Sequence record: SRR22947725_4314
Strand: one strand, 5' to 3'
Length of the DNA stretch: 64,000 nt
Shown here: positions 1 through 64,000 of the stretch, in pieces
Position numbering within the stretch: the first letter of the stretch is position 1
How the letters are laid out: each line of letters starts with the position of its first letter
Notes under the pieces: model-generated
Seen by the model: only the letters and a program-made list of their open reading frames with translations
Told to the model about the DNA's origin: nothing
Database searches by the model: none
Position numbers and translations under genes: made by a program

Positions 1-984
1 GATGTCGTCGCCGAAGCGCTCGTTGAGCGTGTCGAGGGTGTAGCGGCTGAGGTCCATCTCGTGCTGCCGGATGTTAGCCATGCCGACCGACTCGAGAAAC
101 TCGACAGCGGCAGCGAGGCCGACAGCTTCGACGATCGGGGGTGTGCCGGCCTCGAACTTCGCCGGAACCGGTGCGGTGGTGAAGCCGTCGAACGTGACGG
201 TGTCGATCATGTTGCCGCCACCGATGAACGGCGGCATCGCGTCGAGGATCTCCATGCGTCCCCACAACATCCCGATGCCGGAAGGTCCGCACATTTTGTG
301 ACTGGAGAACGCGACGAGGTCGGCGTTCCACGATTGCACGTCGGTGACGTTGTGGGGAACGAACTGGCAGGCGTCGACGACGGCAAGCGCGCCGGCGGCA
401 CGGGCCCTGTTGCACAGGAGAGTGATCGGCGTGATCGTGCCGAGCACGTTGCTCATTGCGGTGAACGAGAAGACCTTGGCACCGTCGAGAATGGTGTCGA
501 TGTCGGTCAGGTCAAGTTGGCCGTCGGCGGTGAGCGGGACCCAGCGGATCTGGATGCCGCGCTCTTGAACGAGCATCATCCAGGGCACGATGTTGGCGTG
601 GTGCTCCATCTCGGTGAGGACCACGACGTCGCCTTTGTCGAGGTTGGCGCGGCCCCAGGCCATGGCAATGAGGTTCATCGACTCGGTGGCATTCTTGGTG
701 AAGACCACTTCGTCGGGTGAGCTCGCGTTGACCAGTCGAGCAATCGCGATTCGACCCTGTTCGTATGCATCAGTGGCTTCGCCGGCGAGCCGGTAGGAGC
801 TCCGGTTGATCGGTGCGTAGGTGTCCTCCATGAAGCTCGACATCGCGTCGATAACGCGGCGTGGCTTCTGGGACGTGTTGCCCGAATCGAGATACACGAG
901 GGGTGCACCATCGATCTCTCTCGACAAGATTGGGAACTGCTCGTTGATGGCGTCCTGGTCGAAGGCCATTGCCGTGTCACTCAC
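1..984 (-). CDS. sufS: SufS-family cysteine desulfurase (3' end runs off the window)
   Basis: Manual translation gives MAFDQDAINEQFPILSREIDGAPLVYLDSGNTSQKP..., EHHANIVPW and FSSHKMCGPSGIG (PLP Lys). The GTG start overlaps the sufC stop (GTGA). Confidence 0.93.
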   Translation of the reverse strand, partial: MSDTAMAFDQDAINEQFPILSREIDGAPLVYLDSGNTSQKPRRVIDAMSSFMEDTYAPINRSSYRLAGEATDAYEQGRIAIARLVNASSPDEVVFTKNATESMNLIAMAWGRANLDKGDVVVLTEMEHHANIVPWMMLVQERGIQIRWVPLTADGQLDLTDIDTILDGAKVFSFTAMSNVLGTITPITLLCNRARAAGALAVVDACQFVPHNVTDVQSWNADLVAFSSHKMCGPSGIGMLWGRMEILDAMPPFIGGGNMIDTVTFDGFTTAPVPAKFEAGTPPIVEAVGLAAAVEFLESVGMANIRQHEMDLSRYTLDTLNERFGDDI

Positions 985-1766
985 GCCTGCACCGCGCTCG
1001 CCAGACGAAAGGCGTCGTACCCGTCCTGCTCGAGTTCAGCAGCAAGTTCCATCGCGCCGCTGGCCGCGATATGGCCGTCGACGAGGATGTGAATGTGATC
1101 TGGAGTGACTTCGCTGAGCAGTTGCGGGTCGTGGGTGATCAGCACGACACCCATGTCGGGCCGGTCGGTGCGGACGTTGCGGATTCCCTGTGCGACGATC
1201 CGTAGCACGTCGATGTCCCATTCCGAAACGGTCGCGTCCAGGATTGCGACCTCGGGTTTGAGGATGGCCATCTGCATGAGGTCGTTGTTCGCCGATTCGA
1301 CGGCGGAGAATCCTTCGTTCAGATGTCGATCAGCAAAGGCCGGGTCGATGCCGAGGCGCTCCATCCAATCCGTCGTGGCGAGGCGCAGTTCGGGTACCGA
1401 GAGGTCCATGCCCTTGCGAGTCGACAAGGCCTGGCGGAGGAACTGGATGACCGAGACGCCGGGGATCACCTGAGGGTCGTGGAACGCGAGGAACATGCCA
1501 GCCTTGGCCCGCTCGTCGACCGGCCACTCCGTGATGTCGTCGCCCTTGAACTCGATCGTGCCGCTGGTGACCTCGTACTGGTTGGAGCCCATCAGGGTTG
1601 CGCCGAGCGCTGACGCACCTGATCCACTCGGCCCCGTGATGGCGTGCACCTCCCCAGCCTTGACGGTCAGGTTGAGCCCACGCAGGAGTGCGTCTTCTGC
1701 GCTGCATGTGGGGGACTCGGCAGGCTGTGCGTGGAGGTCGTCAACTCGAAAGAGGGGAGCGGTCAC
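981..1766 (-). CDS. sufC: SufC-like Fe-S assembly ABC ATPase with degenerate motifs
   Basis: GEVHAITGP, ERAKAGMFLAF..P..IPGVS, LNEGFS and ITH match SufC, but Walker A, signature and Walker B are altered. GTG start lies 7 nt after TAGAAT. Confidence 0.85.
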   Translation of the reverse strand: MTAPLFRVDDLHAQPAESPTCSAEDALLRGLNLTVKAGEVHAITGPSGSGASALGATLMGSNQYEVTSGTIEFKGDDITEWPVDERAKAGMFLAFHDPQVIPGVSVIQFLRQALSTRKGMDLSVPELRLATTDWMERLGIDPAFADRHLNEGFSAVESANNDLMQMAILKPEVAILDATVSEWDIDVLRIVAQGIRNVRTDRPDMGVVLITHDPQLLSEVTPDHIHILVDGHIAASGAMELAAELEQDGYDAFRLASAVQA

Positions 1767-1900
1767 AAACTTGATTCTACGCGCCGTCAACAATTACTCC
1801 TACCGTCGTAGTGCAAATTGCGGTGAACCCGCGAGCATTTCGTTTGCGTACCCACCAGGGGCCGCTGGACGGCAGTAAACGCGACGCAAACGGGGAGCGG

Positions 1901-3247
1901 CTATCGGATGCGTTCGATGTGGCGAGCCACGACGTGCTCGATCGCTTCTTGGCGACCACTCACCGGCTGCGGGTCGAAGGTCTCGTCGCCGAGGACGGCG
2001 TCATGCAGCGCTTGCAGCGTGACCTCGCCATCGAGAATGCGCTGCTCGTTGGACCAACCGGCGTAGCGGTCGGCGCGGCGGCGATCGATCTCACCGTCTT
2101 CGATGATCGAGGCCGCGGCAAGCAGCGAGCGGGCCATCGTGTCCATCCCGCCGATATGGCCGAAAAAGAGGTCGTCGCGGGCGATCGACTGGCGGCGCAA
2201 CTTGGTGTCGAACATCAGGCCACCGGTGGTGAATCCGCCGCCCCGCAGAATTTCGAGCATGCCGAGCGTCATCTGCTCGACCGACTTGGGGAAGAGGTCG
2301 AGGTCCCAGCCAAGCCGGTCGTCGCCGGCATTGGCATCGATCGAACCAAAGATGCCTGCGTTGACCGCAGTAGCGACCTCGTGATGGAAGTCATGCCCGG
2401 ACAACGTCGCGTGGTTGACCTCGATGTTGACCTTGATCTCGTCGGCAAGTCCGTACGTCTGGAGAAAGCTGTGCACAGTGGCGACGTCGTAGTCGTACTG
2501 GTGCTTGGTCGGCTCCATCGGCTTCGGTTCGATCAAGAGCGTGCCCTCGAAACCAATCGCGTACTTGTGGTCCACGACCATGTTCATGAATCGGCCCAGC
2601 TGGTCGAGCTCGCGCTTCATGTCGGTGTTGAGCAAGGTCTCGTAGCCCTCACGCCCACCCCACAGCACGTAGTTCGAGCCCCCGAGGCGATGCGTGGCGT
2701 TCATGCAATGAGCGACCTGCGCCGCGGCGTAGGCGAACATGTCAGGGTCCGGGTTGGTTGCAGCCCCGGCCATGAAACGCGGATGGGAAAAGGCGTTGGT
2801 GGTGCCCCACAGCAACTCGATGCCAGTCCGTTCCATATGGCCAGCAGCCTCGTCGGCCATCTCGTCGAAGAAGCGGCATGTTTCGGCGAATGAGTTGCCG
2901 GCGGGTGCGATGTCGATGTCGTGGAACGAGAAGAATGGTGCACCCAACTTTTCGATGAACTCGAATGCCGCACTCATCTTGAGCTTGGCGGCCGCCATGG
3001 GATCCATCGCGGCGTCGCCCGTCCGAGAGGCCGAGTTCCATGGACGGTCGAGCGTGCCGGCGCCGAAGATGTCGGATCCGTCCCAAGCAAAGCTGTGCCA
3101 GTAGCAGACACCGAAGCGAAGGTGCTCAGCCATGGTCTTACCCAGGACTGTTCGGTCGGCGTCGTACCAGCGGAAGGCGAGCGGATTGTCGGAGTCCGGC
3201 CCCTCGAAGAGAATGGGGTCGACGTCAAAGAATGGTGTGTTCATCAC
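1901..3247 (-). CDS. xylA: Xylose isomerase (long, class II type)
   Basis: [52 protein letters not shown]. Confidence 0.97.
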
Positions 3248-3277
3248 CGATGATCGTAGGGCACCAGGTGCTGGCCG

Positions 3278-3565
3278 TCAGTCGTGGTCCCGAAGGTCTT
3301 CTTTCCAGGCCCGGAAGCGATCGTGTTGCTCACCGCTGGGGCCGGCACCTTGTGCTGAGCCGTCAAAGAAGAGGCGCAGGGTGAACGCACGGGTGAGGTC
3401 ATCGGTGTGTGCGGCCCAGTAGCGAGCGTCGCCGTGCTTGGCCGGGCCAGCACGCCACAGAATCCAGGGCCCGATGCGGCGCTTGTATTCGGCCGTCGGT
3501 TGGCCAGGGAGATCGTCACCGAGCGCAAGCAGAGATGCTGGGGCTTCGATCCAGGCCGTGGCCAT
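3278..3565 (-). CDS. Hypothetical protein (95 aa)
   Basis: ORF MATAWIEAP... fills the gap between same-strand genes and has protein-like composition. Confidence 0.6.
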   Translation of the reverse strand: MATAWIEAPASLLALGDDLPGQPTAEYKRRIGPWILWRAGPAKHGDARYWAAHTDDLTRAFTLRLFFDGSAQGAGPSGEQHDRFRAWKEDLRDHD

Positions 3566-3651
3566 GATGTTGCGGTCACGGACCGGTGTCGGCGGCAGGT
3601 CGCTGGTGTGGGTTGGCGTGTGGTCAGCGGGCCGCTCGTTGTATTTCACGG

Positions 3652-4281
3652 CTACCAGCCGCGTTCGATCCACGCTTCGAGGTGGGGGCGCTCGGCGCCG
3701 ATCGTGGTGTTGTCGCCGTGCCCTGGCAGGACGATCGTCTTGTCGTCGAAGGTGAACAGGCGGTCGGTGATCGAGCGGATGATCGTGTCGAAGTCACCGA
3801 TGTCTGACTTGGTGTTGCCGGGCCCGCCGGGAAAGAGTGTGTCGCCGGTGAAGAGCAGCGGGGTGTTCTCCAAGGCAAACGAGATCGAACCCGGCGTGTG
3901 GCCGGGGTTGTGGATCGAATGCAAGCGCAGCTTGCCGACTTCAATCACCTCGGTGTCGTCAAGGAATACGTCGTAGCCCACTTCGGCGAGCATCGGGGCG
4001 TCGAGTTTGGTCACTGCCACCTCGTAGCCGGCTTCGCGCATGGCAGGGATGGCTTGGATGTGATCCCAGTGTCCGTGTGTTTCAAGTACCCGCTTCACTC
4101 CGAGTGCATCGCACAGTGCGAGGAGCTGATCGTGCTCGTCGGCTGCGTCGAGGAGGACGCCCTCGCCGGTGGCTTTGCAGCGCACGACGAACACGTTGTT
4201 CTCATACGGCCCCACGACGACCTTGTGCACTTCGGTGTCGGCGTCGGACCAGTGCAGGGTGCTGCTCACGTTCGATGTCAT
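3652..4281 (-). CDS. MBL-fold metallo-hydrolase (glyoxalase II-like)
   Basis: THGHWDH, PGHTPGS, FTGDTLFPGG, LPGHG. Confidence 0.93.
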   Translation of the reverse strand: MTSNVSSTLHWSDADTEVHKVVVGPYENNVFVVRCKATGEGVLLDAADEHDQLLALCDALGVKRVLETHGHWDHIQAIPAMREAGYEVAVTKLDAPMLAEVGYDVFLDDTEVIEVGKLRLHSIHNPGHTPGSISFALENTPLLFTGDTLFPGGPGNTKSDIGDFDTIIRSITDRLFTFDDKTIVLPGHGDNTTIGAERPHLEAWIERGW

Positions 4282-4334
4282 GTGAGCATTCTGCCAGCCG
4301 CCGCTCGGCCAATTCGCCCGGTACTGTTCGGCAC

Positions 4335-5756
4335 GTGGCACGTCGCACGAAGATCATCGCAACCATCGGCCCGGCCTCGGAGGACGAAGCAACGCTCGAG
4401 GCCATGATCGAAGCAGGCATGGACGTGGCGCGCATCGCCCTCGCTCACACGCCGCTCGACGAGGCCTTGACACGGCACCAACGTGTCCGCGACGTCGCTG
4501 CCCGCATGGGCAGGACGGTCGGCACGCTGGTCGATCTGCCCGGTTCGAAGATCAGAATCGGGCGCGTCGCGGTCGAGGGTCTGGACTTCGAGATCGGCGA
4601 CACGGTCAGCTTGGTCGTCGGCCACGAAGTGAGCACGGCCGATCGGATCGAGATCGACTACGCCCATCTGGTTGATGACTGCCACGTGGGAGATGAGATC
4701 ACCTTTGCCGGGTCTGTCGTCGTCTCGGTCCTGCAGGTCAAGAGCGACGAGGTTGTGGCGAGGGTCGTGTCGGGCGGAACGCTGAGTGGCCGCGCTGGCG
4801 TCTTCATTCCGTTCGGGTCCGCCGAATACCGTCCGCTGTCCGATGAGGACCGCGCCGCACTTGCCGCGTTCGTCGAGGTGGGTGTCGACATGGTGGCGAT
4901 GAGCGTCAATGCCGGACGCGACCTGCGTCAGCTCACTGTCGAGCCACACCCTCGCGGACCGATGGTCATCGCCAAGATCGAAACGTTGGCGGCGGTCGAG
5001 AATCTGCCCAGCATCATCGAAGACGCCGCCGGCATTCTTGTTGCGCGTGGTGCGCTCGGCCGCGAGGCGGAACTTGAGGAGCTGCCGCACCTGCAGAAGC
5101 AAGTGATCCGTGACTGCATTGCGGGCGGCCTGCCGGTGATCACCTCCACGCAAATGCTCGACTCGATGGTCACTGCACAGGCGCCGACCCGCGCCGAAGC
5201 AACCGACATCGCCAACGCAGTGTTCGACGGCACCTCGGCCGTGATGCTCTCAGCTGAGACGGCGATTGGCGACCACCCGGCCCTCGTTGTGGAGACGATG
5301 TCGCGCATTGCCGAGCGCTCTGACGATTCGTTCAACCACGGCAGCTGGGCCGAGCGCGTCGCTGCGCTGCGCATGGCCGACCAGGATCACAGCGAAGCCG
5401 CGATCACCGATGCGGTCACGATCTCGGCCGCTCGGGCTGCGCAGGAGCTGCGGGTTCGTGCGCTGCTCTGCATCTCGGCGAGTGGGTTCACCGTTCGTTC
5501 GATGGCGCGCTTTCGTCCGAGCTCCAAGATTCTCGGCTTCAGTGGCTCGCACGCAACGGTGCGTCAGCTTGCGTCAAGTTGGGGTGTCACCCCGGTGTAT
5601 TTCGAAGGTGCGACTGCTGAGTACGAAGAGCGTGTGCGCCTTGCGGTGTTGCAGGCCAAGCGCGAGCGCCACGTTGCCAGCGGGGATCTGATCGGGGTCG
5701 TGGCGGGGATCTCCGCTGCGTCGACCGACACGTTCCGTCTCATGCGCGTCCCGTAG
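4335..5756 (+). CDS. pyk: Pyruvate kinase-like protein (divergent active site)
   Basis: RRTKIIATIGPAS, IAKIE, TQMLDSM..PTRAE.TD.ANAV.DG..AVMLS.ETA.G, plus a C-terminal domain. Confidence 0.88.
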   Translation: MARRTKIIATIGPASEDEATLEAMIEAGMDVARIALAHTPLDEALTRHQRVRDVAARMGRTVGTLVDLPGSKIRIGRVAVEGLDFEIGDTVSLVVGHEVSTADRIEIDYAHLVDDCHVGDEITFAGSVVVSVLQVKSDEVVARVVSGGTLSGRAGVFIPFGSAEYRPLSDEDRAALAAFVEVGVDMVAMSVNAGRDLRQLTVEPHPRGPMVIAKIETLAAVENLPSIIEDAAGILVARGALGREAELEELPHLQKQVIRDCIAGGLPVITSTQMLDSMVTAQAPTRAEATDIANAVFDGTSAVMLSAETAIGDHPALVVETMSRIAERSDDSFNHGSWAERVAALRMADQDHSEAAITDAVTISAARAAQELRVRALLCISASGFTVRSMARFRPSSKILGFSGSHATVRQLASSWGVTPVYFEGATAEYEERVRLAVLQAKRERHVASGDLIGVVAGISAASTDTFRLMRVP

Positions 5757-5939
5757 CCCCTGTCGCGTCGTCCTTTGTCGCGAACTCGGCGAAGAATGGG
5801 GCGAATTGCTGGGCACAGCGCGCCGAGAATCGCTCGTCGCTCTCGCTCGGGCTCTCGCTTGTCGCTCTGGTTGGCGCTTAGGTTGACGGCACGTACGCAT
5901 CCGATCACCCGGAGCGTGCCGTGGAACGACGGCGAGGAT

Positions 5940-6878
5940 TCAGTCGGTCCGTCCGAGCATCCGCCTGTAGACGTGGCGGCCGCGTGTGCCGGCCAGTGCA
6001 GCGATCCGGCGTCGAGCGCTTCCGTAGAGTTGTTGGGCCGGCCCAGGAGCATTGTGTGATGCATCCACGTGCGCCCGGAGCGCAGCGAGTTCTTCGGCCT
6101 GGGCCTCAAGCGCTGTCGCCGCAGCCTGCTGGTTCATGGCCGCCGACGCTTCAGCGGCCATGCGTTTCGCGCGGCGTGACTCGAGCTCGTTGGTCAGGGC
6201 GCCGGCCTTTACGGTGGAGAGTGTGCTCACGGCTCCGTCGTTCGAGGTTGTATCTGACCACTGCCGTTCGAGTGTGGGCAGGTCCAACAGCGAGTCGTCG
6301 AGCAGTGCTCGTTGGAGTGCCGACCGGCGGTGAAAGCGATCGCGGCCCTCAGCGTCCCAGTTCGGCTTGCGGAGGATGAGAATCGAGTCTTCCCAATCGA
6401 GATTGCCCCAATCCGTGAATGCGTCGACGAGTTCGCCGCCGATGTATTCGTTGAGCGCAACGAAACCATCTCGATAGAACCGCCAACAGTCGACGGGATA
6501 TCGATGCTCGAAGCCGCCAGAGGGAGCGATGATGACGGCGAGCCCACCTGGTCGGAGCACGCGCACGATTTCGAACGTGGAGGCCCAGAAGAACTCGACG
6601 TGTTCCAGCGCCTGTCCGGAGATGACGATGTCGACGGAATCACTCGGGACTTCGGCCCAGTTGTAGGCATCAGCAACGACGATGTCGACGTTGTGTCCCT
6701 CTTCGATATCGAGGCCCTTGTACTGCCAGCCGGGAGCGTCAAAAAGTGGCCGGTACGACTGTCCCTGGCTGTCGACGACTTGACTACCGAAGTCGAGGAT
6801 GTCGAGGGCGTCGTCGCGGTGGGCGTCCAAGCAGATGTCGACGAATGCGCTCATTTTCTCGTGCGAGGAGTCATGCAT
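5940..6878 (-). CDS. Class I SAM methyltransferase with C-terminal coiled coil
   Basis: ILDFGS, ISGQALEHVEFFW, RVLRPGG, EHRYPVDCWRF; Ala/Glu-rich helical tail. Confidence 0.88.
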   Translation of the reverse strand: MHDSSHEKMSAFVDICLDAHRDDALDILDFGSQVVDSQGQSYRPLFDAPGWQYKGLDIEEGHNVDIVVADAYNWAEVPSDSVDIVISGQALEHVEFFWASTFEIVRVLRPGGLAVIIAPSGGFEHRYPVDCWRFYRDGFVALNEYIGGELVDAFTDWGNLDWEDSILILRKPNWDAEGRDRFHRRSALQRALLDDSLLDLPTLERQWSDTTSNDGAVSTLSTVKAGALTNELESRRAKRMAAEASAAMNQQAAATALEAQAEELAALRAHVDASHNAPGPAQQLYGSARRRIAALAGTRGRHVYRRMLGRTD

Positions 6879-7029
6879 GGCGGCGAACGCTACAGGCCTC
6901 GGTAGCTGACTGCCGCCCTTGCATCCTCGCGTGGGGATCATGGGAACGAAGCAGAGCACCTGGACCGGGCCAACCGAGTTCTGAGACACATGTAATGGCG
7001 CGAAGCGCCACGAAGTCGACAATACTCAG

Positions 7030-7995
7030 ATGATGAAAACCGAGCTCAACGTCGTCCCAGAGCCTGCCGAAGAGAAGCACGCGTATTGGGAGCGGTACGC
7101 AGCCCCGATCGACCTCGACAACACCAATGACTCGCGCGTCGTCGTGCTTAGTTGCCTTCCGGCACTGCCCCAGCGGGTGCTCGAACTGGGATGCTCGGCC
7201 GGGTTCATGACAAAGGTGATGGCGGAACAGGGCCATCAGGTCACCGCTATCGAGATCGACCCAGTCGCAGCAAGCTTCGCTCGCCCCTTTGCTGATCGAG
7301 TGCTTGTCGGTGATCTCGACCACGTCGACAGCGACGGAGTACACCTGTTGAGCGAACTCGAACTGGGTGCATATGACACGCTGATCGCTGCCGACGTTCT
7401 GGAACATCTTCGCGACCCGCTCGGTTGCCTTCGTCGTGCCCGCGAGCTCGTGAAGGCAGACGGGCGGGTGATCTTGTCGATCCCCAACGTCGCCCACGGT
7501 GACGTCAGGCTCGCTCTTCTTGCTGGACGATTCGACTACCGGGATGATGGGTTACTGGATCGGACACACACCCAGCTCTTTACATTGGAAGCGCTCGTCA
7601 CGATGATTCGCAGCGCCGGTCTGGCGCCCGTGGACTGGAAGCGTACGCAGCGGCCGATAGGGGAATCCGAGATCGAGATCGACGAAAACCTGCTGGAGTT
7701 CGGGCGTCAGATTCTCGCTGACGATCCCGAGGTCGAGACGTACCAGTGGATCGTTTCATGCCAAGACGCCACGGTGGCAGGATCGAACGCGATCTGGCCC
7801 GAGCTGCAGGCCGGTGAGTCCGTCGTCGCCCACGCTGTCGACATGATGAACGCTCCGGTTGCTGAACCCGATCGGAAGGGCGATGTCCTGACGGCTGAGA
7901 AGGCTGGCAACTCAGTGGTAGCGAGGCTTGGGCGGCGCCTGCGACGCATATTGTGGATGTGTCGTGATCGGTTGGTCGTACGGCTCAATCGCTGA
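7030..7995 (+). CDS. Class I SAM methyltransferase (glycan-locus type)
   Basis: VLELGCSAG, ADVLEHLRDP, SIPNVAH, GLLDRTH. Confidence 0.9.
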   Translation: MMKTELNVVPEPAEEKHAYWERYAAPIDLDNTNDSRVVVLSCLPALPQRVLELGCSAGFMTKVMAEQGHQVTAIEIDPVAASFARPFADRVLVGDLDHVDSDGVHLLSELELGAYDTLIAADVLEHLRDPLGCLRRARELVKADGRVILSIPNVAHGDVRLALLAGRFDYRDDGLLDRTHTQLFTLEALVTMIRSAGLAPVDWKRTQRPIGESEIEIDENLLEFGRQILADDPEVETYQWIVSCQDATVAGSNAIWPELQAGESVVAHAVDMMNAPVAEPDRKGDVLTAEKAGNSVVARLGRRLRRILWMCRDRLVVRLNR

Positions 7996-7999
7996 GCCT

Positions 8000-10900
8000 C
8001 TACTGCCGTCGACCGCTGAACAGATCGTTGCTCACGAACGAGCCGAAAATCTCTTCGAGGTCTCCCATCACCGGGTTCATCGAGGTCTCAAGGGCACCGA
8101 TCACCAGAGTGGGCTCAACTCGCTCGTCGAGCAGCTCGGGCCCAAACCTTTCGATGTGGTCGTGAACGAATCTGAGAGCTGCAGCTTGGGCGGTCTCGAC
8201 GTATCGACGAAGCTCAAGAGGCGCAGCCGTGCTTGAGTCACACATGACGCGCAGTCCGCGTGAGTCCGCGACAAAACGCGAGACTTGCGGATGTGCCGCA
8301 GAGCAGAGCAGCTCAAATTCCAACGCGCGTTCGTAGATCGGATTGGAGTTGCCGAATACAGCGTCGCGACCGAAGCAGCTCAATGCTGTGGAGCCCAGTT
8401 CGTTTGCTGCTGCGGTGGTGACGTAGTAGAGACCTGTCATCTGCTGATCGATGAGTGGGCTCAACGCCTTCTGGGTCGTGCCGGAATAGCCGAGATCCAC
8501 GAATCCGAGGTGTTCGTCCGGACCGATGTCGAGAAAGCTGAGGTATGCCCTGAATGCCGCCAACTCGCGCCCGCCGTGGGCCGCGATGTCGTGGCGGAAT
8601 TCGTCGAGTTGGTCTCTCAGCCATGCTGCGTCGCGTGGAAGTGAGACCGGGGTGGCGCCGAGTCGAGCGCCGCGGTCACCAGGAAGCGTGAAGCCGAGTC
8701 GTACGTCGAGAAGGTCACTGACGGAACCGTTGCTGTAGTCGGCAGCACAGACGTTGTCGAGGTGTTCTCCGTCATGCTGCGAGAGAGCCAGAGCGATCCG
8801 TCGAGACATGAAGAAGTAGTCGGCACGCGGGAGATCAGCCGGAAGGAATGGCCGAACACGGCGAAAAACCTCAAGAGCGAGGTGTCCGTCGCGCGCGGTG
8901 AATAGAAGGCGATCGATCTTGTGGTCTCGTGCCGTGTGTGTGAGCCAACTCACGAAACCTAGGGTGATTGGGCCGAGCACCCCGTATCCGAATTTCTCCA
9001 TTGCGGTGGTCTGAGGAGATTCTCCTGTTGGCCCCGGTCGTTGGGAGCCTGAGAAGAGGGCTGCGAGGCCATGCCCGCCGACCAGTTGCGTTCCCGTGCG
9101 AACCGCTGGCGCCAACTGCGAAGTGTTGACCCCCCAAAAATGGGCGACTGATCCAGGGGAGGGAATGTGAAACGTATTGATGCCGCGATCAGACGCCTGT
9201 TGAATGTCGGAGAATTCGTTATCGCCAATATGAAGCCAGCGACCAGGGGCGGGTGTTTCGAGCTCGCGGACGAGGTCCCACATGGAGCCGGTGTCTTTGC
9301 GCGCTCGACAGGCATTCGAGACGTAAAGGTCGTCGAGGAGATCACCTGCGCCGATCTCTGTCAGCAGCGCCTCGATGGCCTGAAGCGGTTGTGTCGTGTC
9401 CGTCATGAGGACGTACCGACGCGGCGGACCGTCAAGCCCACTCCGTTTCGATCGGTCATGCAGGAGCTCATCGATCAGCCAGGTCCGTGGAATTGCGACT
9501 CGATGTTCTAGATCCAACTCGAGCCGCTTGAGCTGGTTCAATCCTTCGGCTTGGGAAGGATGCTCGGCGCACGCTCGTGAGTAGATCTCATTCAGTGTCA
9601 CGTCGCCGGAAATCTCATTGCCTCGACGGAGTTGAGATTCTGACTCTCGACGGAGTTGAACTAACTGGTGCCCGGAGTGCGGCAGACGATTTAATACCGA
9701 CGGTGCTGCATCGAACTGGCGACTGAGCACGTCGAATAGTGCATCAGGGTCGAGTGCTGGACGGAGTAGGAGTGTGTCGAAGAGGTCGATGCTGACAAGG
9801 TCGGCCGATTGCAGCGCTGCGCGCAGTGCTTCGGGGTCCGACGCACCGAAATCGGGAGCGTTGCTGAGCGACCAATTCCGTCGCCATTGTGCGGCGGAAT
9901 AGTCGAACTCGACCGTGTCGAACCCAACAGACGCTGCGGCAGCAGGAATTGTTCGTTCGATGGCGTGTGCGAGCGTCCTGTCGGTCTGGCCATGTTCGCG
10001 ATCGAAGTCGCCGACGGTCAAACCGAGATCGAGGAGTGGTCGGAGGGCATCGACCTTTGCCCAGAACATTCCACCGACCGGGTACATGACGTAGCCGTGG
10101 GCTTGGCGATCATCAACACCGAGGCGTTCGTACAACTTGGCACCCACCGGGCCGTTGCCGAGCCAATGGTTGCCCCAATAGGGGAAGTGTTCCCAGTTCG
10201 GAGCCTGGACGACGCCGACGGTCGGGTCGTCGGCGAAGAGGCTCAGAATCGCGTCGACCCCCGGAGCCGACGGCAGGAGTGAGGTGACGAGATGGTTGCG
10301 CCAATCTGATTTCTCGTCGCCCGAGTACAGCGACTTCTTGGTGTGGAGGTGAAGCAGGTAGTCGTGATCGCGGACCTCTTCGGCGAACGAGCAGAGTAAC
10401 GGTGCGAAATTGCGACCTCGGTTCGGCGCCACTTTGACGATCCGAGATTGGTCCGGCCCAAGGACCGTGTCGATGATTCGATGTGCCTTGGACGCGTCGG
10501 CCCTACAGGTAACGCTGACGAGCAGCACCGGTGGAGCGGGCAGCAAGGGAAGCCGGCGGAGCAGTGACGGAAGAACGTCGAGGTAGTAGGCGTGGACCAT
10601 GACGACGATGTCCAGGTCCGCGAGTTCGAAGGGAGCTCTCACCCGGTGTTGTACGAGCTGTCGGCTGGCAGGCTGACCGATCGGTGCCACGCTGACGACT
10701 CGAGGGCGAATCAACTGATCATTCGCAGCGGCGTCCTGGTCGAGCCAATGGTCGAGCGGATGCTGATCGATGCCCGCTGCAGCGAGCTGCGACTGATAGT
10801 CGGCGTGGTCGAACATTGGGCTCGGGTTGTGCCCGGTGCGGTAGTAGTGCACCAGCGGTTGCATGCTGTCGAAGCTGGTGGCGTCGGATGCGTGTCTCTG

Positions 10901-11305
10901 CTGGTACCAGGCCTCGTCGAACCAACGTGACTCGATCGCTCGAAGGCCTGGGGCGACGACGTCGTGCACCTTCATTTGGGTCGCTGATGACTTAGCGGCG
11001 ACAACAGCTCGGTGAAAGTGTGTGAGGGCGGCCCCGCGCGCTTCGGGGTTCATGATGAGATACGCCGCCGTGTCGAAATCTGGACCGGGATCTCGTCCCT
11101 CAGCCTCGCCGTGGTTGAGGAAATGAACGAGTGGTTCCACGCCAGCACGCCTCACGTCGTCATTGGCGCCGAGGTACCACGTCGCATCGAAGTACGGCGA
11201 GATGGATATTGCGCGCCGGCGCCAACTCTCGACTATGGCCAACCTGATGCGTTGTGCGGTGGCTGTTGGGCTCGCAAAGCGGGCAAGTGATGCGATTCTG
11301 CTCAC
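8000..11305 (-). CDS. Multidomain RgpF (rhamnan synthesis F)-like plus HAD-like protein
   Basis: HAYYLD, NRGRNFAP, LHLHTKKS, GGMFW, TLAHAIER (RgpF-like); SIDLFDTLL, HIGDNEFSD, FVDLGYSGT (HAD-like); N-terminal FD..WY repeats. Confidence 0.85.
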   Translation of the reverse strand: MSRIASLARFASPTATAQRIRLAIVESWRRRAISISPYFDATWYLGANDDVRRAGVEPLVHFLNHGEAEGRDPGPDFDTAAYLIMNPEARGAALTHFHRAVVAAKSSATQMKVHDVVAPGLRAIESRWFDEAWYQQRHASDATSFDSMQPLVHYYRTGHNPSPMFDHADYQSQLAAAGIDQHPLDHWLDQDAAANDQLIRPRVVSVAPIGQPASRQLVQHRVRAPFELADLDIVVMVHAYYLDVLPSLLRRLPLLPAPPVLLVSVTCRADASKAHRIIDTVLGPDQSRIVKVAPNRGRNFAPLLCSFAEEVRDHDYLLHLHTKKSLYSGDEKSDWRNHLVTSLLPSAPGVDAILSLFADDPTVGVVQAPNWEHFPYWGNHWLGNGPVGAKLYERLGVDDRQAHGYVMYPVGGMFWAKVDALRPLLDLGLTVGDFDREHGQTDRTLAHAIERTIPAAAASVGFDTVEFDYSAAQWRRNWSLSNAPDFGASDPEALRAALQSADLVSIDLFDTLLLRPALDPDALFDVLSRQFDAAPSVLNRLPHSGHQLVQLRRESESQLRRGNEISGDVTLNEIYSRACAEHPSQAEGLNQLKRLELDLEHRVAIPRTWLIDELLHDRSKRSGLDGPPRRYVLMTDTTQPLQAIEALLTEIGAGDLLDDLYVSNACRARKDTGSMWDLVRELETPAPGRWLHIGDNEFSDIQQASDRGINTFHIPSPGSVAHFWGVNTSQLAPAVRTGTQLVGGHGLAALFSGSQRPGPTGESPQTTAMEKFGYGVLGPITLGFVSWLTHTARDHKIDRLLFTARDGHLALEVFRRVRPFLPADLPRADYFFMSRRIALALSQHDGEHLDNVCAADYSNGSVSDLLDVRLGFTLPGDRGARLGATPVSLPRDAAWLRDQLDEFRHDIAAHGGRELAAFRAYLSFLDIGPDEHLGFVDLGYSGTTQKALSPLIDQQMTGLYYVTTAAANELGSTALSCFGRDAVFGNSNPIYERALEFELLCSAAHPQVSRFVADSRGLRVMCDSSTAAPLELRRYVETAQAAALRFVHDHIERFGPELLDERVEPTLVIGALETSMNPVMGDLEEIFGSFVSNDLFSGRRQ

Positions 11306-11405
11306 CGAGGTGTGCGAGCTTCGCTGGTCCGTCCACCCACAACCATGCCCTTGACGATATCAGTGGTGGCGTTGTCGCCATCGATCCGTCGAGATCGGTC
11401 GCGAA

Positions 11406-11810
11406 TTAGGTGCTGACGACGTCGAAGCCGAGGCCGAGCGCGACGCCGAGCTGGGGTGGGTCGAAGGTGACGAATCGAAGTGGCTTCGGGAGGCGTTCGG
11501 CCGCCGCGAAGTGAATCGCATCGGTCAGTCGGACGGGTTGGCTGCGGGCCAACGCTGCGGCTCGATCGAGGCAGCGCTGGTCGACTGGGACGACGTGCAG
11601 GTGGTCCCATGCGAGGCGGACGGCGTCTTCGAGATCGAGACGGATGATGGGCTGATCGTTGAGTCGGTCGATAGCTGGCAGTGCCTCGGTGAGAGCCATT
11701 GCCGATGCCGCCCAGATGTCTTCTTCGCTGAGGACGTCGAGGACCACTTGGCGTTGTGGGCCGTCAATGGTGAGAGCGAGCAGCGCGCTGGTGTCAAGAA
11801 AGAGCGTCAC
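11406..11810 (-). CDS. vapC: VapC-family PIN-domain toxin
   Basis: LFLDTSALL, TE, DAIHFAAA and FVTFD supply the acidic quartet; GTGA overlap with the antitoxin. Confidence 0.88.
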   Translation of the reverse strand: MTLFLDTSALLALTIDGPQRQVVLDVLSEEDIWAASAMALTEALPAIDRLNDQPIIRLDLEDAVRLAWDHLHVVPVDQRCLDRAAALARSQPVRLTDAIHFAAAERLPKPLRFVTFDPPQLGVALGLGFDVVST

Positions 11811-12109
11811 CCGCGGAGCTCTCGGAGGACCTGGTCGATGCGTGAGCCGGCCCAAACTGGGACCGGTGCTGGTGCTCGAAACTCTGTGGCGCGGCGGGGT
11901 GGGATGACGGCGCCGGCGCCGATCAGTCGGTCGAGGTCGGGTGCGTCGGCATCGAGTGGACCGAGTTGAGCCGTCGGGCGTCCACTCGTCGTGATCACGG
12001 TGCGTTGGCCTGCCGAGGCTCGGCGGATGGCGTCAGTGAGTCCGGCGCGCAGCTCGCGAATGCCGACCGTTGGTGCCCCCGGCTCAGGAGTCAATGGTGA
12101 TGTGTACAC
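11807..12109 (-). CDS. Phd/YefM-family antitoxin
   Basis: TVGIRELRAGL...ASAGQRTVITTSGRPTAQL; upstream of and coupled to the PIN toxin; start uncertain (12109 or 12121). Confidence 0.85.
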   Translation of the reverse strand: MYTSPLTPEPGAPTVGIRELRAGLTDAIRRASAGQRTVITTSGRPTAQLGPLDADAPDLDRLIGAGAVIPPRRATEFRAPAPVPVWAGSRIDQVLRELRG

Positions 12110-12120
12110 AGGTGTACACA
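12101..12120. promoter_or_regulatory. Tandem TGTACA-core palindromes, likely TA autorepression operator
   Basis: TGTGTACACA-GGTGTACACA overlapping the antitoxin start. Confidence 0.75.
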
Positions 12121-12163
12121 ATCAGATTTGGCAACGTCATGCAAATGGACCATGATCTCACCC

Positions 12164-13270
12164 ATGAACTTTGCTTTCACCGAAGAACAAGAAGAGCTCC
12201 GCAAGACTGTGCGGGCCTTCCTCGAAGCCAAGAGCTCCGAAGAGGCCGTGCGTGAGCAGATGGAGACCGACAACGGTGTCGACGACGCCGTCTGGGCCCA
12301 GATGGGCGAGCAGATGGGTCTCCAGGGCCTGCACATCCCCGAAGAGTTCGGCGGATCGGGCTACGGCTACGTCGAGCTCGGCATCGTGCTTGAAGAGATG
12401 GGTCGCTCGCTGCTGTGTGCACCGTTCTTCTCGACCGTCGTCCTCGCTGCGAACGCATTGCTGCTTTCGGGCGACGACGCTGCCAAGCAGGCTCACCTGC
12501 CCGGCATTGCTGCTGGCACCACCAAGGCCACCGTTGCCTTCACCGAGCCGAACGGCAAGTGGGACGACTCTGGCATCGAAGCAACCGCTGATGCCGACGG
12601 CAAGATCACCGGCACGAAGAGCTTCGTGCTCGATGGCAACACCGCTGACCTGATCATCGTCGCTGCGAAGACCGCAGCAGGCACCAGCCTGTTCGCCGTC
12701 GACAGCAACGCTGCGGGCCTCACCAAGACCGCACTGTCCACGATGGATCAGACCCGCAAGCAGTCGAAGCTCGAATTCGACGGTGTGCAGGGCACGCTCA
12801 TCGGCACCGACGGTGGCGGCTGGGACATCCTGCAGGGGATGCTCGACCTCGCCGCAGTCAGCCTCGCTGCCGAGCAGGTCGGTGGCGCGCAGATGGTCCT
12901 CGAGATGGCTGTTGAGTACGCCAAGGTGCGTGTGCAGTTCGGTCGCCCGATCGGCTCGTTCCAGGCCATCAAGCACAAGTGCGCCGACATGCTCCTCGAA
13001 GTCGAGTCGGCCAAGTCCGCTGCCTACTACGGCATGTGGTGCGCTGCTGAGATGAACGACGAGCTCGCCTCGACCGCATCGCTCGCCAAGGCGTACTGCT
13101 CGGAGGCGTACTTCCACGCAGCAGCGGAGAACATCCAGATTCACGGTGGTATCGGCTTCACTTGGGAGCACCCGGCACATCTGTACTTCAAGCGTGCCAA
13201 GAGCTCTGAGCTTCTCTTCGGTGACCCGACCTATCACCGTGAGCAGCTTGCGCAGCGCATCGGTATCTGA
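12164..13270 (+). CDS. Acyl-CoA dehydrogenase
   Basis: MNFAFTEEQEELR, PEEFGG, RVQFGRPIGSFQAIKHK, IQIHGGIGFTWEH. Confidence 0.95.
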   Translation: MNFAFTEEQEELRKTVRAFLEAKSSEEAVREQMETDNGVDDAVWAQMGEQMGLQGLHIPEEFGGSGYGYVELGIVLEEMGRSLLCAPFFSTVVLAANALLLSGDDAAKQAHLPGIAAGTTKATVAFTEPNGKWDDSGIEATADADGKITGTKSFVLDGNTADLIIVAAKTAAGTSLFAVDSNAAGLTKTALSTMDQTRKQSKLEFDGVQGTLIGTDGGGWDILQGMLDLAAVSLAAEQVGGAQMVLEMAVEYAKVRVQFGRPIGSFQAIKHKCADMLLEVESAKSAAYYGMWCAAEMNDELASTASLAKAYCSEAYFHAAAENIQIHGGIGFTWEHPAHLYFKRAKSSELLFGDPTYHREQLAQRIGI

Positions 13271-13368
13271 CAACGACGTGACGCTCTGCGCCACGTAGCA
13301 ACTGTCTGCCGCCCGGCTCACTGTGTGGGTCGGGCGGTTGCGCGTCTTGACTCGTATCATTGCTATCG

Positions 13369-13830
13369 ATGGAGCCCGTAACGATTGTCTTTGCTGTCGC
13401 GTCGGCGTTGATCGTGTTTGCGATCGCTGCCGCGTCGGTTGGGCGAGAGGCGCACCGGCTCGATGCTGTGGCACCGCGGACGGTGTATCTGCTCGATGAA
13501 GCCACGGACTTTGTCTGTGACCGTTTGCCGGAGGAGAGCCAGGCACGCCTGACCCCCGAAGAGGTCCAGCAGCTGTTGGTGTTTCACATGCAGTGGCTGC
13601 ACTCACAGGGGTTGCAGCCCGATGACGTGGTGGATGTCCCGCAGGGCATCGACGAGACCCTGGTTGTTACCGAGGATTCGCTCACGGCGTATTTGCTCGG
13701 AGAGTCTGATCGGAACAACGTCGATTTGCTCGATGATGTCGATGCCGTGCATGTCGTCGAAGCGCACCTTGCGTACTTCGAGGCGATTGGTGCGGTTGGT
13801 CCGCAAGCGCCGCTTGATGACGTGATCTGA
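13369..13830 (+). CDS. Hypothetical membrane-anchored protein
   Basis: N-terminal TM helix followed by an acidic domain; TATCAT shortly upstream of the ATG. Confidence 0.75.
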   Translation: MEPVTIVFAVASALIVFAIAAASVGREAHRLDAVAPRTVYLLDEATDFVCDRLPEESQARLTPEEVQQLLVFHMQWLHSQGLQPDDVVDVPQGIDETLVVTEDSLTAYLLGESDRNNVDLLDDVDAVHVVEAHLAYFEAIGAVGPQAPLDDVI

Positions 13831-13846
13831 GAATTTCGAAATTCTC
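13829..13846. promoter_or_regulatory. Perfect 18-bp AT-rich palindrome
   Basis: GAGAATTTCGAAATTCTC equals its own reverse complement. Confidence 0.55.
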
Positions 13847-13918
13847 TGAAACCGGTCCGACATCGCCGTCGGCGGTGTGCTGAACTGTGCCCACCAGAGA
13901 GAGGAGGTGGTCCAGATA

Positions 13919-13963
13919 ATGCCAGACAGTTATTGCGGGATCCTGGAGGTGGTTGGCCGCTAG
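13919..13963 (+). CDS. Putative 14-aa peptide MPDSYCGILEVVGR
   Basis: AGGAGG at 13902-13907; frame conserved in the second copy. Confidence 0.55.
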   Translation: MPDSYCGILEVVGR

Positions 13964-14100
13964 GTCAACAGGCTGGATCGCCTGGCGAATTTAACGCCAA
14001 CCCCGCTGCAACTCATCGCCGCAAGTGATCCCGGTGGCGTGACGACGACATCGAGTGATGTCGTCGGCTCGTGATGAGTGCAGTCCCAAACAGTTGTGTT

Positions 14101-14134
14101 CGACGCCCGAGTGCCACCCGGTGCTCGGGCGTCG
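14101..14134 (+). terminator. Strong hairpin closing RNA copy 1
   Basis: CGACGCCCGAG / CTCGGGCGTCG perfect 11-bp stem, extendable; no long U-tract. Confidence 0.6.
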
Positions 14135-14212
14135 TCGCGTTCGCAGATGTCATTGCTGGTGTGTCAGCGCGCAATGAGTCCTGAGGGCTGCCGTCCAGTA
14201 ACTTTGCTGTTG

Positions 14213-14437
14213 ATGGATCATCACCCGAAGTTCGAAGAGAGCCGATTCCTGGGCGACAAGCGCACGCAGCTCGTTTACGACTTGCAATTGTGGGACGACG
14301 ACGACGTCATCAACGAGTTCGTCGGTCTCGGCGTCGCGCTGAGTTTCAGTCCGGATGAACTGCCCGAAGCCCGTAATCGCGGCTATACGCTGGCAACGCC
14401 CGGCAAGAAGCGTATGCGCCGCGCTCCACGAGCCTGA
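14213..14437 (+). CDS. Small hypothetical protein (74 aa), copy 1
   Basis: MDHHPKFEESRFLGDKRTQLVYDL...ARNRGY; paralog at 16842 with mainly synonymous or conservative changes. Confidence 0.85.
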   Translation: MDHHPKFEESRFLGDKRTQLVYDLQLWDDDDVINEFVGLGVALSFSPDELPEARNRGYTLATPGKKRMRRAPRA

Positions 14438-14452
14438 GGCGGCCATCCGATC

Positions 14453-15238
14453 ATGCCCGGGATGAACGAGCGGTTCGATTCGAACGGCCTGTCTCTCGCC
14501 TGTCATGTCGCCCGTCCACCAGGTGATGCTCGGCCCGGACCGGGCGTCATCCTGTGTCACGGCTTCCCAATCGGGCCGCTCGACGCGCAGCTGTCCGGCG
14601 GAACATTTCCCCAGCTGATGGATCGCGTCGCCAGCGGACTCGGCTCCGTGGCAATGACCTTCAATTTTCGGGGTTGTGGGGATAGCGCGGGCGACTTCTC
14701 TCTGCAGGGTTGGGTTGACGACCTACGGAACGCCATCTCGCATCTTCAGAGCGTGAGTGAACCGGACGGTGTGATTCTGGTTGGTACGAACACTGGTGGC
14801 TCGATTGCGGTGTGCGTCGGTGCTGACGATCCGCGAGTTTGTGCGGTGGGGTTGCTGAGCCCACGAGCCGACTTCGATGACTGGGCAGATCACCCGCGTC
14901 GCTTTCTTGAGCACGCCCGCGAGATCGGTGCGATTAAGCAGCGCCAGTTCCCTGATTCGGTCGACGAGTGGGCTCGCGAGTTCCGACGATTTCGGCCCGT
15001 AGCGTCAGCTCGCCGGTTTGCGCCGCGTCCGATGCTGGTGATGCACGGTGAAGAAGACGACTCGGTACCGGTGTCTGACGCACGACAGTTGGTCAACGCC
15101 CATGGCGATGCTGAGCTGAGTTTGTTTGTCGGTGCCGGTCATCGTCTACGTCACGATCCGCGTGCTGTGGCGGTACTTCTTGGCTGGCTTGACCGTATGC
15201 GGTCGGTGACTGTGCACCCCGCCGCCGAGATCGTATGA
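14453..15238 (+). CDS. Alpha/beta-hydrolase-fold protein, copy 1
   Basis: ILCHGFP, FNFRGCGDS.G, GTNTGG elbow, HGEEDDSVP, GAGH. Confidence 0.9.
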   Translation: MPGMNERFDSNGLSLACHVARPPGDARPGPGVILCHGFPIGPLDAQLSGGTFPQLMDRVASGLGSVAMTFNFRGCGDSAGDFSLQGWVDDLRNAISHLQSVSEPDGVILVGTNTGGSIAVCVGADDPRVCAVGLLSPRADFDDWADHPRRFLEHAREIGAIKQRQFPDSVDEWAREFRRFRPVASARRFAPRPMLVMHGEEDDSVPVSDARQLVNAHGDAELSLFVGAGHRLRHDPRAVAVLLGWLDRMRSVTVHPAAEIV

Positions 15239-15621
15239 CTATCAGCCCGCGGGCTTTTGGGCGTGATTGTCGTTCAGCGGCTGCGGTCGATTTGGCTGAT
15301 ACGCCACTCGTGGGCAATTCGAACGATGAGTTCCAAACCATGCCAAGTCGACCAGCCCAACGTTTTGAGTGCGCGATCGGGGTTCGCATAGGTCGATACG
15401 TGATTGCCGGCGCGGCGAGCGACGACCGTGTGAGATACGGAGCGCTGAGCAACCGCTGCAGTGGGGTTGATCACGTCGAATACGGATGAATCCGTGTCAG
15501 TGCTGACGGGGCTGCGGTCGACTCGGGTCGTCTTGGAGTTATCGCAGCAGTGAGAAAATCTTCAAAGATGATCCCACATAGTGGTCCGCGATGTGCCGGA
15601 CCCGACTAGCGAGAGTAAAGC

Positions 15622-15837
15622 TGGTCCAGATGTTGCCAGACAGTCATTGTGGGATCCGGGAGGTGGTTGGCCGCCGGTGACAGTTGCCACGGGTCAACAG
15701 GCCGGATCGCCTGGCGAATACACGCCAACCCCGCTGTCTCTCATCGCCGCAACCGATCCCAGCGGTGTGTTCGAACCGAATCGATCACTCGATCGTCACG
15801 GCTCGACTCTCGGTGAGGGCAGTCCCAATCAGTGTGT
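15622..15837 (+). ncRNA. Unidentified structured RNA element, copy 2
   Basis: Homologous to 13909-14098; indels fall in loops and variable arms. Confidence 0.65.
15630..15680 (+). CDS. Putative 16-aa peptide MLPDSHCGIREVVGRR
   Basis: In-frame homolog of 13919-13963; SD absent in this copy. Confidence 0.4.
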   Translation: MLPDSHCGIREVVGRR

Positions 15838-16749
15838 GCGCGCTCGGGATGATGGTTCGGGGTAAGGGTGAGTGGTACAGTTCTCCGGTCGGTGCTGAAC
15901 CGTGAAGACCATCGGACTGGTCCACGACGCCGGCACCTTGCGGAGCAGACTCAACAACCCGACGCGGTTGGCCGTGCGGGCGCCGACTTCGAGCACGCGA
16001 CTGTGTCGGTTGGCGAACTGCTCATCGGTCGAGAGCCGTTCGAGTGAGTCCGCTAGTCGGCCGGTCTCGAATTCGGCGGCGTAGCCGTTGTCATCTGCCC
16101 AGTTCCGCACTCCGCTCAATGTGATCCAGTTGAGGGAGCGCCACAGATCGGACTCCTTGATCCGGGCAGGAAGCAGTCGTTCGGTCGCTGCCGGCCGACT
16201 GGGGACGAGGAGCACTCCGAAATGGGGCTCGTAGGGGAACGTGTAGTTCGGGCAGGAAAGGTACATCGTTCCGTCGGGCGCCAAGACCGAACCGACAGCA
16301 TCCATTGCGCCGCGCCAGTCGGGCACATGCTCCAGAACGTTCAGGGAGTAGATCAGGTCGAATTCGCCATGGGTGGCAGGGTCGAGCGATTCAGCTCCGA
16401 TGTCGAGGAGCCGGGGTGCCGGCTCGAACGGGGGAAGTGCCGCGCGGGTGGCACCGATGAACTCGAATGCTGACCCGACCGGTTCGAGCTCGACCACGTC
16501 GTAGCCCTGCGAGCACAGAAAGCCGGCAAAGAACCCGATCCCACTGCCGATCTCCAGGACCCGCGTGTCGGGCTGAAGGCGCGGCTCGATCAGTTCGAGC
16601 GCGACTCAGGACTCGTTGACGTAGGTCGAGAGTTGTTCGGTTGCCTCCCCGAGTGGGATCTCGAGCGACCGAGCGATCGACTCTGCGATGTCGTCGAGGG
16701 CCAATGCCTCGATCGCGGCGCCCAGTTGATTGCTCAGATCTGTCGTCAT
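15829..16749 (-). pseudogene. Class I SAM methyltransferase interrupted by in-frame TGA at 16606-16608
   Basis: ...YVNES*VALELIEPRLQPDTRVLEIGSGIGFF... continues in frame into ORF 15829-16497 (NVLEHV, PNYTFPYEPHF). Confidence 0.75.
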
Positions 16750-16841
16750 CGGCAACAGACTATTCAGATCGGATGCCATCCGGAAGCTTCGCGGGGCCAC
16801 GCGACTGTGATCCGTCCGACGAGTACCAGGTAGCTTCGAGA

Positions 16842-17069
16842 GTGTTGGATCATCACCCGAAGTTCGAACACAGCGGGTTTCTCGGCGACAAGCGCACGCA
16901 GCTCGTCTACGGCCTCGAGTCATGGGACGACGACGATGTGATCAACGAATTCGTCGAGCTCGGTGTGGCGCTCAGTTTCGGCCCCGACGAACTCGCCGAG
17001 GCACGCAATCGGGGTTACACACTGGCAACGCCCGGCAAGAGCCGCATGAAGCGAGCGCCGCGGGCCTGA
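16842..17069 (+). CDS. Small hypothetical protein, copy 2
   Basis: VLDHHPKFEHSGFLGDKRTQLVY...; paralog of 14213. Confidence 0.85.
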   Translation: MLDHHPKFEHSGFLGDKRTQLVYGLESWDDDDVINEFVELGVALSFGPDELAEARNRGYTLATPGKSRMKRAPRA

Positions 17070-17088
17070 GCCCGCGCACAGGTTCCAC

Positions 17089-17877
17089 ATGCCCGGCATG
17101 AACGACCGGTTCTCCTCGAGCGGTCTGTCGCTCGCCTGCCACATCGCTCGCCCGCCAGGGGAGGTGCGGCCAGGGCCGGGTGTCATCCTGTGTCACGGAT
17201 TTCCGATCGGGCCGCTCGACGCCCAGCTCTCCGGAGGCACGTTCCCGCAGTTGATGGATCGCGTGGCCAGTGGTCTCGGCTGCGTCGCTATGACGTTCAA
17301 CTTCCGAGGCTGTGGCGACAGTGAAGGTGACTTTTCTCTGCAGGGCTGGGTCGACGATTTGCGCAACGCCATCACGCACCTCATGTCAGTCAGCAACCCG
17401 ACCGGCGTCATCGTGGTCGGCACCAACACGGGCGGCTCGATCGCAGTGTGTGTCGGCGCCGACGACCCGCAGGTGAGTGCCGTCGGGCTGTTGAGCCCGC
17501 GGGCCGACTTCGACGATTGGGCCGACCATCCGCGGAGGTTTCTCGAACACGCCCGAGAAATCGGCGCGATCAAGAACCGGCAGTTCCCGCCGTCGGTCGA
17601 CGAATGGGCTCGCGAGTTCCGTCGATTCCGTCCGGTCGCCTCAGCGCGCCGGTTTGCGCCGCGGCCCATGCTGGTGATGCACGGCGAAGACGACGATTCG
17701 GTACCGGTCACCGACGCACGTCAGCTCGTGACGGCGCACGGCGATGCCGAACTCAGCCTGTTCGTGGGTGCGGGGCACCGTTTGCGCCACGACCCGCGTG
17801 CCGTGGCGGTGTTGATCGGCTGGCTCGACCGGATGCGTTCCACCACGGTGCATCCGAGCGCCGAACTGGTCGACTGA
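17089..17877 (+). CDS. Alpha/beta-hydrolase-fold protein, copy 2
   Basis: Near-identical protein to 14453-15238. Confidence 0.9.
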   Translation: MPGMNDRFSSSGLSLACHIARPPGEVRPGPGVILCHGFPIGPLDAQLSGGTFPQLMDRVASGLGCVAMTFNFRGCGDSEGDFSLQGWVDDLRNAITHLMSVSNPTGVIVVGTNTGGSIAVCVGADDPQVSAVGLLSPRADFDDWADHPRRFLEHAREIGAIKNRQFPPSVDEWAREFRRFRPVASARRFAPRPMLVMHGEDDDSVPVTDARQLVTAHGDAELSLFVGAGHRLRHDPRAVAVLIGWLDRMRSTTVHPSAELVD

Positions 17878-17883
17878 ACCCGA

Positions 17884-18879
17884 TCAGCGCGAGCCGTCGA
17901 GTTGAGCGCTGTGCCACTCGTACGCGGTCTTCACGATGGCCTCGAGACCGTGCTGAGCACTCCACCCGAGTGTCTGTGCAGCGAAGTCGGGGTCGGCGAA
18001 CGTGGCAACCGGGTCGCCGGCGCGTCGCTCGGTGACGACGTGGGGCACCGATGTGCCCGCGACCGCTTCGGTTGCCCGGATCACGTCGTACACCGATGAA
18101 CCCTGGCCCGTGCCAACATTGACGGCGGTGCTCGCTCCGCCGTTGCCCAGATAGGTGAGCGCCTTGACATGCGCGTCGGCGAGGTCCTCGACGTGGATGT
18201 AGTCGCGGATGCAGGTGCCGTCCGGCGTGTCGTAGTCGTCGCCGAACACCTTGAGCTCGACATCGTCGAGCAACAGTGCCTTCATCGCGAGGGGAATCAA
18301 GTTGAAGCTGTACGTCCAGTCCTCACCGATGCGACCGTCGAAGCTGGCCCCCGCGGCATTGAAGTAGCGGAGGCTGACCGAGTTGAGGCCGTTGGTGACG
18401 CCGTACCAGGACAGGATCTTCTCGACCATCGCCTTCGACTCGGCGTACACGCTTTCGGGATGAATGGCAGCATCTTCGGTGACCGGAACCACCTCAGGTG
18501 TGCCGTTGACCGAGCACGACGAGGAGAACACAACGTCACGAATGCCGGTGGCGAGACAGGCTTCGACGAGGTCGACGGTGCCGGCCACGTTGTTGCGCCA
18601 GTACTTCGCAGGAGTCTCCATCGATTCGCCCACGGCCTTGTAGGCAGCGAAGTGCACGAGTTGGGTGACGCCGTACTCGTTGCAGGTCGCCGTCACGAGA
18701 TCCTGGTCGGCGATGTTGCCGACCACGAGCGGGGCGTCGATCACCGCCTCGCGTCGACCCAGTTCCAGCGAGTCGAGGACGACCACGTCGCGGCCGGCCT
18801 CGCGCAGCGAACGAACGGTGTGCGAACCGATGTAGCCAGCGCCGCCGGTGACGAGGACCGTGCCGTCGAGTGAGTTCAT
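17884..18879 (-). CDS. galE: UDP-glucose 4-epimerase
   Basis: VTGGAGYIGSHT, HFAAYKAVGES, YAESK, LRYFNAAGA, DGTCIRDYIHVEDLA. Confidence 0.95.
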   Translation of the reverse strand: MNSLDGTVLVTGGAGYIGSHTVRSLREAGRDVVVLDSLELGRREAVIDAPLVVGNIADQDLVTATCNEYGVTQLVHFAAYKAVGESMETPAKYWRNNVAGTVDLVEACLATGIRDVVFSSSCSVNGTPEVVPVTEDAAIHPESVYAESKAMVEKILSWYGVTNGLNSVSLRYFNAAGASFDGRIGEDWTYSFNLIPLAMKALLLDDVELKVFGDDYDTPDGTCIRDYIHVEDLADAHVKALTYLGNGGASTAVNVGTGQGSSVYDVIRATEAVAGTSVPHVVTERRAGDPVATFADPDFAAQTLGWSAQHGLEAIVKTAYEWHSAQLDGSR

Positions 18880-18889
18880 CGGGCGGATG

Positions 18890-19882
18890 CTAGTTCGCAA
18901 CGGTGTCGGCGGTGCCCGACCGGACACCTGTCGCAGGTGCCTCGGTGGTGGCCCGAATCACGTACGGCGGTTTGCCCATACTCCGGAAGTGCATGCGGCC
19001 GATGTACTCGCCGAGCAGGCCGAGACTCAGCAATTGGACACCGGAGAACAACGTAATTGCTGCTGCGAGGAAGGTGAACCCGGCGACATCGACGTCGCCG
19101 AACACGAACTGCCCGAGCACGTAGAGCAGCATGACGAAGCCGAGCATGGCGCACCCCAAGCCGAACATGCTCATCCAGCGCAGGGGTCGTGCGCTGTAGC
19201 CCGTGATCATGTTGATCGCGTGTCTGACCAGACGACGCGCCGAGTACCCGGATTGGCCCGACGTGCGTTGGTCGAAGTCGACCTCGACATCGGTGATGTG
19301 ATTGGTGCCCCAGCTCAGCAGCACGTCGACGGAGATGTACGGGTCGTGGACCGAGTCGGCAGCCTCGACGAGTTCGCGCCGAAACAACCGGAATGCACTC
19401 GACCGCGGGTACACATCGGGCCCAAGGGCCGTCGACATCGCACGCTTGGTGGTGCGCGAGGCGACGTTTCGCAGCAGGCCCTGCTGCTCCTGCTTGGGAC
19501 GCCCGTAGACCAGGTCGACGTCGTCGGTGAGTGCAGCAAGCAGGACGGGCACGGCGCGGGGCGGATTCTGGAGGTCGTCGTCGATGGTGAGAACGAGCGG
19601 CAGTCGTGCTGAGCGCAGACCGGCGAGCAACGCGTTGTGTTGGCCGTAGTTGCGAAGCAAGGTGAACCCCCGGACGTCGGTGCGCTCAGCTGCGAGTTGT
19701 TGGATCGACGCCCAGGTGTCGTCGCGGCTCCCGTCGTCGACGAAAATGATCTCCACCTCGACGAAGAGCGGAGCCACATGCAGATCGATCTCGTCGCAGA
19801 GGGTGCCGAGTGAGCCCGGCGAACGGTATGCCGGGACGACGACCGAGAGGCCCGGTCGCCGGCCTTCCGACTCGGCATTCAT
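18890..19882 (-). CDS. GT2 polyprenol-phosphate glycosyltransferase (ArnC/GtrB-like)
   Basis: VDDGSRD, RNYGQHNA, IDDDLQNPP, two C-terminal TMs, GEYIGR. Confidence 0.92.
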   Translation of the reverse strand: MNAESEGRRPGLSVVVPAYRSPGSLGTLCDEIDLHVAPLFVEVEIIFVDDGSRDDTWASIQQLAAERTDVRGFTLLRNYGQHNALLAGLRSARLPLVLTIDDDLQNPPRAVPVLLAALTDDVDLVYGRPKQEQQGLLRNVASRTTKRAMSTALGPDVYPRSSAFRLFRRELVEAADSVHDPYISVDVLLSWGTNHITDVEVDFDQRTSGQSGYSARRLVRHAINMITGYSARPLRWMSMFGLGCAMLGFVMLLYVLGQFVFGDVDVAGFTFLAAAITLFSGVQLLSLGLLGEYIGRMHFRSMGKPPYVIRATTEAPATGVRSGTADTVAN

Positions 19883-20021
19883 GACGTTCAGGCTCCTCAA
19901 GTCGTGGACGAGATGGCGCTAGTGTAGCGCCGACCATGGTGCAGCAGATTGCTTTCCTCGGGCCTGATGACGCTGATGTCGAGGGCTGTTCGTGTGCTGG
20001 GCGAACAGGCTGGGAGTCGGC

Positions 20022-20750
20022 ATGATCGTCGCCGCCTCACCGGACGAGTCGTCGCGCTTCGAGCTGCGGATCGGGCGAGCTTGGCTCGAGGCGGCCCCAG
20101 CGGTTTCGGACGTCTCCGAGGCAATCGCCGACTACGACGTCGTCATCGTTCGAGCGCCTGCTGAGCTCCGGGAGATCGGCCGCCGATTGGCGTCGGCCGC
20201 CGATTTCGTGCTGCTTCCCGCCGATCACCTGAGCTACTGGAACTGGGTCGACGATCGCGTCGGCGCGTTCGAGCTGCCTGAGGGTTTTTCGCTCCGTGAG
20301 GCCAGCGACGCCGACGAAGTTCGACCCATGGTCATCGACGCGTTCACCAACTACGGCAACCACTACCAAGCGAACCCGCTCTTCGATCCCGACGGTGTGG
20401 TGGCGGGGTATTGCGAATGGGTCGAGTCGCTGCTCGCGCACGGCACGGCGACCTGCTTGGTGCTCGAATCGAGCGCTGGTCTCCATGGGTTCGGAATCAT
20501 CGACTGGTCGACCGAGACACCCGACATCAGGTTGGCCGGCATGGTCTCGGCGTCACAAGGCCGCGGGCTGTACCCGGCGGTGCTGCACGGCCTGATGCAG
20601 GAAGCCCAAGGTCGAGAACGGTCGCCCATCATGATCTCGACCCAGTCCGACAACACGAACGTCATGCGATCGTGGGCTCGGCTCGGGTGGCTCCCCGTGC
20701 GGACGTTGGTCACCCATCACCTCGTTCGGCGCGATCTGCTCTCGCCCTGA
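20022..20750 (+). CDS. GNAT acetyltransferase (WecD-like)
   Basis: QGRGLY, ISTQSDNTNVMRSWARLGW; wecE nearby. Confidence 0.72.
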   Translation: MIVAASPDESSRFELRIGRAWLEAAPAVSDVSEAIADYDVVIVRAPAELREIGRRLASAADFVLLPADHLSYWNWVDDRVGAFELPEGFSLREASDADEVRPMVIDAFTNYGNHYQANPLFDPDGVVAGYCEWVESLLAHGTATCLVLESSAGLHGFGIIDWSTETPDIRLAGMVSASQGRGLYPAVLHGLMQEAQGRERSPIMISTQSDNTNVMRSWARLGWLPVRTLVTHHLVRRDLLSP

Positions 20751-20764
20751 CGAGGTCGTTTCTG

Positions 20765-21418
20765 TCAGCCCTCCTGGCGGGCCTGGATGATCGCGTGGGT
20801 GTACGGAGTGCGGAGCAAGTCGTGGCGGACGGTGATGTCGGCATCCGGAAAACTGACGTTGACGAGTTCTTGCAGCTGCTCGGGCGTACGAACGTGTTGG
20901 CCGCGATCGCGACTCACGAGGAGGCGGGCGACACGATGTTGTCCATCGACGAGCGCCGGATCGATGGTTACGAGCCGACCGCCCGGGACCAGCGACTTGG
21001 AGGCGAGTTCGAAGAGGTCGGCCACCGCGTCGTCGTCCATGTGATGGAGTACACCGATCGCCATGGCGACCGTCCGGTCCGCGCCGGTGGGAGGAAACGT
21101 CTCGGCAGCAGATGTGGTGAACGTGCCGCGGTCGCCGAATCGAGCACGAGCTGCGTCGATGTACCGTTGGCTCGGGTCGAATCCGATGTAGTCGACCGGC
21201 GGCAGATGCTCGAGGATGTCCGCCGTTCCGCAGCCGATGTCCAAGATGCGGTCGTCCGGCTTCGGCTGGAGCGTCTCGTCGACGAGCACTCGTCGAAACT
21301 TGTCGGCGCCGATCGCTTGCTGCGCGATCCGATAGGCGGGAGCGAGGGAAAAGACGGAACGCCAACCAGTGGTCTTCTCGGCTGGAGCGGTCGGGGAGTC
21401 GTCGGTGGTGGGAGTCAT
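20765..21418 (-). CDS. Class I SAM methyltransferase
   Basis: ILDIGCGTA, GVLHHMDD, LVPGG. Confidence 0.9.
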   Translation of the reverse strand: MTPTTDDSPTAPAEKTTGWRSVFSLAPAYRIAQQAIGADKFRRVLVDETLQPKPDDRILDIGCGTADILEHLPPVDYIGFDPSQRYIDAARARFGDRGTFTTSAAETFPPTGADRTVAMAIGVLHHMDDDAVADLFELASKSLVPGGRLVTIDPALVDGQHRVARLLVSRDRGQHVRTPEQLQELVNVSFPDADITVRHDLLRTPYTHAIIQARQEG

Positions 21419-21512
21419 GGTTTGGGCCCTCGTCGTGGGGTGCAGCCCCGGACCCTAGCGAGCGTGCCTGTGTCGCGCCGACCAGCGGTTCGCCGTTCGA
21501 GAGACTTGCCTG

Positions 21513-22277
21513 ATGTGCGCTCGTCCGGTGGCCATCGCCAAGATCAAAGAACTGGTCCGCAGGTCGCCGCAGTCGGTCGACCTCTCGGGCACCCGTGCAT
21601 GCAATATCTGCGGATCGACGCGCTTCCTCGACTTCGGAGGCCGATCGGGCCCCCAGTGTGCGGGCTGCACATCGTTGGAGCGCCATCGAGTCTGCTTCGA
21701 GGTGTACCGACGTGAGGGCCTTCTGGCTCCCGCCGGGACCGAACGCCGAGTACTGCAGTTCGCGCCGGAGTTGATCACGCACGATCTGCTCGCCGACGTG
21801 ACCGGCACGACCTACATCTGCTCCGACATCAACCCCGGCAGGTACCCCCACGCCAGACCCTTGCCGCTTCGCTTGCCCGAGGGGCTCGACCTCTTCTCCG
21901 AGAAGTCGTTCGACTACGTGATCCACAACCATGTCTGGGAGCGCCTGCCCGGGCAGTGGGTCGATCACGTCGAGCCGTTCCGGCGGGTCTTGAAGGTGGG
22001 CGGCAAGATGATCTTCACGTTCCCGTATTCGCCGACCTGGTCGCCAGACGAGACGATCGAGGGTGGTGAGCATCTCGAATCGGATGCTGAGCGCCTCAGC
22101 GTGTTCGGCCAGAGTGATCACGTCCGGAAGTTCGGACTCGACTTCGCGACGAAGCTCGGCGCGATGCCGGGTGCGGAACTCTCCCTCGACGGCATTTCGA
22201 TCGATCACAAACGAGCCATCGGAGGGTGCGTCCGCGACTGGGCCGAAACGGTCTTCATCTGGGAACGAACCAGCTGA
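21513..22277 (+). CDS. Methyltransferase-like protein with N-terminal Zn ribbon
   Basis: CNIC...CAGC.SLERHR, VLQFAPE, RRVLKVGG, FGQSDHVRKFG; start uncertain. Confidence 0.8.
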   Translation: MCARPVAIAKIKELVRRSPQSVDLSGTRACNICGSTRFLDFGGRSGPQCAGCTSLERHRVCFEVYRREGLLAPAGTERRVLQFAPELITHDLLADVTGTTYICSDINPGRYPHARPLPLRLPEGLDLFSEKSFDYVIHNHVWERLPGQWVDHVEPFRRVLKVGGKMIFTFPYSPTWSPDETIEGGEHLESDAERLSVFGQSDHVRKFGLDFATKLGAMPGAELSLDGISIDHKRAIGGCVRDWAETVFIWERTS

Positions 22278-22391
22278 CGCGCAACCTCGAGGGCCCACTG
22301 ATCGGGGTGGAGTGAACGCTGCGGATTGGCGCCCGACGCCCGGCCTGCACGCGACCGGAACCCCTGAGCTGAGCACTACGCTCCGGACTGC

Positions 22392-23531
22392 ATGGATTCG
22401 CTGATCCCCTTCAATCGTCCCGGGGTGACCGGTCGCGAGCTCGAACACATCGAAGAGGCGGTGAGATCGGGGCACACGTCGACCGGTGGTCCCTTCTCCA
22501 AGCGGGCTGCGGCACTGCTCACCGAATTTCACCAGTGCGAGGACGTGCTCCTCACCACCTCGTGCACCGATGCACTGGAGATGGCGGCGATGCTCGTCGG
22601 CATCGGGCCGGGCGATGTCGTCATCGTGCCGTCGTTCACGTTCACCTCGACGGCCCTCGCGTTCGCGCGGGAGGGCGCTCGATTGCGGTTCTGCGACATC
22701 GATCCCGTCACGCTCGGCCTCGATGCGACACACCTCGCCGAACTCATCGACGAGTCGGTGAAAGCCGTGGTGGTCGTCCACTATGCGGGAGTTCCGTGCG
22801 ACCTCGACGCCATCGTTCCGCTCTGTGCCCAATTCGACGTGGCGCTGATCGAAGACAACGCGCACGGCCTCTTCGGAACACATCGCGGTCAGCCACTCGG
22901 CACCTTTGGTCGGTTGTCGACATTGAGTTTTCACGAGACGAAGAACTTCATCTGCGGTGAAGGCGGCGCACTGGTCGTGAACGAACCAGCCGACGTCCTG
23001 CCTGCCTATGTCCTGCTCGACAAGGGAACCAATCGGCAGGAGTTCCTCGAAGGCCTTGTCGACAAATACAGCTGGCAGGGCCTGGGCTCGTCGTTCGGTC
23101 TCAGCGACATGCTCGCAGCCTTCCTGACAGCCCAACTCGAATCGAGGGAGACGGTGATGGCGCAGCGCCGCGCTGTGAGCCTGGGATATCGGGCACGAGT
23201 CGAACCCGTCGTCGACGAGCTCGGACTCCGGCTTCCGGTCGAGCCGGCAACGGCGACACCCGCCGACCACATGTTCTACGTGCTGCTCGCTGACGGTGTT
23301 GATCGAGCGAACGTGATCTCCGAGATGCGCGCGGCGGGCGTGCTGGCGACGTTCCACTACGTTCCGCTGCATTCGTCCGACCCAGGGCGCCAGCTCGCCG
23401 ATCGCTGGGCCGACTGCCCGGTCACCGACGACATCAGCGGTCGCCTGTTGCGGCTGCCCTTCTACAACGAGCTCACCAGCGATCAAATCGATCGTGTCGT
23501 CGAGACGTTCGTCGAGGTCGTCCGGCGATGA
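22392..23531 (+). CDS. wecE: dTDP-4-amino-4,6-dideoxygalactose transaminase (DegT/DnrJ family)
   Basis: IPFNRP, TTSCTDALEMAA, SFHETKN..CGEGG, KGTNR, FHYVPLH. Confidence 0.92.
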   Translation: MDSLIPFNRPGVTGRELEHIEEAVRSGHTSTGGPFSKRAAALLTEFHQCEDVLLTTSCTDALEMAAMLVGIGPGDVVIVPSFTFTSTALAFAREGARLRFCDIDPVTLGLDATHLAELIDESVKAVVVVHYAGVPCDLDAIVPLCAQFDVALIEDNAHGLFGTHRGQPLGTFGRLSTLSFHETKNFICGEGGALVVNEPADVLPAYVLLDKGTNRQEFLEGLVDKYSWQGLGSSFGLSDMLAAFLTAQLESRETVMAQRRAVSLGYRARVEPVVDELGLRLPVEPATATPADHMFYVLLADGVDRANVISEMRAAGVLATFHYVPLHSSDPGRQLADRWADCPVTDDISGRLLRLPFYNELTSDQIDRVVETFVEVVRR

Positions 23532-25216
23532 CCGAGGAGCGACCCACTTTGGCGGGCGAGCTGGGCGGGCATCTCGACCGGCCACTCGTGCGTCAGGCAG
23601 TCCTGGCTGTCTTCGGCATCGCGAGCACTCTGATTCTGGCGAACCGAAGCCCGCTGGGCTGGGACGAAGCCGTCTACGCCGCGCGCGGCAAAGACCTGGT
23701 CGACTCGAGCTACTCCTGGGCGTTCAACTCCGGCACGTACTGGAGTGATGTCCGAGCGCCGGGTCTCCCGATGCTGTTGGCATTCCCATTTCAGCTGTTC
23801 GGATCGACCGACGTGGTGGCACGGGCGGTGGTTGTCGTCTTCTCCTTGGCCGCGATGTACGTGATGGCGCGGATCCTCGATCTGTTCTTCACGCCGCGAG
23901 TCGGCACGTTCGCCGTGGTGCTGATCGCGCTCTGCCCCGGATATCTGGCGACCAGCACGCTGGCCTTCGCCGACATGCCAGCGATCTTCTTCGGAATGGT
24001 GGGCGTGTATCTCCTGGCGCGGTGGTTCGTCGATGCCGACTCGCGAGCGTTGTTTCTCATCCCGCTGGCGTTCGGCGCGGCCACCACCACCCGTTTCGGC
24101 GCGATGTTCCTCGTGGCCGGACCGCTGTTGGTCGTCGGTGTCGCCATCATCATCGCTTCGGTGCGCACGCGGGATTGGCAGCGGCTGATCACGCTCGGAT
24201 TGATCACGCTCGCGTCGATGGCTGTGGTTGCGTTCTTGCTGGCGAGCCGCATTCTGACGAAGACGCTGTCACCGCTCGACGCCACCAAGGCCATCCGCGA
24301 ATCCAACAACAACCCGCGAAGCCAATGGATTGACGACCTCTCCACCATTCTGCAACCGGGGCCCGTCGACTACGGATTCAACGGCGCGTTCTGGGGCTGG
24401 TCGTTCGCGATCACCTTCGGTGTGCTCGCAGTTGCCGCAGTGTTGCGACTCCTCGTCCGTCGACAGTTCCTGCTCATCTTCATCTGCGGGGTGGTGTCCG
24501 TTGCGCCCATCGTATTGTATGCCGTCTCCGTCAATCAGTTCGTCACCACCTACCTGGCGCCGATCTACGCCATGGGCGCAGCAATGGTCGCCATCGGGCT
24601 GTGGAACGAGCGTCCCGCTCACGTCGGTGCCCCAGCTGCGGCGGTGGCCGACGATGATCTGGACGCCGACCTGGATCTCGACCCGGATGACGACCCGGAT
24701 CTCGACGGTCCCGCTCCGGGGCGTTTTGAGCTTCCACGGTGGCTGCAGAGAACCGGAATCGACGATGCCGGACGCGTGGTCGGCGCCCTCGCGCTGCTGG
24801 CGTTCATGGTGATCGGTGCGGCCACGTATCGAGGCGTCGACCGGATGCACGACCGCTTGTGGGGGTTCGAACAGGTTCGTGCCGGCGCGATGGTGGCCGA
24901 CGACCTGTTCGGGCCGAACTGCGGCATCGCCACCAGCCGGGTGCCCCAGGTGTCGTTCTACTCCGAGTGCTTCACCGGTCGTGTCCCGCTCGGGCAATCG
25001 TGGTTCGACGGCGTCGACGACGAGGCAGAACTCCTGCAGCTCGCCGCCCAGGTCCGAGCCCTCGACGGCACGACGGTGGGTGTACTGCTGCTCGAGGGAG
25101 CGAGCGGGGAACCGCTGATCGACGACGTCTGGGCGAATCGCATCGAGGAGAAGTCGGCCATTTTCTCCTCGGCGGCCGGGCGCCGAGTCGGCGTGATCGC
25201 CGTCGAGGTTCCCTGA
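23528..25216 (+). CDS. GT-C (ArnT/PMT-like) integral membrane glycosyltransferase
   Basis: WDEAVY loop motif, many TM helices, ATGA coupling to wecE. Confidence 0.75.
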   Translation: MTEERPTLAGELGGHLDRPLVRQAVLAVFGIASTLILANRSPLGWDEAVYAARGKDLVDSSYSWAFNSGTYWSDVRAPGLPMLLAFPFQLFGSTDVVARAVVVVFSLAAMYVMARILDLFFTPRVGTFAVVLIALCPGYLATSTLAFADMPAIFFGMVGVYLLARWFVDADSRALFLIPLAFGAATTTRFGAMFLVAGPLLVVGVAIIIASVRTRDWQRLITLGLITLASMAVVAFLLASRILTKTLSPLDATKAIRESNNNPRSQWIDDLSTILQPGPVDYGFNGAFWGWSFAITFGVLAVAAVLRLLVRRQFLLIFICGVVSVAPIVLYAVSVNQFVTTYLAPIYAMGAAMVAIGLWNERPAHVGAPAAAVADDDLDADLDLDPDDDPDLDGPAPGRFELPRWLQRTGIDDAGRVVGALALLAFMVIGAATYRGVDRMHDRLWGFEQVRAGAMVADDLFGPNCGIATSRVPQVSFYSECFTGRVPLGQSWFDGVDDEAELLQLAAQVRALDGTTVGVLLLEGASGEPLIDDVWANRIEEKSAIFSSAAGRRVGVIAVEVP

Positions 25217-25768
25217 GGGCAGCGCGATGACCGATCATCGAATGGTGATCTCTGCCACCCGGGCCGTAAGACGTTGAGCGATCCGGGCACGCGGGCACTT
25301 TTCCGACGAGCAGGTAGCGTCAAGTAGTGGTGCTGAGTCGTCTCACAGCTCGACCCGAAAAGGCGCCGGTCGGCAACGCTGGAAGGCTGCCCTCAAGGCA
25401 AGTTTCCGTCACCTTCGAAAACCGCCTCTTCTGGGGTTCCTAGACCACCAACAACAAGGATCCAGATCAGATACATCGAATTCCTGACAAACCCCAAGAA
25501 GGAGATAGGTGAGTGAGTTTGCTGTCATGGGCGAACCTGTTCAACTGCCTGCAACCCGTCGATCTCTGACCGAAGCCATTCGATGGCGCGCTGGAACAGC
25601 TGAGGTCACTGGCGCGGACCGTCGTCACCGAAGCTTCACGCCCGCTCGTCGGGATGAGAGTCCCGTTGGCGTGGGCCAACCGGGTTCTGAGCATCTCGCA
25701 GCGGCCCCTGACGCGTGCGGTCCCGTCGAGGTGGCATCGAGCGGTCGGCGACACGGTCGGTGAGCTGC

Positions 25769-26502
25769 TCAGGTTGCGCGCTCAAGGACGAGGACAGTCT
25801 CGTTCCAGGTGCCGACGAAGCCGCCGATTTCATGTTTGCGTTGGTCCGGGATGCCGTCCGTCGCCAATTTGCAGCCGTCCATCGATCCGAGGATGGGCTC
25901 GAAGTCGAGGCCGAAGCGACGCACATGGTCATGTTGGCCGAACACACCTAGCCGGCCGGCACCTGAAGGGTGATTCGCTCCGCCTTGCTCGGTTGGCTCC
26001 GGTGGCCACTTCAGCGAGAACGGGAACGTGAAGATCACCTTGCCGCCTTGTCGCAGTATCTGAAGGAACGGTTGACCATGATCGAGCCAGTTTCCTGGAA
26101 GGTGTTCCCAGACTTGGTTGTGAATGAAGTAGGAGAAATAGCCGTCGGGGAAAATGGCGACGTTGTAAGGAAGTTGAAGCCGGAGTGGCTCGGCGTGGGG
26201 ATCTTTCTGGGATGAGGTCGGAACAGATGTACTGGGTCCCGGCCACTCCAGACAACATCCGGTGGGTGGCGCTCTTGGGGGCGGACTGGAGGATCTGTCG
26301 CCACGCGCCGGGAGCCTCGAGGAGACCCTCGTGCCGATGGACGTCGAAACAGACCCGGTGTCGTTACAGCGATCTGAACTGAGCGTCTGTTCGCTGCCCA
26401 AAGTCGTTGAACTCCACGCTGGCTGAAGATGTTGCAGGATCGCTTGGACCCAGCTGCGTTGTGAACCGCCTGTCGTCTTCGCGCCCGTGCGACGATGGTC
26501 AC
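25769..26502 (-). pseudogene. Decayed paralog of the 21513-22277 methyltransferase
   Basis: Homologous segments lie in different frames: SCNI / SL*RHRVCFDVHRHEGLL..YICSD / HNQVWEHLPG..FGQHDHVRRFG..WNETV; TAA at 26364-26366. Confidence 0.85.
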
Positions 26503-26652
26503 TGGCGCCGACCTGAGACGGTTGTCGGCTGGGGCGCGGTCGGAGCTACAGTCGCATCCGTATGAGGCTCGACGCGTGGATCGACCGGTCGTCAGCGCTG
26601 GGTCAGTTTTGATGGTGTTTCAGGGCGGTCCAACGGTCGTTGGCGGCTGCGT

Positions 26653-29397
26653 ATGACCGGGCCGCCACCGTCTGCAGACGATTCCTCGCCGCGGCCGGGA
26701 AGCGCTCGCTGGCTGTACCGCGGTGTGCGTTGGCGATTCATCGGGCCATCGCTCAAGGCGAAGTGGCTCTATCGCGGCGTGCGATGGCGGGTGATCGGTC
26801 GCGCCCGGAAGCTGATGTGGTTCGGTCGCCGTCGACGTCATCAGTTGAACTCGCAGTCGCGCAGGCTTGTCTGGGCGTCCCGTCGGACACAGTTGCGCAT
26901 GCGGTCGCTGCTCGGAAGGACCTCAGTGGTGGGTCTTCGGAGAGAGCTGACGCTGGCCGCCCGGGGGACCCTCACCGCGGAAGCCGACGCTGATTTCCGG
27001 ATGATCACTGGTGCATTGGAGTTGAGTCCGCCTCCGCGTCGAATCAACTTCTTCAAGCAGGCTCGCCTACGCAACGCTCTCTTTAGTCGGCTCGACCGCA
27101 TTGAGATCGCAAAGCAGCAGATGGTCGCGGTGTCGCTCCCGCTCTCATGGAATCGGGCGGAGCTGTCCAAGGTCACAGCGGGTCGCATCGTTGTTGTCGA
27201 AGCGATTGGACGCGTCGAGGGGGTGCTCAGCGGTCTGCTCCCAATCCTGATCTCTGGACGTCCCGTCACCGTGGCCCCGAGCGCTACACCTGCCGACTGG
27301 CGGCTCGCACCGTTCTGCATCGATCCGTCAGAGCTGTTGACGTTGAGCGACGAAGAACTCGAGCGATACGCGCTGGAACAGCTGCGATCTTTGGTGCGGA
27401 CCCGCGTCACCGAAGGGCGTCGGGGCAGTCGGCCGCATGTCTCGGTGACACTCTCAACCAATCGGCCAGAATTTGTGGTGAGTGCTGTTGCGCAGATTGC
27501 AGCACAAGCTGGCGTCTCGATCGAACTTCTCGTTGGATGCCATGGCTTCTCGCCGGAACAAGTGGCCGACGCTGTCGTGCCCGGCGGAGCAGTCAGGACC
27601 GCAGAGGCGATCGAGTTTCCGGCAAATGCAGTCTTTGGGGACGTACTTCGGGAGTTGGCCGCGGCCGCAACGTGCCCATTCGTCACGAAATGGGATGATG
27701 ACGACCTGTACGGACAGAACCATGTGTTTGATCTGTGGATGTTCATGCTGCTCTCCCGTTCCGCCCTTGTCGGCAAGGCAGCCGAGTTCGTCAAGCTGGA
27801 AGAGCGCGGGCTGCTGGTGCGACGGGCCGGAGGCGCGCCATATCGCTCGACGACTTTCCTAGCCGGCGGGGCGCTAATGATGCGTTCGGACACGCTTGCC
27901 CACGTTGGGAGCTGGGCGAGCATTCCTCGGAGCGTCGACCAGGACATCATCGGTCGTTTTCAGGCTGCGGGCTTTGCGCCGTTCCGCATTCACGGTTATG
28001 AGTTCGTCCTGGTGCGCCACGACAAGGGCCACACGTGGGCGGCATCGCCGGACTACTTCGAGCAGGCCGCAAGGACGGTACGGTCGGCCGAGCCCGGAGT
28101 GATTGCGGCATCTGTTGGGATCGGAATCGCCGACTCACCGAAGGGGCAACCTTCCGGTGCTGGCTACACAGAAGCGGATCGTGGCGACCCTTCGACCTCG
28201 CTCGCCCTGTGCGTTCCGAACAAGGACAACCAAGTCTCGGTCGAGATCTTCGAGCAGGTGCTGGCTGACGCTCAGTCAGAGACATCACTCGTTGTGTGTG
28301 ACGATAGGAGCGACCCGCCCCTGACAACGCGATCATCCGATGATCGTACGAGCATCGTTCGGGCCCCAGTGCTGAGTGGCTTCGGGGCCGGGCGCTCTCG
28401 GCAGACAGCCGCAAACGCGGCGGCAATACATGACGTGATGGTGTTCGCTGACGCCGATATGTACTTGGAGCCGACGGCTCTGGCGCGTGTTCGCGACCTC
28501 TTCGACAGCGGATTTACCGGGGTGCTCCACGGCGACATCTCGTTCACCTCTCTCCTTGGGGATGATGCACATCAGGCGCTGGCCGAAGGATCCTCTGCGC
28601 TCGCCGAGATCGCCGAGCGAGAGCGCATACCCGGGCAGCTCTGGCGTGAGCCTTACTGGAGGAGGTCGGCTGACTACTGCCACCCACTCGCATCGACGTT
28701 TCGAGGAACGGTGGGTGCATTCCTTGCGATCGATCGACAGAGCTACCAGAACACCGGTGGCTTTCGCGATGTACCTGTTCGCGGTGTCGAGGACACCGAG
28801 TTCGGCTATCGCTTGATGGTCGCTGGATGTGAGCAACGCCTCGACCGAAGCGGTGGAGTCTGGCATCTCGGCGAGCGAACATTTGCTGATCGGCTTGGAC
28901 CCGACGAAGATGAGCTCAGGGAACGGCATCTGTCTGCCTACGTGCCCATCTGGGCTCGAACGCTCAGCGAGCGACGTGCAACGCTTGCCCCCTGGGAAGG
29001 TGCAATCGTTCCATTTGTTGCAGTCCGCGACGAATCGCTGATGGACGAGATCGCCGAGGCGCTCGGTCCGGAATGCGTTGCGCTGAACGGCATGGCGACG
29101 TCGGTGCTCGACGCGCCGTTTGCCGTTGCGGTGTCGCTCGAGGAGTCGGTGGCGGAGCAGGCCGTCATTGCGGCGTACCGTTCGCTCCGCAATCACCGTT
29201 GCGGTGAGGTCGAACTCTGGCAGGGGGGGCGACTCGTCGGTCGGGTGATCGCCCTCTGGGCCCTAAACCTTGCCGCCCGCCGGCAAGGGCGCAGCGACGT
29301 GTACATCGAGATACCGGACAACACGTCAATTCGCGAGTTGTCCGGATGGATTCGGTCGGACTTTGGCCTTGAGATTGTCGATCTCCCCACCGGTTGA
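26653..29397 (+). CDS. Multidomain glycosyltransferase (two GT-A-like modules)
   Basis: STNRP..KWDDDDLYG; VCDDRS..FADADMY..EDTEFGYR. Confidence 0.8.
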   Translation: MTGPPPSADDSSPRPGSARWLYRGVRWRFIGPSLKAKWLYRGVRWRVIGRARKLMWFGRRRRHQLNSQSRRLVWASRRTQLRMRSLLGRTSVVGLRRELTLAARGTLTAEADADFRMITGALELSPPPRRINFFKQARLRNALFSRLDRIEIAKQQMVAVSLPLSWNRAELSKVTAGRIVVVEAIGRVEGVLSGLLPILISGRPVTVAPSATPADWRLAPFCIDPSELLTLSDEELERYALEQLRSLVRTRVTEGRRGSRPHVSVTLSTNRPEFVVSAVAQIAAQAGVSIELLVGCHGFSPEQVADAVVPGGAVRTAEAIEFPANAVFGDVLRELAAAATCPFVTKWDDDDLYGQNHVFDLWMFMLLSRSALVGKAAEFVKLEERGLLVRRAGGAPYRSTTFLAGGALMMRSDTLAHVGSWASIPRSVDQDIIGRFQAAGFAPFRIHGYEFVLVRHDKGHTWAASPDYFEQAARTVRSAEPGVIAASVGIGIADSPKGQPSGAGYTEADRGDPSTSLALCVPNKDNQVSVEIFEQVLADAQSETSLVVCDDRSDPPLTTRSSDDRTSIVRAPVLSGFGAGRSRQTAANAAAIHDVMVFADADMYLEPTALARVRDLFDSGFTGVLHGDISFTSLLGDDAHQALAEGSSALAEIAERERIPGQLWREPYWRRSADYCHPLASTFRGTVGAFLAIDRQSYQNTGGFRDVPVRGVEDTEFGYRLMVAGCEQRLDRSGGVWHLGERTFADRLGPDEDELRERHLSAYVPIWARTLSERRATLAPWEGAIVPFVAVRDESLMDEIAEALGPECVALNGMATSVLDAPFAVAVSLEESVAEQAVIAAYRSLRNHRCGEVELWQGGRLVGRVIALWALNLAARRQGRSDVYIEIPDNTSIRELSGWIRSDFGLEIVDLPTG

Positions 29398-29400
29398 GTA

Positions 29401-30153
29401 TCAACCTCGCGAGGTCGTTGCCGCTTCGTAGTTCGCCAGTACTTCATCCACGGGCCCGTTCTCGACGATCTGACCGTCGTCGATCCACACGGCGCGCGAA
29501 CACGTCGCACGGACTTCGTTCAAGCTGTGCGTGACCATCAGCACTGAATTCGCCTGGGACCGGATTTCGTTGATGCGTTCGAGACTCCGTTTCCTGAACA
29601 CATTGTCACCGACCGCCAGTGCCTCGTCGATCAGGAGTACGTCAGGAACCCGCAACGTGGCGATCGAAAACGCCAGCCGGGCGTTCATGCCGGATGAAAA
29701 TGTCTGCATCGGCCGATTGATCGCATCGCCGATGCCCGAGAATTCGATGACGGAGTCCATCTCGGCTTCGATCTCTTCGACGGTCAGGCCCATCGCCAAG
29801 CCGCCGAGCTTGACATTGCGGTAGCCCGACAGTTGCGGTTTGAGTGCAGCATTCACACTGAGCAACGTTGCTTGTCCTGCGACCAGGACGTCGCCAGCTG
29901 CACGTGGCTGCAGTCCGGCGATGGTGCGGAGTAACGACGACTTGCCGGAGCCGTTTGCACCGATAATCCCGACCGCTTCGCCCCTGAGGACGTCGAGATC
30001 GACACCGCGCAGCGCGTGGACCTCGATGGCTCGACGAGGCCGCAATCCTCGACGGAATAGTTCACGCGTGGCGAGCGGCCGCTCCTCGTAGACCCGGTAT
30101 CGAACGTGGAGGCCGCGAACCTTCACGCTGAGCTCGGAATCATCGGCGACCAT
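29401..30153 (-). CDS. Polysaccharide export ABC ATPase (TagH/Wzt, no C-terminal domain)
   Basis: GANGSGKS, FSSGMNARLAF, LLIDEALAVGD. Confidence 0.92.
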   Translation of the reverse strand: MVADDSELSVKVRGLHVRYRVYEERPLATRELFRRGLRPRRAIEVHALRGVDLDVLRGEAVGIIGANGSGKSSLLRTIAGLQPRAAGDVLVAGQATLLSVNAALKPQLSGYRNVKLGGLAMGLTVEEIEAEMDSVIEFSGIGDAINRPMQTFSSGMNARLAFSIATLRVPDVLLIDEALAVGDNVFRKRSLERINEIRSQANSVLMVTHSLNEVRATCSRAVWIDDGQIVENGPVDEVLANYEAATTSRG

Positions 30154-30982
30154 ATGTTGCCTCCGCTGCTCGGAACCAGATGAACCCGCCCACCAACAAA
30201 CCTGTGCCCCAGGCCACGACCGATAGGACGATCCACCTGTCGATCTCTCCGATGCCCATCGCCCAGCGTGCCGAGGTGGTGATGCTGTAAAGCGGGTTGG
30301 CAACGAATAACCACCGATAGCCGGCTTCGATGTATGCGTCGGCGCTGAAAATGATCGCCGATGCGTAGAAGAGCAGCCGGAAGAGAAAGGGCAAGATCTG
30401 CTCAACATCACGCACATGCGACGTCGCCCGCGCCGCCACCATCGCCGCGCCGGCGTTGAAGGCGGTCTGGAGCGCCAGGATTGGGATCAGAGCGAACCAT
30501 CGGAGTTCGGGTGCCTGGCCGGTCAGAACGGCAACGCTGAGGAGCACGAGTACTGCGGGGATGATGGCCAGCGTTTCGATGCAGGTCGCCGTGAACGGAA
30601 GTACCGCCCGGGGAAAGCTGATCGATCGCATCAATCCACCGTTGCTGACGATCGATTTCGCACCTTCGGTGGTGGCTTTCTGACTGAATTGGAAAATGAT
30701 CACACCAACGGTGAGGAACAACATGAAGTTGTCGACGCCGCGGTCGGTCTTGAGGACAACGCCGAAGATGAGGAAGAAGACCCCGATCTGCAGTATCGGG
30801 TTGAGGAGATGCCAGAGGTTCCCCAGCACCGAGTTCATCTGTCGTGCCCGCAGCTCGCCCGTGGCGACGTACCAGATGTAAGGCCGTCGATTCCACGTTG
30901 AGCCGACGTAGCCGCGCAGTGTTGAGGCTCGGAATACGTCCTGGAGTGGAGGCGGCGCGTCCGGCTCGGAGAGTAGAGACAT
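30140..30982 (-). CDS. Polysaccharide export ABC permease (TagG/Wzm)
   Basis: LGNLWHLLNP, FPRAVLP, RDVEQ, NPL; about six TMs. Confidence 0.9.
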   Translation of the reverse strand: MSLLSEPDAPPPLQDVFRASTLRGYVGSTWNRRPYIWYVATGELRARQMNSVLGNLWHLLNPILQIGVFFLIFGVVLKTDRGVDNFMLFLTVGVIIFQFSQKATTEGAKSIVSNGGLMRSISFPRAVLPFTATCIETLAIIPAVLVLLSVAVLTGQAPELRWFALIPILALQTAFNAGAAMVAARATSHVRDVEQILPFLFRLLFYASAIIFSADAYIEAGYRWLFVANPLYSITTSARWAMGIGEIDRWIVLSVVAWGTGLLVGGFIWFRAAEATYGRR

Positions 30983-31065
30983 CGACGACACGATATCTCC
31001 ACACTGGCCGCCTCGATTCGGATGGCGCAGTGCAGGTCGTTTCATGCATTCACTACGCTGGCATC

Positions 31066-31935
31066 GTGCCAACGCTGGGATGGGTCGTGCTCACCACTGG
31101 TGATCGGCAGGAGGCGCTTCGCCGAGCAGTGCAATCGTTGATCGACCAGCAAGATGTTGAGCATGTCGTTGTCTACGCAAATGGATGTTCAATCGACGAC
31201 GTCCGTGGCTCGTTGCCAGAATCGTTTCGGCTGACTCTTGGCGGTTCCGATGTCAATCTCGGCGTACCCGGCGGTCGCGACGCCGCACTCGGGCTACTCG
31301 ACCAGAGTGTCGACCTCGTCGGATTTCTCGATGACGACGCCGAGTTGCTGACCGACGATGTCACTCGAGTGCTTGGCGGCCTGTTCGACGACGCTGCTGT
31401 CGCTGCTGTCGCGATGCGACTGCTCGACGAGGCGGGTGAGTCGGCCCGGCGGCACGTCCCCCGCGTGGGTGCCGGATCGGCCGACGAGCCGGGCGATGTC
31501 GCAACATTTCTCGGGGGAGCGTCAGTGCTGCGACGGTCTGCATATCGTGAGGTCGGCGGCTACTGGGTCGATCTGTTCTACGGGCATGAAGAACTCGACC
31601 TCGCGTGGCGGATTGCTGACCGCGGTTACCGAATCGTGTATGAACCGACGCTGGAAGTGTTCCACCCCTATACCGAGATCTCCAGACACGCACAGGGGTG
31701 GCAACTCACAGGCCGGAACCGCGTCCGAGTTGCCCGACGAAATCTCCCGTGGCCGGTCGTCCCGATTCATCTTGGGATCTGGTTGGTCCTGGGACTGCGA
31801 AGAGCGCCATCCGGCTGTCGGCGTGCCTACCTCGACGGTTGGATCGACGGCTGGCGCGGATCCGTGCCGCGCAGCGCGATGCGGTGGGCGACGATGGTCG
31901 CGTTGACACGGCGCGGTCGATGTCCGATCATCTGA
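31066..31935 (+). CDS. GT2 glycosyltransferase
   Basis: NLGVPGGR, FLDDDA, FYGHEELDLAWR. Confidence 0.88.
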   Translation: MPTLGWVVLTTGDRQEALRRAVQSLIDQQDVEHVVVYANGCSIDDVRGSLPESFRLTLGGSDVNLGVPGGRDAALGLLDQSVDLVGFLDDDAELLTDDVTRVLGGLFDDAAVAAVAMRLLDEAGESARRHVPRVGAGSADEPGDVATFLGGASVLRRSAYREVGGYWVDLFYGHEELDLAWRIADRGYRIVYEPTLEVFHPYTEISRHAQGWQLTGRNRVRVARRNLPWPVVPIHLGIWLVLGLRRAPSGCRRAYLDGWIDGWRGSVPRSAMRWATMVALTRRGRCPII

Positions 31936-32905
31936 CATCCGGCTGTCGACGGTTGACCAGAGATCGAATGAAACCTGTCGTCCAGCTGGCGTGAATCGTT
32001 GCGAGAACGCCGGCCGTTCTCCATCGAGCGGAGCGATCTCCAACGGAAAGCAACGCAGCGACATACGCGGCTGGGAGTGCCAGCGCCGCTGGTCTTCGCA
32101 GGCCGAGTCCGGTTGCGAAGACAACCGCGAGGATTCCTATGGGAGGAACGGCCTGGCGGAGTTTGAGCGAGTTTGGGTGGAGCCGAAGTACCTCAACTTT
32201 CCAGTACCCATACTCGAAATACTGCTGTGCAAGAGAGCCCCAAGATCCTCGGGGTGTGTAGCCGACCGAGAGTTGAGGATTGAACACGATGACTCCGCCA
32301 GCGGCACGTAGTCGGATGTTGAGCTCGTAGTCCTGGTTTCTAGTCAATCGTTCGTCGAACAGGTGGACATCTTCAATCCAGCCTCGATCGAAGACCCCGA
32401 GATAGACGGTGTCTACCTCGGCTTCGTCACCGCCGGTCCGATATGCCGGTCCGCCCGTACCGAGCCAAGATGACGTTGCGGCGGTTACAGCCGCTTCGAA
32501 TCGAGTCGTTGCGACTGGCGACTGCATGCCTCCGACGTTGGCGGCGCGGGTGCGCCGTAGCGTTTCGACGGCTCTGATGACGTACCCATCACTCAGCTGG
32601 CTGTGACCATCGACGCGAACGACGACCGGAGCGGCACCAGCAGCGATTGCCGCATTGAGTCCGGCTGGAGTTCGACCGGTCGGGTTTGGGACCACCGTCG
32701 TATTCGCGTCGGTCTCCGCGAGCCGGGCTGCAACCTCTTCGGTTTCATCGCTGGACGGGCCAACCGCCATGAAAACGGACAGGGTCCCGGGGTAGTTCTG
32801 TGCTCGGATAGCCGCCAGCGCGTCGACGAGATGGGGGGCCTCGTTACGGATCGGCATCACGACATCGACGTCGGGCCAGGCAGGGTCATTTCGCCAGTCA
32901 GACAC
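31928..32905 (-). CDS. GT2 glycosyltransferase (ExoA-like)
   Basis: VVMPIRNE, VRVDGH, RNQDYELNIR, QYFEYG. Confidence 0.9.
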   Translation of the reverse strand: MSDWRNDPAWPDVDVVMPIRNEAPHLVDALAAIRAQNYPGTLSVFMAVGPSSDETEEVAARLAETDANTTVVPNPTGRTPAGLNAAIAAGAAPVVVRVDGHSQLSDGYVIRAVETLRRTRAANVGGMQSPVATTRFEAAVTAATSSWLGTGGPAYRTGGDEAEVDTVYLGVFDRGWIEDVHLFDERLTRNQDYELNIRLRAAGGVIVFNPQLSVGYTPRGSWGSLAQQYFEYGYWKVEVLRLHPNSLKLRQAVPPIGILAVVFATGLGLRRPAALALPAAYVAALLSVGDRSARWRTAGVLATIHASWTTGFIRSLVNRRQPDVR

Positions 32906-34343
32906 GTCGACTCAATACGACCCAGACGGTCCGGACGAGAATCTGGGCGTCAAGGACGAGCGACCAGTTCACCAGGTACTGCAGGTCGTAGCCGAGCTTG
33001 TACTCGGCATCGGTGTCGTAACGACCGTTGACCTGCGCCAGCCCGGTGAGCCCCGGTGGAAGTTCGTTGCGGCGGATATACCCCGGGACGCGTTGAGTGA
33101 TCTCCGCCACGAGCTCGGGTCGCTCGGGTCGCGGTCCCACGAGGGACATCTCGCCGCGCAGGACGTTGAAGAGCTGGGGTATCTCATCGGCGCGCATCGA
33201 ACGCATCCAGGCCAGGGCGGGCACGATGCGATCGTCGTTGAGTGAGGCGAGTCGGGCACGGCCGTCCTCCTCGGCGTCAGGGTGCATGGTTCGGAACTTC
33301 ACGCATTCGAAGGTGCTGCCATCACGCCCGACACGAGTCTGGCGGTAGAGCACTGGGCCGCCGACACGTACCCGGACGTACAGCGCGACGAGCGCCATGA
33401 CCGACAGCCAGATCGGTGCGAGCAGCACGATGATGGTCAAGTCGAAGATCCTTTTCAGGCGGACTTTATGATTCGGCACAGTGTGCGGCCGGAGCGGAAC
33501 GAACGGCATGCCGCCGACCTCTCGTACTGTCTTCAACCCGAGCAGCGTTTCGCGCGCATTCACTTGCTGAAGAAAGCCCATGCCAGCCGCATCGAGTGAG
33601 TTGAGCGGCTCGGGGTACACCGACCCGAACGCGGTCATGTCGAGCAGGAGGACATCGGTTGCGTCATTGTCGACAACGGACTGTGTGAGCAAGTGGGGTG
33701 ATGCGACTCGGCCGACGACTTGTGCTTCACGATCGCTCTCAGCAAGATGCTGTGCGGCGAGGTCAAGTGACTGACTCGCCCCGACCAACACCACCCGGGG
33801 TGCACCTTGTCGATGTCGTGCGAGGCGCCGGCTCAGGCCGCGATTCGCGACGAGCACGAATGAGGCGAGGCACAAGAATGCCGCAAGGTTGAGACGCGGC
33901 ATCAGGTACCGGTCGAGCGCGACAAATGCAAAGCCCTGAACGGCCACGCCGATGGCAGTGGCAAGAAGTGCCCGGGGAAACCATGGACGGATGCCGAGCC
34001 GAGGCTCGCGTTCATACAGCCCAGTGAAGTAGTTGGCAAACAGATGGATGCCGGTCGCGATCGAGAACCCGATGAAGTAATGCGATAGGGGGTAGGTGTC
34101 CCAATCGAACGAGAACCCGAACCGCACGAAGCTGATGACGACCATGAGCGCGTACAGCGCAACAGCGTCGAGGACTGAGAGGAACCGGAACCCGCGATCC
34201 CACAACCACGAAGCAGGACGGCCGACAACGGAAACGACGCGCTCGACTATCGCGGGGAAAGGGTGCGCCGTGCCGCCAGGTTCCGCGGCAGCGCTTGGTG
34301 ACGTCAGGACCATCAAGGTCAACGATACTGCTCGGGCGGACAT
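32898..34343 (-). CDS. Polyprenyl-phosphate sugar phosphotransferase (WcaJ/WbaP-like initiator)
   Basis: KRIFD, KFRTM, DEIPQLFNVLRGEMSLVGPRPERP, PGLTGLAQV. Confidence 0.93.
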   Translation of the reverse strand: MSARAVSLTLMVLTSPSAAAEPGGTAHPFPAIVERVVSVVGRPASWLWDRGFRFLSVLDAVALYALMVVISFVRFGFSFDWDTYPLSHYFIGFSIATGIHLFANYFTGLYEREPRLGIRPWFPRALLATAIGVAVQGFAFVALDRYLMPRLNLAAFLCLASFVLVANRGLSRRLARHRQGAPRVVLVGASQSLDLAAQHLAESDREAQVVGRVASPHLLTQSVVDNDATDVLLLDMTAFGSVYPEPLNSLDAAGMGFLQQVNARETLLGLKTVREVGGMPFVPLRPHTVPNHKVRLKRIFDLTIIVLLAPIWLSVMALVALYVRVRVGGPVLYRQTRVGRDGSTFECVKFRTMHPDAEEDGRARLASLNDDRIVPALAWMRSMRADEIPQLFNVLRGEMSLVGPRPERPELVAEITQRVPGYIRRNELPPGLTGLAQVNGRYDTDAEYKLGYDLQYLVNWSLVLDAQILVRTVWVVLSRRV

Positions 34344-34428
34344 GCATGTCGGCTATCCGCTGTGGCCGTAAGATTCACTAATGGCTTGCGATGAGACCGT
34401 TCTGGATGTTTCATCGTCTGAGACGGCA

Positions 34429-36009
34429 ATGACGCGGCGATGGTTGCCGTCGCGCGACGCGTTCCTCGTCGCCTTTGCGCTGGTCATCATGGTGTCGGCG
34501 TGGATCCTCGGAGCTCCTCGCTCGGCGGGCCCGGATGAGCCTGGACACAACGTCCGCGCCGGAGCGTTGGTGCGCGGCCAACTCGACGGCATTCGCTTGC
34601 CAGGAGACAGCGTGCAGCGCGGCTTCGAGTTGCCTGCGCACATCGGCTTCCCCCCGCCAAACTGCTTCGCGTTCGAGTCCTACTCGCCGGCAAGCTGTGC
34701 CGCGGACCTGCCCGCTCCGGCCGGTACCGGCATCGGTGCTACTCGAGCAGCGAGCTACCAGGTGTGGGGACACCTCGCCGCGGGCGTCGGAACACTTGCG
34801 CCGGCTTCGATCGCCCCGTGGTCAGCGCGAGCGGCCGACGCGTTGATCCCGATGCTCTTGGTAGCGGCTTCGATCATGCTGGCGGCCCGACGAGGCGTGC
34901 TCGGTGTTGGAGCGACGATGTTGGCCATCACGCCGATGGCATGGTTCATGTTCGCGACCGTGAACCCCAACGGGTTGACGATCGCCGGTGGGCTCGCTGT
35001 CTGGACAGGCCTGTCGGCCTTGGCGCCCCCTGGCGGGTCAGCGCGCCTTCTGACCGGCCGGAGTGCGGCGTGGCTGACTGCGGCTGGTTGGGCAGCCCTC
35101 GTGCTGTCCCGTCGCGACGGGCTGATCTGGGGAGCACTCATTCTGGCGCTCGCTCTCCTCGTCATGTCGGTGGGCCTTCGTGTGCTGGCCCAGCGGATCG
35201 GGTCGGGGCCGTTGGTGCTGATCGGGGTATCAACGTTCGCCACTCTGGCCTGGGCGGCGCGGAGCGAAACCAACGATGCGCGAGCACTCTTCCTCACGCC
35301 ACTTGTCCCGATTGCAGCCGTCCTTGCGCGCCGGGTGTGGTGGAAGCTGGCAGACAGACGTGCCGCACTCCGTTGGGCAGTCTGTGGACTTGCTGCTCTC
35401 GGTGGCGTGCTGATGATGATCGCCGTGATGTCGACGAGAGCAAACGGATTCGACCGGCTCGTGCTCCGACTGGTCATCGGCGAGACCGGCACCAGCCTGC
35501 GTCAGGCAATTGGGGTGCTCGGATGGCTCGACACACCGGTGCCGACGTCGGTGATGTTCTTGTGTGTGCTCGCGATCGGTGCGCTCGTCGGTGTGGCTGT
35601 GCTTGGCGATGAACGCCAGGTAGGAGCCGGAATGGTGGCAGTTCTTGGCGCAGGCGTGCTCGTATCATGGACGCTCACGATGCTCCAGAACAATGACTTT
35701 GGCGTGTACTGGCAGGGCCGTTACTACCTCCCGCTACTCGTCGGCATCCCGGTTCTCGGCGCTCGACTCCGTCTTGATCCCGCCGCAGCGCGGCGCCTCG
35801 GGCTCGCGGTGCTCGTTGCCGGTCTGGTCGTCGCCAATCTCGGGCTTGCCGCGATGATGCGCCGTTTCGCCGGCGGTATCGCCGGAACATTGGTGCCGTG
35901 GGAATGGGATACCTACGGCGCTCCAGTACCACCCGCGGTCATGCTTGCGCTGCACCTCGCTGCGTCGGGCGTCATTGTGCGGTGGGCCGCTCGGCTGGCC
36001 AGCGAGTAG
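34429..36009 (+). CDS. DUF2142-like membrane protein (probable GT-C)
   Basis: GPDEPGH, GVLGWLDT, WQGRYYLP, many TMs. Confidence 0.75.
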   Translation: MTRRWLPSRDAFLVAFALVIMVSAWILGAPRSAGPDEPGHNVRAGALVRGQLDGIRLPGDSVQRGFELPAHIGFPPPNCFAFESYSPASCAADLPAPAGTGIGATRAASYQVWGHLAAGVGTLAPASIAPWSARAADALIPMLLVAASIMLAARRGVLGVGATMLAITPMAWFMFATVNPNGLTIAGGLAVWTGLSALAPPGGSARLLTGRSAAWLTAAGWAALVLSRRDGLIWGALILALALLVMSVGLRVLAQRIGSGPLVLIGVSTFATLAWAARSETNDARALFLTPLVPIAAVLARRVWWKLADRRAALRWAVCGLAALGGVLMMIAVMSTRANGFDRLVLRLVIGETGTSLRQAIGVLGWLDTPVPTSVMFLCVLAIGALVGVAVLGDERQVGAGMVAVLGAGVLVSWTLTMLQNNDFGVYWQGRYYLPLLVGIPVLGARLRLDPAAARRLGLAVLVAGLVVANLGLAAMMRRFAGGIAGTLVPWEWDTYGAPVPPAVMLALHLAASGVIVRWAARLASE

Positions 36010-36096
36010 CTCGGCCGGGCGTTCGCGGCCCACTGCCACCGATCGTTAAACTGATTGGGTCGAGCCCGTCAGGGGCGCACTCCCACAGGGTCTGCA

Positions 36097-37320
36097 CTAG
36101 CGCCCGCCGGTGCCGTTCATCGGCGGTGACCAGGTCGGATGCAGCGTCACGAGCCCATGTATCTCGCTCGTCGCGCCGGCGATGACGTCGAAGGTCTGTG
36201 CGTTCTGCACATGGTCGTAGACGTGCTGGCGTCCCCAGCCAGTGATCTCGGTGTGCAGCACGTATCGCGAAGCGACGAGAGGCACCGCGTCGAACCGCAC
36301 ATCGACGTGGCCGGATCCGACCAGCGTGTCCGGGACCATTCCGACGTCTCGTGTCGACGGTTCGGTGACCACAGCGCCAGCCAAGCTCGAAATCGTGATC
36401 GAAAAGACGGGTTTCTGCACGGGGGCGGGCGCCTCATAGTGCAACCGAACGGTGACATCGTCACCGTTTCGGAATCGGTCGACCGGAACATCGCCGACGA
36501 GCAACTCGGTACGAGTGACCTTGATCCGACCGTCACCCCGGCGACTGCCCTCGGCCCCCTCCGAGGCCTCAGCTCCGAGCATGGTTTCCGTGTACTCGTC
36601 CACGACATCGGCCGGGTCGCCATCGCGTCGAATGACACCACGGTCGAGCCAGATCGCCCGATCGCAAAATTCGCGGACCGTGTTGCCATCGTGAGTCACC
36701 AAGACGAGCGTCCGTCCCTGGGTTCGAAAGTCGACGAACTTCTCCATACATTTCTGTTGGAACGTGACGTCACCCACGGCCAGGATCTCGTCGATGAGCA
36801 GGAGCTCGGGGTCGACGTTGATTGCCACGGCGAACGCCAGGCGAACGTACATCCCTGACGAGTAGGTCTTCACCGGTGCGTCGATAAATTCGTGCAGGCC
36901 GGAGAAGTCGACAATCTCATCAAATCGAGCAGCGATCTCCTTGCGGCCCATCCCGAGGATCGAGGCGTTCAGAAAGACGTTGTCGCGTCCACTCAACTCC
37001 TGATGGAAGCCGGCACCGAGTTCGAGTAGCGCCGCCATCTTTTTGTGGACCTCGATGTGGCCCTCGTTGGGCGTGAGGATCTGCGCCATGCACTTCAGCA
37101 AGGTCGACTTACCCGAACCATTGTGCCCGATAATGCCGACTGCTTCGCCTGCATCGACGCTGAACGAGACATTGCGCAGCGCGACGAACTCCTCGTAGTG
37201 GTTGCGACCTCCCGCAGCGATGTACTGCTTGAGTGACGATGCCCGTTCGTGATGAATGCGAAAGGTCTTGGTCACGTTGTCGACGATGAGCGCGGTGCCG
37301 GTGCTGCGGCGATCATTCAT
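36097..37320 (-). CDS. wzt: Wzt ABC ATPase with C-terminal carbohydrate-binding domain
   Basis: GHNGSGKST, YSSGMYVRLAF, DEILAVGD, about 160-aa beta-rich C-terminus. Confidence 0.92.
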   Translation of the reverse strand: MNDRRSTGTALIVDNVTKTFRIHHERASSLKQYIAAGGRNHYEEFVALRNVSFSVDAGEAVGIIGHNGSGKSTLLKCMAQILTPNEGHIEVHKKMAALLELGAGFHQELSGRDNVFLNASILGMGRKEIAARFDEIVDFSGLHEFIDAPVKTYSSGMYVRLAFAVAINVDPELLLIDEILAVGDVTFQQKCMEKFVDFRTQGRTLVLVTHDGNTVREFCDRAIWLDRGVIRRDGDPADVVDEYTETMLGAEASEGAEGSRRGDGRIKVTRTELLVGDVPVDRFRNGDDVTVRLHYEAPAPVQKPVFSITISSLAGAVVTEPSTRDVGMVPDTLVGSGHVDVRFDAVPLVASRYVLHTEITGWGRQHVYDHVQNAQTFDVIAGATSEIHGLVTLHPTWSPPMNGTGGR

Positions 37321-37335
37321 TTCGGGCCCGATTCA

Positions 37336-38133
37336 TCAGATCTCTTCAGCGAACCGTGGTGAGAGGCGGCTGAAAATCCAGGTGCCGATCGCAAAGGCGA
37401 ACACGCCCCACGCCGCGATGTACGCCCAGCGCTCGATACTCGGAAACACATTGTCGTACAGGATCTCATGTGAGGCGGTGACAAACGCTCCGGTCGGGGT
37501 CCATGCAGCCCATTTGTTGACGAAGGGGCTTGGGACCTGGCCGATCACGAAGATGATCGGGCTGGCATAAAACAGCAGTTGAGCAACAATGCCCCACAGG
37601 TAGTTGATGTCGTGAAAGAACACATTCGCCGCGGACAGCGCCAAAGCGACGCCCGTCGAGAAGATCCCAATGAGAATCAGCAGCGCGGCCATCGGAATCA
37701 GCCACTGGAACATGAAATGCCCGAAGATGAGAAAGGTTGCAGACAGCACTAAGAGTTCGATACAGACTGTGACGAGCTGGGCGAACAGGATGGAAAGTAC
37801 GAGGTGCTCGTGTGGGAACGCGACCTTCTTGATCAGGCTTGCGCCGCCTTGCACAGAGCCGATGCTCGCCGTGACCGAGATCGCGAAGAACTGGAACGGA
37901 AGCAACCCTGACAGGAAGTACAGCGGGAAGTTCTCGAGACCGCTCGCATTGCCGCGCGGGGGGACGCCGCCGAAGACCTTGAGAAAGATGATGCTGAAGA
38001 TGATCATCTGGCTGATCGGGTTCAGCAGGCTCCACGCCCAGCCGAGGATCGACCCGCGGTACCGCGTCCGAAGCTCCTTCAGGGTGAAAAGATAGAGAAG
38101 ATTGCGGTGGGCCACCGCCGACCGAATCGACAT
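37336..38133 (-). CDS. wzm: Wzm ABC permease
   Basis: RYRGSILGWAWSLLNP, IKKVAFP, RFAEEI. Confidence 0.92.
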   Translation of the reverse strand: MSIRSAVAHRNLLYLFTLKELRTRYRGSILGWAWSLLNPISQMIIFSIIFLKVFGGVPPRGNASGLENFPLYFLSGLLPFQFFAISVTASIGSVQGGASLIKKVAFPHEHLVLSILFAQLVTVCIELLVLSATFLIFGHFMFQWLIPMAALLILIGIFSTGVALALSAANVFFHDINYLWGIVAQLLFYASPIIFVIGQVPSPFVNKWAAWTPTGAFVTASHEILYDNVFPSIERWAYIAAWGVFAFAIGTWIFSRLSPRFAEEI

Positions 38134-38145
38134 GTCGGGGCGATC

Positions 38146-40041
38146 CTACTGGTCGTGTGTCCCGGGCCACGGCAGGCTCGGATAGCGCTTGCGCATGCTC
38201 GTAATGGCGTCGTCGGTGGCGAGATTCGTCAAGGTGATCATTGACGAGGCTTGAACTCGGTACCGCCCCAGGGTCTCGCGGTGAAGTATGGCGTGCCTGC
38301 CTGTGGCGGCCAGCCGAAGCCACAGATCCCAGTCCTCCCAGCCGTAGACCTCCCGATCGTCGTTGCGGTAGCCGCCCAGCTCGGTCCATGTCGAGCGACG
38401 CCACATTGCCTGGGCGTCGATGTAGTTAGCGGCGCAGAGCCGAATGGGGTCCCAAGCGAGTGCGCTGCGGATGTTGCGCTGCGCTCCGAAATCTTCGAGG
38501 ATCGAATACGTCGCAGTTGCCTCGGGGTGTTCATCGAGTGTGTTGGCGAGCCGAGCTAGGCAATGCGGGTACACCTCGTTGTCTGCGTCGATCACGAATA
38601 CGTACTCGCCCTGCGCCGCTGCAAATGCATCGTTACGAGCCGCGGCAAGGCCCTCGTTGGCATCGTTGCCAAGCAACAGCATCGGAACATCGGGATGGTC
38701 AGCGAGGAACTCGGTCACGACGCGCCGCCCGTCATCGGTCGAATGGTCGTCGACGATGATGATCTCGAACTCGACGTCGGTTGACGCGATCAGGCTGTTT
38801 AGCGTGTCCGCGACGACATCGGCATAGTTGTACAGCGTCACGATCGCCGACACACGTGGCGGGGCCTGGCGTTCGTACGCCGGAGTCGATTCTCGCGCGA
38901 CGTTCTGAACATTGCCGTAGCGCAGGACGCAGGCGGTTGCATCGATTCGGCGGAGTAGATCGGTGTCATCGAGTGCGATCTGCTTGGCGGCACTCTGGAG
39001 CGCGGCGTGAGGTCGAAAGACACTGAGCCGCACGGGTGGGGGAACCTTGGAGGCGCCGAGTCTCCACGGCCCGTCAACGGGGTTGGTGGCGCGCATGTGT
39101 GGCCCTATCCGTGGGAGCACCTCGACCTCGAGGCGCCGGAGCAAGGACTCGAGCGTGCGATGCATCCCAATCTCGTTCCGGACGGCGTGCAGGGCCGTGT
39201 CTGCGATCTTTCGATGCGCGTCGACGTCGCCGAGCAGCGTTGTGATGGTGGTGCCCATCTTGTCCAGCGGGGTCGAGACGAAGTGCCTGCCGGCGATGAG
39301 CGGCGCCGATGTGTCGGAAGGTTCGGTGACCACGACGCAACGGTTCGCCATGGCTTCAACCATGCGGGCCCACTCGAAGTACGCAGCGGAGCTTTCGCGC
39401 TCGCGGTGGATGTTCACGAGTAGCTTGGCAGATGCCAGCACGTCGTACTTGTCGGTGCCGAAGATGACACCGGGACTGCTGCCATTGACCGGCCGATCAA
39501 ACTTGAAGAGTCTGAGGTCTGATTGAAAGCTCTGGAGCGCGGGAGCCAGTTCGGCCAGCGCCGCCCCGCGACGATCATCAAGCCCGCCCATGAACAGGAC
39601 ATCGATGGGTCGTTTTTCCAACGGCTGATCAAGCGCGCTGGCGGTGGTCATGGCCGGAACGGCTCCGAGCTGCAGGTGCGAGGCATTGAGGCCTGCTGCC
39701 CGCAGAGCGGCAACGCCGTGCGGGTTGATGTCGAGGCACGCGACGCCACGACGACATGCGTCGATTGTCAGGTCGAACCAGGCGGTGCCCGGCTGCTCTG
39801 TGCCGATACAGATTGCTGCTGCGGCTGCCCGTTGCAGCGTTTCGGGCGGCGCGTCGTACAGTTCGAAGAACTCGTGCGGAGCGACGACGAGATTGATTGA
39901 GCCGTCTGGTGCCGGGAGCTCGCTGCTGACGAGGTCGGCAGCGCGTCCAGTAAGGCGGGCCGCATCGACGATCCACGACGCGATGTCGCGCATGAATTCG
40001 TTGCCGCTTGCGGCAACGAACACGCGTACATGCGCCGTCAC
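38146..40041 (-). CDS. Glycosyltransferase (GT-B-like N-terminal part plus C-terminal GT2)
   Basis: LVNIHR..FEWAR; IVDDHSTD, GLAAARN, IDADN, WEDWDLWLR; GTGA coupling to the upstream gene. Confidence 0.85.
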   Translation of the reverse strand: MTAHVRVFVAASGNEFMRDIASWIVDAARLTGRAADLVSSELPAPDGSINLVVAPHEFFELYDAPPETLQRAAAAAICIGTEQPGTAWFDLTIDACRRGVACLDINPHGVAALRAAGLNASHLQLGAVPAMTTASALDQPLEKRPIDVLFMGGLDDRRGAALAELAPALQSFQSDLRLFKFDRPVNGSSPGVIFGTDKYDVLASAKLLVNIHRERESSAAYFEWARMVEAMANRCVVVTEPSDTSAPLIAGRHFVSTPLDKMGTTITTLLGDVDAHRKIADTALHAVRNEIGMHRTLESLLRRLEVEVLPRIGPHMRATNPVDGPWRLGASKVPPPVRLSVFRPHAALQSAAKQIALDDTDLLRRIDATACVLRYGNVQNVARESTPAYERQAPPRVSAIVTLYNYADVVADTLNSLIASTDVEFEIIIVDDHSTDDGRRVVTEFLADHPDVPMLLLGNDANEGLAAARNDAFAAAQGEYVFVIDADNEVYPHCLARLANTLDEHPEATATYSILEDFGAQRNIRSALAWDPIRLCAANYIDAQAMWRRSTWTELGGYRNDDREVYGWEDWDLWLRLAATGRHAILHRETLGRYRVQASSMITLTNLATDDAITSMRKRYPSLPWPGTHDQ

Positions 40042-40340
40042 GTTCGCTCTCGGAGAAGTCGGACTGCCTTGCGGGGAGCGCGCCCGGCCTTGGCAATCGC
40101 TCGCTTGACCACGCCGACCTTGTCCGGGTGGTGGAGCGCATCGTGAGCCATCGACCGCAGCAGCGCGTGCCGACTCATGGCTGTTGGCAGTGATTCGGCC
40201 AGCGCTCTGACTTCCGCACGTCGTGCGAGCGCTTCGGCCTGCATCTCGCCAAGGGTGCCTTCGGCGACTGCGAGGCGGCGGCGGAGTTCGGCGTTCTCGC
40301 GTTCGAGGTCGGAGTTCGGAGCGTCGCATTGATTGGACAT
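40038..40340 (-). CDS. Small coiled-coil protein
   Basis: LERENAELRRRLAVAEGTLGEMQAE heptads; basic C-terminal helix. Confidence 0.7.
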   Translation of the reverse strand: MSNQCDAPNSDLERENAELRRRLAVAEGTLGEMQAEALARRAEVRALAESLPTAMSRHALLRSMAHDALHHPDKVGVVKRAIAKAGRAPRKAVRLLRERT

Positions 40341-40433
40341 GAGTAACCGAAGCTATCGCTCGTCGTTCGACTGGGCGCGCCAGCTTGGCGGCGGTCAGAG
40401 TCGGCTCCAACCTGACTTGTATCCTGATCCCTC

Positions 40434-40766
40434 ATGACCGACGCAGCGCCTGCCGAGCCCGGCGATGAACTCGAACGCCTCCGTGCGCTGGTCGGGCCGT
40501 CGGAGATCGCGTACGAGTCGCTCCAGGCCGATCGCAATGCTGCGCAGCAGATCGCACAGGCTGCGATGGCAGAGACGGGCGAACTGAACGGCCGTTTGAC
40601 GGAGATGAGCGTCCAGCTCTCGCGGGCACGCCAGGACCAGGACGTCCTGCTGCTCCGGGCCCGAATGACGCCGTGGCGTCGCGTTGTCGACCGGTCCAAG
40701 CGGCGGTGGTCCACCTCGATAGTTCCGCGGGCTTCCCGTGTCGTCGATCGTTTCCGGTCGTCGTGA
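40434..40766 (+). CDS. Small coiled-coil protein
   Basis: LERLRALVGPSE; heptads; paralog of 42564. Confidence 0.78.
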   Translation: MTDAAPAEPGDELERLRALVGPSEIAYESLQADRNAAQQIAQAAMAETGELNGRLTEMSVQLSRARQDQDVLLLRARMTPWRRVVDRSKRRWSTSIVPRASRVVDRFRSS

Positions 40767-42487
40767 ACGGGAATCGATGCACGACCTCAGAACAGCTCTC
40801 GACGCAGCGAGCGCAACCGCGCTTCAGCGTGCTCACGACCGTGTACGACACCGAGCCGGACCACCTTCGGGCCTGTCTCGCTTCGGTTGACGCCCAGACC
40901 GAGCAGTCATGGGAACACATCGTTGTCGATGACTGCTCGCAGCGTCCCGAGGTTGGGGCCGTGCTGGCTGAGTTCGACGGGCAGTCGGGGCGACGCACGG
41001 TGATCTATCGCTCCGACAATGGCGGCATTGCTGCGGCCAGTAATGACGCCTTCGCTGCAGCCTGCGGCGAGTTCGTTGTGCTCCTCGACCACGACGATGT
41101 GCTCACCGTTGACGCGCTCGCCACGATGGGTGGACATCTTCGTGGCGACGCCGACGTCTACTACAGCGACCACGACCTGCTCCGACCCGACGGGCGGTGC
41201 GCCTCACCGATGTACAAGCCGGACTTCTCGCTCGAGCGGCTACGGAACCACAACTACATCACGCACCTCGTCGTCGCGCGCCGGACGGTCGTCGACCAAG
41301 TTGGCGGATTCAGATCTGGTTTTGACGGCGCACAGGATCACGACCTGCTCCTGCGCCTGGCCGAAGTGTCAGCGCCGTTCGACCACGTGCCTGAGGTGCT
41401 CCTGCACTGGCGGCAATCGCCAGCGAGCGTGGCCAGTGACTCAATGAGCAAACCCGAGGCGTACAACCGCGGCGCTCGCGCGGTCGACGATCATCTCACT
41501 CGTTGTGGAATCGACGCCTCGGTGGAACCGGGAAAGTACGCCGGCATCTATCGCATTCGACGGCCGGTTCGGGACCGTCCGACTGTGTCAGTGATCGTGC
41601 CGACCCGTGGTTCGCGCGGCCGGATATGGGGGGCTGAACGCATCTTTGTGCACGAGGCGGTGGCATCGCTGCTCCGCGTCACCGGTCAGCACGAACGAGC
41701 CGGAGCCGAACTCGTCGGCGGCATCGATCTTGAGATCGTGACAGTCATCGACGAGGGAACCGATGCGGTGGTCGAGCGCGGTCTGCGATCGATCGCCGGA
41801 GATGCCCTCACCGTGGTGACATACGGACGTCCGTTCAACTTTGCCGAGAAGATCAACGTTGGAGTGGCGGCATCGAGTGGTGACTACGTTCTGCTCCTCA
41901 ACGACGATACGGAGTTGCTCAATCCTGGCAGCTTGCAGGAAATGGTTGGACTTGCACAGGATCGGTCAGTCGGCATGGTTGGCGCCAAGCTGCTGTTCGA
42001 GGACGGTCGGCTGCAACACGGCGGCCACGTCTATCACAGTGGCTTCATCTCCCACGCGCTCCTTGGCTGGCCGGGAGACCATCCCGGCCCGTACCGCGCG
42101 CTTGCCGTTGAACGGGAGTGCAGTGGGGTGACCGCGGCTGCGGCGCTCTTGCGGCGCGACGTGTTTGACGAAGTTGGTGGCATGAACGAAGCATTCGCCG
42201 TCAACTACAACGATGTCGACTTCTCACTTCGCGTGCGTGCGTCCGGTCGACGAATCATTTGGACGCCACACGCCAGTTGGTACCACTTTGAGCAGCAGTC
42301 GGGGGAGCATCCGATCCTCGACGAGGAAATCTTGACGGTGCAGCAACTGTGGGGTCGCGACATCGATGTCGACCCCTTCTACAACCCGAACCTGGCGCCC
42401 GGGCGCACCGACTGGCTTGAACTGCCGCTGCGCTCAGGTGCGCCTCCGTACGAGGTGCTTCCAGACGGACGCGTGTCGTGGGGCTGA
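40763..42487 (+). CDS. Double-domain GT2 glycosyltransferase
   Basis: VVDDCS, LLDHDD, GAQDHDL; LLNDDTE, NYNDVDF, DPFYNPNL. Confidence 0.9.
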   Translation: MNGNRCTTSEQLSTQRAQPRFSVLTTVYDTEPDHLRACLASVDAQTEQSWEHIVVDDCSQRPEVGAVLAEFDGQSGRRTVIYRSDNGGIAAASNDAFAAACGEFVVLLDHDDVLTVDALATMGGHLRGDADVYYSDHDLLRPDGRCASPMYKPDFSLERLRNHNYITHLVVARRTVVDQVGGFRSGFDGAQDHDLLLRLAEVSAPFDHVPEVLLHWRQSPASVASDSMSKPEAYNRGARAVDDHLTRCGIDASVEPGKYAGIYRIRRPVRDRPTVSVIVPTRGSRGRIWGAERIFVHEAVASLLRVTGQHERAGAELVGGIDLEIVTVIDEGTDAVVERGLRSIAGDALTVVTYGRPFNFAEKINVGVAASSGDYVLLLNDDTELLNPGSLQEMVGLAQDRSVGMVGAKLLFEDGRLQHGGHVYHSGFISHALLGWPGDHPGPYRALAVERECSGVTAAAALLRRDVFDEVGGMNEAFAVNYNDVDFSLRVRASGRRIIWTPHASWYHFEQQSGEHPILDEEILTVQQLWGRDIDVDPFYNPNLAPGRTDWLELPLRSGAPPYEVLPDGRVSWG

Positions 42488-42563
42488 CTCGGTTCGCAGC
42501 CCTGAGTCTGAGTGGGGCAACGGATGAAGCGGCTTTCCAGAGTGATCCCATATGATGCGGTCG

Positions 42564-42878
42564 ATGGCTGAGAACGATGTCAGCGAGGAACTCGCCGAAC
42601 TGCGCTCGGAAGTCGAGCATCTGCGAGCCCTCGTCGGGCCGAGCGAGGACGACTACCGCAAGCTGCAACTCGACCTGCTCGGTGCACGCGACGTCGCAAT
42701 CGCTGCCGAAGCCGAGGCGGGCGTGCAACGGGGCCGCAACCAGCTGCTCGAGACCGAACTGGCCCGCGCTCAGCGCGACTTTCAGTGGTTCCGCGAGCGG
42801 GTGCTGGTCAGGGCCAAAGCGTTCCGCGACCGCAGCCCGGCGATCGGTCGCGCTGCCGGGCGTCTCACAAGTCGATGA
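42564..42878 (+). CDS. Small coiled-coil protein
   Basis: VEHLRALVGPSE; heptads; paralog of 40434. Confidence 0.78.
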   Translation: MAENDVSEELAELRSEVEHLRALVGPSEDDYRKLQLDLLGARDVAIAAEAEAGVQRGRNQLLETELARAQRDFQWFRERVLVRAKAFRDRSPAIGRAAGRLTSR

Positions 42879-44500
42879 GCGTCGTCGAGTCTCGGAGGCG
42901 AACATCGAGCCCACGATTCTCGATCGTCACGCCGGTGTACGACCCGCCGGCAGATGTGCTTCGAGAGATGGTCGAATCGGTGCTGGCCCAGTCGTTCGCC
43001 GACTGGGAATTTGTCCTCATCGACGACTGCTCGCCGTCTGATCACGTCCTGCCGATCCTGCGCGGGTACGCCGCCTCGGACGAACGAATCACAGTGGTTG
43101 AGCGCACGTCCAATGGTGGGATCGTGGCCGCCTCGAACGATGGTTTGGCCGTTGCTCGGGGTGAGTTTGTCGGGTTGCTTGATCACGATGACACGCTTGT
43201 CGTCGATGCGCTCCGACTCGTCGACATGTACGCCCAGCAGTACCCCGAAATGGACTACTGCTACAGCGACGAGGACTTGATCGACCTCACAGGAAAGTAC
43301 GTCGGACCCTTCTACAAACCTGACTGGTCGCCAGAGCGACTGCGAGCGCAGAACTACTGCACCCACTTCTCCGTGTTCCGGGCATCGTTGATTGAACAGA
43401 TCGGTGGTTTTCGCCCAGGGTTCGATGGTTCGCAGGACTACGACATCATCTTGCGCGCCTCCGAGCAGGCACGCGAGGTCGTTCACATACCGTTCGTGCT
43501 GTATCACTGGCGACAGATTGCAACCTCAGTTGCCAGCGGGGATCTGTCGGTCAAGCCCTATGCCTACGACGCTGGCCGCGAGGCAGTCGAGCAGCACTGT
43601 GCTCGGATCGGACGCGATGCCGACGTCACCCTTGGCGACTTCCCAGGTAACTATCGGACGCGACGCCGGACGCCGGTCGACGCACGGATCTCGGTTGTTA
43701 TCCCGACGGCCGGGGAGTCGGCACGAGTGTGGGGAGTCGAACGGCTGCACGTCGTCGAGACGATCCGGTCAGTCCTCGCGCACTCGTCTGAAGTGCTCGA
43801 GTTTGTCATGGTGGTCGAACCTGCCGCGTCGGCTCATGTCCGAGCATCGATTGAACGAGCGGTGCGTGACCACGATGTTCGTATCGTTGAGGCTCCGGCT
43901 GATGCCGGGCGTAACGAACTCGTCAACCTCGGCGGCGTGACGGCAACCGGAGACTTTCTGCTCCTGATGCATGACGACATCGAAGTGGTGACCGATGAAT
44001 TCATCGACGGACTTCTGGGCTACACGGTCGACCCGTCTGTCGGCGCAGTCGGGTGCCTTGCATATTTTGCAGACGGCCGAATCCGTCATGGCGGTTATGT
44101 CCACAACGGCAACCCGCACGAGATCATGCAAGGCTTCGCCGGCGACACGCCTGGCCACCGGGGGATGATGACCGTCGCCCGTGAAACGGCGTCAGTGTCT
44201 GCTGCTTGCATGATGGTGCGACGTGAGGTGTTCTTCGATGTCGGGGGCTTCAGTCGCTCGCTGCACGATGACTTCGGCGATGTTGACTTCGGACTGAAAC
44301 TCCGCTCTCGCGACCTCACTCGCATTTGGACCCCGCACGTCGCCGTCTACGACTTTGGGGTGGTGGTCGACCCTGTCGCGCCCACAGCCGACCGCGAACT
44401 ACTGCAGCGGCGCTGGGGGCACCAACTGCAACACGACCCGTACTTCAACCCAAACCTCCAGCCGGATCGGCACGATTGGGTCGAGAAGGGATTGCGCTGA
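42875..44500 (+). CDS. Double-domain GT2 glycosyltransferase (paralog of 40763)
   Basis: IDDCS, LLDHDD, YSDED, GSQDYD, DPYFNPNL. Confidence 0.9.
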   Translation: MSVVESRRRTSSPRFSIVTPVYDPPADVLREMVESVLAQSFADWEFVLIDDCSPSDHVLPILRGYAASDERITVVERTSNGGIVAASNDGLAVARGEFVGLLDHDDTLVVDALRLVDMYAQQYPEMDYCYSDEDLIDLTGKYVGPFYKPDWSPERLRAQNYCTHFSVFRASLIEQIGGFRPGFDGSQDYDIILRASEQAREVVHIPFVLYHWRQIATSVASGDLSVKPYAYDAGREAVEQHCARIGRDADVTLGDFPGNYRTRRRTPVDARISVVIPTAGESARVWGVERLHVVETIRSVLAHSSEVLEFVMVVEPAASAHVRASIERAVRDHDVRIVEAPADAGRNELVNLGGVTATGDFLLLMHDDIEVVTDEFIDGLLGYTVDPSVGAVGCLAYFADGRIRHGGYVHNGNPHEIMQGFAGDTPGHRGMMTVARETASVSAACMMVRREVFFDVGGFSRSLHDDFGDVDFGLKLRSRDLTRIWTPHVAVYDFGVVVDPVAPTADRELLQRRWGHQLQHDPYFNPNLQPDRHDWVEKGLR

Positions 44501-44564
44501 GGTGCAGCTGGAGTGAAACCCAACCGATCAGCGAAGGCAATAACGTTTCTCTACACTCGTTGCC

Positions 44565-45500
44565 GTGTCGCCCGGACCCGCAGATCCGATAGTCGTCGCT
44601 GTCGTGGTCACGCACGTCGGGCACGGCGAGATGCTGAGCGATTGCATTACATCGGTCTTGGACGCTGGCGGGATCAGCGCGCTGATCATCGTCGACAACA
44701 GCCCGGGCTCGGTCGCAATTCGCACGGTCGCTGACGTCGGCAACGACGCCACCGAGGTGGTCGTGGTCGAGAACCGCGGATTCGGCGCTGCGGTCAATGC
44801 TGGAATCCAAGCTGCCGGTCACTGCGCGTTCAGCGAGGCGGACGATTCGGTCGAGTTCTACGCGGTGCTCAACGACGATGTCACTGTTGAGCCCGGTTGG
44901 CTCACACCATTGCTGGCCGACATCACCACCGACGAACGGATCGGTGGCGTGCAGCCGAAGATCTTGCTCGCTGACACCGGTCCCGTGTTAATCAACAGCG
45001 TCGGCGTGGTGCTGGACCCTGCTGGCGCCGGAAGCGACATCGGACTTGGGGAGCCCGACGGACCCAGCTTCGATCGAGCATCGGACATCTCGATCTTCTC
45101 GGGTGGAGCGGTCCTGTTGAGCGCCCCATTCGTCTCAGACCTCGGTGGCTTCGACGAGCGTTATTTCCTCTACTACGAAGACGTCGACCTCGCGCTGCGC
45201 GGTGCCGAACGAGGGTGGCGGTTCCGTTGTGTCCCAGACAGCAAAGTGCATCATGCCGCGAGCTCCACGACGCGGGGGCTGGGCGACGAGGTTCGTCGTT
45301 TGCAGGAACGCAATCGACTGTGGACGGCGTTCAGATTCGGCTCGGCGAGTACGATCGTGCGGGCCCTCTGGCTTTCGATGCGGCGACTCCGACACGAGCC
45401 CCGACGGATCCACGCCAGAGCCCTCGCAGCCGGCCTCGCTGGCGCACCAATCAGACTGTTCGAACGCCGCCGAGCGGCACGCCTGAACTCGCCGAGTTGA
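44565..45500 (+). CDS. GT2 glycosyltransferase (WbbL/rhamnosyltransferase-like)
   Basis: NRGFGAAVN, VLNDD, GFDERYFLYYEDVDL. Confidence 0.88.
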   Translation: MSPGPADPIVVAVVVTHVGHGEMLSDCITSVLDAGGISALIIVDNSPGSVAIRTVADVGNDATEVVVVENRGFGAAVNAGIQAAGHCAFSEADDSVEFYAVLNDDVTVEPGWLTPLLADITTDERIGGVQPKILLADTGPVLINSVGVVLDPAGAGSDIGLGEPDGPSFDRASDISIFSGGAVLLSAPFVSDLGGFDERYFLYYEDVDLALRGAERGWRFRCVPDSKVHHAASSTTRGLGDEVRRLQERNRLWTAFRFGSASTIVRALWLSMRRLRHEPRRIHARALAAGLAGAPIRLFERRRAARLNSPS

Positions 45501-45521
45501 CCGCAGCGCTGCAACGGATTG

Positions 45522-46109
45522 CTAGGTCAACGGCCTATCTTGCTTGTCCTTCTTGGCTGCCTTCTGAGCTTTCTTCCAGTCTCGCACCCTGCCGAGCGAC
45601 ACTTCGTCGGTGATGTCGGCGACCGAGCGGGGGACGTCGTCGCCGAATTTGCCGGCCGCATTGCGCCAACCTTCGGGTGCAACACCCTGGGTCTTGCCAA
45701 GGATCGCGACGAAGATCTTCGACTTCTCGTCGCCGTAGCCAGGGAGGGCCCTCAATCGTCGGAGCAACTCCTTGCCGGAAGTGACGCCGGTCCACAGATT
45801 TGCTGCGTCCCCGTCGTACTGGTCGGCCACGACCGCGCAGACCTGATGGATTCGCTTGCCCATCGAGCCAGGGAACCGATGAATCGCTGGCTTCTCACAG
45901 CAGATGCTGACGAAGTCGTCCTCGGGCATCGCGGCGATCTTGCCCGGGTCGAGGTGCCCGAGTCGTTCTTTCAGTGTCGATGGGCCAGCGAAGGCCCATT
46001 CCATGGGAACCTGCTGGTCAAGCAACATGCCCAGCAGCAGTGCATTGGCGTCAGTGTTGAGCAAATTGTCGGCGGCTGCGTCGCCGGTGATGTAGAGCGT
46101 TCCGGTCAC
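45522..46109 (-). CDS. HhH-GPD-family protein (actinobacterial type)
   Basis: LLGMLLDQQVPMEWAF.GP, HRFPGSM, LPGYGDEK. Confidence 0.85.
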   Translation of the reverse strand: MTGTLYITGDAAADNLLNTDANALLLGMLLDQQVPMEWAFAGPSTLKERLGHLDPGKIAAMPEDDFVSICCEKPAIHRFPGSMGKRIHQVCAVVADQYDGDAANLWTGVTSGKELLRRLRALPGYGDEKSKIFVAILGKTQGVAPEGWRNAAGKFGDDVPRSVADITDEVSLGRVRDWKKAQKAAKKDKQDRPLT

Positions 46110-46114
46110 CGGTG

Positions 46115-48841
46115 TCAGATGATGAACGGGTCGATGGCGTCGGGGTCGATGTCGTAGCGCCGGATCGCGTCATCGACGACGGAGGCGTCAACGGCACCAT
46201 CACGGAACAAGCCGGACAGCACTGCGACGACGACGTGGCCGGTGTCGATCTCGAAGTGGCGACGGAGGGCATCGCGTGTGTCCGACCGACCCATCCCGTC
46301 CGTACCGAGCGGAATGAAGGTTCGACCCGGGAGGAAGCGAAGCACCTGTTCAGGCACTGACACCATGAAGTCCGAGACGGCCGTGATGGGGCCTTGCGCA
46401 TCGGCGAGGATCTGAGTGATTCGAGGCACACGTTGTTCGCCCGAAGGATGCAGCCGATTGTGACGCTCGGCGGAGAGTCCCTCCTCGCGCAGCGCCTTGT
46501 ACGACGTGGCCGACCAGAGTTCGGCCCCGACCCCGTAATGCTCAGCGAGCTCGTTGACCGCTTCGCGGGCAGCGCCCTGAGCGGACCCGGAGAACATGAT
46601 TGTTGCCGGCTTCAGGCCTTCACCACCGGGAGCGTCAGCCCATTTGTAGAGACCCTCGACGATTGCTTCGGCAATGCCCTCGCGGTCGGGGAGTTCTGGC
46701 ATCTCGTAGTTCTCGTTGTACAGGGTGATGTAATAGAAAACATCGGTCTCGTCGGGCGTGCCGCCGCCATACATCCGCTTGATGCCAGCATCGACAATGG
46801 CACCAACTTCATAGGCAAAAGCGGGGTCGTATGCCTGCACCGCGGGCACGGTCGAGGCGAGCACAAGGCTGTGGCCGTCTTGATGCTGGAGCCCTTCACC
46901 CATCAACGTGGTGCGGCCAGCGGTGGCGCCCATCAGAAAGCCGCGAGTGCGCATGTCGGCGGCCTGCCAAATGAGGTCGCCCACACGCTGGAAACCGAAC
47001 ATCGAATAGAACGTGTAGAACGGAATCATCGGTACACCGCGAGTGGCGTAGCTCGTGCCTGCGGCGATGAAACTCGACATGGCTCCAGCCTCGGTGATGC
47101 CCTCTTCGAGGATCTGGCCTTTCTTGGACTCAGCGTATGAGAGCAGAAGATCGTGATCGACCGGCTCGTACTTCTGGCCCTGCGATGCGTAGATACCGAT
47201 CTCTCGGAACAGCGAATCCATGCCAAAGGTACGTGCCTCATCGGGGATGATGGGGACGATGCGACTGCCGACATGCTCGTCGCGGGTCAGGCTGCGCAGC
47301 AGACGGGTGAAGCCCATCGTGGTCGAGACCTCTTGGCCGTTCGAGCCGGCCCACATCTCCTTGTACGTCGCCGGGTCGGGGAGTGACATCGGCTTGCGCA
47401 CGTGTGTGGTGCGCTGCGGGACCGAACCGTCGAGCGCCTTGCGGCGTTCCATCATGTACTGGTATTCGATCGAGTCGGGACCGAGCTTGATGTAGGGCGG
47501 GTTCTTGTCGTCGACGAGGTGCTCTGGGATCTCCTCGTGCAGATGCAAACGGTCGCGCATCTCGAGCAACTGCTTCTTGGTCATCTTCTTGATCTGGTGC
47601 GTCGAGTTGCGACCTTCGAAGCCCTCACCAAGTGTCCAGCCCTTGACCGTCTTGGCCAAGATCACGGTCGGACGGCCCGAACCGAGATTGTCGGTGGCGG
47701 CCTTGTAGGCGGCGTAGAGCTTGCGGTAGTCGTGGCCGCCGCGCGGCAGGTTGCGGAGTTCGTCATCGGACAGATGCGACACCATCTGACGGAGGCGGTC
47801 GTCAGGGCCAAAGAAGTGATCACGGGCGTAGCTGCCTGGTTCGACGGCGTAGCGCTGATACTCCCCGTCGACCGTCGTGTTCATCTTGTTGAGGAGCACA
47901 CCGTCTTTGTCTTGGGCGAGCAAGTCGTCCCACTTCGATCCCCAGACGACCTTGATGACGTTCCACCCCGCACCACGGAAGGTCGCCTCGAGTTCCTGAA
48001 TGACCTTGCCATTTCCCCGCACCGGACCGTCGAGACGCTGCAGGTTGCAGTTGACGACAAACACAAGGTTGTCGAGCTGCTCGCGAGAGGCCAACGAAAT
48101 GGCTCCGAGCGTTTCGGGCTCGTCGCACTCGCCGTCGCCGAGGAAGGCCCAGACGCGGCTGCCGGAGGTGTCATCGATTTCGCGGTTTTGGAGGTACCGG
48201 TTGTAGCGGGCTTGGTACAGCGCCGTCAACGAGCCGAGGCCCATCGACACCGTGGGAAACTCCCAAAAGTCAGGCATCAATCGCGGGTGGGGGTACGAGC
48301 TGAGGCCGCGACCGTCCCGGCCGAGTTCGCGGCGGAAATGGTCCAGATCGTCTTCGGTCAGTCGGCCTTCGAGGAAGGCGCGTGCGTAGACGCCGGGTGC
48401 AGCATGGCCTTGGAAGTACACGTGGTCGCCGGGTGTGCCATCGTCTTTGCCGCGAAAGAAGTGGTTGAACCCGATTTCATACAGTGCAGCGGAGCTCGCA
48501 AACGTCGAGAGGTGGCCGCCGATGCCGTCGGCGGCCTTGTTGGCCTTGACGACCATCGCTGCGGCGTTCCATCGGATGAAGGCTCGGATGCGTCGTTCGA
48601 TGTGTTCATCACCCGGGAACCACGGCTCTTCGTCGCGCGGGATTGTGTTGACGTACGGAGTCGACACGGTGGCCGGGAACGAGACCTGACTGGCCCGGGC
48701 CCGTTCCATGAGCCGCGACAGGAGATACCGCGCTCGGTTCTTGCCGTGGACATCGACGACGGCATCGAGGCTGTCGAGCCATTCCTCGGTCTCGACCGGA
48801 TCGATATCGGGCAGCTGATGTACGTGGCCGTCGAAAATCAT
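46115..48841 (-). CDS. aceE: Pyruvate dehydrogenase E1, homodimeric
   Basis: DIDPVETEEW, GGHLSTFAS, SYPHP, GDGE..E...NCNLQRLD, GEGLQHQDG. Confidence 0.97.
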   Translation of the reverse strand: MIFDGHVHQLPDIDPVETEEWLDSLDAVVDVHGKNRARYLLSRLMERARASQVSFPATVSTPYVNTIPRDEEPWFPGDEHIERRIRAFIRWNAAAMVVKANKAADGIGGHLSTFASSAALYEIGFNHFFRGKDDGTPGDHVYFQGHAAPGVYARAFLEGRLTEDDLDHFRRELGRDGRGLSSYPHPRLMPDFWEFPTVSMGLGSLTALYQARYNRYLQNREIDDTSGSRVWAFLGDGECDEPETLGAISLASREQLDNLVFVVNCNLQRLDGPVRGNGKVIQELEATFRGAGWNVIKVVWGSKWDDLLAQDKDGVLLNKMNTTVDGEYQRYAVEPGSYARDHFFGPDDRLRQMVSHLSDDELRNLPRGGHDYRKLYAAYKAATDNLGSGRPTVILAKTVKGWTLGEGFEGRNSTHQIKKMTKKQLLEMRDRLHLHEEIPEHLVDDKNPPYIKLGPDSIEYQYMMERRKALDGSVPQRTTHVRKPMSLPDPATYKEMWAGSNGQEVSTTMGFTRLLRSLTRDEHVGSRIVPIIPDEARTFGMDSLFREIGIYASQGQKYEPVDHDLLLSYAESKKGQILEEGITEAGAMSSFIAAGTSYATRGVPMIPFYTFYSMFGFQRVGDLIWQAADMRTRGFLMGATAGRTTLMGEGLQHQDGHSLVLASTVPAVQAYDPAFAYEVGAIVDAGIKRMYGGGTPDETDVFYYITLYNENYEMPELPDREGIAEAIVEGLYKWADAPGGEGLKPATIMFSGSAQGAAREAVNELAEHYGVGAELWSATSYKALREEGLSAERHNRLHPSGEQRVPRITQILADAQGPITAVSDFMVSVPEQVLRFLPGRTFIPLGTDGMGRSDTRDALRRHFEIDTGHVVVAVLSGLFRDGAVDASVVDDAIRRYDIDPDAIDPFII

Positions 48842-48929
48842 ACGAGTGCCATTGTCGCAGGGTTACCGCGCGGTACGCGACGGGTGATCGAAAGTGTTCA
48901 CACTGACGTGGACACATGCCCCGGGGAGG

Positions 48930-49667
48930 TCAGGTGGGGCCGAGAGGGGTGGCGGCTGCGAGCCCCGGGCCTGGTGGCCGTGGGCCGAGCGGGTCGGCGA
49001 GGAGCGCCGAGATTCGATCGATGTACATCTGTGTGAACACCTTGACGCCCGTGAAGGTCTGGTGCACATGGTCGACAAACCAGTCAGGTCGTGATGCCGA
49101 GAGGTCGTGCCATCGAATGAGGGCGATGTACGGATCCCGCGCAGCCCTGATTCCGATCGCAGTGTTGAACCAGCGTGAGGCATCCCACTGGCTGCGGTTG
49201 GCCACGGTGACCCAAGCAATTGGAACACCAGGACCGATCTCGGCGAGGAGTTGATCGATGATCTTGCCATCGAACGCAATGGGGTCAGGGCACCTGCAGT
49301 TGTCGACGACACCCAAGTCGTTGGTGCCCAACTGGATGACCCAGAGTGCAGGTGAAACGCCGGCCGCCTTGAGTGACCGCACCCGTGCGACACCGGAGTC
49401 GCGACGTCCCAGGAAGTTGAACGACACAGCGATGCGCCGGGCACTGAGCCCTTCGACCCGAACATTCAGCCCAGCGTTGCGCAGGGTTGGCCTGATGTAA
49501 TCGACGTTTCGGCCGGTCAGGGAATCACCAACGATCACGGCGTCGGGTTGGCCTGGCGCAGCAGCGGCTTGCCGGCTAGCGCTGAGCGGTGCGATTCCCG
49601 CCAGGAGCGCTGCAGCGACGAAGCAGGAGACGGCGACGAGTATCCGCCGTGGCTAATTCGCCATCAT
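48930..49667 (-). CDS. Secreted SGNH/GDSL hydrolase; in-frame TAG at codon 5 (possible pseudogene)
   Basis: GDSL, QLGTND, DHVH; upstream in frame reads MMAN*PRRILVAVSCFVAAALLAG (signal peptide). Confidence 0.7.
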
Positions 49668-49721
49668 CAATCCGCTGCGCATCACCGGTGATCTTATGGC
49701 GCACGCCGTAGCGTTGGATCG

Positions 49722-50171
49722 ATGCAGCGACTCGAGATATACACCGACGGTGCGTGTCAGGGAAACCCTGGACCGGGCGGTTGGGGCTGGGCGGTGGCAC
49801 CAGAAGGACAACCCTGCGGGTCAGGTGGTGACCCCGACTCAACGAACCAGCGGATGGAGGTGTACGCAGTGATTGACGCACTGCGCACCTACTCCACGGT
49901 GGCCGACGAACACGGCGCCCCGCTCCCGATTGAGATCGTGTCCGACTCGACCTACGTGGTCAACTGTTTCCGCGACAAGTGGTGGGTCAAGTGGGAGCGC
50001 AACGGCTGGAAAAATGCCAAGAAGCAACCAGTTGCCAACGAAGACCTCTGGAAGCCATTGATCGAGCTCGTCAAGTCAAGCGACGTCACGTTCCGGTGGG
50101 TGAAGGGTCATAGTGGCGACCGAATGAACGATCTCGTTGACGCACTCGCCGTCGCAGCAGTTCCGCGCTGA
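49722..50171 (+). CDS. rnhA: Ribonuclease HI
   Basis: YTDGACQGNPGPGGWG, TNQRME, SDSTYV, WVKGHSG..N..VD. Confidence 0.96.
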   Translation: MQRLEIYTDGACQGNPGPGGWGWAVAPEGQPCGSGGDPDSTNQRMEVYAVIDALRTYSTVADEHGAPLPIEIVSDSTYVVNCFRDKWWVKWERNGWKNAKKQPVANEDLWKPLIELVKSSDVTFRWVKGHSGDRMNDLVDALAVAAVPR

Positions 50172-50214
50172 CTCCGGCAGGTGCAGGGCCTCACAACGCA
50201 GCTACGAACCTTGA

Positions 50215-50245
50215 CTCGAGCTTGAGGGTTCTCCTCAAGCTCGGG
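50215..50245 (+). terminator. Hairpin downstream of rnhA
   Basis: CGAGCTTGAGG-GTTCT-CCTCAAGCTCG perfect 11-bp stem. Confidence 0.5.
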
Positions 50246-50322
50246 GCGTCTGATGTCGATACTCATAATAGATGACGGAGATGACGCCGTTCGGGCGTCT
50301 CTGAATATTACGGTTCGGTGAT

Positions 50323-53300
50323 ATGCGTACGATGAGATGGAGTCGACTGGGCACGGCGCTGGCGATTGTCGCTGGCACCCTGGCACTGGGTGCGCCCGGT
50401 TCGCCGACCCCATCTGTCAGCGCTGCTCCAAACGACATCATCGCCGTTGTCATCGACGGTACGGGCTACGGACATGGGCGCGGCATGAGCCAGTGGGGCG
50501 CCTATGGCTATGCGGTGGACCACGGGTGGGACTGGAATCAGATCCTCGGCCACTACTACGGCGGAACCGATTCGAGCACCGTGCCCTCGGGGCAACGCAT
50601 TCGCGTGCGGCTCACGGGCCTCGATGGGGCCGGAACCGTGGGAGTCGTGTCCTATGGCTCGCCGATCAACTGGAAGGGCTTTACCCGCGCCTCGATGTAC
50701 GCGGAGGAGACATCCACGCCCGGCGCGTTCAGGGTCTACGGATCGACCGCACGGTCGTGCCCTGGCCAATCGACGCTGACCGTTCCGTCCGGCCTGCCGG
50801 AGATCGCGAAGGGCTCGCCGGACAGCGGCGCGGTGAACCAGATTCAGACCTTCCTCAAGCAGTACCAGTCGACGGTCATTGCCGTCGACGGCGACTTCGG
50901 CAACCAGACTCGCGGATACCTGATCGACTGGCAGAACGCCCAAAGCCTGACCGTCGACGGCATCTGGAACCCTGAGGACGCAGCTCGAGCTCGGTCGATC
51001 ATCGATGCGGACTCTGGTGGGGGTTTCACCTTGCTTGGCACCGCGACCACAAGCGCCGGCAACCCGCTCAGCTTCACGATCGCCAACGGCGACACGTCCT
51101 CGATTGCGCCGAATCAGACAATCGGACTGTGCGCGCGAGACCGGACGATCACGCACTACCGCGGCAGCATCGACGTACTGAACATGTCATCCGGGAACCG
51201 GGTCGTCAATGACGTGAAGGTCGAGGACTACCTGCGTGGCGTGCTACCGAAGGAAATCTCCGCCTCGTGGGCGAACGCCGGGGGAGGGGCGGGTGTCAAC
51301 GCTGTGCGAGCCCAGGCCGTTGCTGCCCGCTCATACGGACTGCAGCAGGCGCGCAGCTACTTCTACGACGGTTCGTCGGCGCGCTACGCCACCACCTGCG
51401 ATACAACCTCGTGTCAGGTTTATGGCGGTGCAGCTCGCCGGTCAACTGCGTCCGGTTCGTCCACATCAGTCGAGCATGTCCTCACCGATGCCGCTGCGGC
51501 AGCAACGGCCAATGTCGTCCGCCGCTGGCCGAGCGGGCATTCCAAGGGTGGACAAATCGTTTCGACCGAGTTCTCTGCGTCGAACGGTCCACGTACGGCG
51601 GGCGGCGAATTCCCACCCGTCGATGACATCGGCGACGACACGATTTCCAACCCGAACCATCGTTGGACTCGGGTCATTGACGCTGACACCCTCGAGTCGA
51701 GATACGGCCTCGGGCAAATCACCTCGGCGGCGATGACTGAGGCAGCGCAAAGCCAATATCGGAGCTACGACGGCATCTGGTTTAACGACATCGTGCTCAC
51801 TGGCACAAGAGATACCGAACGGATGCAGGCGTGGGACTTCCGCCGCAGCTTCAACCTGCCGTCGCCGGGTTTCACCGTGCGGGTCATTCGCGAGAACACC
51901 ACATTGAAATCCTTCGGGATGATCGGCGACTCGGTGGGGGAGAGCATTGCTGCTGGCGGGACCTCTGAATTCAACCGACTGATCGACGGAACATTCGCAT
52001 CTGCGACGATCAGTACACGGGTGGGCCGATGCACGACACGTGTGTCCTGCCCCGGAACCAGCGGTGTCGAACAGGCGGCATTGCTGCCGACAGGCCTTGA
52101 CCTGGTCATCGTCGAACTTGGCTACAACGACATCGCCAGCACGTTCGCCTCGGACATTGACGCCATGATGAACGCGCTCACTGCTCGGGGAGTAGCGCGC
52201 GTTGCCTGGGTCAACATGGCCGACATTCGAACAACTTCGAAGGGTTCGACGTATGGCCCGATGAATGCTCAACTCTCGGCTGCCGAATCCCGATGGTCGA
52301 CGCTCATGGTTCTGGACTGGAACGCAGCGAGTGCCAGCGGCGAGGCCCGGGCCCGCTGGTTCGCTGACGGCGTGCATCTGACGACCACCGGCCAAGCCGA
52401 ATTCGCCCTTTGGCTGCGTGAGGCGGCCCTGGACCTGACCCCGAGCCATTTCCTCGCCCCGCCCAGGAAGCTTCGGATCCCGGTCGTTGGTCGGGAGCTG
52501 AAGACTCCCACCGGAGGGCCGATCACCGTCCCGGCGACGGCATCCGCGGTCGCATTGAATGTCACCAGTGTGAACACATCGGGCGACGGCTACGTCACCG
52601 TCTGGCCGTGCGAGACGGAACGGCGCGTCACAGCGAACCTCAACATGTATCGCGGCAAGATCATCGGCAACAACGTGATTGCATCGATCGACTCGGCCGG
52701 GGAGATCTGCCTCTGGTCAAGCGTCGGGACCGACCTGGTCGTCGACGTGACCGGGTGGTTCGATGACTCCGGATCGACCTCGCCCTACGAATCGGTGAGC
52801 CCGCAACGGATTGTTGACTCGCGCGAAGGGTACGGGGCGCCCCAGCGCAAGCTGAGTCCAGGGGCGCCGCTCGTCATCGATGTCGTCGGACGTAGGGCCA
52901 CGCGATCTGATGGTTCGACCGCCACCGTTCCCGACGGAGTGAGCAGCGTCGTAATCAATCTGGCGGCCGTGAACGCTGTCGGGCCTGGGTTCTTCACTGT
53001 CTGGCCGTGTGCGGTCGACCGTGCAGTCACCGCCAGCCTGAACTACCGAGTGGGTTCGGCTGTGTCGAACGGTTTCCTCGCTGCCGTGGACGACAATGGT
53101 CAGGTTTGTGTGTACTCAGAAGTTGATGCTGACATCGTCATTGACCTGCAGGGGTGGTTCGGTCCAACCGATCCGGCGTTCTCCGCCAGCGACCCGTATC
53201 GACTCGTCGACACGCGGATCGGGCGCGGAGCCCCCCAACAGCGGGTGGTAGAGAGCGCCCCGCTCGAGGTGCCGATCCGGGGCATCACGGTTCCGGTGAA

Positions 53301-53625
53301 TGGCCGCAATGTCACTGTTCCAGATGGGGCCGTCGCCGCAGTCATCAACGTTGTCGCGACCGAGCCGGTGGGTGATGGCTACTTCACTGTGTGGGGGTGC
53401 GATGGTGCGTCGCCCCTCACGTCGAGCCTGAACTATGGGCAGGGAGCCACAGTTGCCAACGGGGTGATTGCGCCCGTTGGACCCGACGGCTCAATTTGTA
53501 TCTATACGAAGGCTTCGAGCCATGTCGTGGTCGATATCGCCGGTTGGGTGACCGACGGCTTAGTCGCTGTTACGCCGGAACGATTTGTCGACACCCGCTA
53601 CGCAATTGGGCCCGCTCCGACCTGA
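50323..53625 (+). CDS. Secreted SpoIID/LytB-domain protein with peptidoglycan-binding insert, SGNH domain and three C-terminal beta repeats
   Basis: Signal peptide; GYGHGRGMSQWGA, EDYLRGVLPKE, AQAVAARSY, CQVY; VDG.FG..T; GDS/GYND/DGVH; three NV...G..TVW.C...LN...N...G.IC repeats. Confidence 0.88.
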   Translation: MRTMRWSRLGTALAIVAGTLALGAPGSPTPSVSAAPNDIIAVVIDGTGYGHGRGMSQWGAYGYAVDHGWDWNQILGHYYGGTDSSTVPSGQRIRVRLTGLDGAGTVGVVSYGSPINWKGFTRASMYAEETSTPGAFRVYGSTARSCPGQSTLTVPSGLPEIAKGSPDSGAVNQIQTFLKQYQSTVIAVDGDFGNQTRGYLIDWQNAQSLTVDGIWNPEDAARARSIIDADSGGGFTLLGTATTSAGNPLSFTIANGDTSSIAPNQTIGLCARDRTITHYRGSIDVLNMSSGNRVVNDVKVEDYLRGVLPKEISASWANAGGGAGVNAVRAQAVAARSYGLQQARSYFYDGSSARYATTCDTTSCQVYGGAARRSTASGSSTSVEHVLTDAAAAATANVVRRWPSGHSKGGQIVSTEFSASNGPRTAGGEFPPVDDIGDDTISNPNHRWTRVIDADTLESRYGLGQITSAAMTEAAQSQYRSYDGIWFNDIVLTGTRDTERMQAWDFRRSFNLPSPGFTVRVIRENTTLKSFGMIGDSVGESIAAGGTSEFNRLIDGTFASATISTRVGRCTTRVSCPGTSGVEQAALLPTGLDLVIVELGYNDIASTFASDIDAMMNALTARGVARVAWVNMADIRTTSKGSTYGPMNAQLSAAESRWSTLMVLDWNAASASGEARARWFADGVHLTTTGQAEFALWLREAALDLTPSHFLAPPRKLRIPVVGRELKTPTGGPITVPATASAVALNVTSVNTSGDGYVTVWPCETERRVTANLNMYRGKIIGNNVIASIDSAGEICLWSSVGTDLVVDVTGWFDDSGSTSPYESVSPQRIVDSREGYGAPQRKLSPGAPLVIDVVGRRATRSDGSTATVPDGVSSVVINLAAVNAVGPGFFTVWPCAVDRAVTASLNYRVGSAVSNGFLAAVDDNGQVCVYSEVDADIVIDLQGWFGPTDPAFSASDPYRLVDTRIGRGAPQQRVVESAPLEVPIRGITVPVNGRNVTVPDGAVAAVINVVATEPVGDGYFTVWGCDGASPLTSSLNYGQGATVANGVIAPVGPDGSICIYTKASSHVVVDIAGWVTDGLVAVTPERFVDTRYAIGPAPT

Positions 53626-53710
53626 GTAACGGAGCGGCCGGACCTGATTGCGGTGTGCCCGATGGCCCAGAATTGCTGGCAGTCGACTCTGTCGGAATAG
53701 TTTCCTGTGT

Positions 53711-54487
53711 ATGGACATTTCTGGAGCAAGTGCAATCGTCACCGGCGGAGCGTCGGGCATCGGGGCCGCGTCGGCACGCATGTTGGCCGCCCGCGGCGCC
53801 AAGGTCGTCATCGCTGACCTGAACGAAGAGGCCGGCAACGCCCTCGCCGACGAGATCGGCGGCGCTTTCGCCAAGGTCGACGTCACCAACACCGACGACA
53901 TCATCGAGGCCGTCGAGATGGCCAAGTCGATGGGCCCCGTTCGGGTGCTCGTCAACTCGGCCGGAATCGGCTGGGCGCAACGCACGATTGGTCGTGACGG
54001 CACGGTCGAATCGGCGGCGAATCTCGACGCATTCAAGAAGGTCATCGCCATCAACCTGATCGGCTCGTTCGATGCCATCCGCATCGCCGCTACGGCGATG
54101 AGCACCACTGAGCCAATGGAGCACGGCGAGCGCGGCGCGATTGTCAACATCGCCTCCGTCGCAGCGTTTGACGGCCAGATTGGGCAGGCCAGCTACTCCG
54201 CATCGAAGGGCGGTGTCGTTGGCATGACCCTCCCGATCGCGCGCGACCTGTCCGCCTCGGGCATCCGCGTCAACACGGTTGCACCCGGCCTCATCGACAC
54301 GCCGATCTACGGCGAGGGCGAAGACAGCGAAGCGTTCAAAGAGAACCTGCAAAAGGGCGTCCTCTTCCCGAAGCGCCTCGGCGACCCAGAGCAGCTCGCT
54401 TCGATGGTCATCGAGTGCATCACCAACAGCTACATGAACGCGGAATCCATTCGCGTTGACGGTGGCATCCGCATGCCCCCCAAGTGA
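53711..54487 (+). CDS. SDR oxidoreductase (HSD17B10/3-hydroxyacyl-CoA dehydrogenase-like)
   Basis: TGGASGIG, ASVAAFDGQIGQASYSASKGG, MTLPIARDL. Confidence 0.93.
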   Translation: MDISGASAIVTGGASGIGAASARMLAARGAKVVIADLNEEAGNALADEIGGAFAKVDVTNTDDIIEAVEMAKSMGPVRVLVNSAGIGWAQRTIGRDGTVESAANLDAFKKVIAINLIGSFDAIRIAATAMSTTEPMEHGERGAIVNIASVAAFDGQIGQASYSASKGGVVGMTLPIARDLSASGIRVNTVAPGLIDTPIYGEGEDSEAFKENLQKGVLFPKRLGDPEQLASMVIECITNSYMNAESIRVDGGIRMPPK

Positions 54488-54522
54488 CACCCGGCGCCTG
54501 CTCGCTGTCCAGCCGACTGCCT

Positions 54523-54561
54523 GCTCAGTTACGTCGGGGTCGGGACCAGGTGTAACTGAGC
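54523..54561 (+). terminator. Inverted repeat after the SDR gene
   Basis: GCTCAGTTAC-N19-GTAACTGAGC. Confidence 0.4.
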
Positions 54562-54591
54562 GGTGCTACGAGCTGATCGTTTCCGCTTTCG

Positions 54592-54617
54592 GGAACACCT
54601 CGATGGCTTGCAGGGTT
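54592..54617 (+). promoter_or_regulatory. SigR/SigH-type ECF promoter
   Basis: GGAAC-N18-GTT, 9 nt before the ATG at 54627. Confidence 0.6.
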
Positions 54618-54626
54618 GATCAGTCC

Positions 54627-54905
54627 ATGAAAGCTGTGCTGAATGGAACTGTTCTTGCCGAGTCGGACAACACGGTGGTCGTCGAAGGCAACCACTATTT
54701 TCCCGCCGACTCGGTGAAGTCCGAATACCTCACCTCAACCGATCACTCGACGCACTGCCCCTGGAAGGGCGATGCGAGCTACTTCGACATCACCGTCGAT
54801 GGCGCGACGCAGTCGAACGCGGCATGGTGCTACCCGGCGCCGAAGGAGAAAGCGGCCGAGATCAAAGATCACGTCGCCTTCTACAGCGTCGTCTCCGTCG
54901 CGTAG
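54627..54905 (+). CDS. DUF427 protein
   Basis: VVEGNHYFP, CPWKG.ASY, AAW.YP.P, I..HVAF. Confidence 0.9.
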   Translation: MKAVLNGTVLAESDNTVVVEGNHYFPADSVKSEYLTSTDHSTHCPWKGDASYFDITVDGATQSNAAWCYPAPKEKAAEIKDHVAFYSVVSVA

Positions 54906-54926
54906 CCCGCGACCGGTGGGCCCGAC

Positions 54927-56099
54927 TCAGGTGGTGTAGTCGGCGTTGAAGCGGACGTAGGTATCGCTGAGGTCGCAGCCCCAGACGGTGGCAGACCCTG
55001 CGCCGATGCCCAGACTCACATGAATCACCACGTGGTCGCCCGACATGTAGCTCGACAGCTCAGCCAGCGCCGCGTCGTCAAGCTGGCGCGGATAGACCTC
55101 ATCGGATCCAAACCTGATGACGACAGCGTCTTGATCGATGCGCCGATCCTCGGGCTGCTCGCTGCACTTGCCGACGGCCATGGCCACCCGTCCCCAGTTG
55201 GGGTCGCCGCCGTGCACAGCGGTCTTCACCAACGGTGAATTGACGACAGCCTTGGCAACCCGCTTCGCCTGGGCGGTATCGACGGCGCCGTCGACAACGA
55301 CTTCGATCAGTGAGTTTGCTCCCTCGCCATCACGGGCAATCTGCTTGGTCAGGTCAACGGCGACATCGAACAGCGCCGTTTCGAAGGCGGCGAGGTCGAC
55401 GGTTCCCGCTGCGCCCGACGCCATCACGATCGATGAATCGCTCGTCGACGTGTCGGTGTCGATGCTCACGCAATTGAACGTGCGATCGACGACTCGCCTG
55501 AAGATCGCATCGAGATCAGCGGAGTTGATTGCGGCGTCGGTGAAGAGCATCGAGATGTGTGTTGCCATGTCGGGTTCGATCATGCCGACGCCCTTTGCCA
55601 TCCCGATGATGCGTGCCTCGCCACTCGTCGATGGAATGGAGGCCGTTGCCAGCTTGGCGACCGTGTCCGTGGTCATCATGGCGCGCGCTGGGCCGTCGGC
55701 ATCGGTACCGGGCAGCGGCTGCGGGATCGAGACGAGGCCTGCGGTGACTCGATCGATCGGATAGCGACGGCCGATCACGCCGGTCGACGTCAAGATGACG
55801 TCGTTGGGATCGCACCCGACCCGCTCAGCGACGATGTCAGTGACGGTGCCGGCATCGTCGATCCCCGGTTGGCCTGTTGCCACGTTGGCATTCTTCGAGA
55901 TCACCACGACGGCTTGGGCCATGCCGTTGGCGACGTGGCGGCGGCTGATTGTGACGCTGGGTCCGGCGAATCGGCTTTGCGTGAAGACTGCGGCGGTCGG
56001 CACGACAGCATCACAGGCAATCACGACGAAGTCGTCGGTCTCATCCTTGATACCCAGGTTCGTGACGTACGAACGGAACCCCGCAGGAAGATCGGTCAT
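54927..56099 (-). CDS. argJ: Ornithine acetyltransferase (Ntn hydrolase), Oat2-like
   Basis: STGVIG, MTTDT, KGVGMIEPDMAT, DTSTSD, DGEGA, DPNWGR, NADYTT. Confidence 0.93.
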   Translation of the reverse strand: MTDLPAGFRSYVTNLGIKDETDDFVVIACDAVVPTAAVFTQSRFAGPSVTISRRHVANGMAQAVVVISKNANVATGQPGIDDAGTVTDIVAERVGCDPNDVILTSTGVIGRRYPIDRVTAGLVSIPQPLPGTDADGPARAMMTTDTVAKLATASIPSTSGEARIIGMAKGVGMIEPDMATHISMLFTDAAINSADLDAIFRRVVDRTFNCVSIDTDTSTSDSSIVMASGAAGTVDLAAFETALFDVAVDLTKQIARDGEGANSLIEVVVDGAVDTAQAKRVAKAVVNSPLVKTAVHGGDPNWGRVAMAVGKCSEQPEDRRIDQDAVVIRFGSDEVYPRQLDDAALAELSSYMSGDHVVIHVSLGIGAGSATVWGCDLSDTYVRFNADYTT

Positions 56100-56150
56100 G
56101 GCGCCGAGGCTACGAGTTGGAGTGCGATGGTCAGCGGATGATTTGCCGCG

Positions 56151-56642
56151 TCAGTCAGCGCCGTCGACGGCTTCTGCTTCGCTGGCCGCCAGACCGTTGG
56201 CAATCGACGTGAAGATCGACGCCATGGCCGCAACTTGATCTGCGTCGAGGTGATCGAACACCCGTCGACGAACACTGTCCACATGGTGGGGAGCAGTCCG
56301 CTCGAGCAATTCGCGCCCGGTGGCAGTCAGTGACCCCATCATCACGCGACGGTCAGCGGGCGAGCTCTGGCGCGAGACGTATCCGTCAGCGACCAGCCGA
56401 TCAAGGCGGCGAGTGAGACCGCTCGGCGAGAGTTGGAGAATGTCCGCAAGATCACACATCCGCATTGACTGATCTTCGGCCTCGGAGAGGTACACGAGGA
56501 CCTGGTAGTCCCCGAGAGTGAGGCCACGGCTGGCGAGGTCTCGCTCGATCGCATTGATCAGATCACCCTGTACCTCGATGTAGGCCCGCCAAGCATCCAT
56601 CTCACGTGAGGTCAACCAGTTACCCACAGACGTTGTGCTCAC
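56151..56642 (-). CDS. MarR-family regulator
   Basis: LT..DY.VL..LSE, MRM.DLA, SGLTRRLDRL, DRR. Confidence 0.9.
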   Translation of the reverse strand: MSTTSVGNWLTSREMDAWRAYIEVQGDLINAIERDLASRGLTLGDYQVLVYLSEAEDQSMRMCDLADILQLSPSGLTRRLDRLVADGYVSRQSSPADRRVMMGSLTATGRELLERTAPHHVDSVRRRVFDHLDADQVAAMASIFTSIANGLAASEAEAVDGAD

Positions 56643-56704
56643 GCTTCCAGGATATCGGAAGGCCGTCACGGGACACGACGGCGTGGCCCCAGTGACGTCG
56701 ATGC

Positions 56705-57925
56705 TCAGGCAATCCGTTCCGCAACGGCTTGGGCGCACCGCCGACCGGAATACAGTGCCCCTTGCGTCGATGCGGTGTCGCGATGGTCACCGCACACGAA
56801 GCGGCCGTCGGTCATCGCAACCGCTTGCTTGGGTGAGAACGGAGGCTGTTGCCCAGGCTGGCCATGGGCGATCCGGTACGTGTCGATGTGGTCCCAAGTG
56901 TCGACCTGTGCGCCCCACCAAGATCGGAGCTGCCGGCGAGCCACCGTCGCCAGGTCGCCATCAGCATGGCCGGGCATGGCTGCAGCGATGAGGTGGCGTC
57001 CCGCTGGAGCGTAGCTTGGCGCAACGTTGCTGATCACGGCCACGTTGAGGACTGGGCCGGTACCCGTGCCATCGAGAATGACGAGCTTGGTGTCGGTCGG
57101 CGCCGCGTCAGCGGCGAAGTAGACACATCCGACTGCCTTCGATGCGACGGTGGGCAGACCGAGCAGTGCTGATGCGGCGGGACCCTCGGTCGCGACCACA
57201 ACGGCGTCATGCTCGACGTGGACCCCACCGTTGATGGTGACCGAGTTGGCAGTGGCAGAGGCCACCGGCGTTTCGAGCCGAATGGTTTCGGCAGGCAGGC
57301 GAGCAGCAAGCTGGTCCGGGATTGCCTGCATGCCAGCGGCGGGGACAACCGAGTCGCCGTCAGCAAGCATCCGGAAGATGATGTCGAACATGCGCCGACT
57401 GTCGCCAAGATCAGGGTCGAGCTGAATGCCGCCGACCAGTGGCGTGAAGAATCGCTCGATGATGCGGTCAGAAAAGCCGAACTTGGACAACGCGTCGTGT
57501 GTGGTGATGTCGTCGTTCTGCAGCAGCTTCGACGGGTGCACGCTTCGAACGCGGTGACGCAACTGAGCAATGCGCGCCTTGTCGAGCAGCGATCCAATGG
57601 GCGCGGTCGCGGTCGCGAAGGTCGCGCGGGGCATCCGGAACGGATCAGCAACAACTGACCCTTTGCCATTCCGCCAAACCAGGGCGCCGGGATCGAAAGC
57701 CTGGAGGTCGAGAGCCTCTATGTCGAGCTGTCGATGCATCTCGGGATACGCGGTCAACGCCACTTGGAATCCGCGATCCAAAGTGAAGCCATCGACGATG
57801 TCACTGCGAACTCTGCCCCCGACGCCGTCACTCGCCTCGTAGACGGTCACGTCCACTCCGGCGGCATGCAATTCGTTGGCACAGGCGAGGCCGGCCAGTC
57901 CGGCGCCGATGATGGCGACAGTCAC
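56705..57925 (-). CDS. FAD-dependent oxidoreductase (amine oxidase family)
   Basis: IIGAGLAGL, VGGRVRSD, DRGFQV, CGDH...S.QGAL.SG. Confidence 0.9.
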   Translation of the reverse strand: MTVAIIGAGLAGLACANELHAAGVDVTVYEASDGVGGRVRSDIVDGFTLDRGFQVALTAYPEMHRQLDIEALDLQAFDPGALVWRNGKGSVVADPFRMPRATFATATAPIGSLLDKARIAQLRHRVRSVHPSKLLQNDDITTHDALSKFGFSDRIIERFFTPLVGGIQLDPDLGDSRRMFDIIFRMLADGDSVVPAAGMQAIPDQLAARLPAETIRLETPVASATANSVTINGGVHVEHDAVVVATEGPAASALLGLPTVASKAVGCVYFAADAAPTDTKLVILDGTGTGPVLNVAVISNVAPSYAPAGRHLIAAAMPGHADGDLATVARRQLRSWWGAQVDTWDHIDTYRIAHGQPGQQPPFSPKQAVAMTDGRFVCGDHRDTASTQGALYSGRRCAQAVAERIA

Positions 57926-58839
57926 CGGCCCAGGACCGCGCGCAGAGCTGTCTCGAGGTCAGGGTGCTCAAATGTGAAGCCGGCGTCATCCTGTAAGACC
58001 TGTGGGAACACCTTCTGGCCAGTGAAAAGCAGGTTCTGGGCTAGTTCGCTTCCGAGCAGCAACTTCGGCCCGAATTTCGGCGTCGGCAGGAACGTCGGAC
58101 GCTTGAGCACGCTGCCCAGCGTGTTGGCAAAGTCTGCCTGCGTCGTCGGCTGTGGTGCGGTCAGGTTGACGGGGCCAGCGATGTCGCCGGTGAGGAGATG
58201 GGTGATTGCCCGCACCTCGTCGTCGATGGAGATCCAACTCCACCATTGCTCACCCGAGCCGATCGTGCCGCCTGCACCGAGCTTGAATAGCGGCAACTGC
58301 TTCTTGAGAGCGCCGCCCTTGGCCGAGAGCACGATGCCAGTTCGGAGGAACACCACGCGGACTCCGGCCGCGGTTGCGGGCTCGGTGCACTGTTCCCACT
58401 CGACGGTGAGGTCGGCGAGGAAGCCTGTACCCGGCGTCGAAGTCTCGTCAAGGTCTTCGTCGCCTCGCGCGCCATAGACGCCGACCGCTGAGCCCGACAG
58501 CAGCACCTTCGGGCCGTTGCTGCATGCAGCGATGGCATTGGCGAGCAACGCTGTTCCTTTGGTTCGACTTTCGACGAGGACTCGCTTGTAGTCGTCCGAC
58601 CAGCGTTTGTCGCCGATTCCAGCGCCCGCAAGGTGCACCACAGCATCGATCCCCTCCAACTGGGCGGCGAGATCTGCGACGGCAGCTTCTTGGTCAGCTG
58701 TGCCGTTCGGTGACCAACTGATCTCGTTGTCGCCGGCCACGCGGCGGACGACTCGGACAGGGGTGTGGCCGACGGATTCGAGATGGGTCATCAGAGCAGT
58801 TCCGACAAGGCCTGAGGATCCGGTAATTGCAACGCGCAT
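57922..58839 (-). CDS. YfcH/TIGR01777-family NAD-dependent epimerase-like protein
   Basis: ITGSSGLVG, HLAGAGI..RW, SGSAVG.YG, LRTGIVL, SWISIDD. Confidence 0.92.
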   Translation of the reverse strand: MRVAITGSSGLVGTALMTHLESVGHTPVRVVRRVAGDNEISWSPNGTADQEAAVADLAAQLEGIDAVVHLAGAGIGDKRWSDDYKRVLVESRTKGTALLANAIAACSNGPKVLLSGSAVGVYGARGDEDLDETSTPGTGFLADLTVEWEQCTEPATAAGVRVVFLRTGIVLSAKGGALKKQLPLFKLGAGGTIGSGEQWWSWISIDDEVRAITHLLTGDIAGPVNLTAPQPTTQADFANTLGSVLKRPTFLPTPKFGPKLLLGSELAQNLLFTGQKVFPQVLQDDAGFTFEHPDLETALRAVLGR

Positions 58840-58956
58840 ACCAAGGACAGTACGACCCGTTCGCGCCGGAGACCACTTGTGAGTCCGAATCGCGTGTGTT
58901 CTCGGGTCAGAGCCCGATCAGCAAGATGCGGACTGTCGCGACGAAGTCGAGACGGC

Positions 58957-59586
58957 TCAGGCTTCAGAGATGATTTGATCGAGCAACGCGCCGTTGACGG
59001 CGCCGGCAACCGATTCGATCGAGCCGTCGGTCTTCACGATCGCCATGGCGGGCTGGAACGCCACGTCGAATCGGTTGTAGATAACGCCAGGGTCATCGTT
59101 GATCTGCGGAAAAGTCAGACCGTGCTTGTCGATGAACCCCTGGAATGACTCATCGTCGCCGGTCCATGCGATTCCGATGAAGTTGACGGAGTCACCGAAC
59201 TTTGCTGCTGCCTCCTCGACCGAGGGGGCTTCACGATTGCAGGTGCTTCAAGTGGGAGCCCAGAACCAGAACACTGTCGGTTTGCCGGCCAGGGTGGTGG
59301 CATCGAGTTCGCCACCGCCAACGAGTGGAGCGCTGAACTGCAGCGCGGCGGGGGCGGCGGACGCATCGCTGTCAGATATCGCATCGTCGCCGGCTGCTGC
59401 ATCACCAGTTACCTCAGCGGCAGGAACCTCTGCAGCGGGCACCTCGGTTGCTGGCTCGACCGCGACCTCCCTCGCCGGTGGCGCTGTCTCGTTCTCCGTC
59501 GCCGAGTCGGTGGCTGACCCACCGCTACACGCCGTCAACAGCAGGCTGCCCGCAGCGATGGCGCCAAGCACCCGTGTCGACTTCAT
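58957..59586 (-). CDS. TlpA/ResA-like thioredoxin-fold lipoprotein with UxxC (probable selenoprotein, 209 aa)
   Basis: Lipobox LTAC; WFWAPT-TGA-STC-NREAP; frame stays open for 96 more codons of Trx fold (FIGIAW, HGLTFPQIND, VAFQP). Confidence 0.82.
59210..59229 (-). promoter_or_regulatory. Candidate bacterial SECIS hairpin
   Basis: GCCCCCUC-GGUC-GAGGAGGC; G-first apical loop 26 nt after the UGA. Confidence 0.6.
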
Positions 59587-59778
59587 GCCGGCACGCTAAC
59601 GCTGGCGCCAGTGGGTGACGGCCCGTGCCTCCTAGGTTTCGCGGACGTTTCGCGGTCATCACGATCACCGTCACCATCGCCATGACCGTCACCATGGCGA
59701 CCAGTATCCCGATCAGCGTGCTCCAGCGAGCGGGATGCGCGCTCGCACCCGCAGATCCGGCCCGTAGCCTTTCTGACG

Positions 59779-60204
59779 ATGAAGACGCGGACCCTGTTGC
59801 TGCTTTCGGTCGGGACAGCACTGATGATCTTGCTCGCCGGTGGTGCGCTGCTGTTCCAGTTGTCCAACCAGGAGTCGACGGGCGCCTCGCTCGCGTTCGG
59901 GCAGGCAACGACTGTTGGCGACGTCGAGGTGACCGTCAATGGATCAGACGTCGTCGCCGACACGCTCGTCGTTTCGGTGGCAATCTCCGGAGTGGACGAC
60001 ATCGACGGTATCGAGAGCTTCCGTCTCGTCACGGGCGATCGACGGCTGGACCCCATTGCTGCACCAGCAGCAGGTCGTTGTGCCGAGATCACAGTTGCCG
60101 TGCAAGAGTGCGCCATCGAGTTCGACATCAGCGCCAGTCAAGGCACGAGCCGAGTCCTGGTCTTGCGTCGTGGTGAAGATCAAGCGACATGGCGGCTCAG
60201 CTGA
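59779..60204 (+). CDS. Hypothetical exported or membrane-anchored protein
   Basis: MKTRTLLLLSVG... hydrophobic N-terminus, beta-rich domain with two Cys. Confidence 0.75.
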   Translation: MKTRTLLLLSVGTALMILLAGGALLFQLSNQESTGASLAFGQATTVGDVEVTVNGSDVVADTLVVSVAISGVDDIDGIESFRLVTGDRRLDPIAAPAAGRCAEITVAVQECAIEFDISASQGTSRVLVLRRGEDQATWRLS

Positions 60205-60351
60205 CCGGTTTGGCGACGACTGCAGAACCCACCGCACAGCCCCTCGCACAACGCCTGTCGATCGCCATTCCCGCGTGCCTGGTGGCCGGACCACTGGTTA
60301 CCGGCGGGTACCGCGGGACGGGTGGCCAGGATGGCGCTACCGTGCTGGACG

Positions 60352-61755
60352 ATGAGTGATCAGTTTGACGTCATAGTGATCGGTGGGGGCCCAGGTGGGT
60401 ACTCCGCAGCCCTGTACGGAGCATCCGCCGGGCTCAACGTGGCCCTGGTTGAAATGGATGCACTGGGTGGCACCTGCCTCAACCGTGGCTGCATTCCGGC
60501 CAAGGCGTTCCTTGAGACCGCCGCGGTGAAACGACACGTCGACCATGCGGCAGAATTCGGTATCAATCCCGGCGGCCCGGCGACGGTCGACTTCGCACGG
60601 ACCCAGGAGCGCAAACAGGGCATCGTCGATGGTCTCGTTGGCGGCATCGCTGCGATGTGCAAGGGACGCAACGTTGAAGTGTTCAACGGAACCGGCTCGC
60701 TCGGTCCAGGTCGCACCGTCGGCGTTGCGATGAACGACGGTTCAAAGGCGATCATCACGGGAACCAACGTGATCCTCGCCACCGGCTCAGTACCACGCAC
60801 CATTCCCGGCTTCGACCGAGGTGGCCCCATCATGACGAGCGACGAGGTGCTTGACCTCGACTACGTCCCGTCGCGTGTCGCGGTCATCGGTGGCGGAGCC
60901 ATCGGCTGCGAGTTCGCTTCCACGTTCGCCGATCTCGGTGCCGAAGTCACCATTCTCGAGGGAGCTCCGAAAATCCTGCCAGGCCTCGACAAGGACGTCG
61001 CGAAGGTCGTCGAGCGCTCGTTCAAGAAGAAAAAGATCGCTCTGAAGACCGGGATCATGGTCAATGGACACGAGCCGAACGACTCCGGTGGCACGAAAGT
61101 CAACTTCGGTGACGGCGAGAGCGTCGAGGTCGATGCTGTGGTCGTATCCGTGGGCCGCCGACCGCTGGCCGATCATCTCGGTCTCGAGGGCACCGCCGTT
61201 GTCGTTGACGAGCGTGGCTTTGTGCAGATCAACGAGTTCTGTGAGACCGGCGAGCCTGGCGTCTACGCCGTCGGCGACTTGATCAACACCCCGCAACTTG
61301 CGCACGTCGGCTACGCCGAGGCGATTCTCACCATCAAGCACCTGCTCGGCGAGTCACCGATGCCAGTGATGTACGACAAGGTGCCTTGGGCCATTTACTG
61401 CCACCCCGAAGTTGCCTGGGCCGGGCCGGGCGAACAGCAGGCGAAGGACGCCGGCCACGACGTCGTCGTCGGCAAGCACCCGTTCAAGTTCAACAGCCGC
61501 GCTCAGATCGTTGGCGAGACCGAAGGCCTCGTCAAGGTCATCGCCAAGAAGAATGCTGATGGCACCGCTGGCCAGATTCTCGGCGTTCATATGGTCGGCC
61601 CCTGGGTCACCGAGCAACTGTCCGGTGGCTACCTGGCCGTCAACTGGGAAGCCACCGTCGACGACGTCGCGGAATTCCTGCAGCCTCATCCGAGTTTGAG
61701 TGAGTTGTTCGGCGAAACCGTGCTCTCTCTCACCGGCCGCAATTTCAACGGCTGA
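60352..61755 (+). CDS. lpdA: Dihydrolipoyl dehydrogenase (E3)
   Basis: GGGPGGY, GGTCLNRGCIPAK, GGGAIG.E, HPSLSE. Confidence 0.97.
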   Translation: MSDQFDVIVIGGGPGGYSAALYGASAGLNVALVEMDALGGTCLNRGCIPAKAFLETAAVKRHVDHAAEFGINPGGPATVDFARTQERKQGIVDGLVGGIAAMCKGRNVEVFNGTGSLGPGRTVGVAMNDGSKAIITGTNVILATGSVPRTIPGFDRGGPIMTSDEVLDLDYVPSRVAVIGGGAIGCEFASTFADLGAEVTILEGAPKILPGLDKDVAKVVERSFKKKKIALKTGIMVNGHEPNDSGGTKVNFGDGESVEVDAVVVSVGRRPLADHLGLEGTAVVVDERGFVQINEFCETGEPGVYAVGDLINTPQLAHVGYAEAILTIKHLLGESPMPVMYDKVPWAIYCHPEVAWAGPGEQQAKDAGHDVVVGKHPFKFNSRAQIVGETEGLVKVIAKKNADGTAGQILGVHMVGPWVTEQLSGGYLAVNWEATVDDVAEFLQPHPSLSELFGETVLSLTGRNFNG

Positions 61756-61812
61756 TCACGCCGGCCTAACTCTTCAGCACGACACCAGTTACGACTTCAG
61801 TAAGGACACCCC

Positions 61813-63219
61813 ATGGCAGACGTCATTCTTCCTCAGCTCGGCGAGACCGTCACCGAAGGCACGATCACACAGTGGTTCAAGAGCGTCGGTGACACCGTCG
61901 CCGAAGACGAGCCGTTGTTTGAGGTGTCGACTGACAAAGTCGACACCGAAGTGCCGTCGCCAGTATCGGGCACGCTGACCGAGATCCGCGTCGAAGAAGG
62001 CGACACCGTCGATGTCGGCACCGTGATTGCCGTCGTCGGAGATGCTGACGGAGCCGCACCGGCAGCTCCTGCTGCAGAACCCGCCGCTGCAGCCGCTCCG
62101 GCTCCCGCTGCGGCTCCGGCTCCGGTCGCAGCCCCGGCTCCTGCTCCTGCTCCCGCTCCGGCCGCGGCTCCCGCTCCGGCTCCGGCGCCTGCTCCGGTCG
62201 CAGAGTCGACCACCGCTCAGGCGGGCGACAATCGCCTGCTCTCGCCGGTCGTCCGCCGACTCGTCAACGAGAACGGCCTCAACCCCGACTCCATTGCCGG
62301 AACGGGTCCCGGAGGTCGCATCACTCGCGATGACGTGCTCGACCACATCGACGCCAAGAGCACCGGAACCGCTGCCGCAGCACCGGCTCCGGCAACGCCC
62401 CCACCCGCCGCGCCCGCTGCAGCAGCGCCCGCTGCAGCGGCGCCTGCTCCCGTCGCGCCGGCTGCCGCAGCACCCGCTGCTGCCGCACCCGCAGTCGCAG
62501 CTGGCGAACGTGACGGCTCGGTCCGTCTGTCCAAGATCCGCCAGCTCACCGGTGCTCACATGGTGATGAGCAAGGCCGTCAGCCCGCACGCCTTCAGCGT
62601 GGTCGAAGTGGACTTCGCCAACGTCGACGTCGTCCGCAACAAGGTCAAAGCCGACTGGAAGGCACAGCACGGTTTCAGCCTCACCTACCTGCCGTTCATC
62701 TCGCGTGCGGTCATCGACGGTCTGCGTGAGTTCCCGCATCTCAACGCGAGCGTGGGCGACACCGATCTCGTCGTGCACAACTTCATCGATCTCGGCATTG
62801 CCGTCGACCTCGACTACGAAGGCTTGCTCGCGCCGGTCATCCGTGACGCTGAGACCAAGCGCCTCGGTGCTATCGCGAGCGAGATCTCCGACCTTGCAAA
62901 CCGTGCTCGCGATCGCAAGCTCAGCCCCGACGAGATCTCCGGCGGCACCTTTACGCTGTCGAACAACGGCTCGGCTGGCTCGGTGCTCACGATGCCGATC
63001 ATCAACCAGCCTCAGGTCGGCATCATCTCGACCGACGCAATCGTCCGCAAGCCGGTCGTCACGAAGGGGCCGGACGGCGGCGAAGCGATCGCCATCCACC
63101 CGGTCGGCAACCTCGCCATGAGCTGGGACCACCGTGCCTTTGACGGCGCATACGCCGCTGGATTCCTCAAGCGGGTGAAAGAGATTCTCGAGACCAAGGA
63201 CTGGTCAACCGAGCTGTGA
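61813..63219 (+). CDS. sucB: 2-oxoacid dehydrogenase E2 dihydrolipoamide acyltransferase (SucB/DlaT type)
   Basis: Lipoyl TDKVDTE, E3-binding domain GTGPGGRIT..D, Pro/Ala linkers, DHRAFDG. Confidence 0.93.
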   Translation: MADVILPQLGETVTEGTITQWFKSVGDTVAEDEPLFEVSTDKVDTEVPSPVSGTLTEIRVEEGDTVDVGTVIAVVGDADGAAPAAPAAEPAAAAAPAPAAAPAPVAAPAPAPAPAPAAAPAPAPAPAPVAESTTAQAGDNRLLSPVVRRLVNENGLNPDSIAGTGPGGRITRDDVLDHIDAKSTGTAAAAPAPATPPPAAPAAAAPAAAAPAPVAPAAAAPAAAAPAVAAGERDGSVRLSKIRQLTGAHMVMSKAVSPHAFSVVEVDFANVDVVRNKVKADWKAQHGFSLTYLPFISRAVIDGLREFPHLNASVGDTDLVVHNFIDLGIAVDLDYEGLLAPVIRDAETKRLGAIASEISDLANRARDRKLSPDEISGGTFTLSNNGSAGSVLTMPIINQPQVGIISTDAIVRKPVVTKGPDGGEAIAIHPVGNLAMSWDHRAFDGAYAAGFLKRVKEILETKDWSTEL

Positions 63220-63228
63220 TCGTGCGCC

Positions 63229-64000
63229 ATGGCTGATCCGCTGCGCGTCCGCTGGTTGGGCACCGTGCCCTACCGCGAGGCGCTGGCCGTCCAAACCTCA
63301 CTGTTTGAACACGGCACAGGGCAGCACCTGTTGCTGCTCGAACATCCGCACGTGTTCACCTACGGCCGCACCGCTGATCTTGCGACCAACCTGAAGTGTG
63401 AGCCTGCGACGGTCGGCGCTGAACTCGTTGCGGCCAAGCGCGGTGGCGACATCACGTATCACGGCCCCGGTCAGCTCGTCGGGTATCCGATTCTGAACAT
63501 CGACAACAAGCTCGGGGCTACCGGCCACGTCTGTGGCGTCGAAGGCTTGATCATCGACGTGCTCACCGAACTCGGTGTGCCGAACGCTGGGCGACTCGAG
63601 GGGTATGCCGGAGTCTGGCTCGATGCCGGCACCGAACGGGAACGCAAGATCTGTGCAATCGGGGTGCGACTCAAGAAAGGGCGCACGATGCACGGTTTTG
63701 CGCTCAACGTGGCGACGGACCTGGCGTTCATGCGCGAACACATCGTGCCATGCGGCATTGGGGACAAGCCGGTCACGTCGCTCGCCGAAGAAGGCATCGA
63801 CGTCACGATGGAACAGGTTGCCGCCGTTGTCGCCCGCTGTGCAGCAGACCGGTGGGCTGCTGGCGTGGCAGAACGACAGGACGTGGCATGGCGACACGCT
63901 GCCAACGGGCGCGACCTCACCGCGTTCTCACGCGGTGAAGGCCCTGGTGAGCAAGTCAAACTTGTGTCCAACCGTGCCGCAGTTCGCCTCGAAGATGCCG
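63229..64000 (+). CDS. lipB: Octanoyltransferase LipB domain; ORF runs off the window
   Basis: Manual translation: LLLLEHPHVFTYGR, RGGDITYHGPGQLVGYP, KICAIG, HGFALN, IVPCGI; no stop before 64000. Confidence 0.92.
   Translation, partial: MADPLRVRWLGTVPYREALAVQTSLFEHGTGQHLLLLEHPHVFTYGRTADLATNLKCEPATVGAELVAAKRGGDITYHGPGQLVGYPILNIDNKLGATGHVCGVEGLIIDVLTELGVPNAGRLEGYAGVWLDAGTERERKICAIGVRLKKGRTMHGFALNVATDLAFMREHIVPCGIGDKPVTSLAEEGIDVTMEQVAAVVARCAADRWAAGVAERQDVAWRHAANGRDLTAFSRGEGPGEQVKLVSNRAAVRLEDA

Follow-up and report, generated by a model that had tools for sequence, protein, structure and literature searches.

In leader-peptide attenuators of the trp and erm types, a translated short ORF overlaps mutually exclusive helices, the position of the ribosome can select the fold, and a terminator hairpin comes next. 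In dual-function sRNAs, such as SgrS/SgrT, RNAIII/hld and SR1/SR1P, the encoded peptide is conserved and has a function of its own. The Ms_IGR-5 family (Rfam RF02471; in M. smegmatis IGR-5, also named ncMSMEG15794c) is among the few sRNAs conserved across actinobacteria and is expressed in Mycobacterium and Streptomyces. Its transcripts have been validated in M. smegmatis, S. lividans and S. avermitilis, and PMC4974804 reports ribosome footprints on homologues from M. abscessus and M. smegmatis; bioRxiv 10.1101/2021.12.14.472595 still terms the family uncharacterised.

The window analysed here, a stretch of DNA of 64,000 nucleotides, contains two genes of one small-RNA family, the second of which is a paralogue stripped of its start and end signals. 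The main reading, to which we give a probability of about 0.6 as a whole, is that they are genes of a divergent, Acidimicrobiia-type branch of Ms_IGR-5 and that the RNA is a ribosome-engaged, translation-gated, bistable sRNA; the family identity and the anatomy are near certain, and the translation-gated mechanism is put forward tentatively, at somewhat under even odds. RF02471 matches copy 1 at 21.3 bits (E 0.095), which does not reach the Rfam gathering cut-off of 45 bits, and gives no match to copy 2 at E <= 1. A pattern scan returned at least 120 loci, across Mycobacterium, Nocardioides, Rhodococcus, Streptosporangiales and Acidimicrobiia. RF02471 matches 13 of the 18 loci tested, its scores descending from 190 bits in Mycobacterium through 128 in Rhodococcus, 113-124 in Nocardioides and 65-72 in Streptosporangiales to 49-58 in the Acidimicrobiales loci L001 and L003; it gives no match in the other five, including three Ilumatobacter-type loci (L024, L007 and L014). 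Moreover, a covariance model built from Acidimicrobiia-type sequences (R1) matches the mycobacterial RF02471 site in genome G003 at 44.6 bits, and RF02471 reciprocally matches the R1 site in G019 at 38.2 bits as well as those in G012 and G023, all below its cut-off. As judged from sequence models, this graded chain together with the reciprocal matches establishes homology to Ms_IGR-5. The element is therefore, with near certainty, a divergent Acidimicrobiia-type relative or sister branch of Ms_IGR-5; it is not filed as a member by Rfam's rule because copy 1 scores below the cut-off and copy 2 and the three Ilumatobacter-type loci are unmatched. For the window taken by itself the result is more modest, a divergent and duplicated case within a family already catalogued, and it shows that a large part of the Acidimicrobiia branch escapes the Rfam model.

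An earlier reading of the same DNA from its letters (hereafter the sequence-only reading) had recognised no known RNA class and implied novelty. An Rfam covariance scan of 12000-18000 gave three matches at E <= 1, all sub-threshold, namely Ms_IGR-5, Scr6925 over the terminator region (27.6 against a cut-off of 50 bits) and a retroviral signal elsewhere. The implied novelty is not supported, given the sub-threshold RF02471 match and the homology seen with reciprocal models, even though both copies lie below the cut-off. In addition, ARAGORN found no tRNA or tmRNA gene in 13000-16500; like tmRNA, the element is structured, has pseudoknot-type pairings and carries within it a short ORF that engages ribosomes, but it has no tRNA-like domain, and its ORF has its own Shine-Dalgarno (SD) sequence and start codon. 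With Ms_IGR-5 it shares a docking SD, a mini-ORF in hairpin P1, the long-range helix P2, the terminator and a usually single-copy state, as well as the order of its parts: a purine-rich leader, GGAGGUGGUCC, a short ORF ending in E-V-x-x-R/S-stop, one or more hairpins, CUGGCGAA, a strand pairing back to GGUGG, and the terminator. It differs in that mycobacterial Ms_IGR-5 runs from P2 straight into the terminator, whereas in the Acidimicrobiia form a 3' domain made of stems d and e is added, whose loop has the ORF and the stem b loop as alternative partners, and in that the window has a second, truncated copy.

Copy 1 (13893-14140, plus strand) is a complete sRNA gene from its predicted start to the end of its terminator; it scores 133.4 bits with R1 over 13889-14050, its sequence conservation with relatives sets in at 13892/13893, and its minimum free energy stands at z = -3.8 against shuffles. 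A 16-nt perfect palindrome read from the sequence (13830-13845, strandless), a candidate regulator site, lies directly 3' of the stop of the upstream gene and about 50-60 nt 5' of the predicted RNA start, and related GAATTCTCGAAA-type motifs occur at an equal distance in at least 10 of the 23 relatives compared. The predicted promoter (13857-13886, plus strand) consists of a -35-like CCGACA (13857-13862) and an extended -10 TGTGC-TGAACT (13876-13886), and in most of the 23 relatives a TGTGCTGAA(C/A)T-type box precedes the conserved ACCAGAG by 6-8 nt. At the other end, folding predicts a terminator-like hairpin (14101-14134, plus strand) with a GC-rich stem of about 15 bp and no U tract, whose equivalent in relatives shows both-sided changes at 7 of 11 pairs. 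A generic sigma-70 scan gave no match, and a generic terminator scan in which a T run was obligatory found none; actinobacterial -10 boxes and U-less terminators fall outside the rules of such scans.

The segment 13898-13915 (plus strand) is a putative ribosome-docking site, an extended SD whose 3' end forms element A. In duplex prediction (duplexfold), all 18 of its nucleotides pair contiguously with the 3' tail of 16S rRNA, taken from the relative genome G001, at -33.6 kcal/mol, compared with a median of -6.2 and a best value of -17.8 for the regions upstream of 69 long ORFs of the window. Moreover, the stem b loop, element C (13973-13982), is identical to the 16S tail itself at 9 of 10 nt. 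No argument is drawn from how rare such a tail complement is, since genomes contain 1-6 complements of 12 nt, similar to the 0-6 of a reversed control. The mini-ORF of copy 1 (13919-13963, plus strand) is an open frame of 14 codons plus TAG, encoding MPDSYCGILEVVGR, with a start position, a frame and a stop that are conserved phylum-wide.

Homologue alignments and R1 support the earlier claim of a structured RNA with covariation. Helix P1 (13894-13946, plus strand like all following parts) is composed of P1a (13894-13897/13943-13946), which is 97.8-100% paired with both-sided changes at two of four pairs, and P1b, or A:B (13909-13913/13938-13942), which is 99% paired; the docking core lies in its internal loop and the start codon in its apical part. 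The long-range helix P2 (13948-14004) joins 13948-13957, the second GGAGGUGG with the last codons, to 13996-14004 and is 91% paired, with both-sided changes at 7 of 10 pairs in 35 model-sampled sequences and at 2 of 10 in 47 sequences. P2 competes with local stems in 13952-13999, namely stem a (13952-13958/13963-13969), whose loop holds the stop codon, stem b (13969-13973/13980-13984), whose loop is element C, and stem c (13983-13987/13995-13999). The 3' domain (14006-14083) contains stem d (14006-14016/14074-14083) and stem e (14017-14022/14034-14039) with a variable hairpin between them, and loop D of stem e (GATCCC, 14027-14032) pairs either with element B at 13937-13942 (96.5-98% paired) or, alternatively, with C (91.5%).

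Among 20 Ilumatobacteraceae-type sequences, 94% of the cells of stem a are paired, the three inner pairs of stem b are 100% paired with a both-sided change at one, stem d is 89% paired with both-sided changes at 9 of 10 pairs, and stem e is 97.5% paired with both-sided changes at two of six pairs (five of five in a second count). Stem c is 43% paired on this 20-sequence alignment and 88% on a 47-sequence alignment, the low value arising because copy 1 is shifted by one base in the former. The stems drawn in the sequence-only reading exist and recur in relatives, except that a/b, b/c and d/e overlap by 1-2 nt, and most of them show compensatory changes, those of stem a being one-sided only. Its pairing between loop and ORF recurs in relatives, the six pairs being 98% paired with both-sided changes at two in the same 20 sequences. 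A seventh pair, whose C-G to U-A swap it had called compensatory and synonymous, is not conserved, being paired in just 25 of 47 relatives. Compensation is better seen in GGGAUC/GAUCCC, present in both copies of the window, versus GGGACC/GGUCCC in 44 of the 47 sequences. The sequence-only reading overlooked that 18 nt can pair with the 16S tail, that P2 forms at long range and that the loop has more than one possible partner.

Elements A, B, C and D can pair as A:B plus C:D or as A:C plus B:D, and a second mutually exclusive choice is that between P2 and stems a plus c; in copy 1, the nested states lie at -110.7 and -111.6, within 1 kcal/mol of each other, with a minimum free energy of -112.3. 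Both-sided changes are found in P1a, P2, stem d, stem e, B:D and C:D. B:D alone is compensated in L078 and C:D alone in L064 and L088, stem c alone in L131 and L133-135, and P2 alone in L030, L148 and L149. A:C has both-sided changes at none of its nine pairs, because element A is invariant, and its conservation could stem from A:B or from ribosome binding alone. In the alignments, two sets of mutually exclusive helices are conserved, both with compensatory changes (A:C itself without a both-sided one), where the pattern used to gather many of the sequences fixed three motifs, only the 35 + 12 model-found sequences are free of this bias, alignment A4 was fitted to the structure of the model, and relatedness among the sequences inflates the shuffle controls.

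Copy 2 (15607-15837, plus strand), supported by its R1 match (88.9 bits), by alignment with copy 1 and by upstream comparison, lies 1.7 kb from copy 1 and shares with it a mean identity of 82% over 258 alignment columns, which falls to 53% in the 5' leader and SD and to 44% in the variable hairpin and reaches 81-91% between the ORF and region 4. It retains an open mini-ORF (15630-15680, plus strand, MLPDSHCGIREVVGRR), B (15651-15656), P2, all of stems a-e and D (15755-15760), so that the description of two homologous stretches with the same stems is borne out. The picture of an equivalent pair is not supported, since neither a -10 box nor a terminator is present in copy 2, and the docking segment with its core and the 5' strand of P1a are missing as well. 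The loop of its stem a holds a 15-nt insertion, its duplex with the 16S tail reaches just -17.6 kcal/mol, its minimum free energy is not better than that of shuffles (z = +0.75), and no strong hairpin was found downstream. Among the collected loci, nothing is related to the 368-nt spacer 5' of copy 2 or to the ORFs of that spacer.

In the mechanism proposed, a free 30S subunit would dock on the long complement of its 16S tail, rivalled by the RNA's own copy of that tail in element C. Docking and translation of the mini-ORF would then open P1 and P2, and the RNA would flip to the alternative fold, its conformation reporting ribosome engagement; the selected property would be the act of translation and not the peptide. 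The downstream output may be a target in trans, a partner protein or the titration of ribosomes. The earlier suggestion of a translation-coupled switch or a dual-function sRNA is a reasonable one, because the ORF lies within helices that a ribosome must melt. A wider and rather unlikely view is that, throughout the phylum, the family senses or soaks up free ribosomal small subunits: the RNA bears a full-length complement and a copy of the 16S 3' tail, 30S docking and short translation would toggle A:B plus C:D against A:C plus B:D and P2 against a plus c, and its shape and trans partners would track spare translation capacity. Copy 2 would then be a ribosome-blind effector, possibly as the 3' end of a hydrolase operon transcript. 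If it is true that the RNA reads out ribosome availability, it would be a new type of riboregulator in an Hfq-less phylum. The anatomy yields hypotheses testable with mutants, namely on the very long 16S-tail complement, the internal tail copy, the conservation of translation and not of peptide, and the two exclusive helix sets.

The alternatives differ in what they make of the mini-ORF and of the neighbouring genes. An ordinary non-coding, trans-acting sRNA, with an incidental ORF and an 'SD' that serves only as one strand of a helix or as a seed towards targets rich in G/C, would suit a family described as an sRNA and termed uncharacterised in the preprint cited above, as well as conserved unpaired segments such as CUGGCGAA. 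This is very unlikely given that start position, frame and stop of the embedded ORF are conserved: in-frame stops occur in none of 114 distinct ORFs, whereas each of the two remaining frames is interrupted in many of them (80 and 86), and among the matches listed a start or near-cognate codon lies in frame 8-12 nt 3' of GGAGG in 120 of 120 and the stop five codons past GAG in 119 of 120. The SD-to-start distance shifts the frame in 50 of the 120 matches listed, yet a start-type codon stays in frame, and the footprints reported for the family in PMC4974804 also speak for ribosome contact. CTG, ATT, ATC or ATA serves as start in 24 of the 114 ORFs, so lineages with such starts may translate the ORF weakly or not at all. 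The conserved start, frame and stop, the strong SD and a recurrent C-terminal E-V-x-x-R/S would befit a small-protein gene, whose product is a peptide of 12-16 residues and whose RNA structure just tunes its synthesis. However, such a gene is improbable to a high degree, as the 114 ORFs encode 98 distinct peptides in which residues 2-6 vary freely, and the conserved residues coincide with the RNA pairing elements B, the second GGAGGUGG and P2 and alter along with the helix (EVVGR, EVAGR, EVRGR, EVTAG). Synonymous positions in those paired codons are conserved as well, and about 200 nt of conserved structure lie outside the ORF. The peptide varies save where RNA pairing dictates the codons. Dual-function sRNAs are alike in being stand-alone sRNA genes that bear a translated small ORF, but differ from the present RNA, in which a variable peptide is encoded by an ORF set within the regulatory helices.

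The gene neighbourhood could instead point to a cis-acting leader, a translation-sensing attenuator governing read-through into two genes that follow copy 1 on the same strand, one of 74 codons (14213-14437) and one for an alpha/beta-hydrolase (14453-15238). A profile search found homologues of the 74-aa protein in 36 loci, with identities down to 41-50%, and by tblastn the homologue starts on the same strand 120-360 nt past the docking site in 30 of 35 matched Acidimicrobiia-type loci (a few of which are one genome fetched twice), usually with the hydrolase gene next. The layout also resembles that of leader-peptide attenuators, as the mini-ORF overlaps one strand of mutually exclusive helices and a terminator hairpin follows. 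Such a leader is nonetheless unlikely, even for this lineage: inspection of alignments and folds revealed no conserved anti-terminator competing with the terminator stem and no recurring regulatory codons in the ORF, and the region 5' of the terminator is the least conserved (44% between copies). Moreover, most clades are without a same-strand gene downstream; the 74-aa gene lies 1-4.7 kb away in four loci and is missing beside the Acidimicrobiales loci with a CTG start and beside every locus of the Mycobacterium, Nocardioides or Streptomyces type, and the next downstream gene is convergent in 29 Mycobacterium-type loci. Upstream genes are syntenic too, and the association may therefore simply reflect conserved gene order. 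Two copies at such close range, one degraded-looking at both ends, might recall a repeat or mobile-element relic, or a chance similarity of two GC-rich spacers, for which the probability is next to nil: the element is single-copy in five of five genomes examined by model and in 71 of 73 positive genomes (151 sampled), an R1 scan of the 64-kb window found two copies and no more, and synteny and covarying helices are conserved. The translation-gated sRNA, from a divergent branch of Ms_IGR-5, is the preferred reading.

Second weak model matches in G151 (24.8 bits) and G133 (21.6 bits) were too poor for paralogues, and two good copies on separate contigs of G175 could equally be two strains in one bin. 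The 74-aa downstream and 156-aa upstream proteins matched no Pfam or NCBIfam family and, in a protein atlas, fell into unnamed actinobacterial clusters only. The single hint of expression in the window is that RNA-library contigs cover 13893-13971 with one difference in 79 nt, where DNA contamination is possible and contigs cannot show transcript ends; 15616-15867, at copy 2, is covered by DNA contigs of X3 and X1 and by no RNA-library contig of runs X12 and X18, an absence that proves nothing. The best matches come from marine metagenomes, and one DNA contig of X3 (891 nt) is near-identical, with seven differences.

The intergenic element that occurs twice on the + strand of the window (copy 1, 13893-14140; copy 2, 15607-15837) is, with near certainty as to family identity and anatomy, a divergent, duplicated relative of the known but uncharacterised sRNA family Ms_IGR-5 (RF02471). 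The sequence-only reading had recognised no known RNA class here, and an Rfam E-value scan over 12000-18000 gave sub-threshold matches only: copy 1 (13893-14089) does match RF02471, but its 21.3 bits fall short of the cut-off of 45, and copy 2 had no match in that scan. A search pattern of three motifs common to both copies retrieved at least 120 loci, from Mycobacterium, Nocardioides, Rhodococcus, Streptosporangiales and many Acidimicrobiia MAGs. RF02471 exceeded its cut-off in 13 of the 18 pattern loci examined, with scores that grade down from 190 bits (Mycobacterium) to 49-58 bits (two Acidimicrobiales), and had no match in the other five, including the three of Ilumatobacteraceae type that resemble the window most closely. 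A covariance model, R1, which was built from 47 Acidimicrobiia-type sequences, scored 133.4 bits on copy 1 and 88.9 bits on copy 2, with no further match across the whole 64-kb window. R1 detects the mycobacterial RF02471 site in genome G003, and RF02471 detects R1 sites in G019, G012 and G023, each below its cut-off; the graded scores and this cross-detection therefore identify the element as a divergent branch of the catalogued family lying beyond the Rfam threshold.

R1 was positive in 73 of 151 genomes sampled from the class (71 with a single match, two with a weak second one), and RF02471 in 44 of a phylum-wide sample of 151, with 20 exceeding its cut-off; the latter tally takes in four genomes flagged unpublished (G156, G172, G200, G267), and none of 14 control genomes was positive for RF02471. 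Among the matches listed, the closest relatives are labelled Ilumatobacter or Ilumatobacteraceae. Three pattern matches (L009, L032 and L054; the ORF of L009 is atypical, with 21 codons) lie on contigs labelled Eisenbacteria, Acidobacteriota and Gammaproteobacteria MAGs, which may be mis-binned actinobacterial contigs or relatives beyond the phylum. Genome G175, from the phylum-wide sample, has two well-scoring copies on separate contigs (L172 and L173; 52.9 and 43.3 bits). The docking site is intact in each, and the pair may be true paralogues or two strains sharing one bin.

The accessible parts of the literature list Ms_IGR-5 among sRNAs validated by RNA-seq in S. lividans (PMC8079986), as an sRNA transcription unit in S. 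avermitilis (PMC8780764), and as overlapped by ncMSMEG15794c in M. smegmatis (PMC10454040). It is placed between MSMEG_5794 and MSMEG_5795, is partially NAD-capped and has been termed 'validated but yet uncharacterized' (bioRxiv 10.1101/2021.12.14.472595), and ribosome footprints on it were reported in M. abscessus and M. smegmatis (PMC4974804). Within those same parts, the search found neither a functional study of Ms_IGR-5 nor a description of the docking, ORF and fold features set out here.

The docking segment of copy 1 (13898-13915) pairs at 18 of 18 positions, two as G-U, with the 16S tail CUGGAUCACCUCCUUUCU; in the relative genome G001 this tail is present a single time, at the SSU rRNA 3' end. 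The computed duplex energy is -33.6 kcal/mol; for the upstream regions of 69 long window ORFs, the median is -6.2 and the strongest duplex -17.8 kcal/mol. The exact complement GGUGAUCC is also found in some of the twelve members detected by RF02471 alone, which have an identical layout and are unaffected by the bias of the three-motif pattern. Element C, the loop of stem b (13973-13982), matches the 16S tail at 9 of 10 positions, so that the RNA contains this tail's complement as well as a copy of it.

Behind the docking segment, copy 1 carries a mini-ORF from ATG at 13919 to TAG at 13963. In each of the 120 pattern loci listed, the E-V frame opens with a start or near-cognate codon 8-12 nt 3' of GGAGG; the SD-to-ORF distance shifts frame in 50 of them, with the start codon still in the E-V frame, and a stop lies five codons past GAG in 119. 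A regular expression parsed 156 of 166 pooled loci, and after two wrong-site parses were dropped, 114 distinct ORFs were obtained, mostly of 12-15 codons (one of 21), starting with ATG (54), TTG (33), CTG (19), GTG (3), ATA (2), ATT (2) or ATC (1). None is interrupted by an in-frame stop; in the two alternative frames, 80 and 86 of them contain stops. The peptide itself is not conserved (98 distinct peptides among the 114 ORFs); the residues that do recur fall on RNA pairing elements, and a helix change brings a residue change (EVVGR, EVAGR, EVRGR, EVTAG).

Pairing was followed in three alignments, A3 (47 sequences), A2 (20) and A4 (35 model-sampled). For P1, P2 and stem e, A4 was itself fitted to the model. 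Paired cells reach 98-100% in P1a (the 5' end with the codons preceding GAG; both-sided changes in two of four pairs), 99% in P1b (wobble changes only), 91% in the long-range helix P2 (GGUGG and the last codons with the strand 3' of GCGAA; seven of ten pairs) and 97.5-98% in stem e (five of five), and they are 89% in stem d (nine of ten). P1a varies by clade (CCAG:CUGG, CCGA:UCGG, CCAA:UUGG, CACA:UGUG, CACG:CGUG, CUUC:GAAG), and P2 variants include GGUGCGCGG:CCGCCGCACC, GGUACGCGG:CCGCCGUACC and GGCGACUGG:CCAGAUCGCC. P1b joins A, the 3' end of the docking segment, to B, the GGGATC-type element in the mini-ORF. The pairing of B with D, the loop of stem e, that had been proposed from the two copies holds (96.5-98% of cells) and is compensated as GGGAUC:GAUCCC in the window lineage and independently as GUGAC:GUCAC in L078. 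The kissing pair C:D (91.5%) is compensated in the window and in L064/L088 (GGACG:CGUCC), and A:C is paired in 95% of cells, with both-sided changes in none of nine pairs and A invariant. Region 4 can form a helix with either region 1 (P2) or region 3 (stem c); loci L030, L148 and L149 show compensation for P2 only, and L131 and L133-135 for stem c only. Two mutually exclusive helix sets are thus each under selection, and the two nested states of copy 1 differ by less than 1 kcal/mol by computation.

Taken together, an Ms_IGR-5-type RNA would dock the ribosome, and translation of the mini-ORF would gate its bistable fold. This ribosome-docked, translation-gated mechanism is the likeliest of the readings and is proposed tentatively; to the explanation as a whole, which joins family identity, anatomy and mechanism, we assign a probability of roughly 0.6. 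A cis-regulatory role is improbable in the window lineage, though gene order there leaves room for it. The 74-aa protein gene (14213-14437, +) does lie directly 3' of the RNA on the same strand in 30 of the 35 tabulated loci with a match, but among the loci examined it is absent from CTG-start Acidimicrobiales and from all other clades, and Mycobacterium-type loci, with a class IV aminotransferase gene upstream, have a convergent THAP4-like (nitrobindin-type) gene downstream, which argues against cis control as a family-wide function.

The duplication reported by the sequence-only reading is confirmed: pairwise alignment gives a mean column identity of 82% over 258 columns. Identity is 53% over the 5' leader, 81-91% between the ORF and the far edge of the central helices, 77% for the 3' hairpin domain and 44% for the variable hairpin. 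Its stems a-e and loop-to-ORF pairing lie where it had placed them, but a/b, b/c and d/e overlap by 1-2 nt as it had written them. Copy 2 retains B, P2, stems a-e, the D loop and the ORF (15630-15680); 15 nt inserted into the stem a loop displace the ORF's stop by one codon. Comparison of the two copies shows compensation in one stem d pair. Copy 2 lacks the 5' strand of P1a and the GGAGG core, its duplex with the 16S tail reaches only -17.6 kcal/mol, and its -10 box reads CGGACC versus TGAACT in copy 1. Copy 1 folds much better than its shuffles (z = -3.8) and copy 2 no better (z = +0.75); folding found no strong hairpin 3' of copy 2, whose 3' end adjoins the stop of the convergent methyltransferase gene. 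Copy 2 may be a duplicate in decay or, alternatively, a ribosome-blind variant with transcription coming from upstream.

An extended -10 box (TGTGCTGAACT type), common to relatives 6-8 nt 5' of the conserved ACCAGAG, lies at 13876-13886 in copy 1; the start of copy 1 is predicted at about 13893, which is also the point where relatives' contigs become similar, and a terminator hairpin of about 15 bp without a U tract (14101-14134) forms the predicted 3' end. In one marine metatranscriptome run, a 79-nt contig covers 13893-13971 with one difference, and the summed contig depth there is 25-49, versus 0-29 at neighbouring genes; this is a weak hint of expression, as such contigs mix relatives and cannot reveal transcript ends, and the library may contain DNA. 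A perfect 16-nt palindrome, AGAATTTC-GAAATTCT (13830-13845), directly follows the stop codon of the upstream gene, about 50-60 nt 5' of the sRNA start; GAATTCTCGAAA-type palindromes occupy the equivalent position in many relatives, and the palindrome is a candidate regulator-binding site for the sRNA promoter. A weaker palindrome precedes copy 2 (about 15563-15582). A marine metagenome DNA contig has 930 additional letters between 13830 and 13838; in some relatives, therefore, inserted DNA separates the upstream gene from the sRNA promoter, in keeping with the variable upstream-gene distance among the relatives' loci.

In order, the window carries genes for acyl-CoA dehydrogenase and a 156-aa membrane-anchored hypothetical protein, copy 1, genes for the 74-aa hypothetical protein and an alpha/beta hydrolase, copy 2, and the gene for the convergent methyltransferase; this arrangement recurs as a block in some Acidimicrobiia. 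The 156-aa protein (13360-13830, +; N-terminal hydrophobic helix, no family match) is syntenic 5' of the sRNA at about 30 loci, with identities of 27-89%. The 74-aa protein is acidic in its centre and basic in its tail, and belongs to no Pfam or NCBIfam family. It has 1076 homologues, and homologues of it carry the label Ilumatobacter or Ilumatobacteraceae; a profile search found its gene in 36 loci, and in part of the Acidimicrobiia it sits between the sRNA and the alpha/beta hydrolase. Further upstream, a 1101-aa ORF (8000-11305, -) with a rhamnan synthesis protein F (RgpF) domain points to a putative cell-wall polysaccharide locus.

Follow-up and report, generated by a model that had tools for sequence, protein, structure and literature searches.

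Results

A short ORF with an extended Shine-Dalgarno sequence lies within a putative small RNA

The window analysed here is a stretch of 64,000 nucleotides from sequence record SRR22947725_4314. On its plus strand we found a micro-ORF that translates to MPDSYCGILEVVGR, with the Shine-Dalgarno (SD) sequence AGGAGG at positions 13902-13907 and the ATG at 13919 (Table 1). An earlier note on this DNA had described an AGGAGG ahead of a 14-codon ORF, a second SD-like sequence within it and a stop codon that overlaps a hairpin. All three features are present: the internal element is GGAGGTGG (13945-13952), and the TAG (13961-13963) sits in the stem designated P3 below.

Several observations bear on the extent of the transcript to which the ORF appears to belong. 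An RNA contig of 269 nt (X4 record 13) covers positions 13893-14139 and ends at 13893, and X10 record 9, a contig obtained in another study, begins at 13894, contig ends being a weak hint in both cases. A further RNA-library contig (X1 record 6, 13738-13903) crosses the proposed 5′-end, which could reflect read-through or DNA; over 13700-14300 the evidence from RNA runs is interpretable solely where contigs give cover. In an alignment of 28 sequences, a TAnnnT- or TGnnnT-like hexamer was seen by eye at a constant distance upstream of the conserved 5′ block. A scan of 13780-14260 for sigma-70 consensus promoters and terminators returned nothing, which is uninformative for Actinomycetota-type signals. 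The scan having given no promoter, we treat the hexamer TGAACT as a putative promoter element only. The GC-rich hairpin at the other end appears in both the minimum-free-energy and the centroid fold and is likely the 3′-end or terminator of the small RNA; it was missed by the terminator scan because it has no T run.

Table 1. Positions of the RNA, its micro-ORF and its structural elements in the window.
Feature	Position	Strand	Remarks
-10-like hexamer TGAACT	13882-13887	+	putative promoter element
Whole small RNA, copy 1, about 250 nt	~13893-14139	+	5′-end near A13893; 3′-end past hairpin 14101-14134
18-nt complement of 16S rRNA 3′ tail (extended SD, includes AGGAGG)	13898-13915	+	18/18 pairing
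Helix P1	13909-13942	+	GGTCC 13909-13913 with GGATC 13938-13942; start codon and codons 2-6 in loop
Micro-ORF, 14 codons and TAG	13919-13963	+	start, frame, length and stop conserved
Internal SD-like element and P2 5′ strand	13945-13957	+	P2 strand GGTTGGC 13951-13957; inside codons 9-13
Helix P3	13958-13987	+	CGCTAGG 13958-13964 (stop codon) with CCTGGCG 13981-13987; loop TGGATC 13974-13979
Helix P2, 3′ strand GCCAACC	13996-14002	+	6/7 P2 pairs change on both sides (55 sequences)
Helix P4	14005-14084	+	14005-14010 with 14079-14084; 14013-14017 with 14073-14077; encloses Hd and variable hairpin
Hairpin Hd	14018-14038	+	14018-14022 with 14034-14038; loop GATCCC 14027-14032; 6/6 pairs covary (55 sequences)
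Variable hairpin in P4	14038-14071	+	arms 14038-14052 and 14057-14071
GC-rich hairpin, 15 bp, without U tract	14101-14134	+	likely 3′-end or terminator
Copy 2 of the RNA (paralog)	15604-15772	+	ORF 15630-15680; R1 score 128.2 bits

The earlier note had also pointed to a second copy with an ORF of its own but without the SD sequence, and both points are borne out. A 22-nt probe matches positions 15636-15657 with one mismatch (no match in 100 shuffles), and the ORF of this copy encodes MLPDSHCGIREVVGRR. When aligned, the two copies show a mean column identity of 82%, copy 2 carrying a 15-nt insertion after GGCCGC. In copy 2, AAAGCTGG stands at the place of AGGAGGTGG in copy 1, and both the complement to the 16S rRNA tail and the -10-like hexamer are lacking. 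Here, 14 of the 18 positions pair with the 16S tail, the longest run being 8.

The 3′ half of the ORF is built into conserved helices

Folding of the full 258 nt yielded a z-score of -3.33, with 1 of 200 shuffles folding as well, whereas short pieces folded alone gave weak values (-1.68 and -0.48), so that the 258 nt alone stand out. Across 55 sequences, 94.7% of the cells in the proposed helices were paired, compared with 29-47% when the partners were slid, and 19 of 25 pairs showed two-sided change, in an alignment (A3) that was fitted to the model's own structure. Codons 7 to 14 or thereabouts, together with the stop codon, form strands of P1, P2 and P3.

The support differs between the helices. 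P1, which encloses an A/U-rich, unstructured loop (GC 0.41) around the start codon, is paired in 100% of cells in 28 sequences and in 96% in 55, and two-sided covariation was found in neither alignment. In the pattern-scan set, GGAT precedes GAGGTG in 21 of 99 copies with a GATCC-type SD versus 1 of 111 with a GGTCC-type SD, a difference that is suggestive only; simple motif counts are ambiguous with respect to P1 covariation because Streptomyces-type copies use a shifted register. For P2, seven different compensated strand pairs can be read (e.g., at loci L025, L030, L054, L060 and L070), and a 9/9 complement of the P2 9-mer lies downstream in 176 of 209 pattern-scan copies, whereas such a complement exists for 32% of control 9-mers. 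In P3, all seven pairs (five plus two) change on both sides in the 55-sequence alignment. A small competing hairpin (CAGGC 13969-13973 with GCCTG 13980-13984) was set aside without a pair count, as P3 covaries phylum-wide and matches the Rfam stem.

P4 and Hd were predicted independently by RNAalifold from 24 sequences, with compensatory changes in 12 of the 20 predicted pairs. Tertiary contacts may add to this fold: position 13978 in the P3 loop covaries with 14028, and the ORF contains a complement of the Hd loop, GGGATC (13937-13942), in which one position covaries, these loop-loop and loop-ORF pairings resting on a single clade event.

The RNA resembles the Ms_IGR-5 family

Rfam matches at gathering level were absent from the whole window. 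With permissive filters, the model of Ms_IGR-5 (RF02471) aligned over its full length to positions 13893-14089 with 21.3 bits (E 0.033). As this is below the gathering threshold of 45 bits, the RNA is a non-member by Rfam's rule and is filed here as a divergent relative of Ms_IGR-5. The profile matches are reciprocal. A model built from 28 Ilumatobacter-type copies (R1), which scores 164.8 bits on 13892-14044, gave matches in each of the 30 RF02471 loci tested, with agreement in place and strand (E 5.7e-12 to 0.012), 19 of these loci being above Rfam's cut-off. It also matched 78 of the 80 pattern-scan loci listed, with scores continuous from 175 to 16 bits.

The RNA in the window and Ms_IGR-5 of M. 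smegmatis, located between MSMEG_5794 and MSMEG_5795, have their parts in the same order. Both contain a 5′ purine tract with GGAGGUGGUCC, a short ORF ending 9 nt past GAGGUG with its stop codon in a stem, a GCGAAU sequence, a hairpin with GUCC in its loop, and a helix between the 3′ codons of the ORF and a downstream CACC-type strand. The consensus stems of RF02471, namely the stop-codon stem and the terminal stem around the GUCC-loop hairpin, have their counterparts in P3, P4 and Hd, and these helices covary. The two RNAs differ in ORF length (14 codons in the window RNA, 12-13 in Ms_IGR-5) and in the sequence of P2 (GGUUGGC/GCCAACC in the window), and the window RNA has an additional variable hairpin in P4, as well as a separate hairpin at its end. 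Neither the ORF nor P2 is marked in the Rfam model, whose family name refers to Actinobacteria. However, 3 of 25 loci labelled as phyla outside Actinobacteria pass the Rfam cut-off, and pattern matches with the same layout were found in genomes labelled, among others, Actinomycetota, Acidobacteriota, Methylomirabilota, Rokubacteria, Myxococcota, Thermodesulfobacteriota, Fibrobacterota, Zixibacteria and Spirochaetota. Seven genomes had one copy each. R1 found no match when run over five whole genomes with distant phylum labels, a null result that carries no weight. The Streptomyces RNA Scr6925 was dropped as a candidate relative, its sub-threshold match (27.6 versus 50 bits) covering generic hairpins only.

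Taken together, these results make it quite probable that the RNA is a divergent Acidimicrobiia relative of the Ms_IGR-5 sRNA with the anatomy described above, identity and anatomy being judged jointly.

The accessible part of one report presents IGR-5 of M. smegmatis as a validated, uncharacterised sRNA with a +1A start (bioRxiv 10.1101/2021.12.14.472595). Ribosome-protected reads on IGR-5 in two mycobacteria are described in the available portion of another, whose authors point out that such footprints also cover plainly non-coding RNAs, e.g., 6C (PMC4974804). The searchable literature, which does not reach the original 2013 description, contains neither a described function nor a described sORF for Ms_IGR-5.

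The SD sequence extends to a complement of the entire 16S rRNA tail

Positions 13898-13915 pair without interruption (16 Watson-Crick and two G-U pairs) with the last 18 nt of a related Ilumatobacter 16S rRNA, given the mature 3′-end that we assume for this rRNA. The complement begins about 5 nt from the 5′-end of the RNA and is followed by the start codon after 3 nt. At least 16 contiguous pairs with the 16S tail are found in 54 of 58 family copies. The 13-nt core of the complement is confined, in two Ilumatobacter genomes, to the small RNA, the antisense of the 16S rRNA and three other places, which are without a fitting ORF and look intragenic. Spanning the entire 16S tail, the SD pairing of the micro-ORF may be the longest natural one possible.

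Such a complement could dock the 30S subunit, in order to protect the 5′-end or to titrate the anti-SD sequence, with no productive translation and with the ORF as a by-product of the fold. In line with this explanation, the complementarity reaches the very last nucleotides of the 16S rRNA, far beyond the need of initiation; in all but two of the 58 copies, the purine tract varies between A and G opposite U; and a second copy of GGAGGUGG is present within the RNA. Moreover, a canonical start codon is absent at the expected place in 9 of the 30 RF02471 loci (CTG in eight, ATA in one), where either near-cognate starts are used or translation is dispensable. A pure docking site, however, needs no fixed start, stop or frame. 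In the frame of the ORF, 47 of the 58 homologous copies have a canonical start 0-14 nt past the SD followed by an ORF of 9-17 codons, which neither of the other two frames offers in any copy (0/58 each). The start position is occupied by NTG in 57 copies. GAGGTG is present in all 58, and in 55 of them a stop codon lies exactly 9 nt past it, as the fifth codon after GAG (TAG 45, TGA 6, TAA 4); the remaining three have CGG at that codon and a stop one or two codons later. The unstructured P1 loop resembles an initiation site as well. We therefore consider docking alone to be unlikely.

The STAB-SD of the Bacillus thuringiensis cryIIIA mRNA, which reportedly protects the 5′-end from exonucleases, resembles the window RNA in that a long SD-like sequence near its 5′-end pairs more extensively with the 3′-end of the 16S rRNA than initiation requires. 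It is said, however, to lie on a long mRNA with no start codon following it, whereas the window RNA has a start codon, an ORF of fixed length and a stop codon.

The frame is conserved, the peptide sequence is not

The earlier note had named conservation of frame and start across homologs as a check of its micropeptide. Both are conserved, as are length, stop codon and a very strong ribosome binding site. A functional peptide of 12-14 residues (signalling, enzyme-binding or tunnel/arrest), with the RNA structure only tuning its synthesis, would accord with the fixed start, frame and stop. The invariant Glu-Val five and four residues before the stop (58/58) speaks for it as well, as do a loose Asp/Ser-Ser at codons 3-4 in distant labels (Leptospira, Eisenbacteria, Ilumatobacter, Mycobacterium) and the partly synonymous third-position variation of the Asp codon. 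The pattern of variation within the ORF, however, argues against a peptide. In the Ilumatobacter group, codons 2-6 have summed entropies of 5.3, 4.9 and 5.8 at codon positions 1, 2 and 3, and four to seven amino-acid variants per codon; purifying selection on amino acids, looked for as a synonymous excess by codon-position entropy over these codons, was thus not found. Codons 7-14 of the same group are invariant, third positions included, being frozen at the RNA level because they are part of P1, P2 and P3. Across phyla, those C-terminal residues that do vary change together with the opposite strand of P2 or P3, and the last two residues, which would adjoin the peptidyl-transferase centre, are the least conserved. 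Modifying or transport genes were not present nearby in any lineage examined, and a literature search with the peptide strings returned unrelated word matches only.

Of 27 Ilumatobacter-type ORFs, three retain at its codon the cysteine to which the earlier note had drawn attention, and nine have a Cys at any position. Neither this residue as a defining feature nor a functional Cys-containing peptide is upheld by the comparison, and a functional peptide of any kind appears quite unlikely to us; nothing specific speaks for an arrest or sensor peptide in particular. Judged from the sequences, start, frame, length and stop are under selection, and the amino acids are not.

Two further possibilities were rejected by eye: read-through of the TAG, since the hairpins carry indels with lengths not divisible by three, and another ORF downstream of the internal SD, since that region lacks a conserved start codon.

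Neighbouring genes do not point to an attenuator

The earlier note had further suggested that GGTTGGC can alternatively pair with the downstream GCCAACC, in a mutually exclusive arrangement as in attenuators. The pairing itself stands, since the strands are complementary and covary. The exclusivity does not, for P2 encloses P3, and the two helices are nested, compatible and both covarying. In such a cis-acting leader, translation of the ORF would decide on termination at 14101-14134 and thereby control the gene for a 74-residue protein (14213-14437) and a hydrolase gene. A strong hairpin does lie between the ORF and these genes, and same-strand homologs of both are found downstream in 12 of 26 Ilumatobacteraceae loci. 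However, conservation of a same-strand downstream gene with the element was found only within this family, and this synteny does not exceed the gene order usually shared within a family. The next gene 3′ of copy 2 (15829-16497) is on the minus strand and thus convergent, as is the 3′ gene in at least 11 of 21 RF02471 loci (crude ORF calls), and five genomes with different phylum labels have unrelated genes next to the element. An antiterminator pairing that competes with hairpin 14101-14134 was not found, nor were regulatory codons in the ORF, in which no residue is repeated and codons 2-6 vary freely. A role as leader of the downstream genes is therefore very unlikely.

A purely accidental open frame in non-coding DNA of high GC content has a negligible probability: high-GC genomes are rich in spurious ORFs, 59 of at least 60 residues being present in 8 kb here, but the empty alternative frames, the switching between TAG, TGA and TAA at the stop position and the conservation in every family copy examined argue against it, and the spread of R1 scores contradicts a homolog set derived from a single recent clone.

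Discussion

The explanation that we favour is that the ORF makes up the 5′ half of an RNA of about 250 nt that is highly structured and transcribed on its own, and in which it is probably translation itself, and not the peptide, that is selected. Selection would keep the loading of a ribosome and a short round of translation. An initiating ribosome that runs to the stop codon would have to melt P1, P2 and P3. Translation would therefore switch the RNA from its closed fold to an open form occupied by the ribosome, and back, and the opening would expose the GUCC-type loops along with the 3′ strand of P2. We put this translation-gated switch forward tentatively, as one possible mechanism. As for the output, our best guess is that the RNA works on its own as a riboregulator, or by engaging ribosomes, and signals or exploits how readily initiating ribosomes are available; neither a peptide nor the control of a downstream gene would be its output.

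A small RNA in the same range of size (about 100-250 nt) with a translated ORF of similar length is known from Sinorhizobium, where, according to the accessible part of the report, rnTrpL encodes the 14-residue leader peptide peTrpL, derives from an attenuator upstream of trp genes and carries regulatory Trp codons (PMC6614838). Unlike rnTrpL, the window RNA has neither a regulated operon downstream nor regulatory codons, and selection on its peptide sequence is not apparent.

The CC2171 sRNA of Alphaproteobacteria (RF01867) is closer in design. It begins with the same 16S-tail complement (a 19-nt motif), followed after 2 nt by a GUG and an ORF of 17-25 codons in 11 of 11 loci inspected, and part of this ORF pairs with a segment just 5′ of the terminator. 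The ORF is longer than that in the window RNA, and a different part of it is paired. CC2171 is expressed in Caulobacter and Methylorubrum and is described as uncharacterised in the part of the source available (bioRxiv 10.1101/2022.01.24.477521). RF02471 gave no match in the 11 CC2171 loci at E values up to 1, and RF01867 gave sub-threshold scores only (15-27 bits) on Ms_IGR-5-type loci. On the window RNA it reached 15.2 bits (13891-13974), below its gathering threshold of 75 bits, the aligned parts being the 5′ SD motif and a 3′ hairpin. The likeness is a resemblance in design.

A bolder reading, which we rather doubt, is that the Ms_IGR-5-type RNAs, perhaps together with CC2171, are a single, very widespread class of ribosome-docking micro-mRNAs that capture, briefly translate and re-hold ribosomes. 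The 30S subunit would be captured via the whole 16S tail, 12-15 codons would be translated, and at the stop codon the ribosome would be held again by the invariant GAGGUG, 8 nt from the P-site codon. Such an RNA would sense free ribosomes, act as a sink for them or serve as a timing device, and translational capacity would be reflected in its structure and activity.

Rfam has listed the Ms_IGR-5 family ever since the RNA was discovered in M. smegmatis, and the searchable literature treats it as a non-coding actinobacterial sRNA. The comparison presented here indicates that the core of the family is a translated-looking micro-ORF built into the RNA's own helices, and that genomes from lineages with many different phylum labels carry this design in one copy each. 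Genome annotation overlooks the ORF throughout, and in genomes of Acidimicrobiia and of non-actinobacteria the RNA as well. In practical terms, 13919-13963 should be annotated neither as a gene for a Cys micropeptide nor as an attenuator. With this comparison, an anonymous sRNA becomes a testable case of an RNA whose function probably depends on ribosome engagement, and which bears on how bacteria sense or manage free ribosomes.

A micro-ORF behind a complement of the 16S rRNA tail

The host of the window is an Ilumatobacter-like genome, the protein encoded directly upstream of the small RNA (13360-13830) being 99% identical to an Ilumatobacter MAG protein. The earlier note had described an AGGAGG Shine-Dalgarno (SD) sequence ahead of a 14-codon ORF, a second SD-like motif within it, a stop codon overlapping a hairpin, and a second, SD-less copy of the ORF. 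All of these elements were located, the stop codon in helix P3 and the second copy 1.7 kb downstream, and the observation is therefore confirmed in full.

Features of the small RNA (copy 1) and its paralog (copy 2)
Feature	Position	Strand	Basis	Remarks
SD, AGGAGG	13902-13907	+	read from sequence	
Start codon ATG	13919	+	read from sequence	
Micro-ORF, 14 codons	stop TAG 13961-13963	+	translation	MPDSYCGILEVVGR, stop
Internal second GGAGGTGG	13945-13952	+	read from sequence	SD-like
P1	13909-13913 with 13938-13942	+		joins 3′-end of SD to codons 7-8; start codon in loop
P2, GGTTGGC with GCCAACC	13951-13957 with 13996-14002	+	read from sequence; covariation in 6/7 pairs	
P3	13958-13964 with 13981-13987	+	covariation in 7/7 pairs	contains stop codon; nested in P2
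P4	14005-14017 with 14073-14084	+	RNAalifold	around hairpin Hd
Hd	14018-14022 with 14034-14038	+	RNAalifold	
Copy 2	15604-15772	+	alignment, translation	ORF 15630-15680, MLPDSHCGIREVVGRR, stop; SD replaced by AAAGCTGG

Nucleotides 13898-13915 pair with all 18 nucleotides of the 16S rRNA tail (16 Watson-Crick and two G-U pairs), given the 16S rRNA 3′-end of a complete related genome, CTGGATCACCTCCTTTCT, whose mature end we assumed from Gram-positive 16S rRNA. Across 58 copies, comprising 28 Ilumatobacter-type copies and 30 loci of the Rfam family Ms_IGR-5 (RF02471), this pairing involves 18 of 18 nucleotides in 29 and at least 16 contiguous pairs in 54. Except in two of the 58, changes in the purine tract are limited to A/G exchanges opposite U, as pairing with the tail would predict. 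The 13-nt core was traced in two Ilumatobacter genomes, where it is confined to this RNA, the antisense of the 16S rRNA and three further, apparently intragenic places with no fitting ORF. Judged by these pairings, the element would represent an extraordinary ribosome-binding site.

Conservation of start, frame and stop

A profile built from the two copies in the window was run on 51 related loci of the upstream protein's region, from Ilumatobacteraceae and other Acidimicrobiia, and matched the element in 26, in each case on the same strand as the upstream gene. In the alignment of the 28 Ilumatobacter-type copies, a nearly invariant 5′ block ending with GGAGGTGGTCC is followed by a spacer of variable length. 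ATG is present in 27 of these copies; in copy 2 of the window it sits one codon earlier. The start is followed by exactly 15 variable nucleotides and then by a block ending with TAG, which is invariant including the third codon positions. Where the SD is retained (27 copies), the ORF comprises 14 codons in 24.

The frame and start are likewise conserved in the pool of 58 copies, which share ancestry, so that the counts are not independent: in this frame, 47 copies have a canonical start 0-14 nucleotides past the SD that opens an ORF of 9-17 codons, and in either other frame none has one. The codon five past GAG is TAG in 45, TGA in six, TAA in four and CGG in three copies, and such three-way stop switching at a fixed place would be hard to explain without translation. 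The same mini-ORF recurs in all 30 RF02471 loci, with 12-14 codons and its end 9 nucleotides past GAGGTG; two of them reach only nine codons if counted from the first canonical start. At the start position stand TTG (12), CTG (8), ATG (5), GTG (4) and ATA (1). Two of the 30, L071 and L081, stem from genomes flagged as unpublished; both are included in the counts, and the conclusions are independent of them. A docking site for the 16S tail without productive translation ranks second among four readings of this RNA; beside the frame counts and the stop switching stand the nine of 30 RF02471 loci without a canonical start, which count against universal translation.

The third-ranked reading, a functional peptide as the product, is at odds with the codon usage of the 27 Ilumatobacter-type ORFs. 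Codons 2-6 are A/U-rich (GC 0.41, GC3 0.36) and carry four to seven amino-acid variants apiece, their variation being spread evenly over the codon positions (summed entropies 5.3, 4.9 and 5.8 at positions 1, 2 and 3). In codons 7-14 the third positions are fixed except for one synonymous change. This pattern is the signature of a constraint at the RNA level together with an unstructured initiation region, and not of a selected peptide. The cysteine after which the peptide had been named recurs at the same codon in three of the 27 ORFs, and any cysteine in nine.

Fold and genomic context

The covariance model R1 was built from the 28 Ilumatobacter-type copies and the structure proposed here. 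In an alignment of 55 sequences made with R1, and hence fitted to the model and biased in its favour, 94.7% of the cells are paired, compared with 29-47% when the partners were slid, and 19 of 25 pairs show two-sided change. Seven differently compensated versions of P2 are legible; P1 is untested by covariation because its sequence is invariant. An independent RNAalifold run on 24 sequences predicted P4 and Hd, with compensatory changes in 12 of 20 predicted pairs, and the full 258-nt RNA has a folding z-score of -3.33. Both GGGATC of the ORF and the loop of P3 are complementary to the Hd loop GATCCC, and all three sites changed jointly in the clade of the window, which as a single event is weak evidence. 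Separately, the Streptomyces RNA Scr6925 gave a sub-threshold match at 14034-14137 (27.6 bits, cut-off 50) over the variable and terminal hairpins, probably reflecting generic GC-rich hairpins.

The GGTTGGC/GCCAACC complementarity, which had been read as one of two alternative pairings of an attenuator, corresponds to P2. The mutually exclusive arrangement was rejected, since P2 and P3 are nested, and the attenuator reading thereby loses its defining feature. A cis-acting attenuator ranks fourth, well behind the other three readings: it is favoured by the conservation, in 12 of 26 Ilumatobacteraceae loci, of a ~74-residue gene and a hydrolase gene on the same strand behind the RNA, but the downstream gene is convergent in at least 11 of 21 RF02471 loci (crude ORF calls), copy 2 has a convergent methyltransferase gene downstream, and the neighbours are unrelated in five genomes labelled as five lineages (ECF sigma factor, amidotransferase, monooxygenase, DNA methylase, peptidase, chemoreceptor). 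Outside the Ilumatobacteraceae loci, the same-strand pattern was not found at copy 2, the 21 RF02471 loci or the five genomes. Seven genomes checked contain one copy each.

In the window, the ~74-residue protein (14213-14437, inside the listed ORF 14078-14437) lies between the terminal hairpin and the alpha/beta hydrolase gene (14453-15238) and has no match in Pfam; the listed GTG start at 14078, inside the RNA, is probably not the real one. A 1101-residue protein with an RgpF (rhamnan synthesis) domain, encoded at 8000-11305 on the minus strand upstream of an acyl-CoA dehydrogenase gene, is unrelated to the small RNA.

One RNA-library contig of 269 nt spans 13893-14139, with one end at 13893; another study yielded a contig starting at 13894, and a third contig crosses the site (13738-13903). 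Since contigs cannot prove ends, they give only a hint of a ~250-nt transcript starting at A13893.

Copy 2 is 82% identical to copy 1 and carries a 15-nt insertion. It lacks the 16S-tail complement (14 of 18 pairs, longest run eight) and the -10-like hexamer. The insertion forms a hairpin that takes the place of TAG. An equivalent insertion is present in the sole copy found at each of the related loci L002 and L005, where CGG replaces TAG and the stop follows one or two codons on. A second copy was not found in close relatives (L003) within the DNA compared. Given the loss of SD and -10, the shared insertion and the single copy in close relatives, copy 2 looks like a recent decaying duplicate, or a decaying import.

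A divergent relative of Ms_IGR-5

At curated thresholds, Rfam yielded no match in the window. With permissive filters, RF02471 aligned over its full length to 13893-14089 with 21.3 bits (cut-off 45). In a sample of the phylum it matched 49 of 151 genomes at E up to 0.01, 19 of them above the cut-off, and none of 14 model-organism control genomes. R1 in turn matched all 30 RF02471 loci with identical coordinates and strand (E 5.7e-12 to 0.012). As the similarity is reciprocal, we treat the RNA as a putative divergent variant of Ms_IGR-5, although by Rfam's own rule it is a non-member.

In the literature, M. smegmatis IGR-5 is placed between MSMEG_5794 and MSMEG_5795 and termed validated but uncharacterised, an NAD-capped RNA with A as first nucleotide (bioRxiv 10.1101/2021.12.14.472595). 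It was detected again in cold-stress transcriptomes (PMC10454040), and expression is reported in two Streptomyces species (PMC8079986, PMC8780764). Significant ribosomal reads were described in M. abscessus and M. smegmatis, with the authors' caveat that clearly non-coding RNAs likewise give such reads (PMC4974804). The searchable literature yielded no account of its ORF, 16S complementarity or function, and as far as it can be searched a ribosome-centred design does not appear in it.

Two pattern scans (SD block, GAGGTG and a TRR triplet 9 nucleotides on) returned at least 120 stretches each, of which 80 were listed. R1 matched 78 of the 80 listed from the first, with scores continuous from 175 to 16 bits. 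Among the matches listed, at least five of the first 80 and at least about 30 of the second 80 bear labels outside Actinomycetota, including Acidobacteriota (several orders), Methylomirabilota, Rokubacteria, Myxococcota, Thermodesulfobacteriota, Fibrobacteraceae, Zixibacteria, Ignavibacteria, Eisenbacteria, Spirochaetia and one Leptospira isolate; as these are mostly MAGs, some labels may be wrong. The 210 distinct cores contain a canonical start in 194, followed by 11-15 codons in 187 of these, their GAGGTG-to-stop spacing being fixed by the search pattern and thus no evidence. A perfect downstream complement of the 9-mer starting P2 is present in 176 of 209, compared with 32% of control 9-mers. 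On 25 non-Actinomycetota loci, RF02471 scored above the cut-off in three and at E up to 0.1 in eight more, with no match in 14. The name and taxonomic range of RF02471 appear too narrow. Loci L138, L151 and L249, which stem from MAGs bearing the labels Acidobacteriota and Methylomirabilota, score above the gathering threshold for Rfam's 'Actinobacteria sRNA'.

The alphaproteobacterial sRNA CC2171 (RF01867), handled as non-coding in the literature as far as accessible, has the same 16S-tail complement at its start. In 11 of 11 alphaproteobacterial loci inspected (L339, L344, L363, L374, L332, L353, L402, L381, L333, L407, L330), this complement is followed by an ORF of 17-25 codons that starts with GUG and whose first codons pair with the segment preceding the terminator. 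RF02471 found no match in these 11 loci at E up to 1. The two RNAs seem similar in design, set side by side by layout and not by homology, and CC2171 may represent another family built on this plan.

A proposed translation-dependent riboregulator

The RNA is a structured, probably stand-alone molecule that carries the maximal complement to the 16S tail close to its 5′-end, and the 3′ half of its ORF provides strands of P1, P2 and P3. The comparative data argue that start, fixed frame and stop are under selection and that the peptide is not. What stands of the earlier note is a micro-ORF that is conserved and probably translated; it is neither a Cys peptide nor an attenuator.

The most likely of the four readings is a translation-dependent riboregulator. 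Ribosomes would load at very high affinity on the tail complement and translate the mini-ORF, whereby P1, P2 and P3 would have to be melted, and the RNA would alternate between a closed fold and a state opened by the ribosome. A spacing of 8 nucleotides between the invariant GAGGUG and the last sense codon fits a further, speculative step, pairing of this motif with the anti-SD of the same ribosome as it terminates. The opened RNA might expose a CACC-type strand and GUCC loops, might be stabilised against exonucleases, or might hold ribosomes.

Follow-up and report, generated by a model that had tools for sequence, protein, structure and literature searches.

The closest described counterparts of the protein reported here are thioredoxin-fold proteins that act outside the cytoplasm. 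Mycobacterial DsbE (MPT53) and DsbF, which carry the Cys active sites WCPFC and WCPTC without a UGA codon or hairpin, have been reported as oxidants in vitro, whereas the wider TlpA/ResA/CcmG family, to which ResA of Bacillus subtilis and TlpA of Bradyrhizobium belong, consists of reductases. Selenocysteine (Sec, U) forms of such enzymes have also been described: Table 1 of PMC13188914 and the tables of PMC1088965 list UxxC selenoproteins of the thiol-disulfide-isomerase-like and redoxin kinds. The first of the catalogued UxxC families traces to the Sargasso Sea survey, with four UXXC sequences in the tables of PMC1088965. As these families are described in PMC13188914, Sec replaces the first Cys, the Pfam models PF00578 and PF08534 are the same as for the protein analyzed here, and the prediction was made from Sec/Cys pairs together with a bSECIS element; the likeness to these families (PMC13188914, PMC1088965) is one of description and not of example sequences. 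The catalogue passages of PMC13188914 concerned make no mention of a lipoprotein anchor, of Acidimicrobiia or of a change from Trp to Thr or Gly before Sec. The gene presented below is of an already catalogued kind and opens no new class of system. Literature searches found no paper on Sec use in Ilumatobacter, and for selenocysteine or selenoproteins in Acidimicrobiia only one relevant preprint, which reports that Actinomarina, an order of Acidimicrobiia, has Sec machinery and, by prediction, about 5 selenoproteins in each genome (10.64898/2026.04.03.716425).

The locus under study lies in a stretch of 64,000 nucleotides (64 kb; record SRR22947725_4314), which is referred to as the window. 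The gene listed first in Table 1 is very probably one genuine selenocysteine gene that would encode an exported DsbE/DsbF-like lipoprotein with a predicted UxxC site. Its frame starts with an ATG at 59586, which opens the N-terminus MKSTRVLGAIAAGSLLLTAC, and proceeds to GKPTVFWFWAPT-TGA-STCNREAPSVEE, where the internal TGA is codon 113; the terminal TGA occupies 58957-58959 and no other in-frame stop was found in the translation. In the standard ORF list the gene ends at the internal TGA, which leaves a product of 112 amino acids. The initial annotation had proposed a thioredoxin-fold lipoprotein with a UxxC motif, a TGA at the first-Cys column of WCxxC and a frame that stays open past it to 58957. 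The position and context of the TGA were confirmed by translation and alignment, the open frame was verified as 209 codons with Pfam domains on both sides of the TGA, and the assignment of the product is in agreement with Pfam, the AlphaFold2 model, Foldseek and the lipobox. Among the 37 Pfam-supported ORFs of the window, 28 end with TGA and 9 with TAG, and the selenoprotein gene itself ends with TGA; TAA is used as a stop by none of the 37. The G+C content of the window is 63%. Neither a sigma-70-like promoter nor an intrinsic terminator was found around the selenoprotein gene. A scan of the window for further read-through candidates employed a motif filter that was too loose and a hairpin rule that was too strict, and the true hairpin was missed by it.

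Table 1. Positions in the window of the predicted selenoprotein gene, its parts and the divergent neighboring gene
Feature	Position	Strand	Basis or remark
Complete predicted selenoprotein gene	58957..59586	minus	209 codons and true stop; translated with TGA=U; same layout in orthologous loci
Signal peptide and lipobox, MKSTRVLGAIAAGSLLLTAC; Cys20 is the predicted lipidated residue	59527..59586	minus	Sequence
Low-complexity Ala/Pro/Glu/Thr-rich linker, residues 21-79	59350..59526	minus	Length and sequence vary among relatives (alignment A1)
Thioredoxin-fold (TlpA/ResA/DsbE-like) domain, residues 80-209	58960..59349	minus	Pfam, PDB matches, AlphaFold2, Foldseek
Sec codon UGA, residue 113, first position of the U-S-T-C redox motif	59248..59250	minus	TGA at the column in 33/33 sequences
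Resolving Cys116	59239-59241	minus	Sequence
Predicted bSECIS hairpin	59210..59229	minus	Lower stem 3 bp, 1x1 mismatch, upper stem 4 bp, loop GGUC 59218-59221
141-residue protein with N-terminal hydrophobic segment, no Pfam match	59779-60204	plus	Upstream of and divergent from the Sec gene; 20/33 locus records

The product is a predicted lipobox lipoprotein whose domain is closest in sequence to mycobacterial DsbE (MPT53) and DsbF. The lipobox LLTAC at residues 16-20 satisfies the pattern [LVI][ASTVI][GAS]C. A strict lipobox was detected upstream of the Sec codon in 28 of the 33 family members, three others (L128, L134 and L117) also show L-x-[AG]-C by eye, and the distance from the lipobox Cys to U ranges from 52 to 120 residues among family members. 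Four Pfam models (AhpC-TSA, Redoxin, Thioredoxin_8 and Thioredoxin) matched residues 81-191, on both sides of the TGA, with 50.7 bits (cut-off 26; 2.1e-13) for AhpC-TSA (PF00578) and 38.3 bits (cut-off 26.6) for Redoxin (PF08534). The domain was modeled with AlphaFold2 from a 38-row alignment (mean pLDDT 93.3, pTM 0.88), and Sec, which is domain residue 34, directly precedes a helix spanning residues 35-51 in this model. The protein can thus be placed in the TlpA/ResA/DsbE-like thioredoxin-fold family (AhpC-TSA / Redoxin; cd02966), with U modeled at the N-terminus of helix alpha-1. No NCBIfam model claims the protein; its scores for ResA (NF002854; 51.9 bits, cut-off 170) and TlpA (NF047696; 19.4 bits, cut-off 230) stay below the curated limits, so that it belongs to neither of these equivalogs. 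Some relatives bear the name peroxiredoxin, which was rejected for the protein of the window: the peroxidatic motif is PxxxTxxC/U according to the description in PMC13188914, whereas in the stretch F106-W-F-W-A-P-T-U113 position -7 is not Pro, position -3 is not Thr, and UxxC is present instead.

Comparison with solved structures gave MPT53/DsbE of M. tuberculosis (PDB 1lu4) as the best sequence match (E = 1.3e-26; Foldseek 1.1e-16, TM 0.86, 38% identity), together with DsbF of the same species (PDB 3ios; E = 6.5e-24; Foldseek TM 0.93, rmsd 1.2, 37% identity). The active-site stretch WFW-x-P-x-[C/U]-x-x-C-N-x-EAP and the extracytoplasmic location, which for the window protein is predicted, are shared with both proteins, while the window protein differs from them by T-U-S-T-C and by its long low-complexity linker. 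ResA and TlpA have the same fold (Foldseek E ~1e-10, TM 0.88) and consist, like the predicted window protein, of an extracytoplasmic membrane-tethered domain with a CxxC-type motif, but they are only 17-24% identical to the window domain.

The host would be an Acidimicrobiia-type actinobacterium. By the established bacterial mechanism, SelB-GTP-Sec-tRNA(Sec) would bind the hairpin 19-38 nt downstream of UGA-113 (loop GGUC) and Sec would be inserted at this codon in place of termination. Judging from sequence patterns, the precursor would be exported and lipidated on Cys20, and the flexible linker of about 60 residues would tether the domain to the outer face of the membrane. Homology suggests that catalysis would be carried out by U113-S-T-C116: the U113 selenolate, at the N-terminus of helix alpha-1, would attack substrate disulfides and C116 would resolve the mixed selenenylsulfide. 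For this chemistry a TlpA/ResA-type reductase or isomerase role appears somewhat more likely than a DsbA-like oxidase role. The same selenoprotein could nevertheless work in the opposite direction, donating its selenenylsulfide in a DsbA-like manner and forming disulfides in exported proteins. This is a possibility to be taken seriously, if with less than even confidence, as the closest solved homologs MPT53/DsbE and DsbF have been reported to oxidize in vitro and no gene for a CcdA/DsbD-type electron donor lies beside the selenoprotein gene in the window. Selenenylsulfides are generally more stable (of lower potential) than disulfides, and a Sec form would be expected to be a poorer oxidant; the reductase activity of the wider family also speaks against an oxidizing role. 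No cytochrome c maturation genes were found near the selenoprotein gene in the window.

The interpretation of UGA-113 as a Sec codon was examined among relatives. The codon aligns with the first Cys of CPFC in MPT53, and TGA was present at this UxxC column in all 32 related loci examined, or 33 of 33 sequences when the window is counted (alignment A2, whose 33 rows are the window, L001, L002 and 30 loci from the class sample; L003 is the same place as L117). Three reference-genome loci have TGA at the column. When 401 genomes sampled from the relatives' class were searched in six frames, 188 yielded matches at E <= 1e-10, a tally that, like the one for SelA given below, takes in three or four unpublished genomes (G215, G257, G392, G278); these two tallies are the sole results to which those genomes contribute. 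Exactly one TGA was found in 33 of the 34 best matches of this search, and the sole exception is a Cys paralog adjoining a TGA copy in the same genome. All 30 class loci that were returned were read and contained TGA at the UxxC column. The TGA-form orthologs share only 35-75% protein identity, and the proteins of A2 are 36-75% identical to the window domain. In outgroup and nested relatives the column is occupied by Cys and never by Trp, and the alternation of TGA and Cys that had been suggested as a check on the reading was thereby observed, with TGA in the related loci and Cys in more distant or nested ones.

The protein search returned 119 matches of three kinds. The first are full-length proteins with Cys (WFWAPWCxxCNRE) and the second are P0002 and P0010, in which W at the TGA column is an artefact of pipelines that applied another code. 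The third kind comprises dozens of 'hypothetical proteins' of 115-158 residues whose last letters are ...FWFWAP[TNY]; those with ...FWFWAPT include one from a cultured Ilumatobacter, an NCBI entry of I. coccineus. Such truncated entries show gene callers stopping at this codon in many organisms, which is the splitting of the gene that the initial annotation had anticipated. Because public pipelines cut the gene at the UGA, a conserved, predicted exported redox enzyme is missing from the proteomes of a widespread aquatic actinobacterial class. Weaker matches of 27-34% identity were also found in the same genomes, many with one in-frame TGA (e.g. G070:C1:213309-213866, G238:C1:1516099-1516437 and G334:C4:174601-175155). 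A hand count among the 150 rows listed gave approximately 86 with one TGA, approximately 63 without and 1 with TAG, and the sequences with one TGA suggest further Sec-containing TlpA-like paralogs.

The UGA is followed by a hairpin with the arms GCCCCCUC-GGUC-GAGGAGGC, whose 4-nt loop starts 26 nt after the UGA. If the U of UGA is numbered 1, nucleotides 22-29 (GCCCCCUC) pair with 34-41 (GAGGAGGC). A hairpin with a G-first 4-nt loop at this distance had been noted at the outset, and the GGUC loop listed in Table 1 is the one in question. The 24-nt hairpin folds with -11.6 kcal/mol (z = -2.74), an energy matched by 4 of 200 shuffles. Over the 81 nt that follow the UGA the value is ordinary (z = -0.70), so that energy alone would not tell the hairpin from chance. 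Conservation does. The core CUCGGUCGA is invariant in 33 of 33 sequences, at C26 and at every nucleotide from U28 to A35 (alignment A2), and synonymous sites of the loop region are fixed in all 33, with Ser always encoded by TCG and Val always by GTC. Pairing in the helix amounts to 87.1% of cells, compared with 35-53% when the partner columns are slid by 1-3, and changes on both sides were observed for 3 pairs in 12 cells (e.g. C-G to U-A at 24/39 and 27/36). The covariation score of 0.175 (shuffles 0.079 +/- 0.011) was reached by none of 500 shuffles, a statistic that overstates independence since the sequences are related. The column pair 25/38 is unpaired in 27 of the 32 distinct sequences, and RNAalifold recovers no more of the helix than the 4-bp upper stem. 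The structure accordingly consists of a 3-bp lower stem and a short upper stem, separated by a 1x1 internal mismatch. The hairpin also encodes the conserved peptide EAPSVE, and protein constraint thus contributes to its conservation, but the synonymous sites that never vary and the compensatory changes speak for a further constraint on the RNA itself.

A negative control was provided by Cys-form relatives. The back-translated pattern with which metagenomes were scanned admitted nothing but TGG/TGY at the Sec column; it yielded 80 distant loci of the Cys form and none with TGA. From these (L027-L106) and the Cys copy in L109, 78 distinct sequences were obtained, a few of which are spurious motif matches. 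The hairpin is absent from these Cys-form relatives: none of the 78 reaches 7 of the 8 pairs, the 4-bp upper stem occurs in 1 and GGTC at the loop columns in 8.

The SECIS of E. coli fdhF and the bSECIS consensus are likewise stem-loops located directly 3' of the UGA within the coding sequence, with a small G-first apical loop. The apical loop of fdhF is presumably similar to the GGUC loop of the window. The upper stem of the window hairpin is short in comparison with fdhF and the consensus (4 bp, followed by the 1x1 mismatch and the 3-bp lower stem), and no bulged U was identified in it. The bSECIS model quoted in the legend of Fig. 2 of PMC13188914 asks for a loop of 3-9 nt, an upper stem of 4-16 bp, G in the first two loop positions, a spacing of 16-37 nt from the UGA and an MFE <= -7.5 kcal/mol. 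The window hairpin agrees with every constraint given in that legend (4 nt, 4 bp, GG, 26 nt and -11.6 kcal/mol), and a search for a SECIS, which had been recommended along with the original observation, is answered by this agreement with PMC13188914 and by the covariation. No Rfam family, and hence no SECIS model, was matched in the window at the gathering threshold, and an E-value scan of 59100-59300 gave only chance matches with E above 4; Rfam does not, therefore, cover this hairpin. The core motif occurs in the window 5 times against 2.67 expected, and two exact extra matches were dismissed as chance, being antisense to, or far from, any in-frame TGA.

None of the 54 ORFs scanned in the 64-kb window is a selA, selB or selD gene and the window contains no tRNA; the Sec machinery of the source organism is inferred from its relatives. 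SelA, SelB (adjoining SelA), SelD and tRNA-Sec(UCA) were all detected above curated cut-offs in the 3 relatives searched for all four. SelA was above its cut-off in 275 of the 401 sampled genomes of the relatives' class, many of them of approximately 1 Mb. Comparison of the two outputs by hand showed SelA in every one of the 30 sampled genomes in which a TGA copy was verified, against the background of 275/401, and in only 3 (G075, G328, G178) of the 11 genomes with a best match free of stops (G206, G012, G075, G242, G328, G178, G347, G247, G379, G083 and G324), absences that are soft because many of the genomes are incomplete. Selenocysteine use thus appears to be the rule rather than the exception in the relatives' class, and the initial remark that it is uncommon among the well-studied Actinomycetota does not describe the lineage at hand. 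The locus adds to the evidence for common selenocysteine use in Acidimicrobiia.

These observations also bear on the idea that UGA-113 is read without selenium, by near-cognate Trp or Cys or under a reassigned code, which would result in a W/CxxC protein. The translation of the homologous codon as W in P0002 and P0010 shows that some pipelines applied such a code. Nevertheless, TGA terminates 28 of the 37 Pfam-supported ORFs of the window, the selenoprotein gene included, the residue of relatives at the column is Cys and never Trp, the TGA form was found only in SelA-positive genomes among those examined (30/30), and the codon is followed by a bSECIS-type hairpin specific to the TGA form. Read-through without selenium is accordingly very improbable, and Sec insertion is the preferred reading.

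Public contigs from four runs (X1, X3, X12 and X15, placed at >= 90% likeness; X1 may be the source sample) were inspected for sequence variation, because an assembly error had been named as a possible refutation. No variant is listed in these contigs for 59173-59271, a stretch covering the codon and the hairpin and flanked by variants on either side. The TGA is bridged, with more than 31 nt to either side, by record 1 of X1 and record 4 of X12, while contigs of X3 and X15 cover it near their ends. The contigs of X12 and X15, which cover the gene, stem from RNA libraries and may reflect carry-over of DNA rather than expression. A nonsense mutation or assembly error that leaves a pseudogene or two unrelated ORFs would fit the end of the standard gene call at the TGA and the ordinary folding energy of the 81 nt, but is extremely improbable in view of the same TGA in 33 of 33 orthologous sequences of 35-75% protein identity, the frame and thioredoxin fold conserved past it, the unvarying codon in four runs with two bridging contigs, the implausibility of independent errors in the relatives given 30 genomes, and a downstream half without a start codon, in which strand beta-1 and the active site would be missing.

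A maximum-likelihood tree was calculated from 55 domain rows: in addition to the 33 Sec forms it includes 21 Cys proteins found by the protein search and the Cys copy of L109, but none of the truncated entries, nor P0002 and P0010 (with TGA translated as W), P0007, P0008 or the fragments P0011-P0013. The 33 Sec rows group with 6 Cys rows (39 in all) and are set apart from 16 Cys rows of other actinobacteria by a branch with 100/99 support. The distribution of Sec requires 3 changes on this tree, at least 2 of which are forced by well-supported branches. The simplest reading of the tree would be one gain of Sec and two reversions to Cys, although the order of these events is not demonstrated, as the root is a midpoint root only. 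The residue before U in the 33 Sec forms is T in 13, G in 13, Y in 3, W in 2, F in 1 and N in 1, whereas Cys forms have W; the Thr of the window protein is encoded at 59251-59253 on the minus strand. One natural tandem Sec/Cys pair was found in L109 (genome G118), where a Cys paralog with WCSVC and without the hairpin-type peptide lies directly upstream of the Sec copy with FUSVC (positions 1074 and 1824).

We tentatively propose, as a reading that is on balance doubtful, that across Acidimicrobiia, abundant marine lineages included, this envelope DsbE/DsbF-like lipoprotein was ancestrally a Sec protein and is predominantly one today, and that reversion to Cys is confined to lineages with a duplicate copy or without the Sec machinery they once had. 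The thiol-disulfide chemistry of their envelopes would then depend on the supply of selenium, and the exchange of the otherwise invariant Trp of WCxxC for Thr or Gly would be a specific adaptation of the active site or of the UGA context to Sec. The family provides a clean example of a covarying bSECIS with natural Sec-to-Cys reversions and is suited to a comparison of Sec and Cys in an extracytoplasmic thioredoxin fold.

The selenoprotein locus is syntenic with that of relatives. Across 33 locus records, the dihydrolipoamide dehydrogenase gene (lpd) was found as a neighbor in 22 and a conserved small protein in 20, with an epimerase/DUF1731 gene in 14 and an amine oxidase gene in 11 on the downstream side; these counts are lower bounds because most flanks extend for only 1.5 kb. 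The divergently encoded 141-residue protein might act together with the oxidoreductase. Upstream of the selenoprotein gene (window 59650-59700) there is a short, imperfect repeat rich in GTGA/CGGT. Contigs of several runs break or vary in length at this repeat, with loose ends and one joint at 59657-59695, which suggests copy-number variation among strains. Elsewhere in the window, positions ~17000-45500 contain a large cell-envelope polysaccharide cluster with several family-2 glycosyltransferases, two ABC-2/Wzt-type exporters, a DegT aminotransferase, an epimerase/dehydratase, a sugar transferase and an RgpF-like protein.
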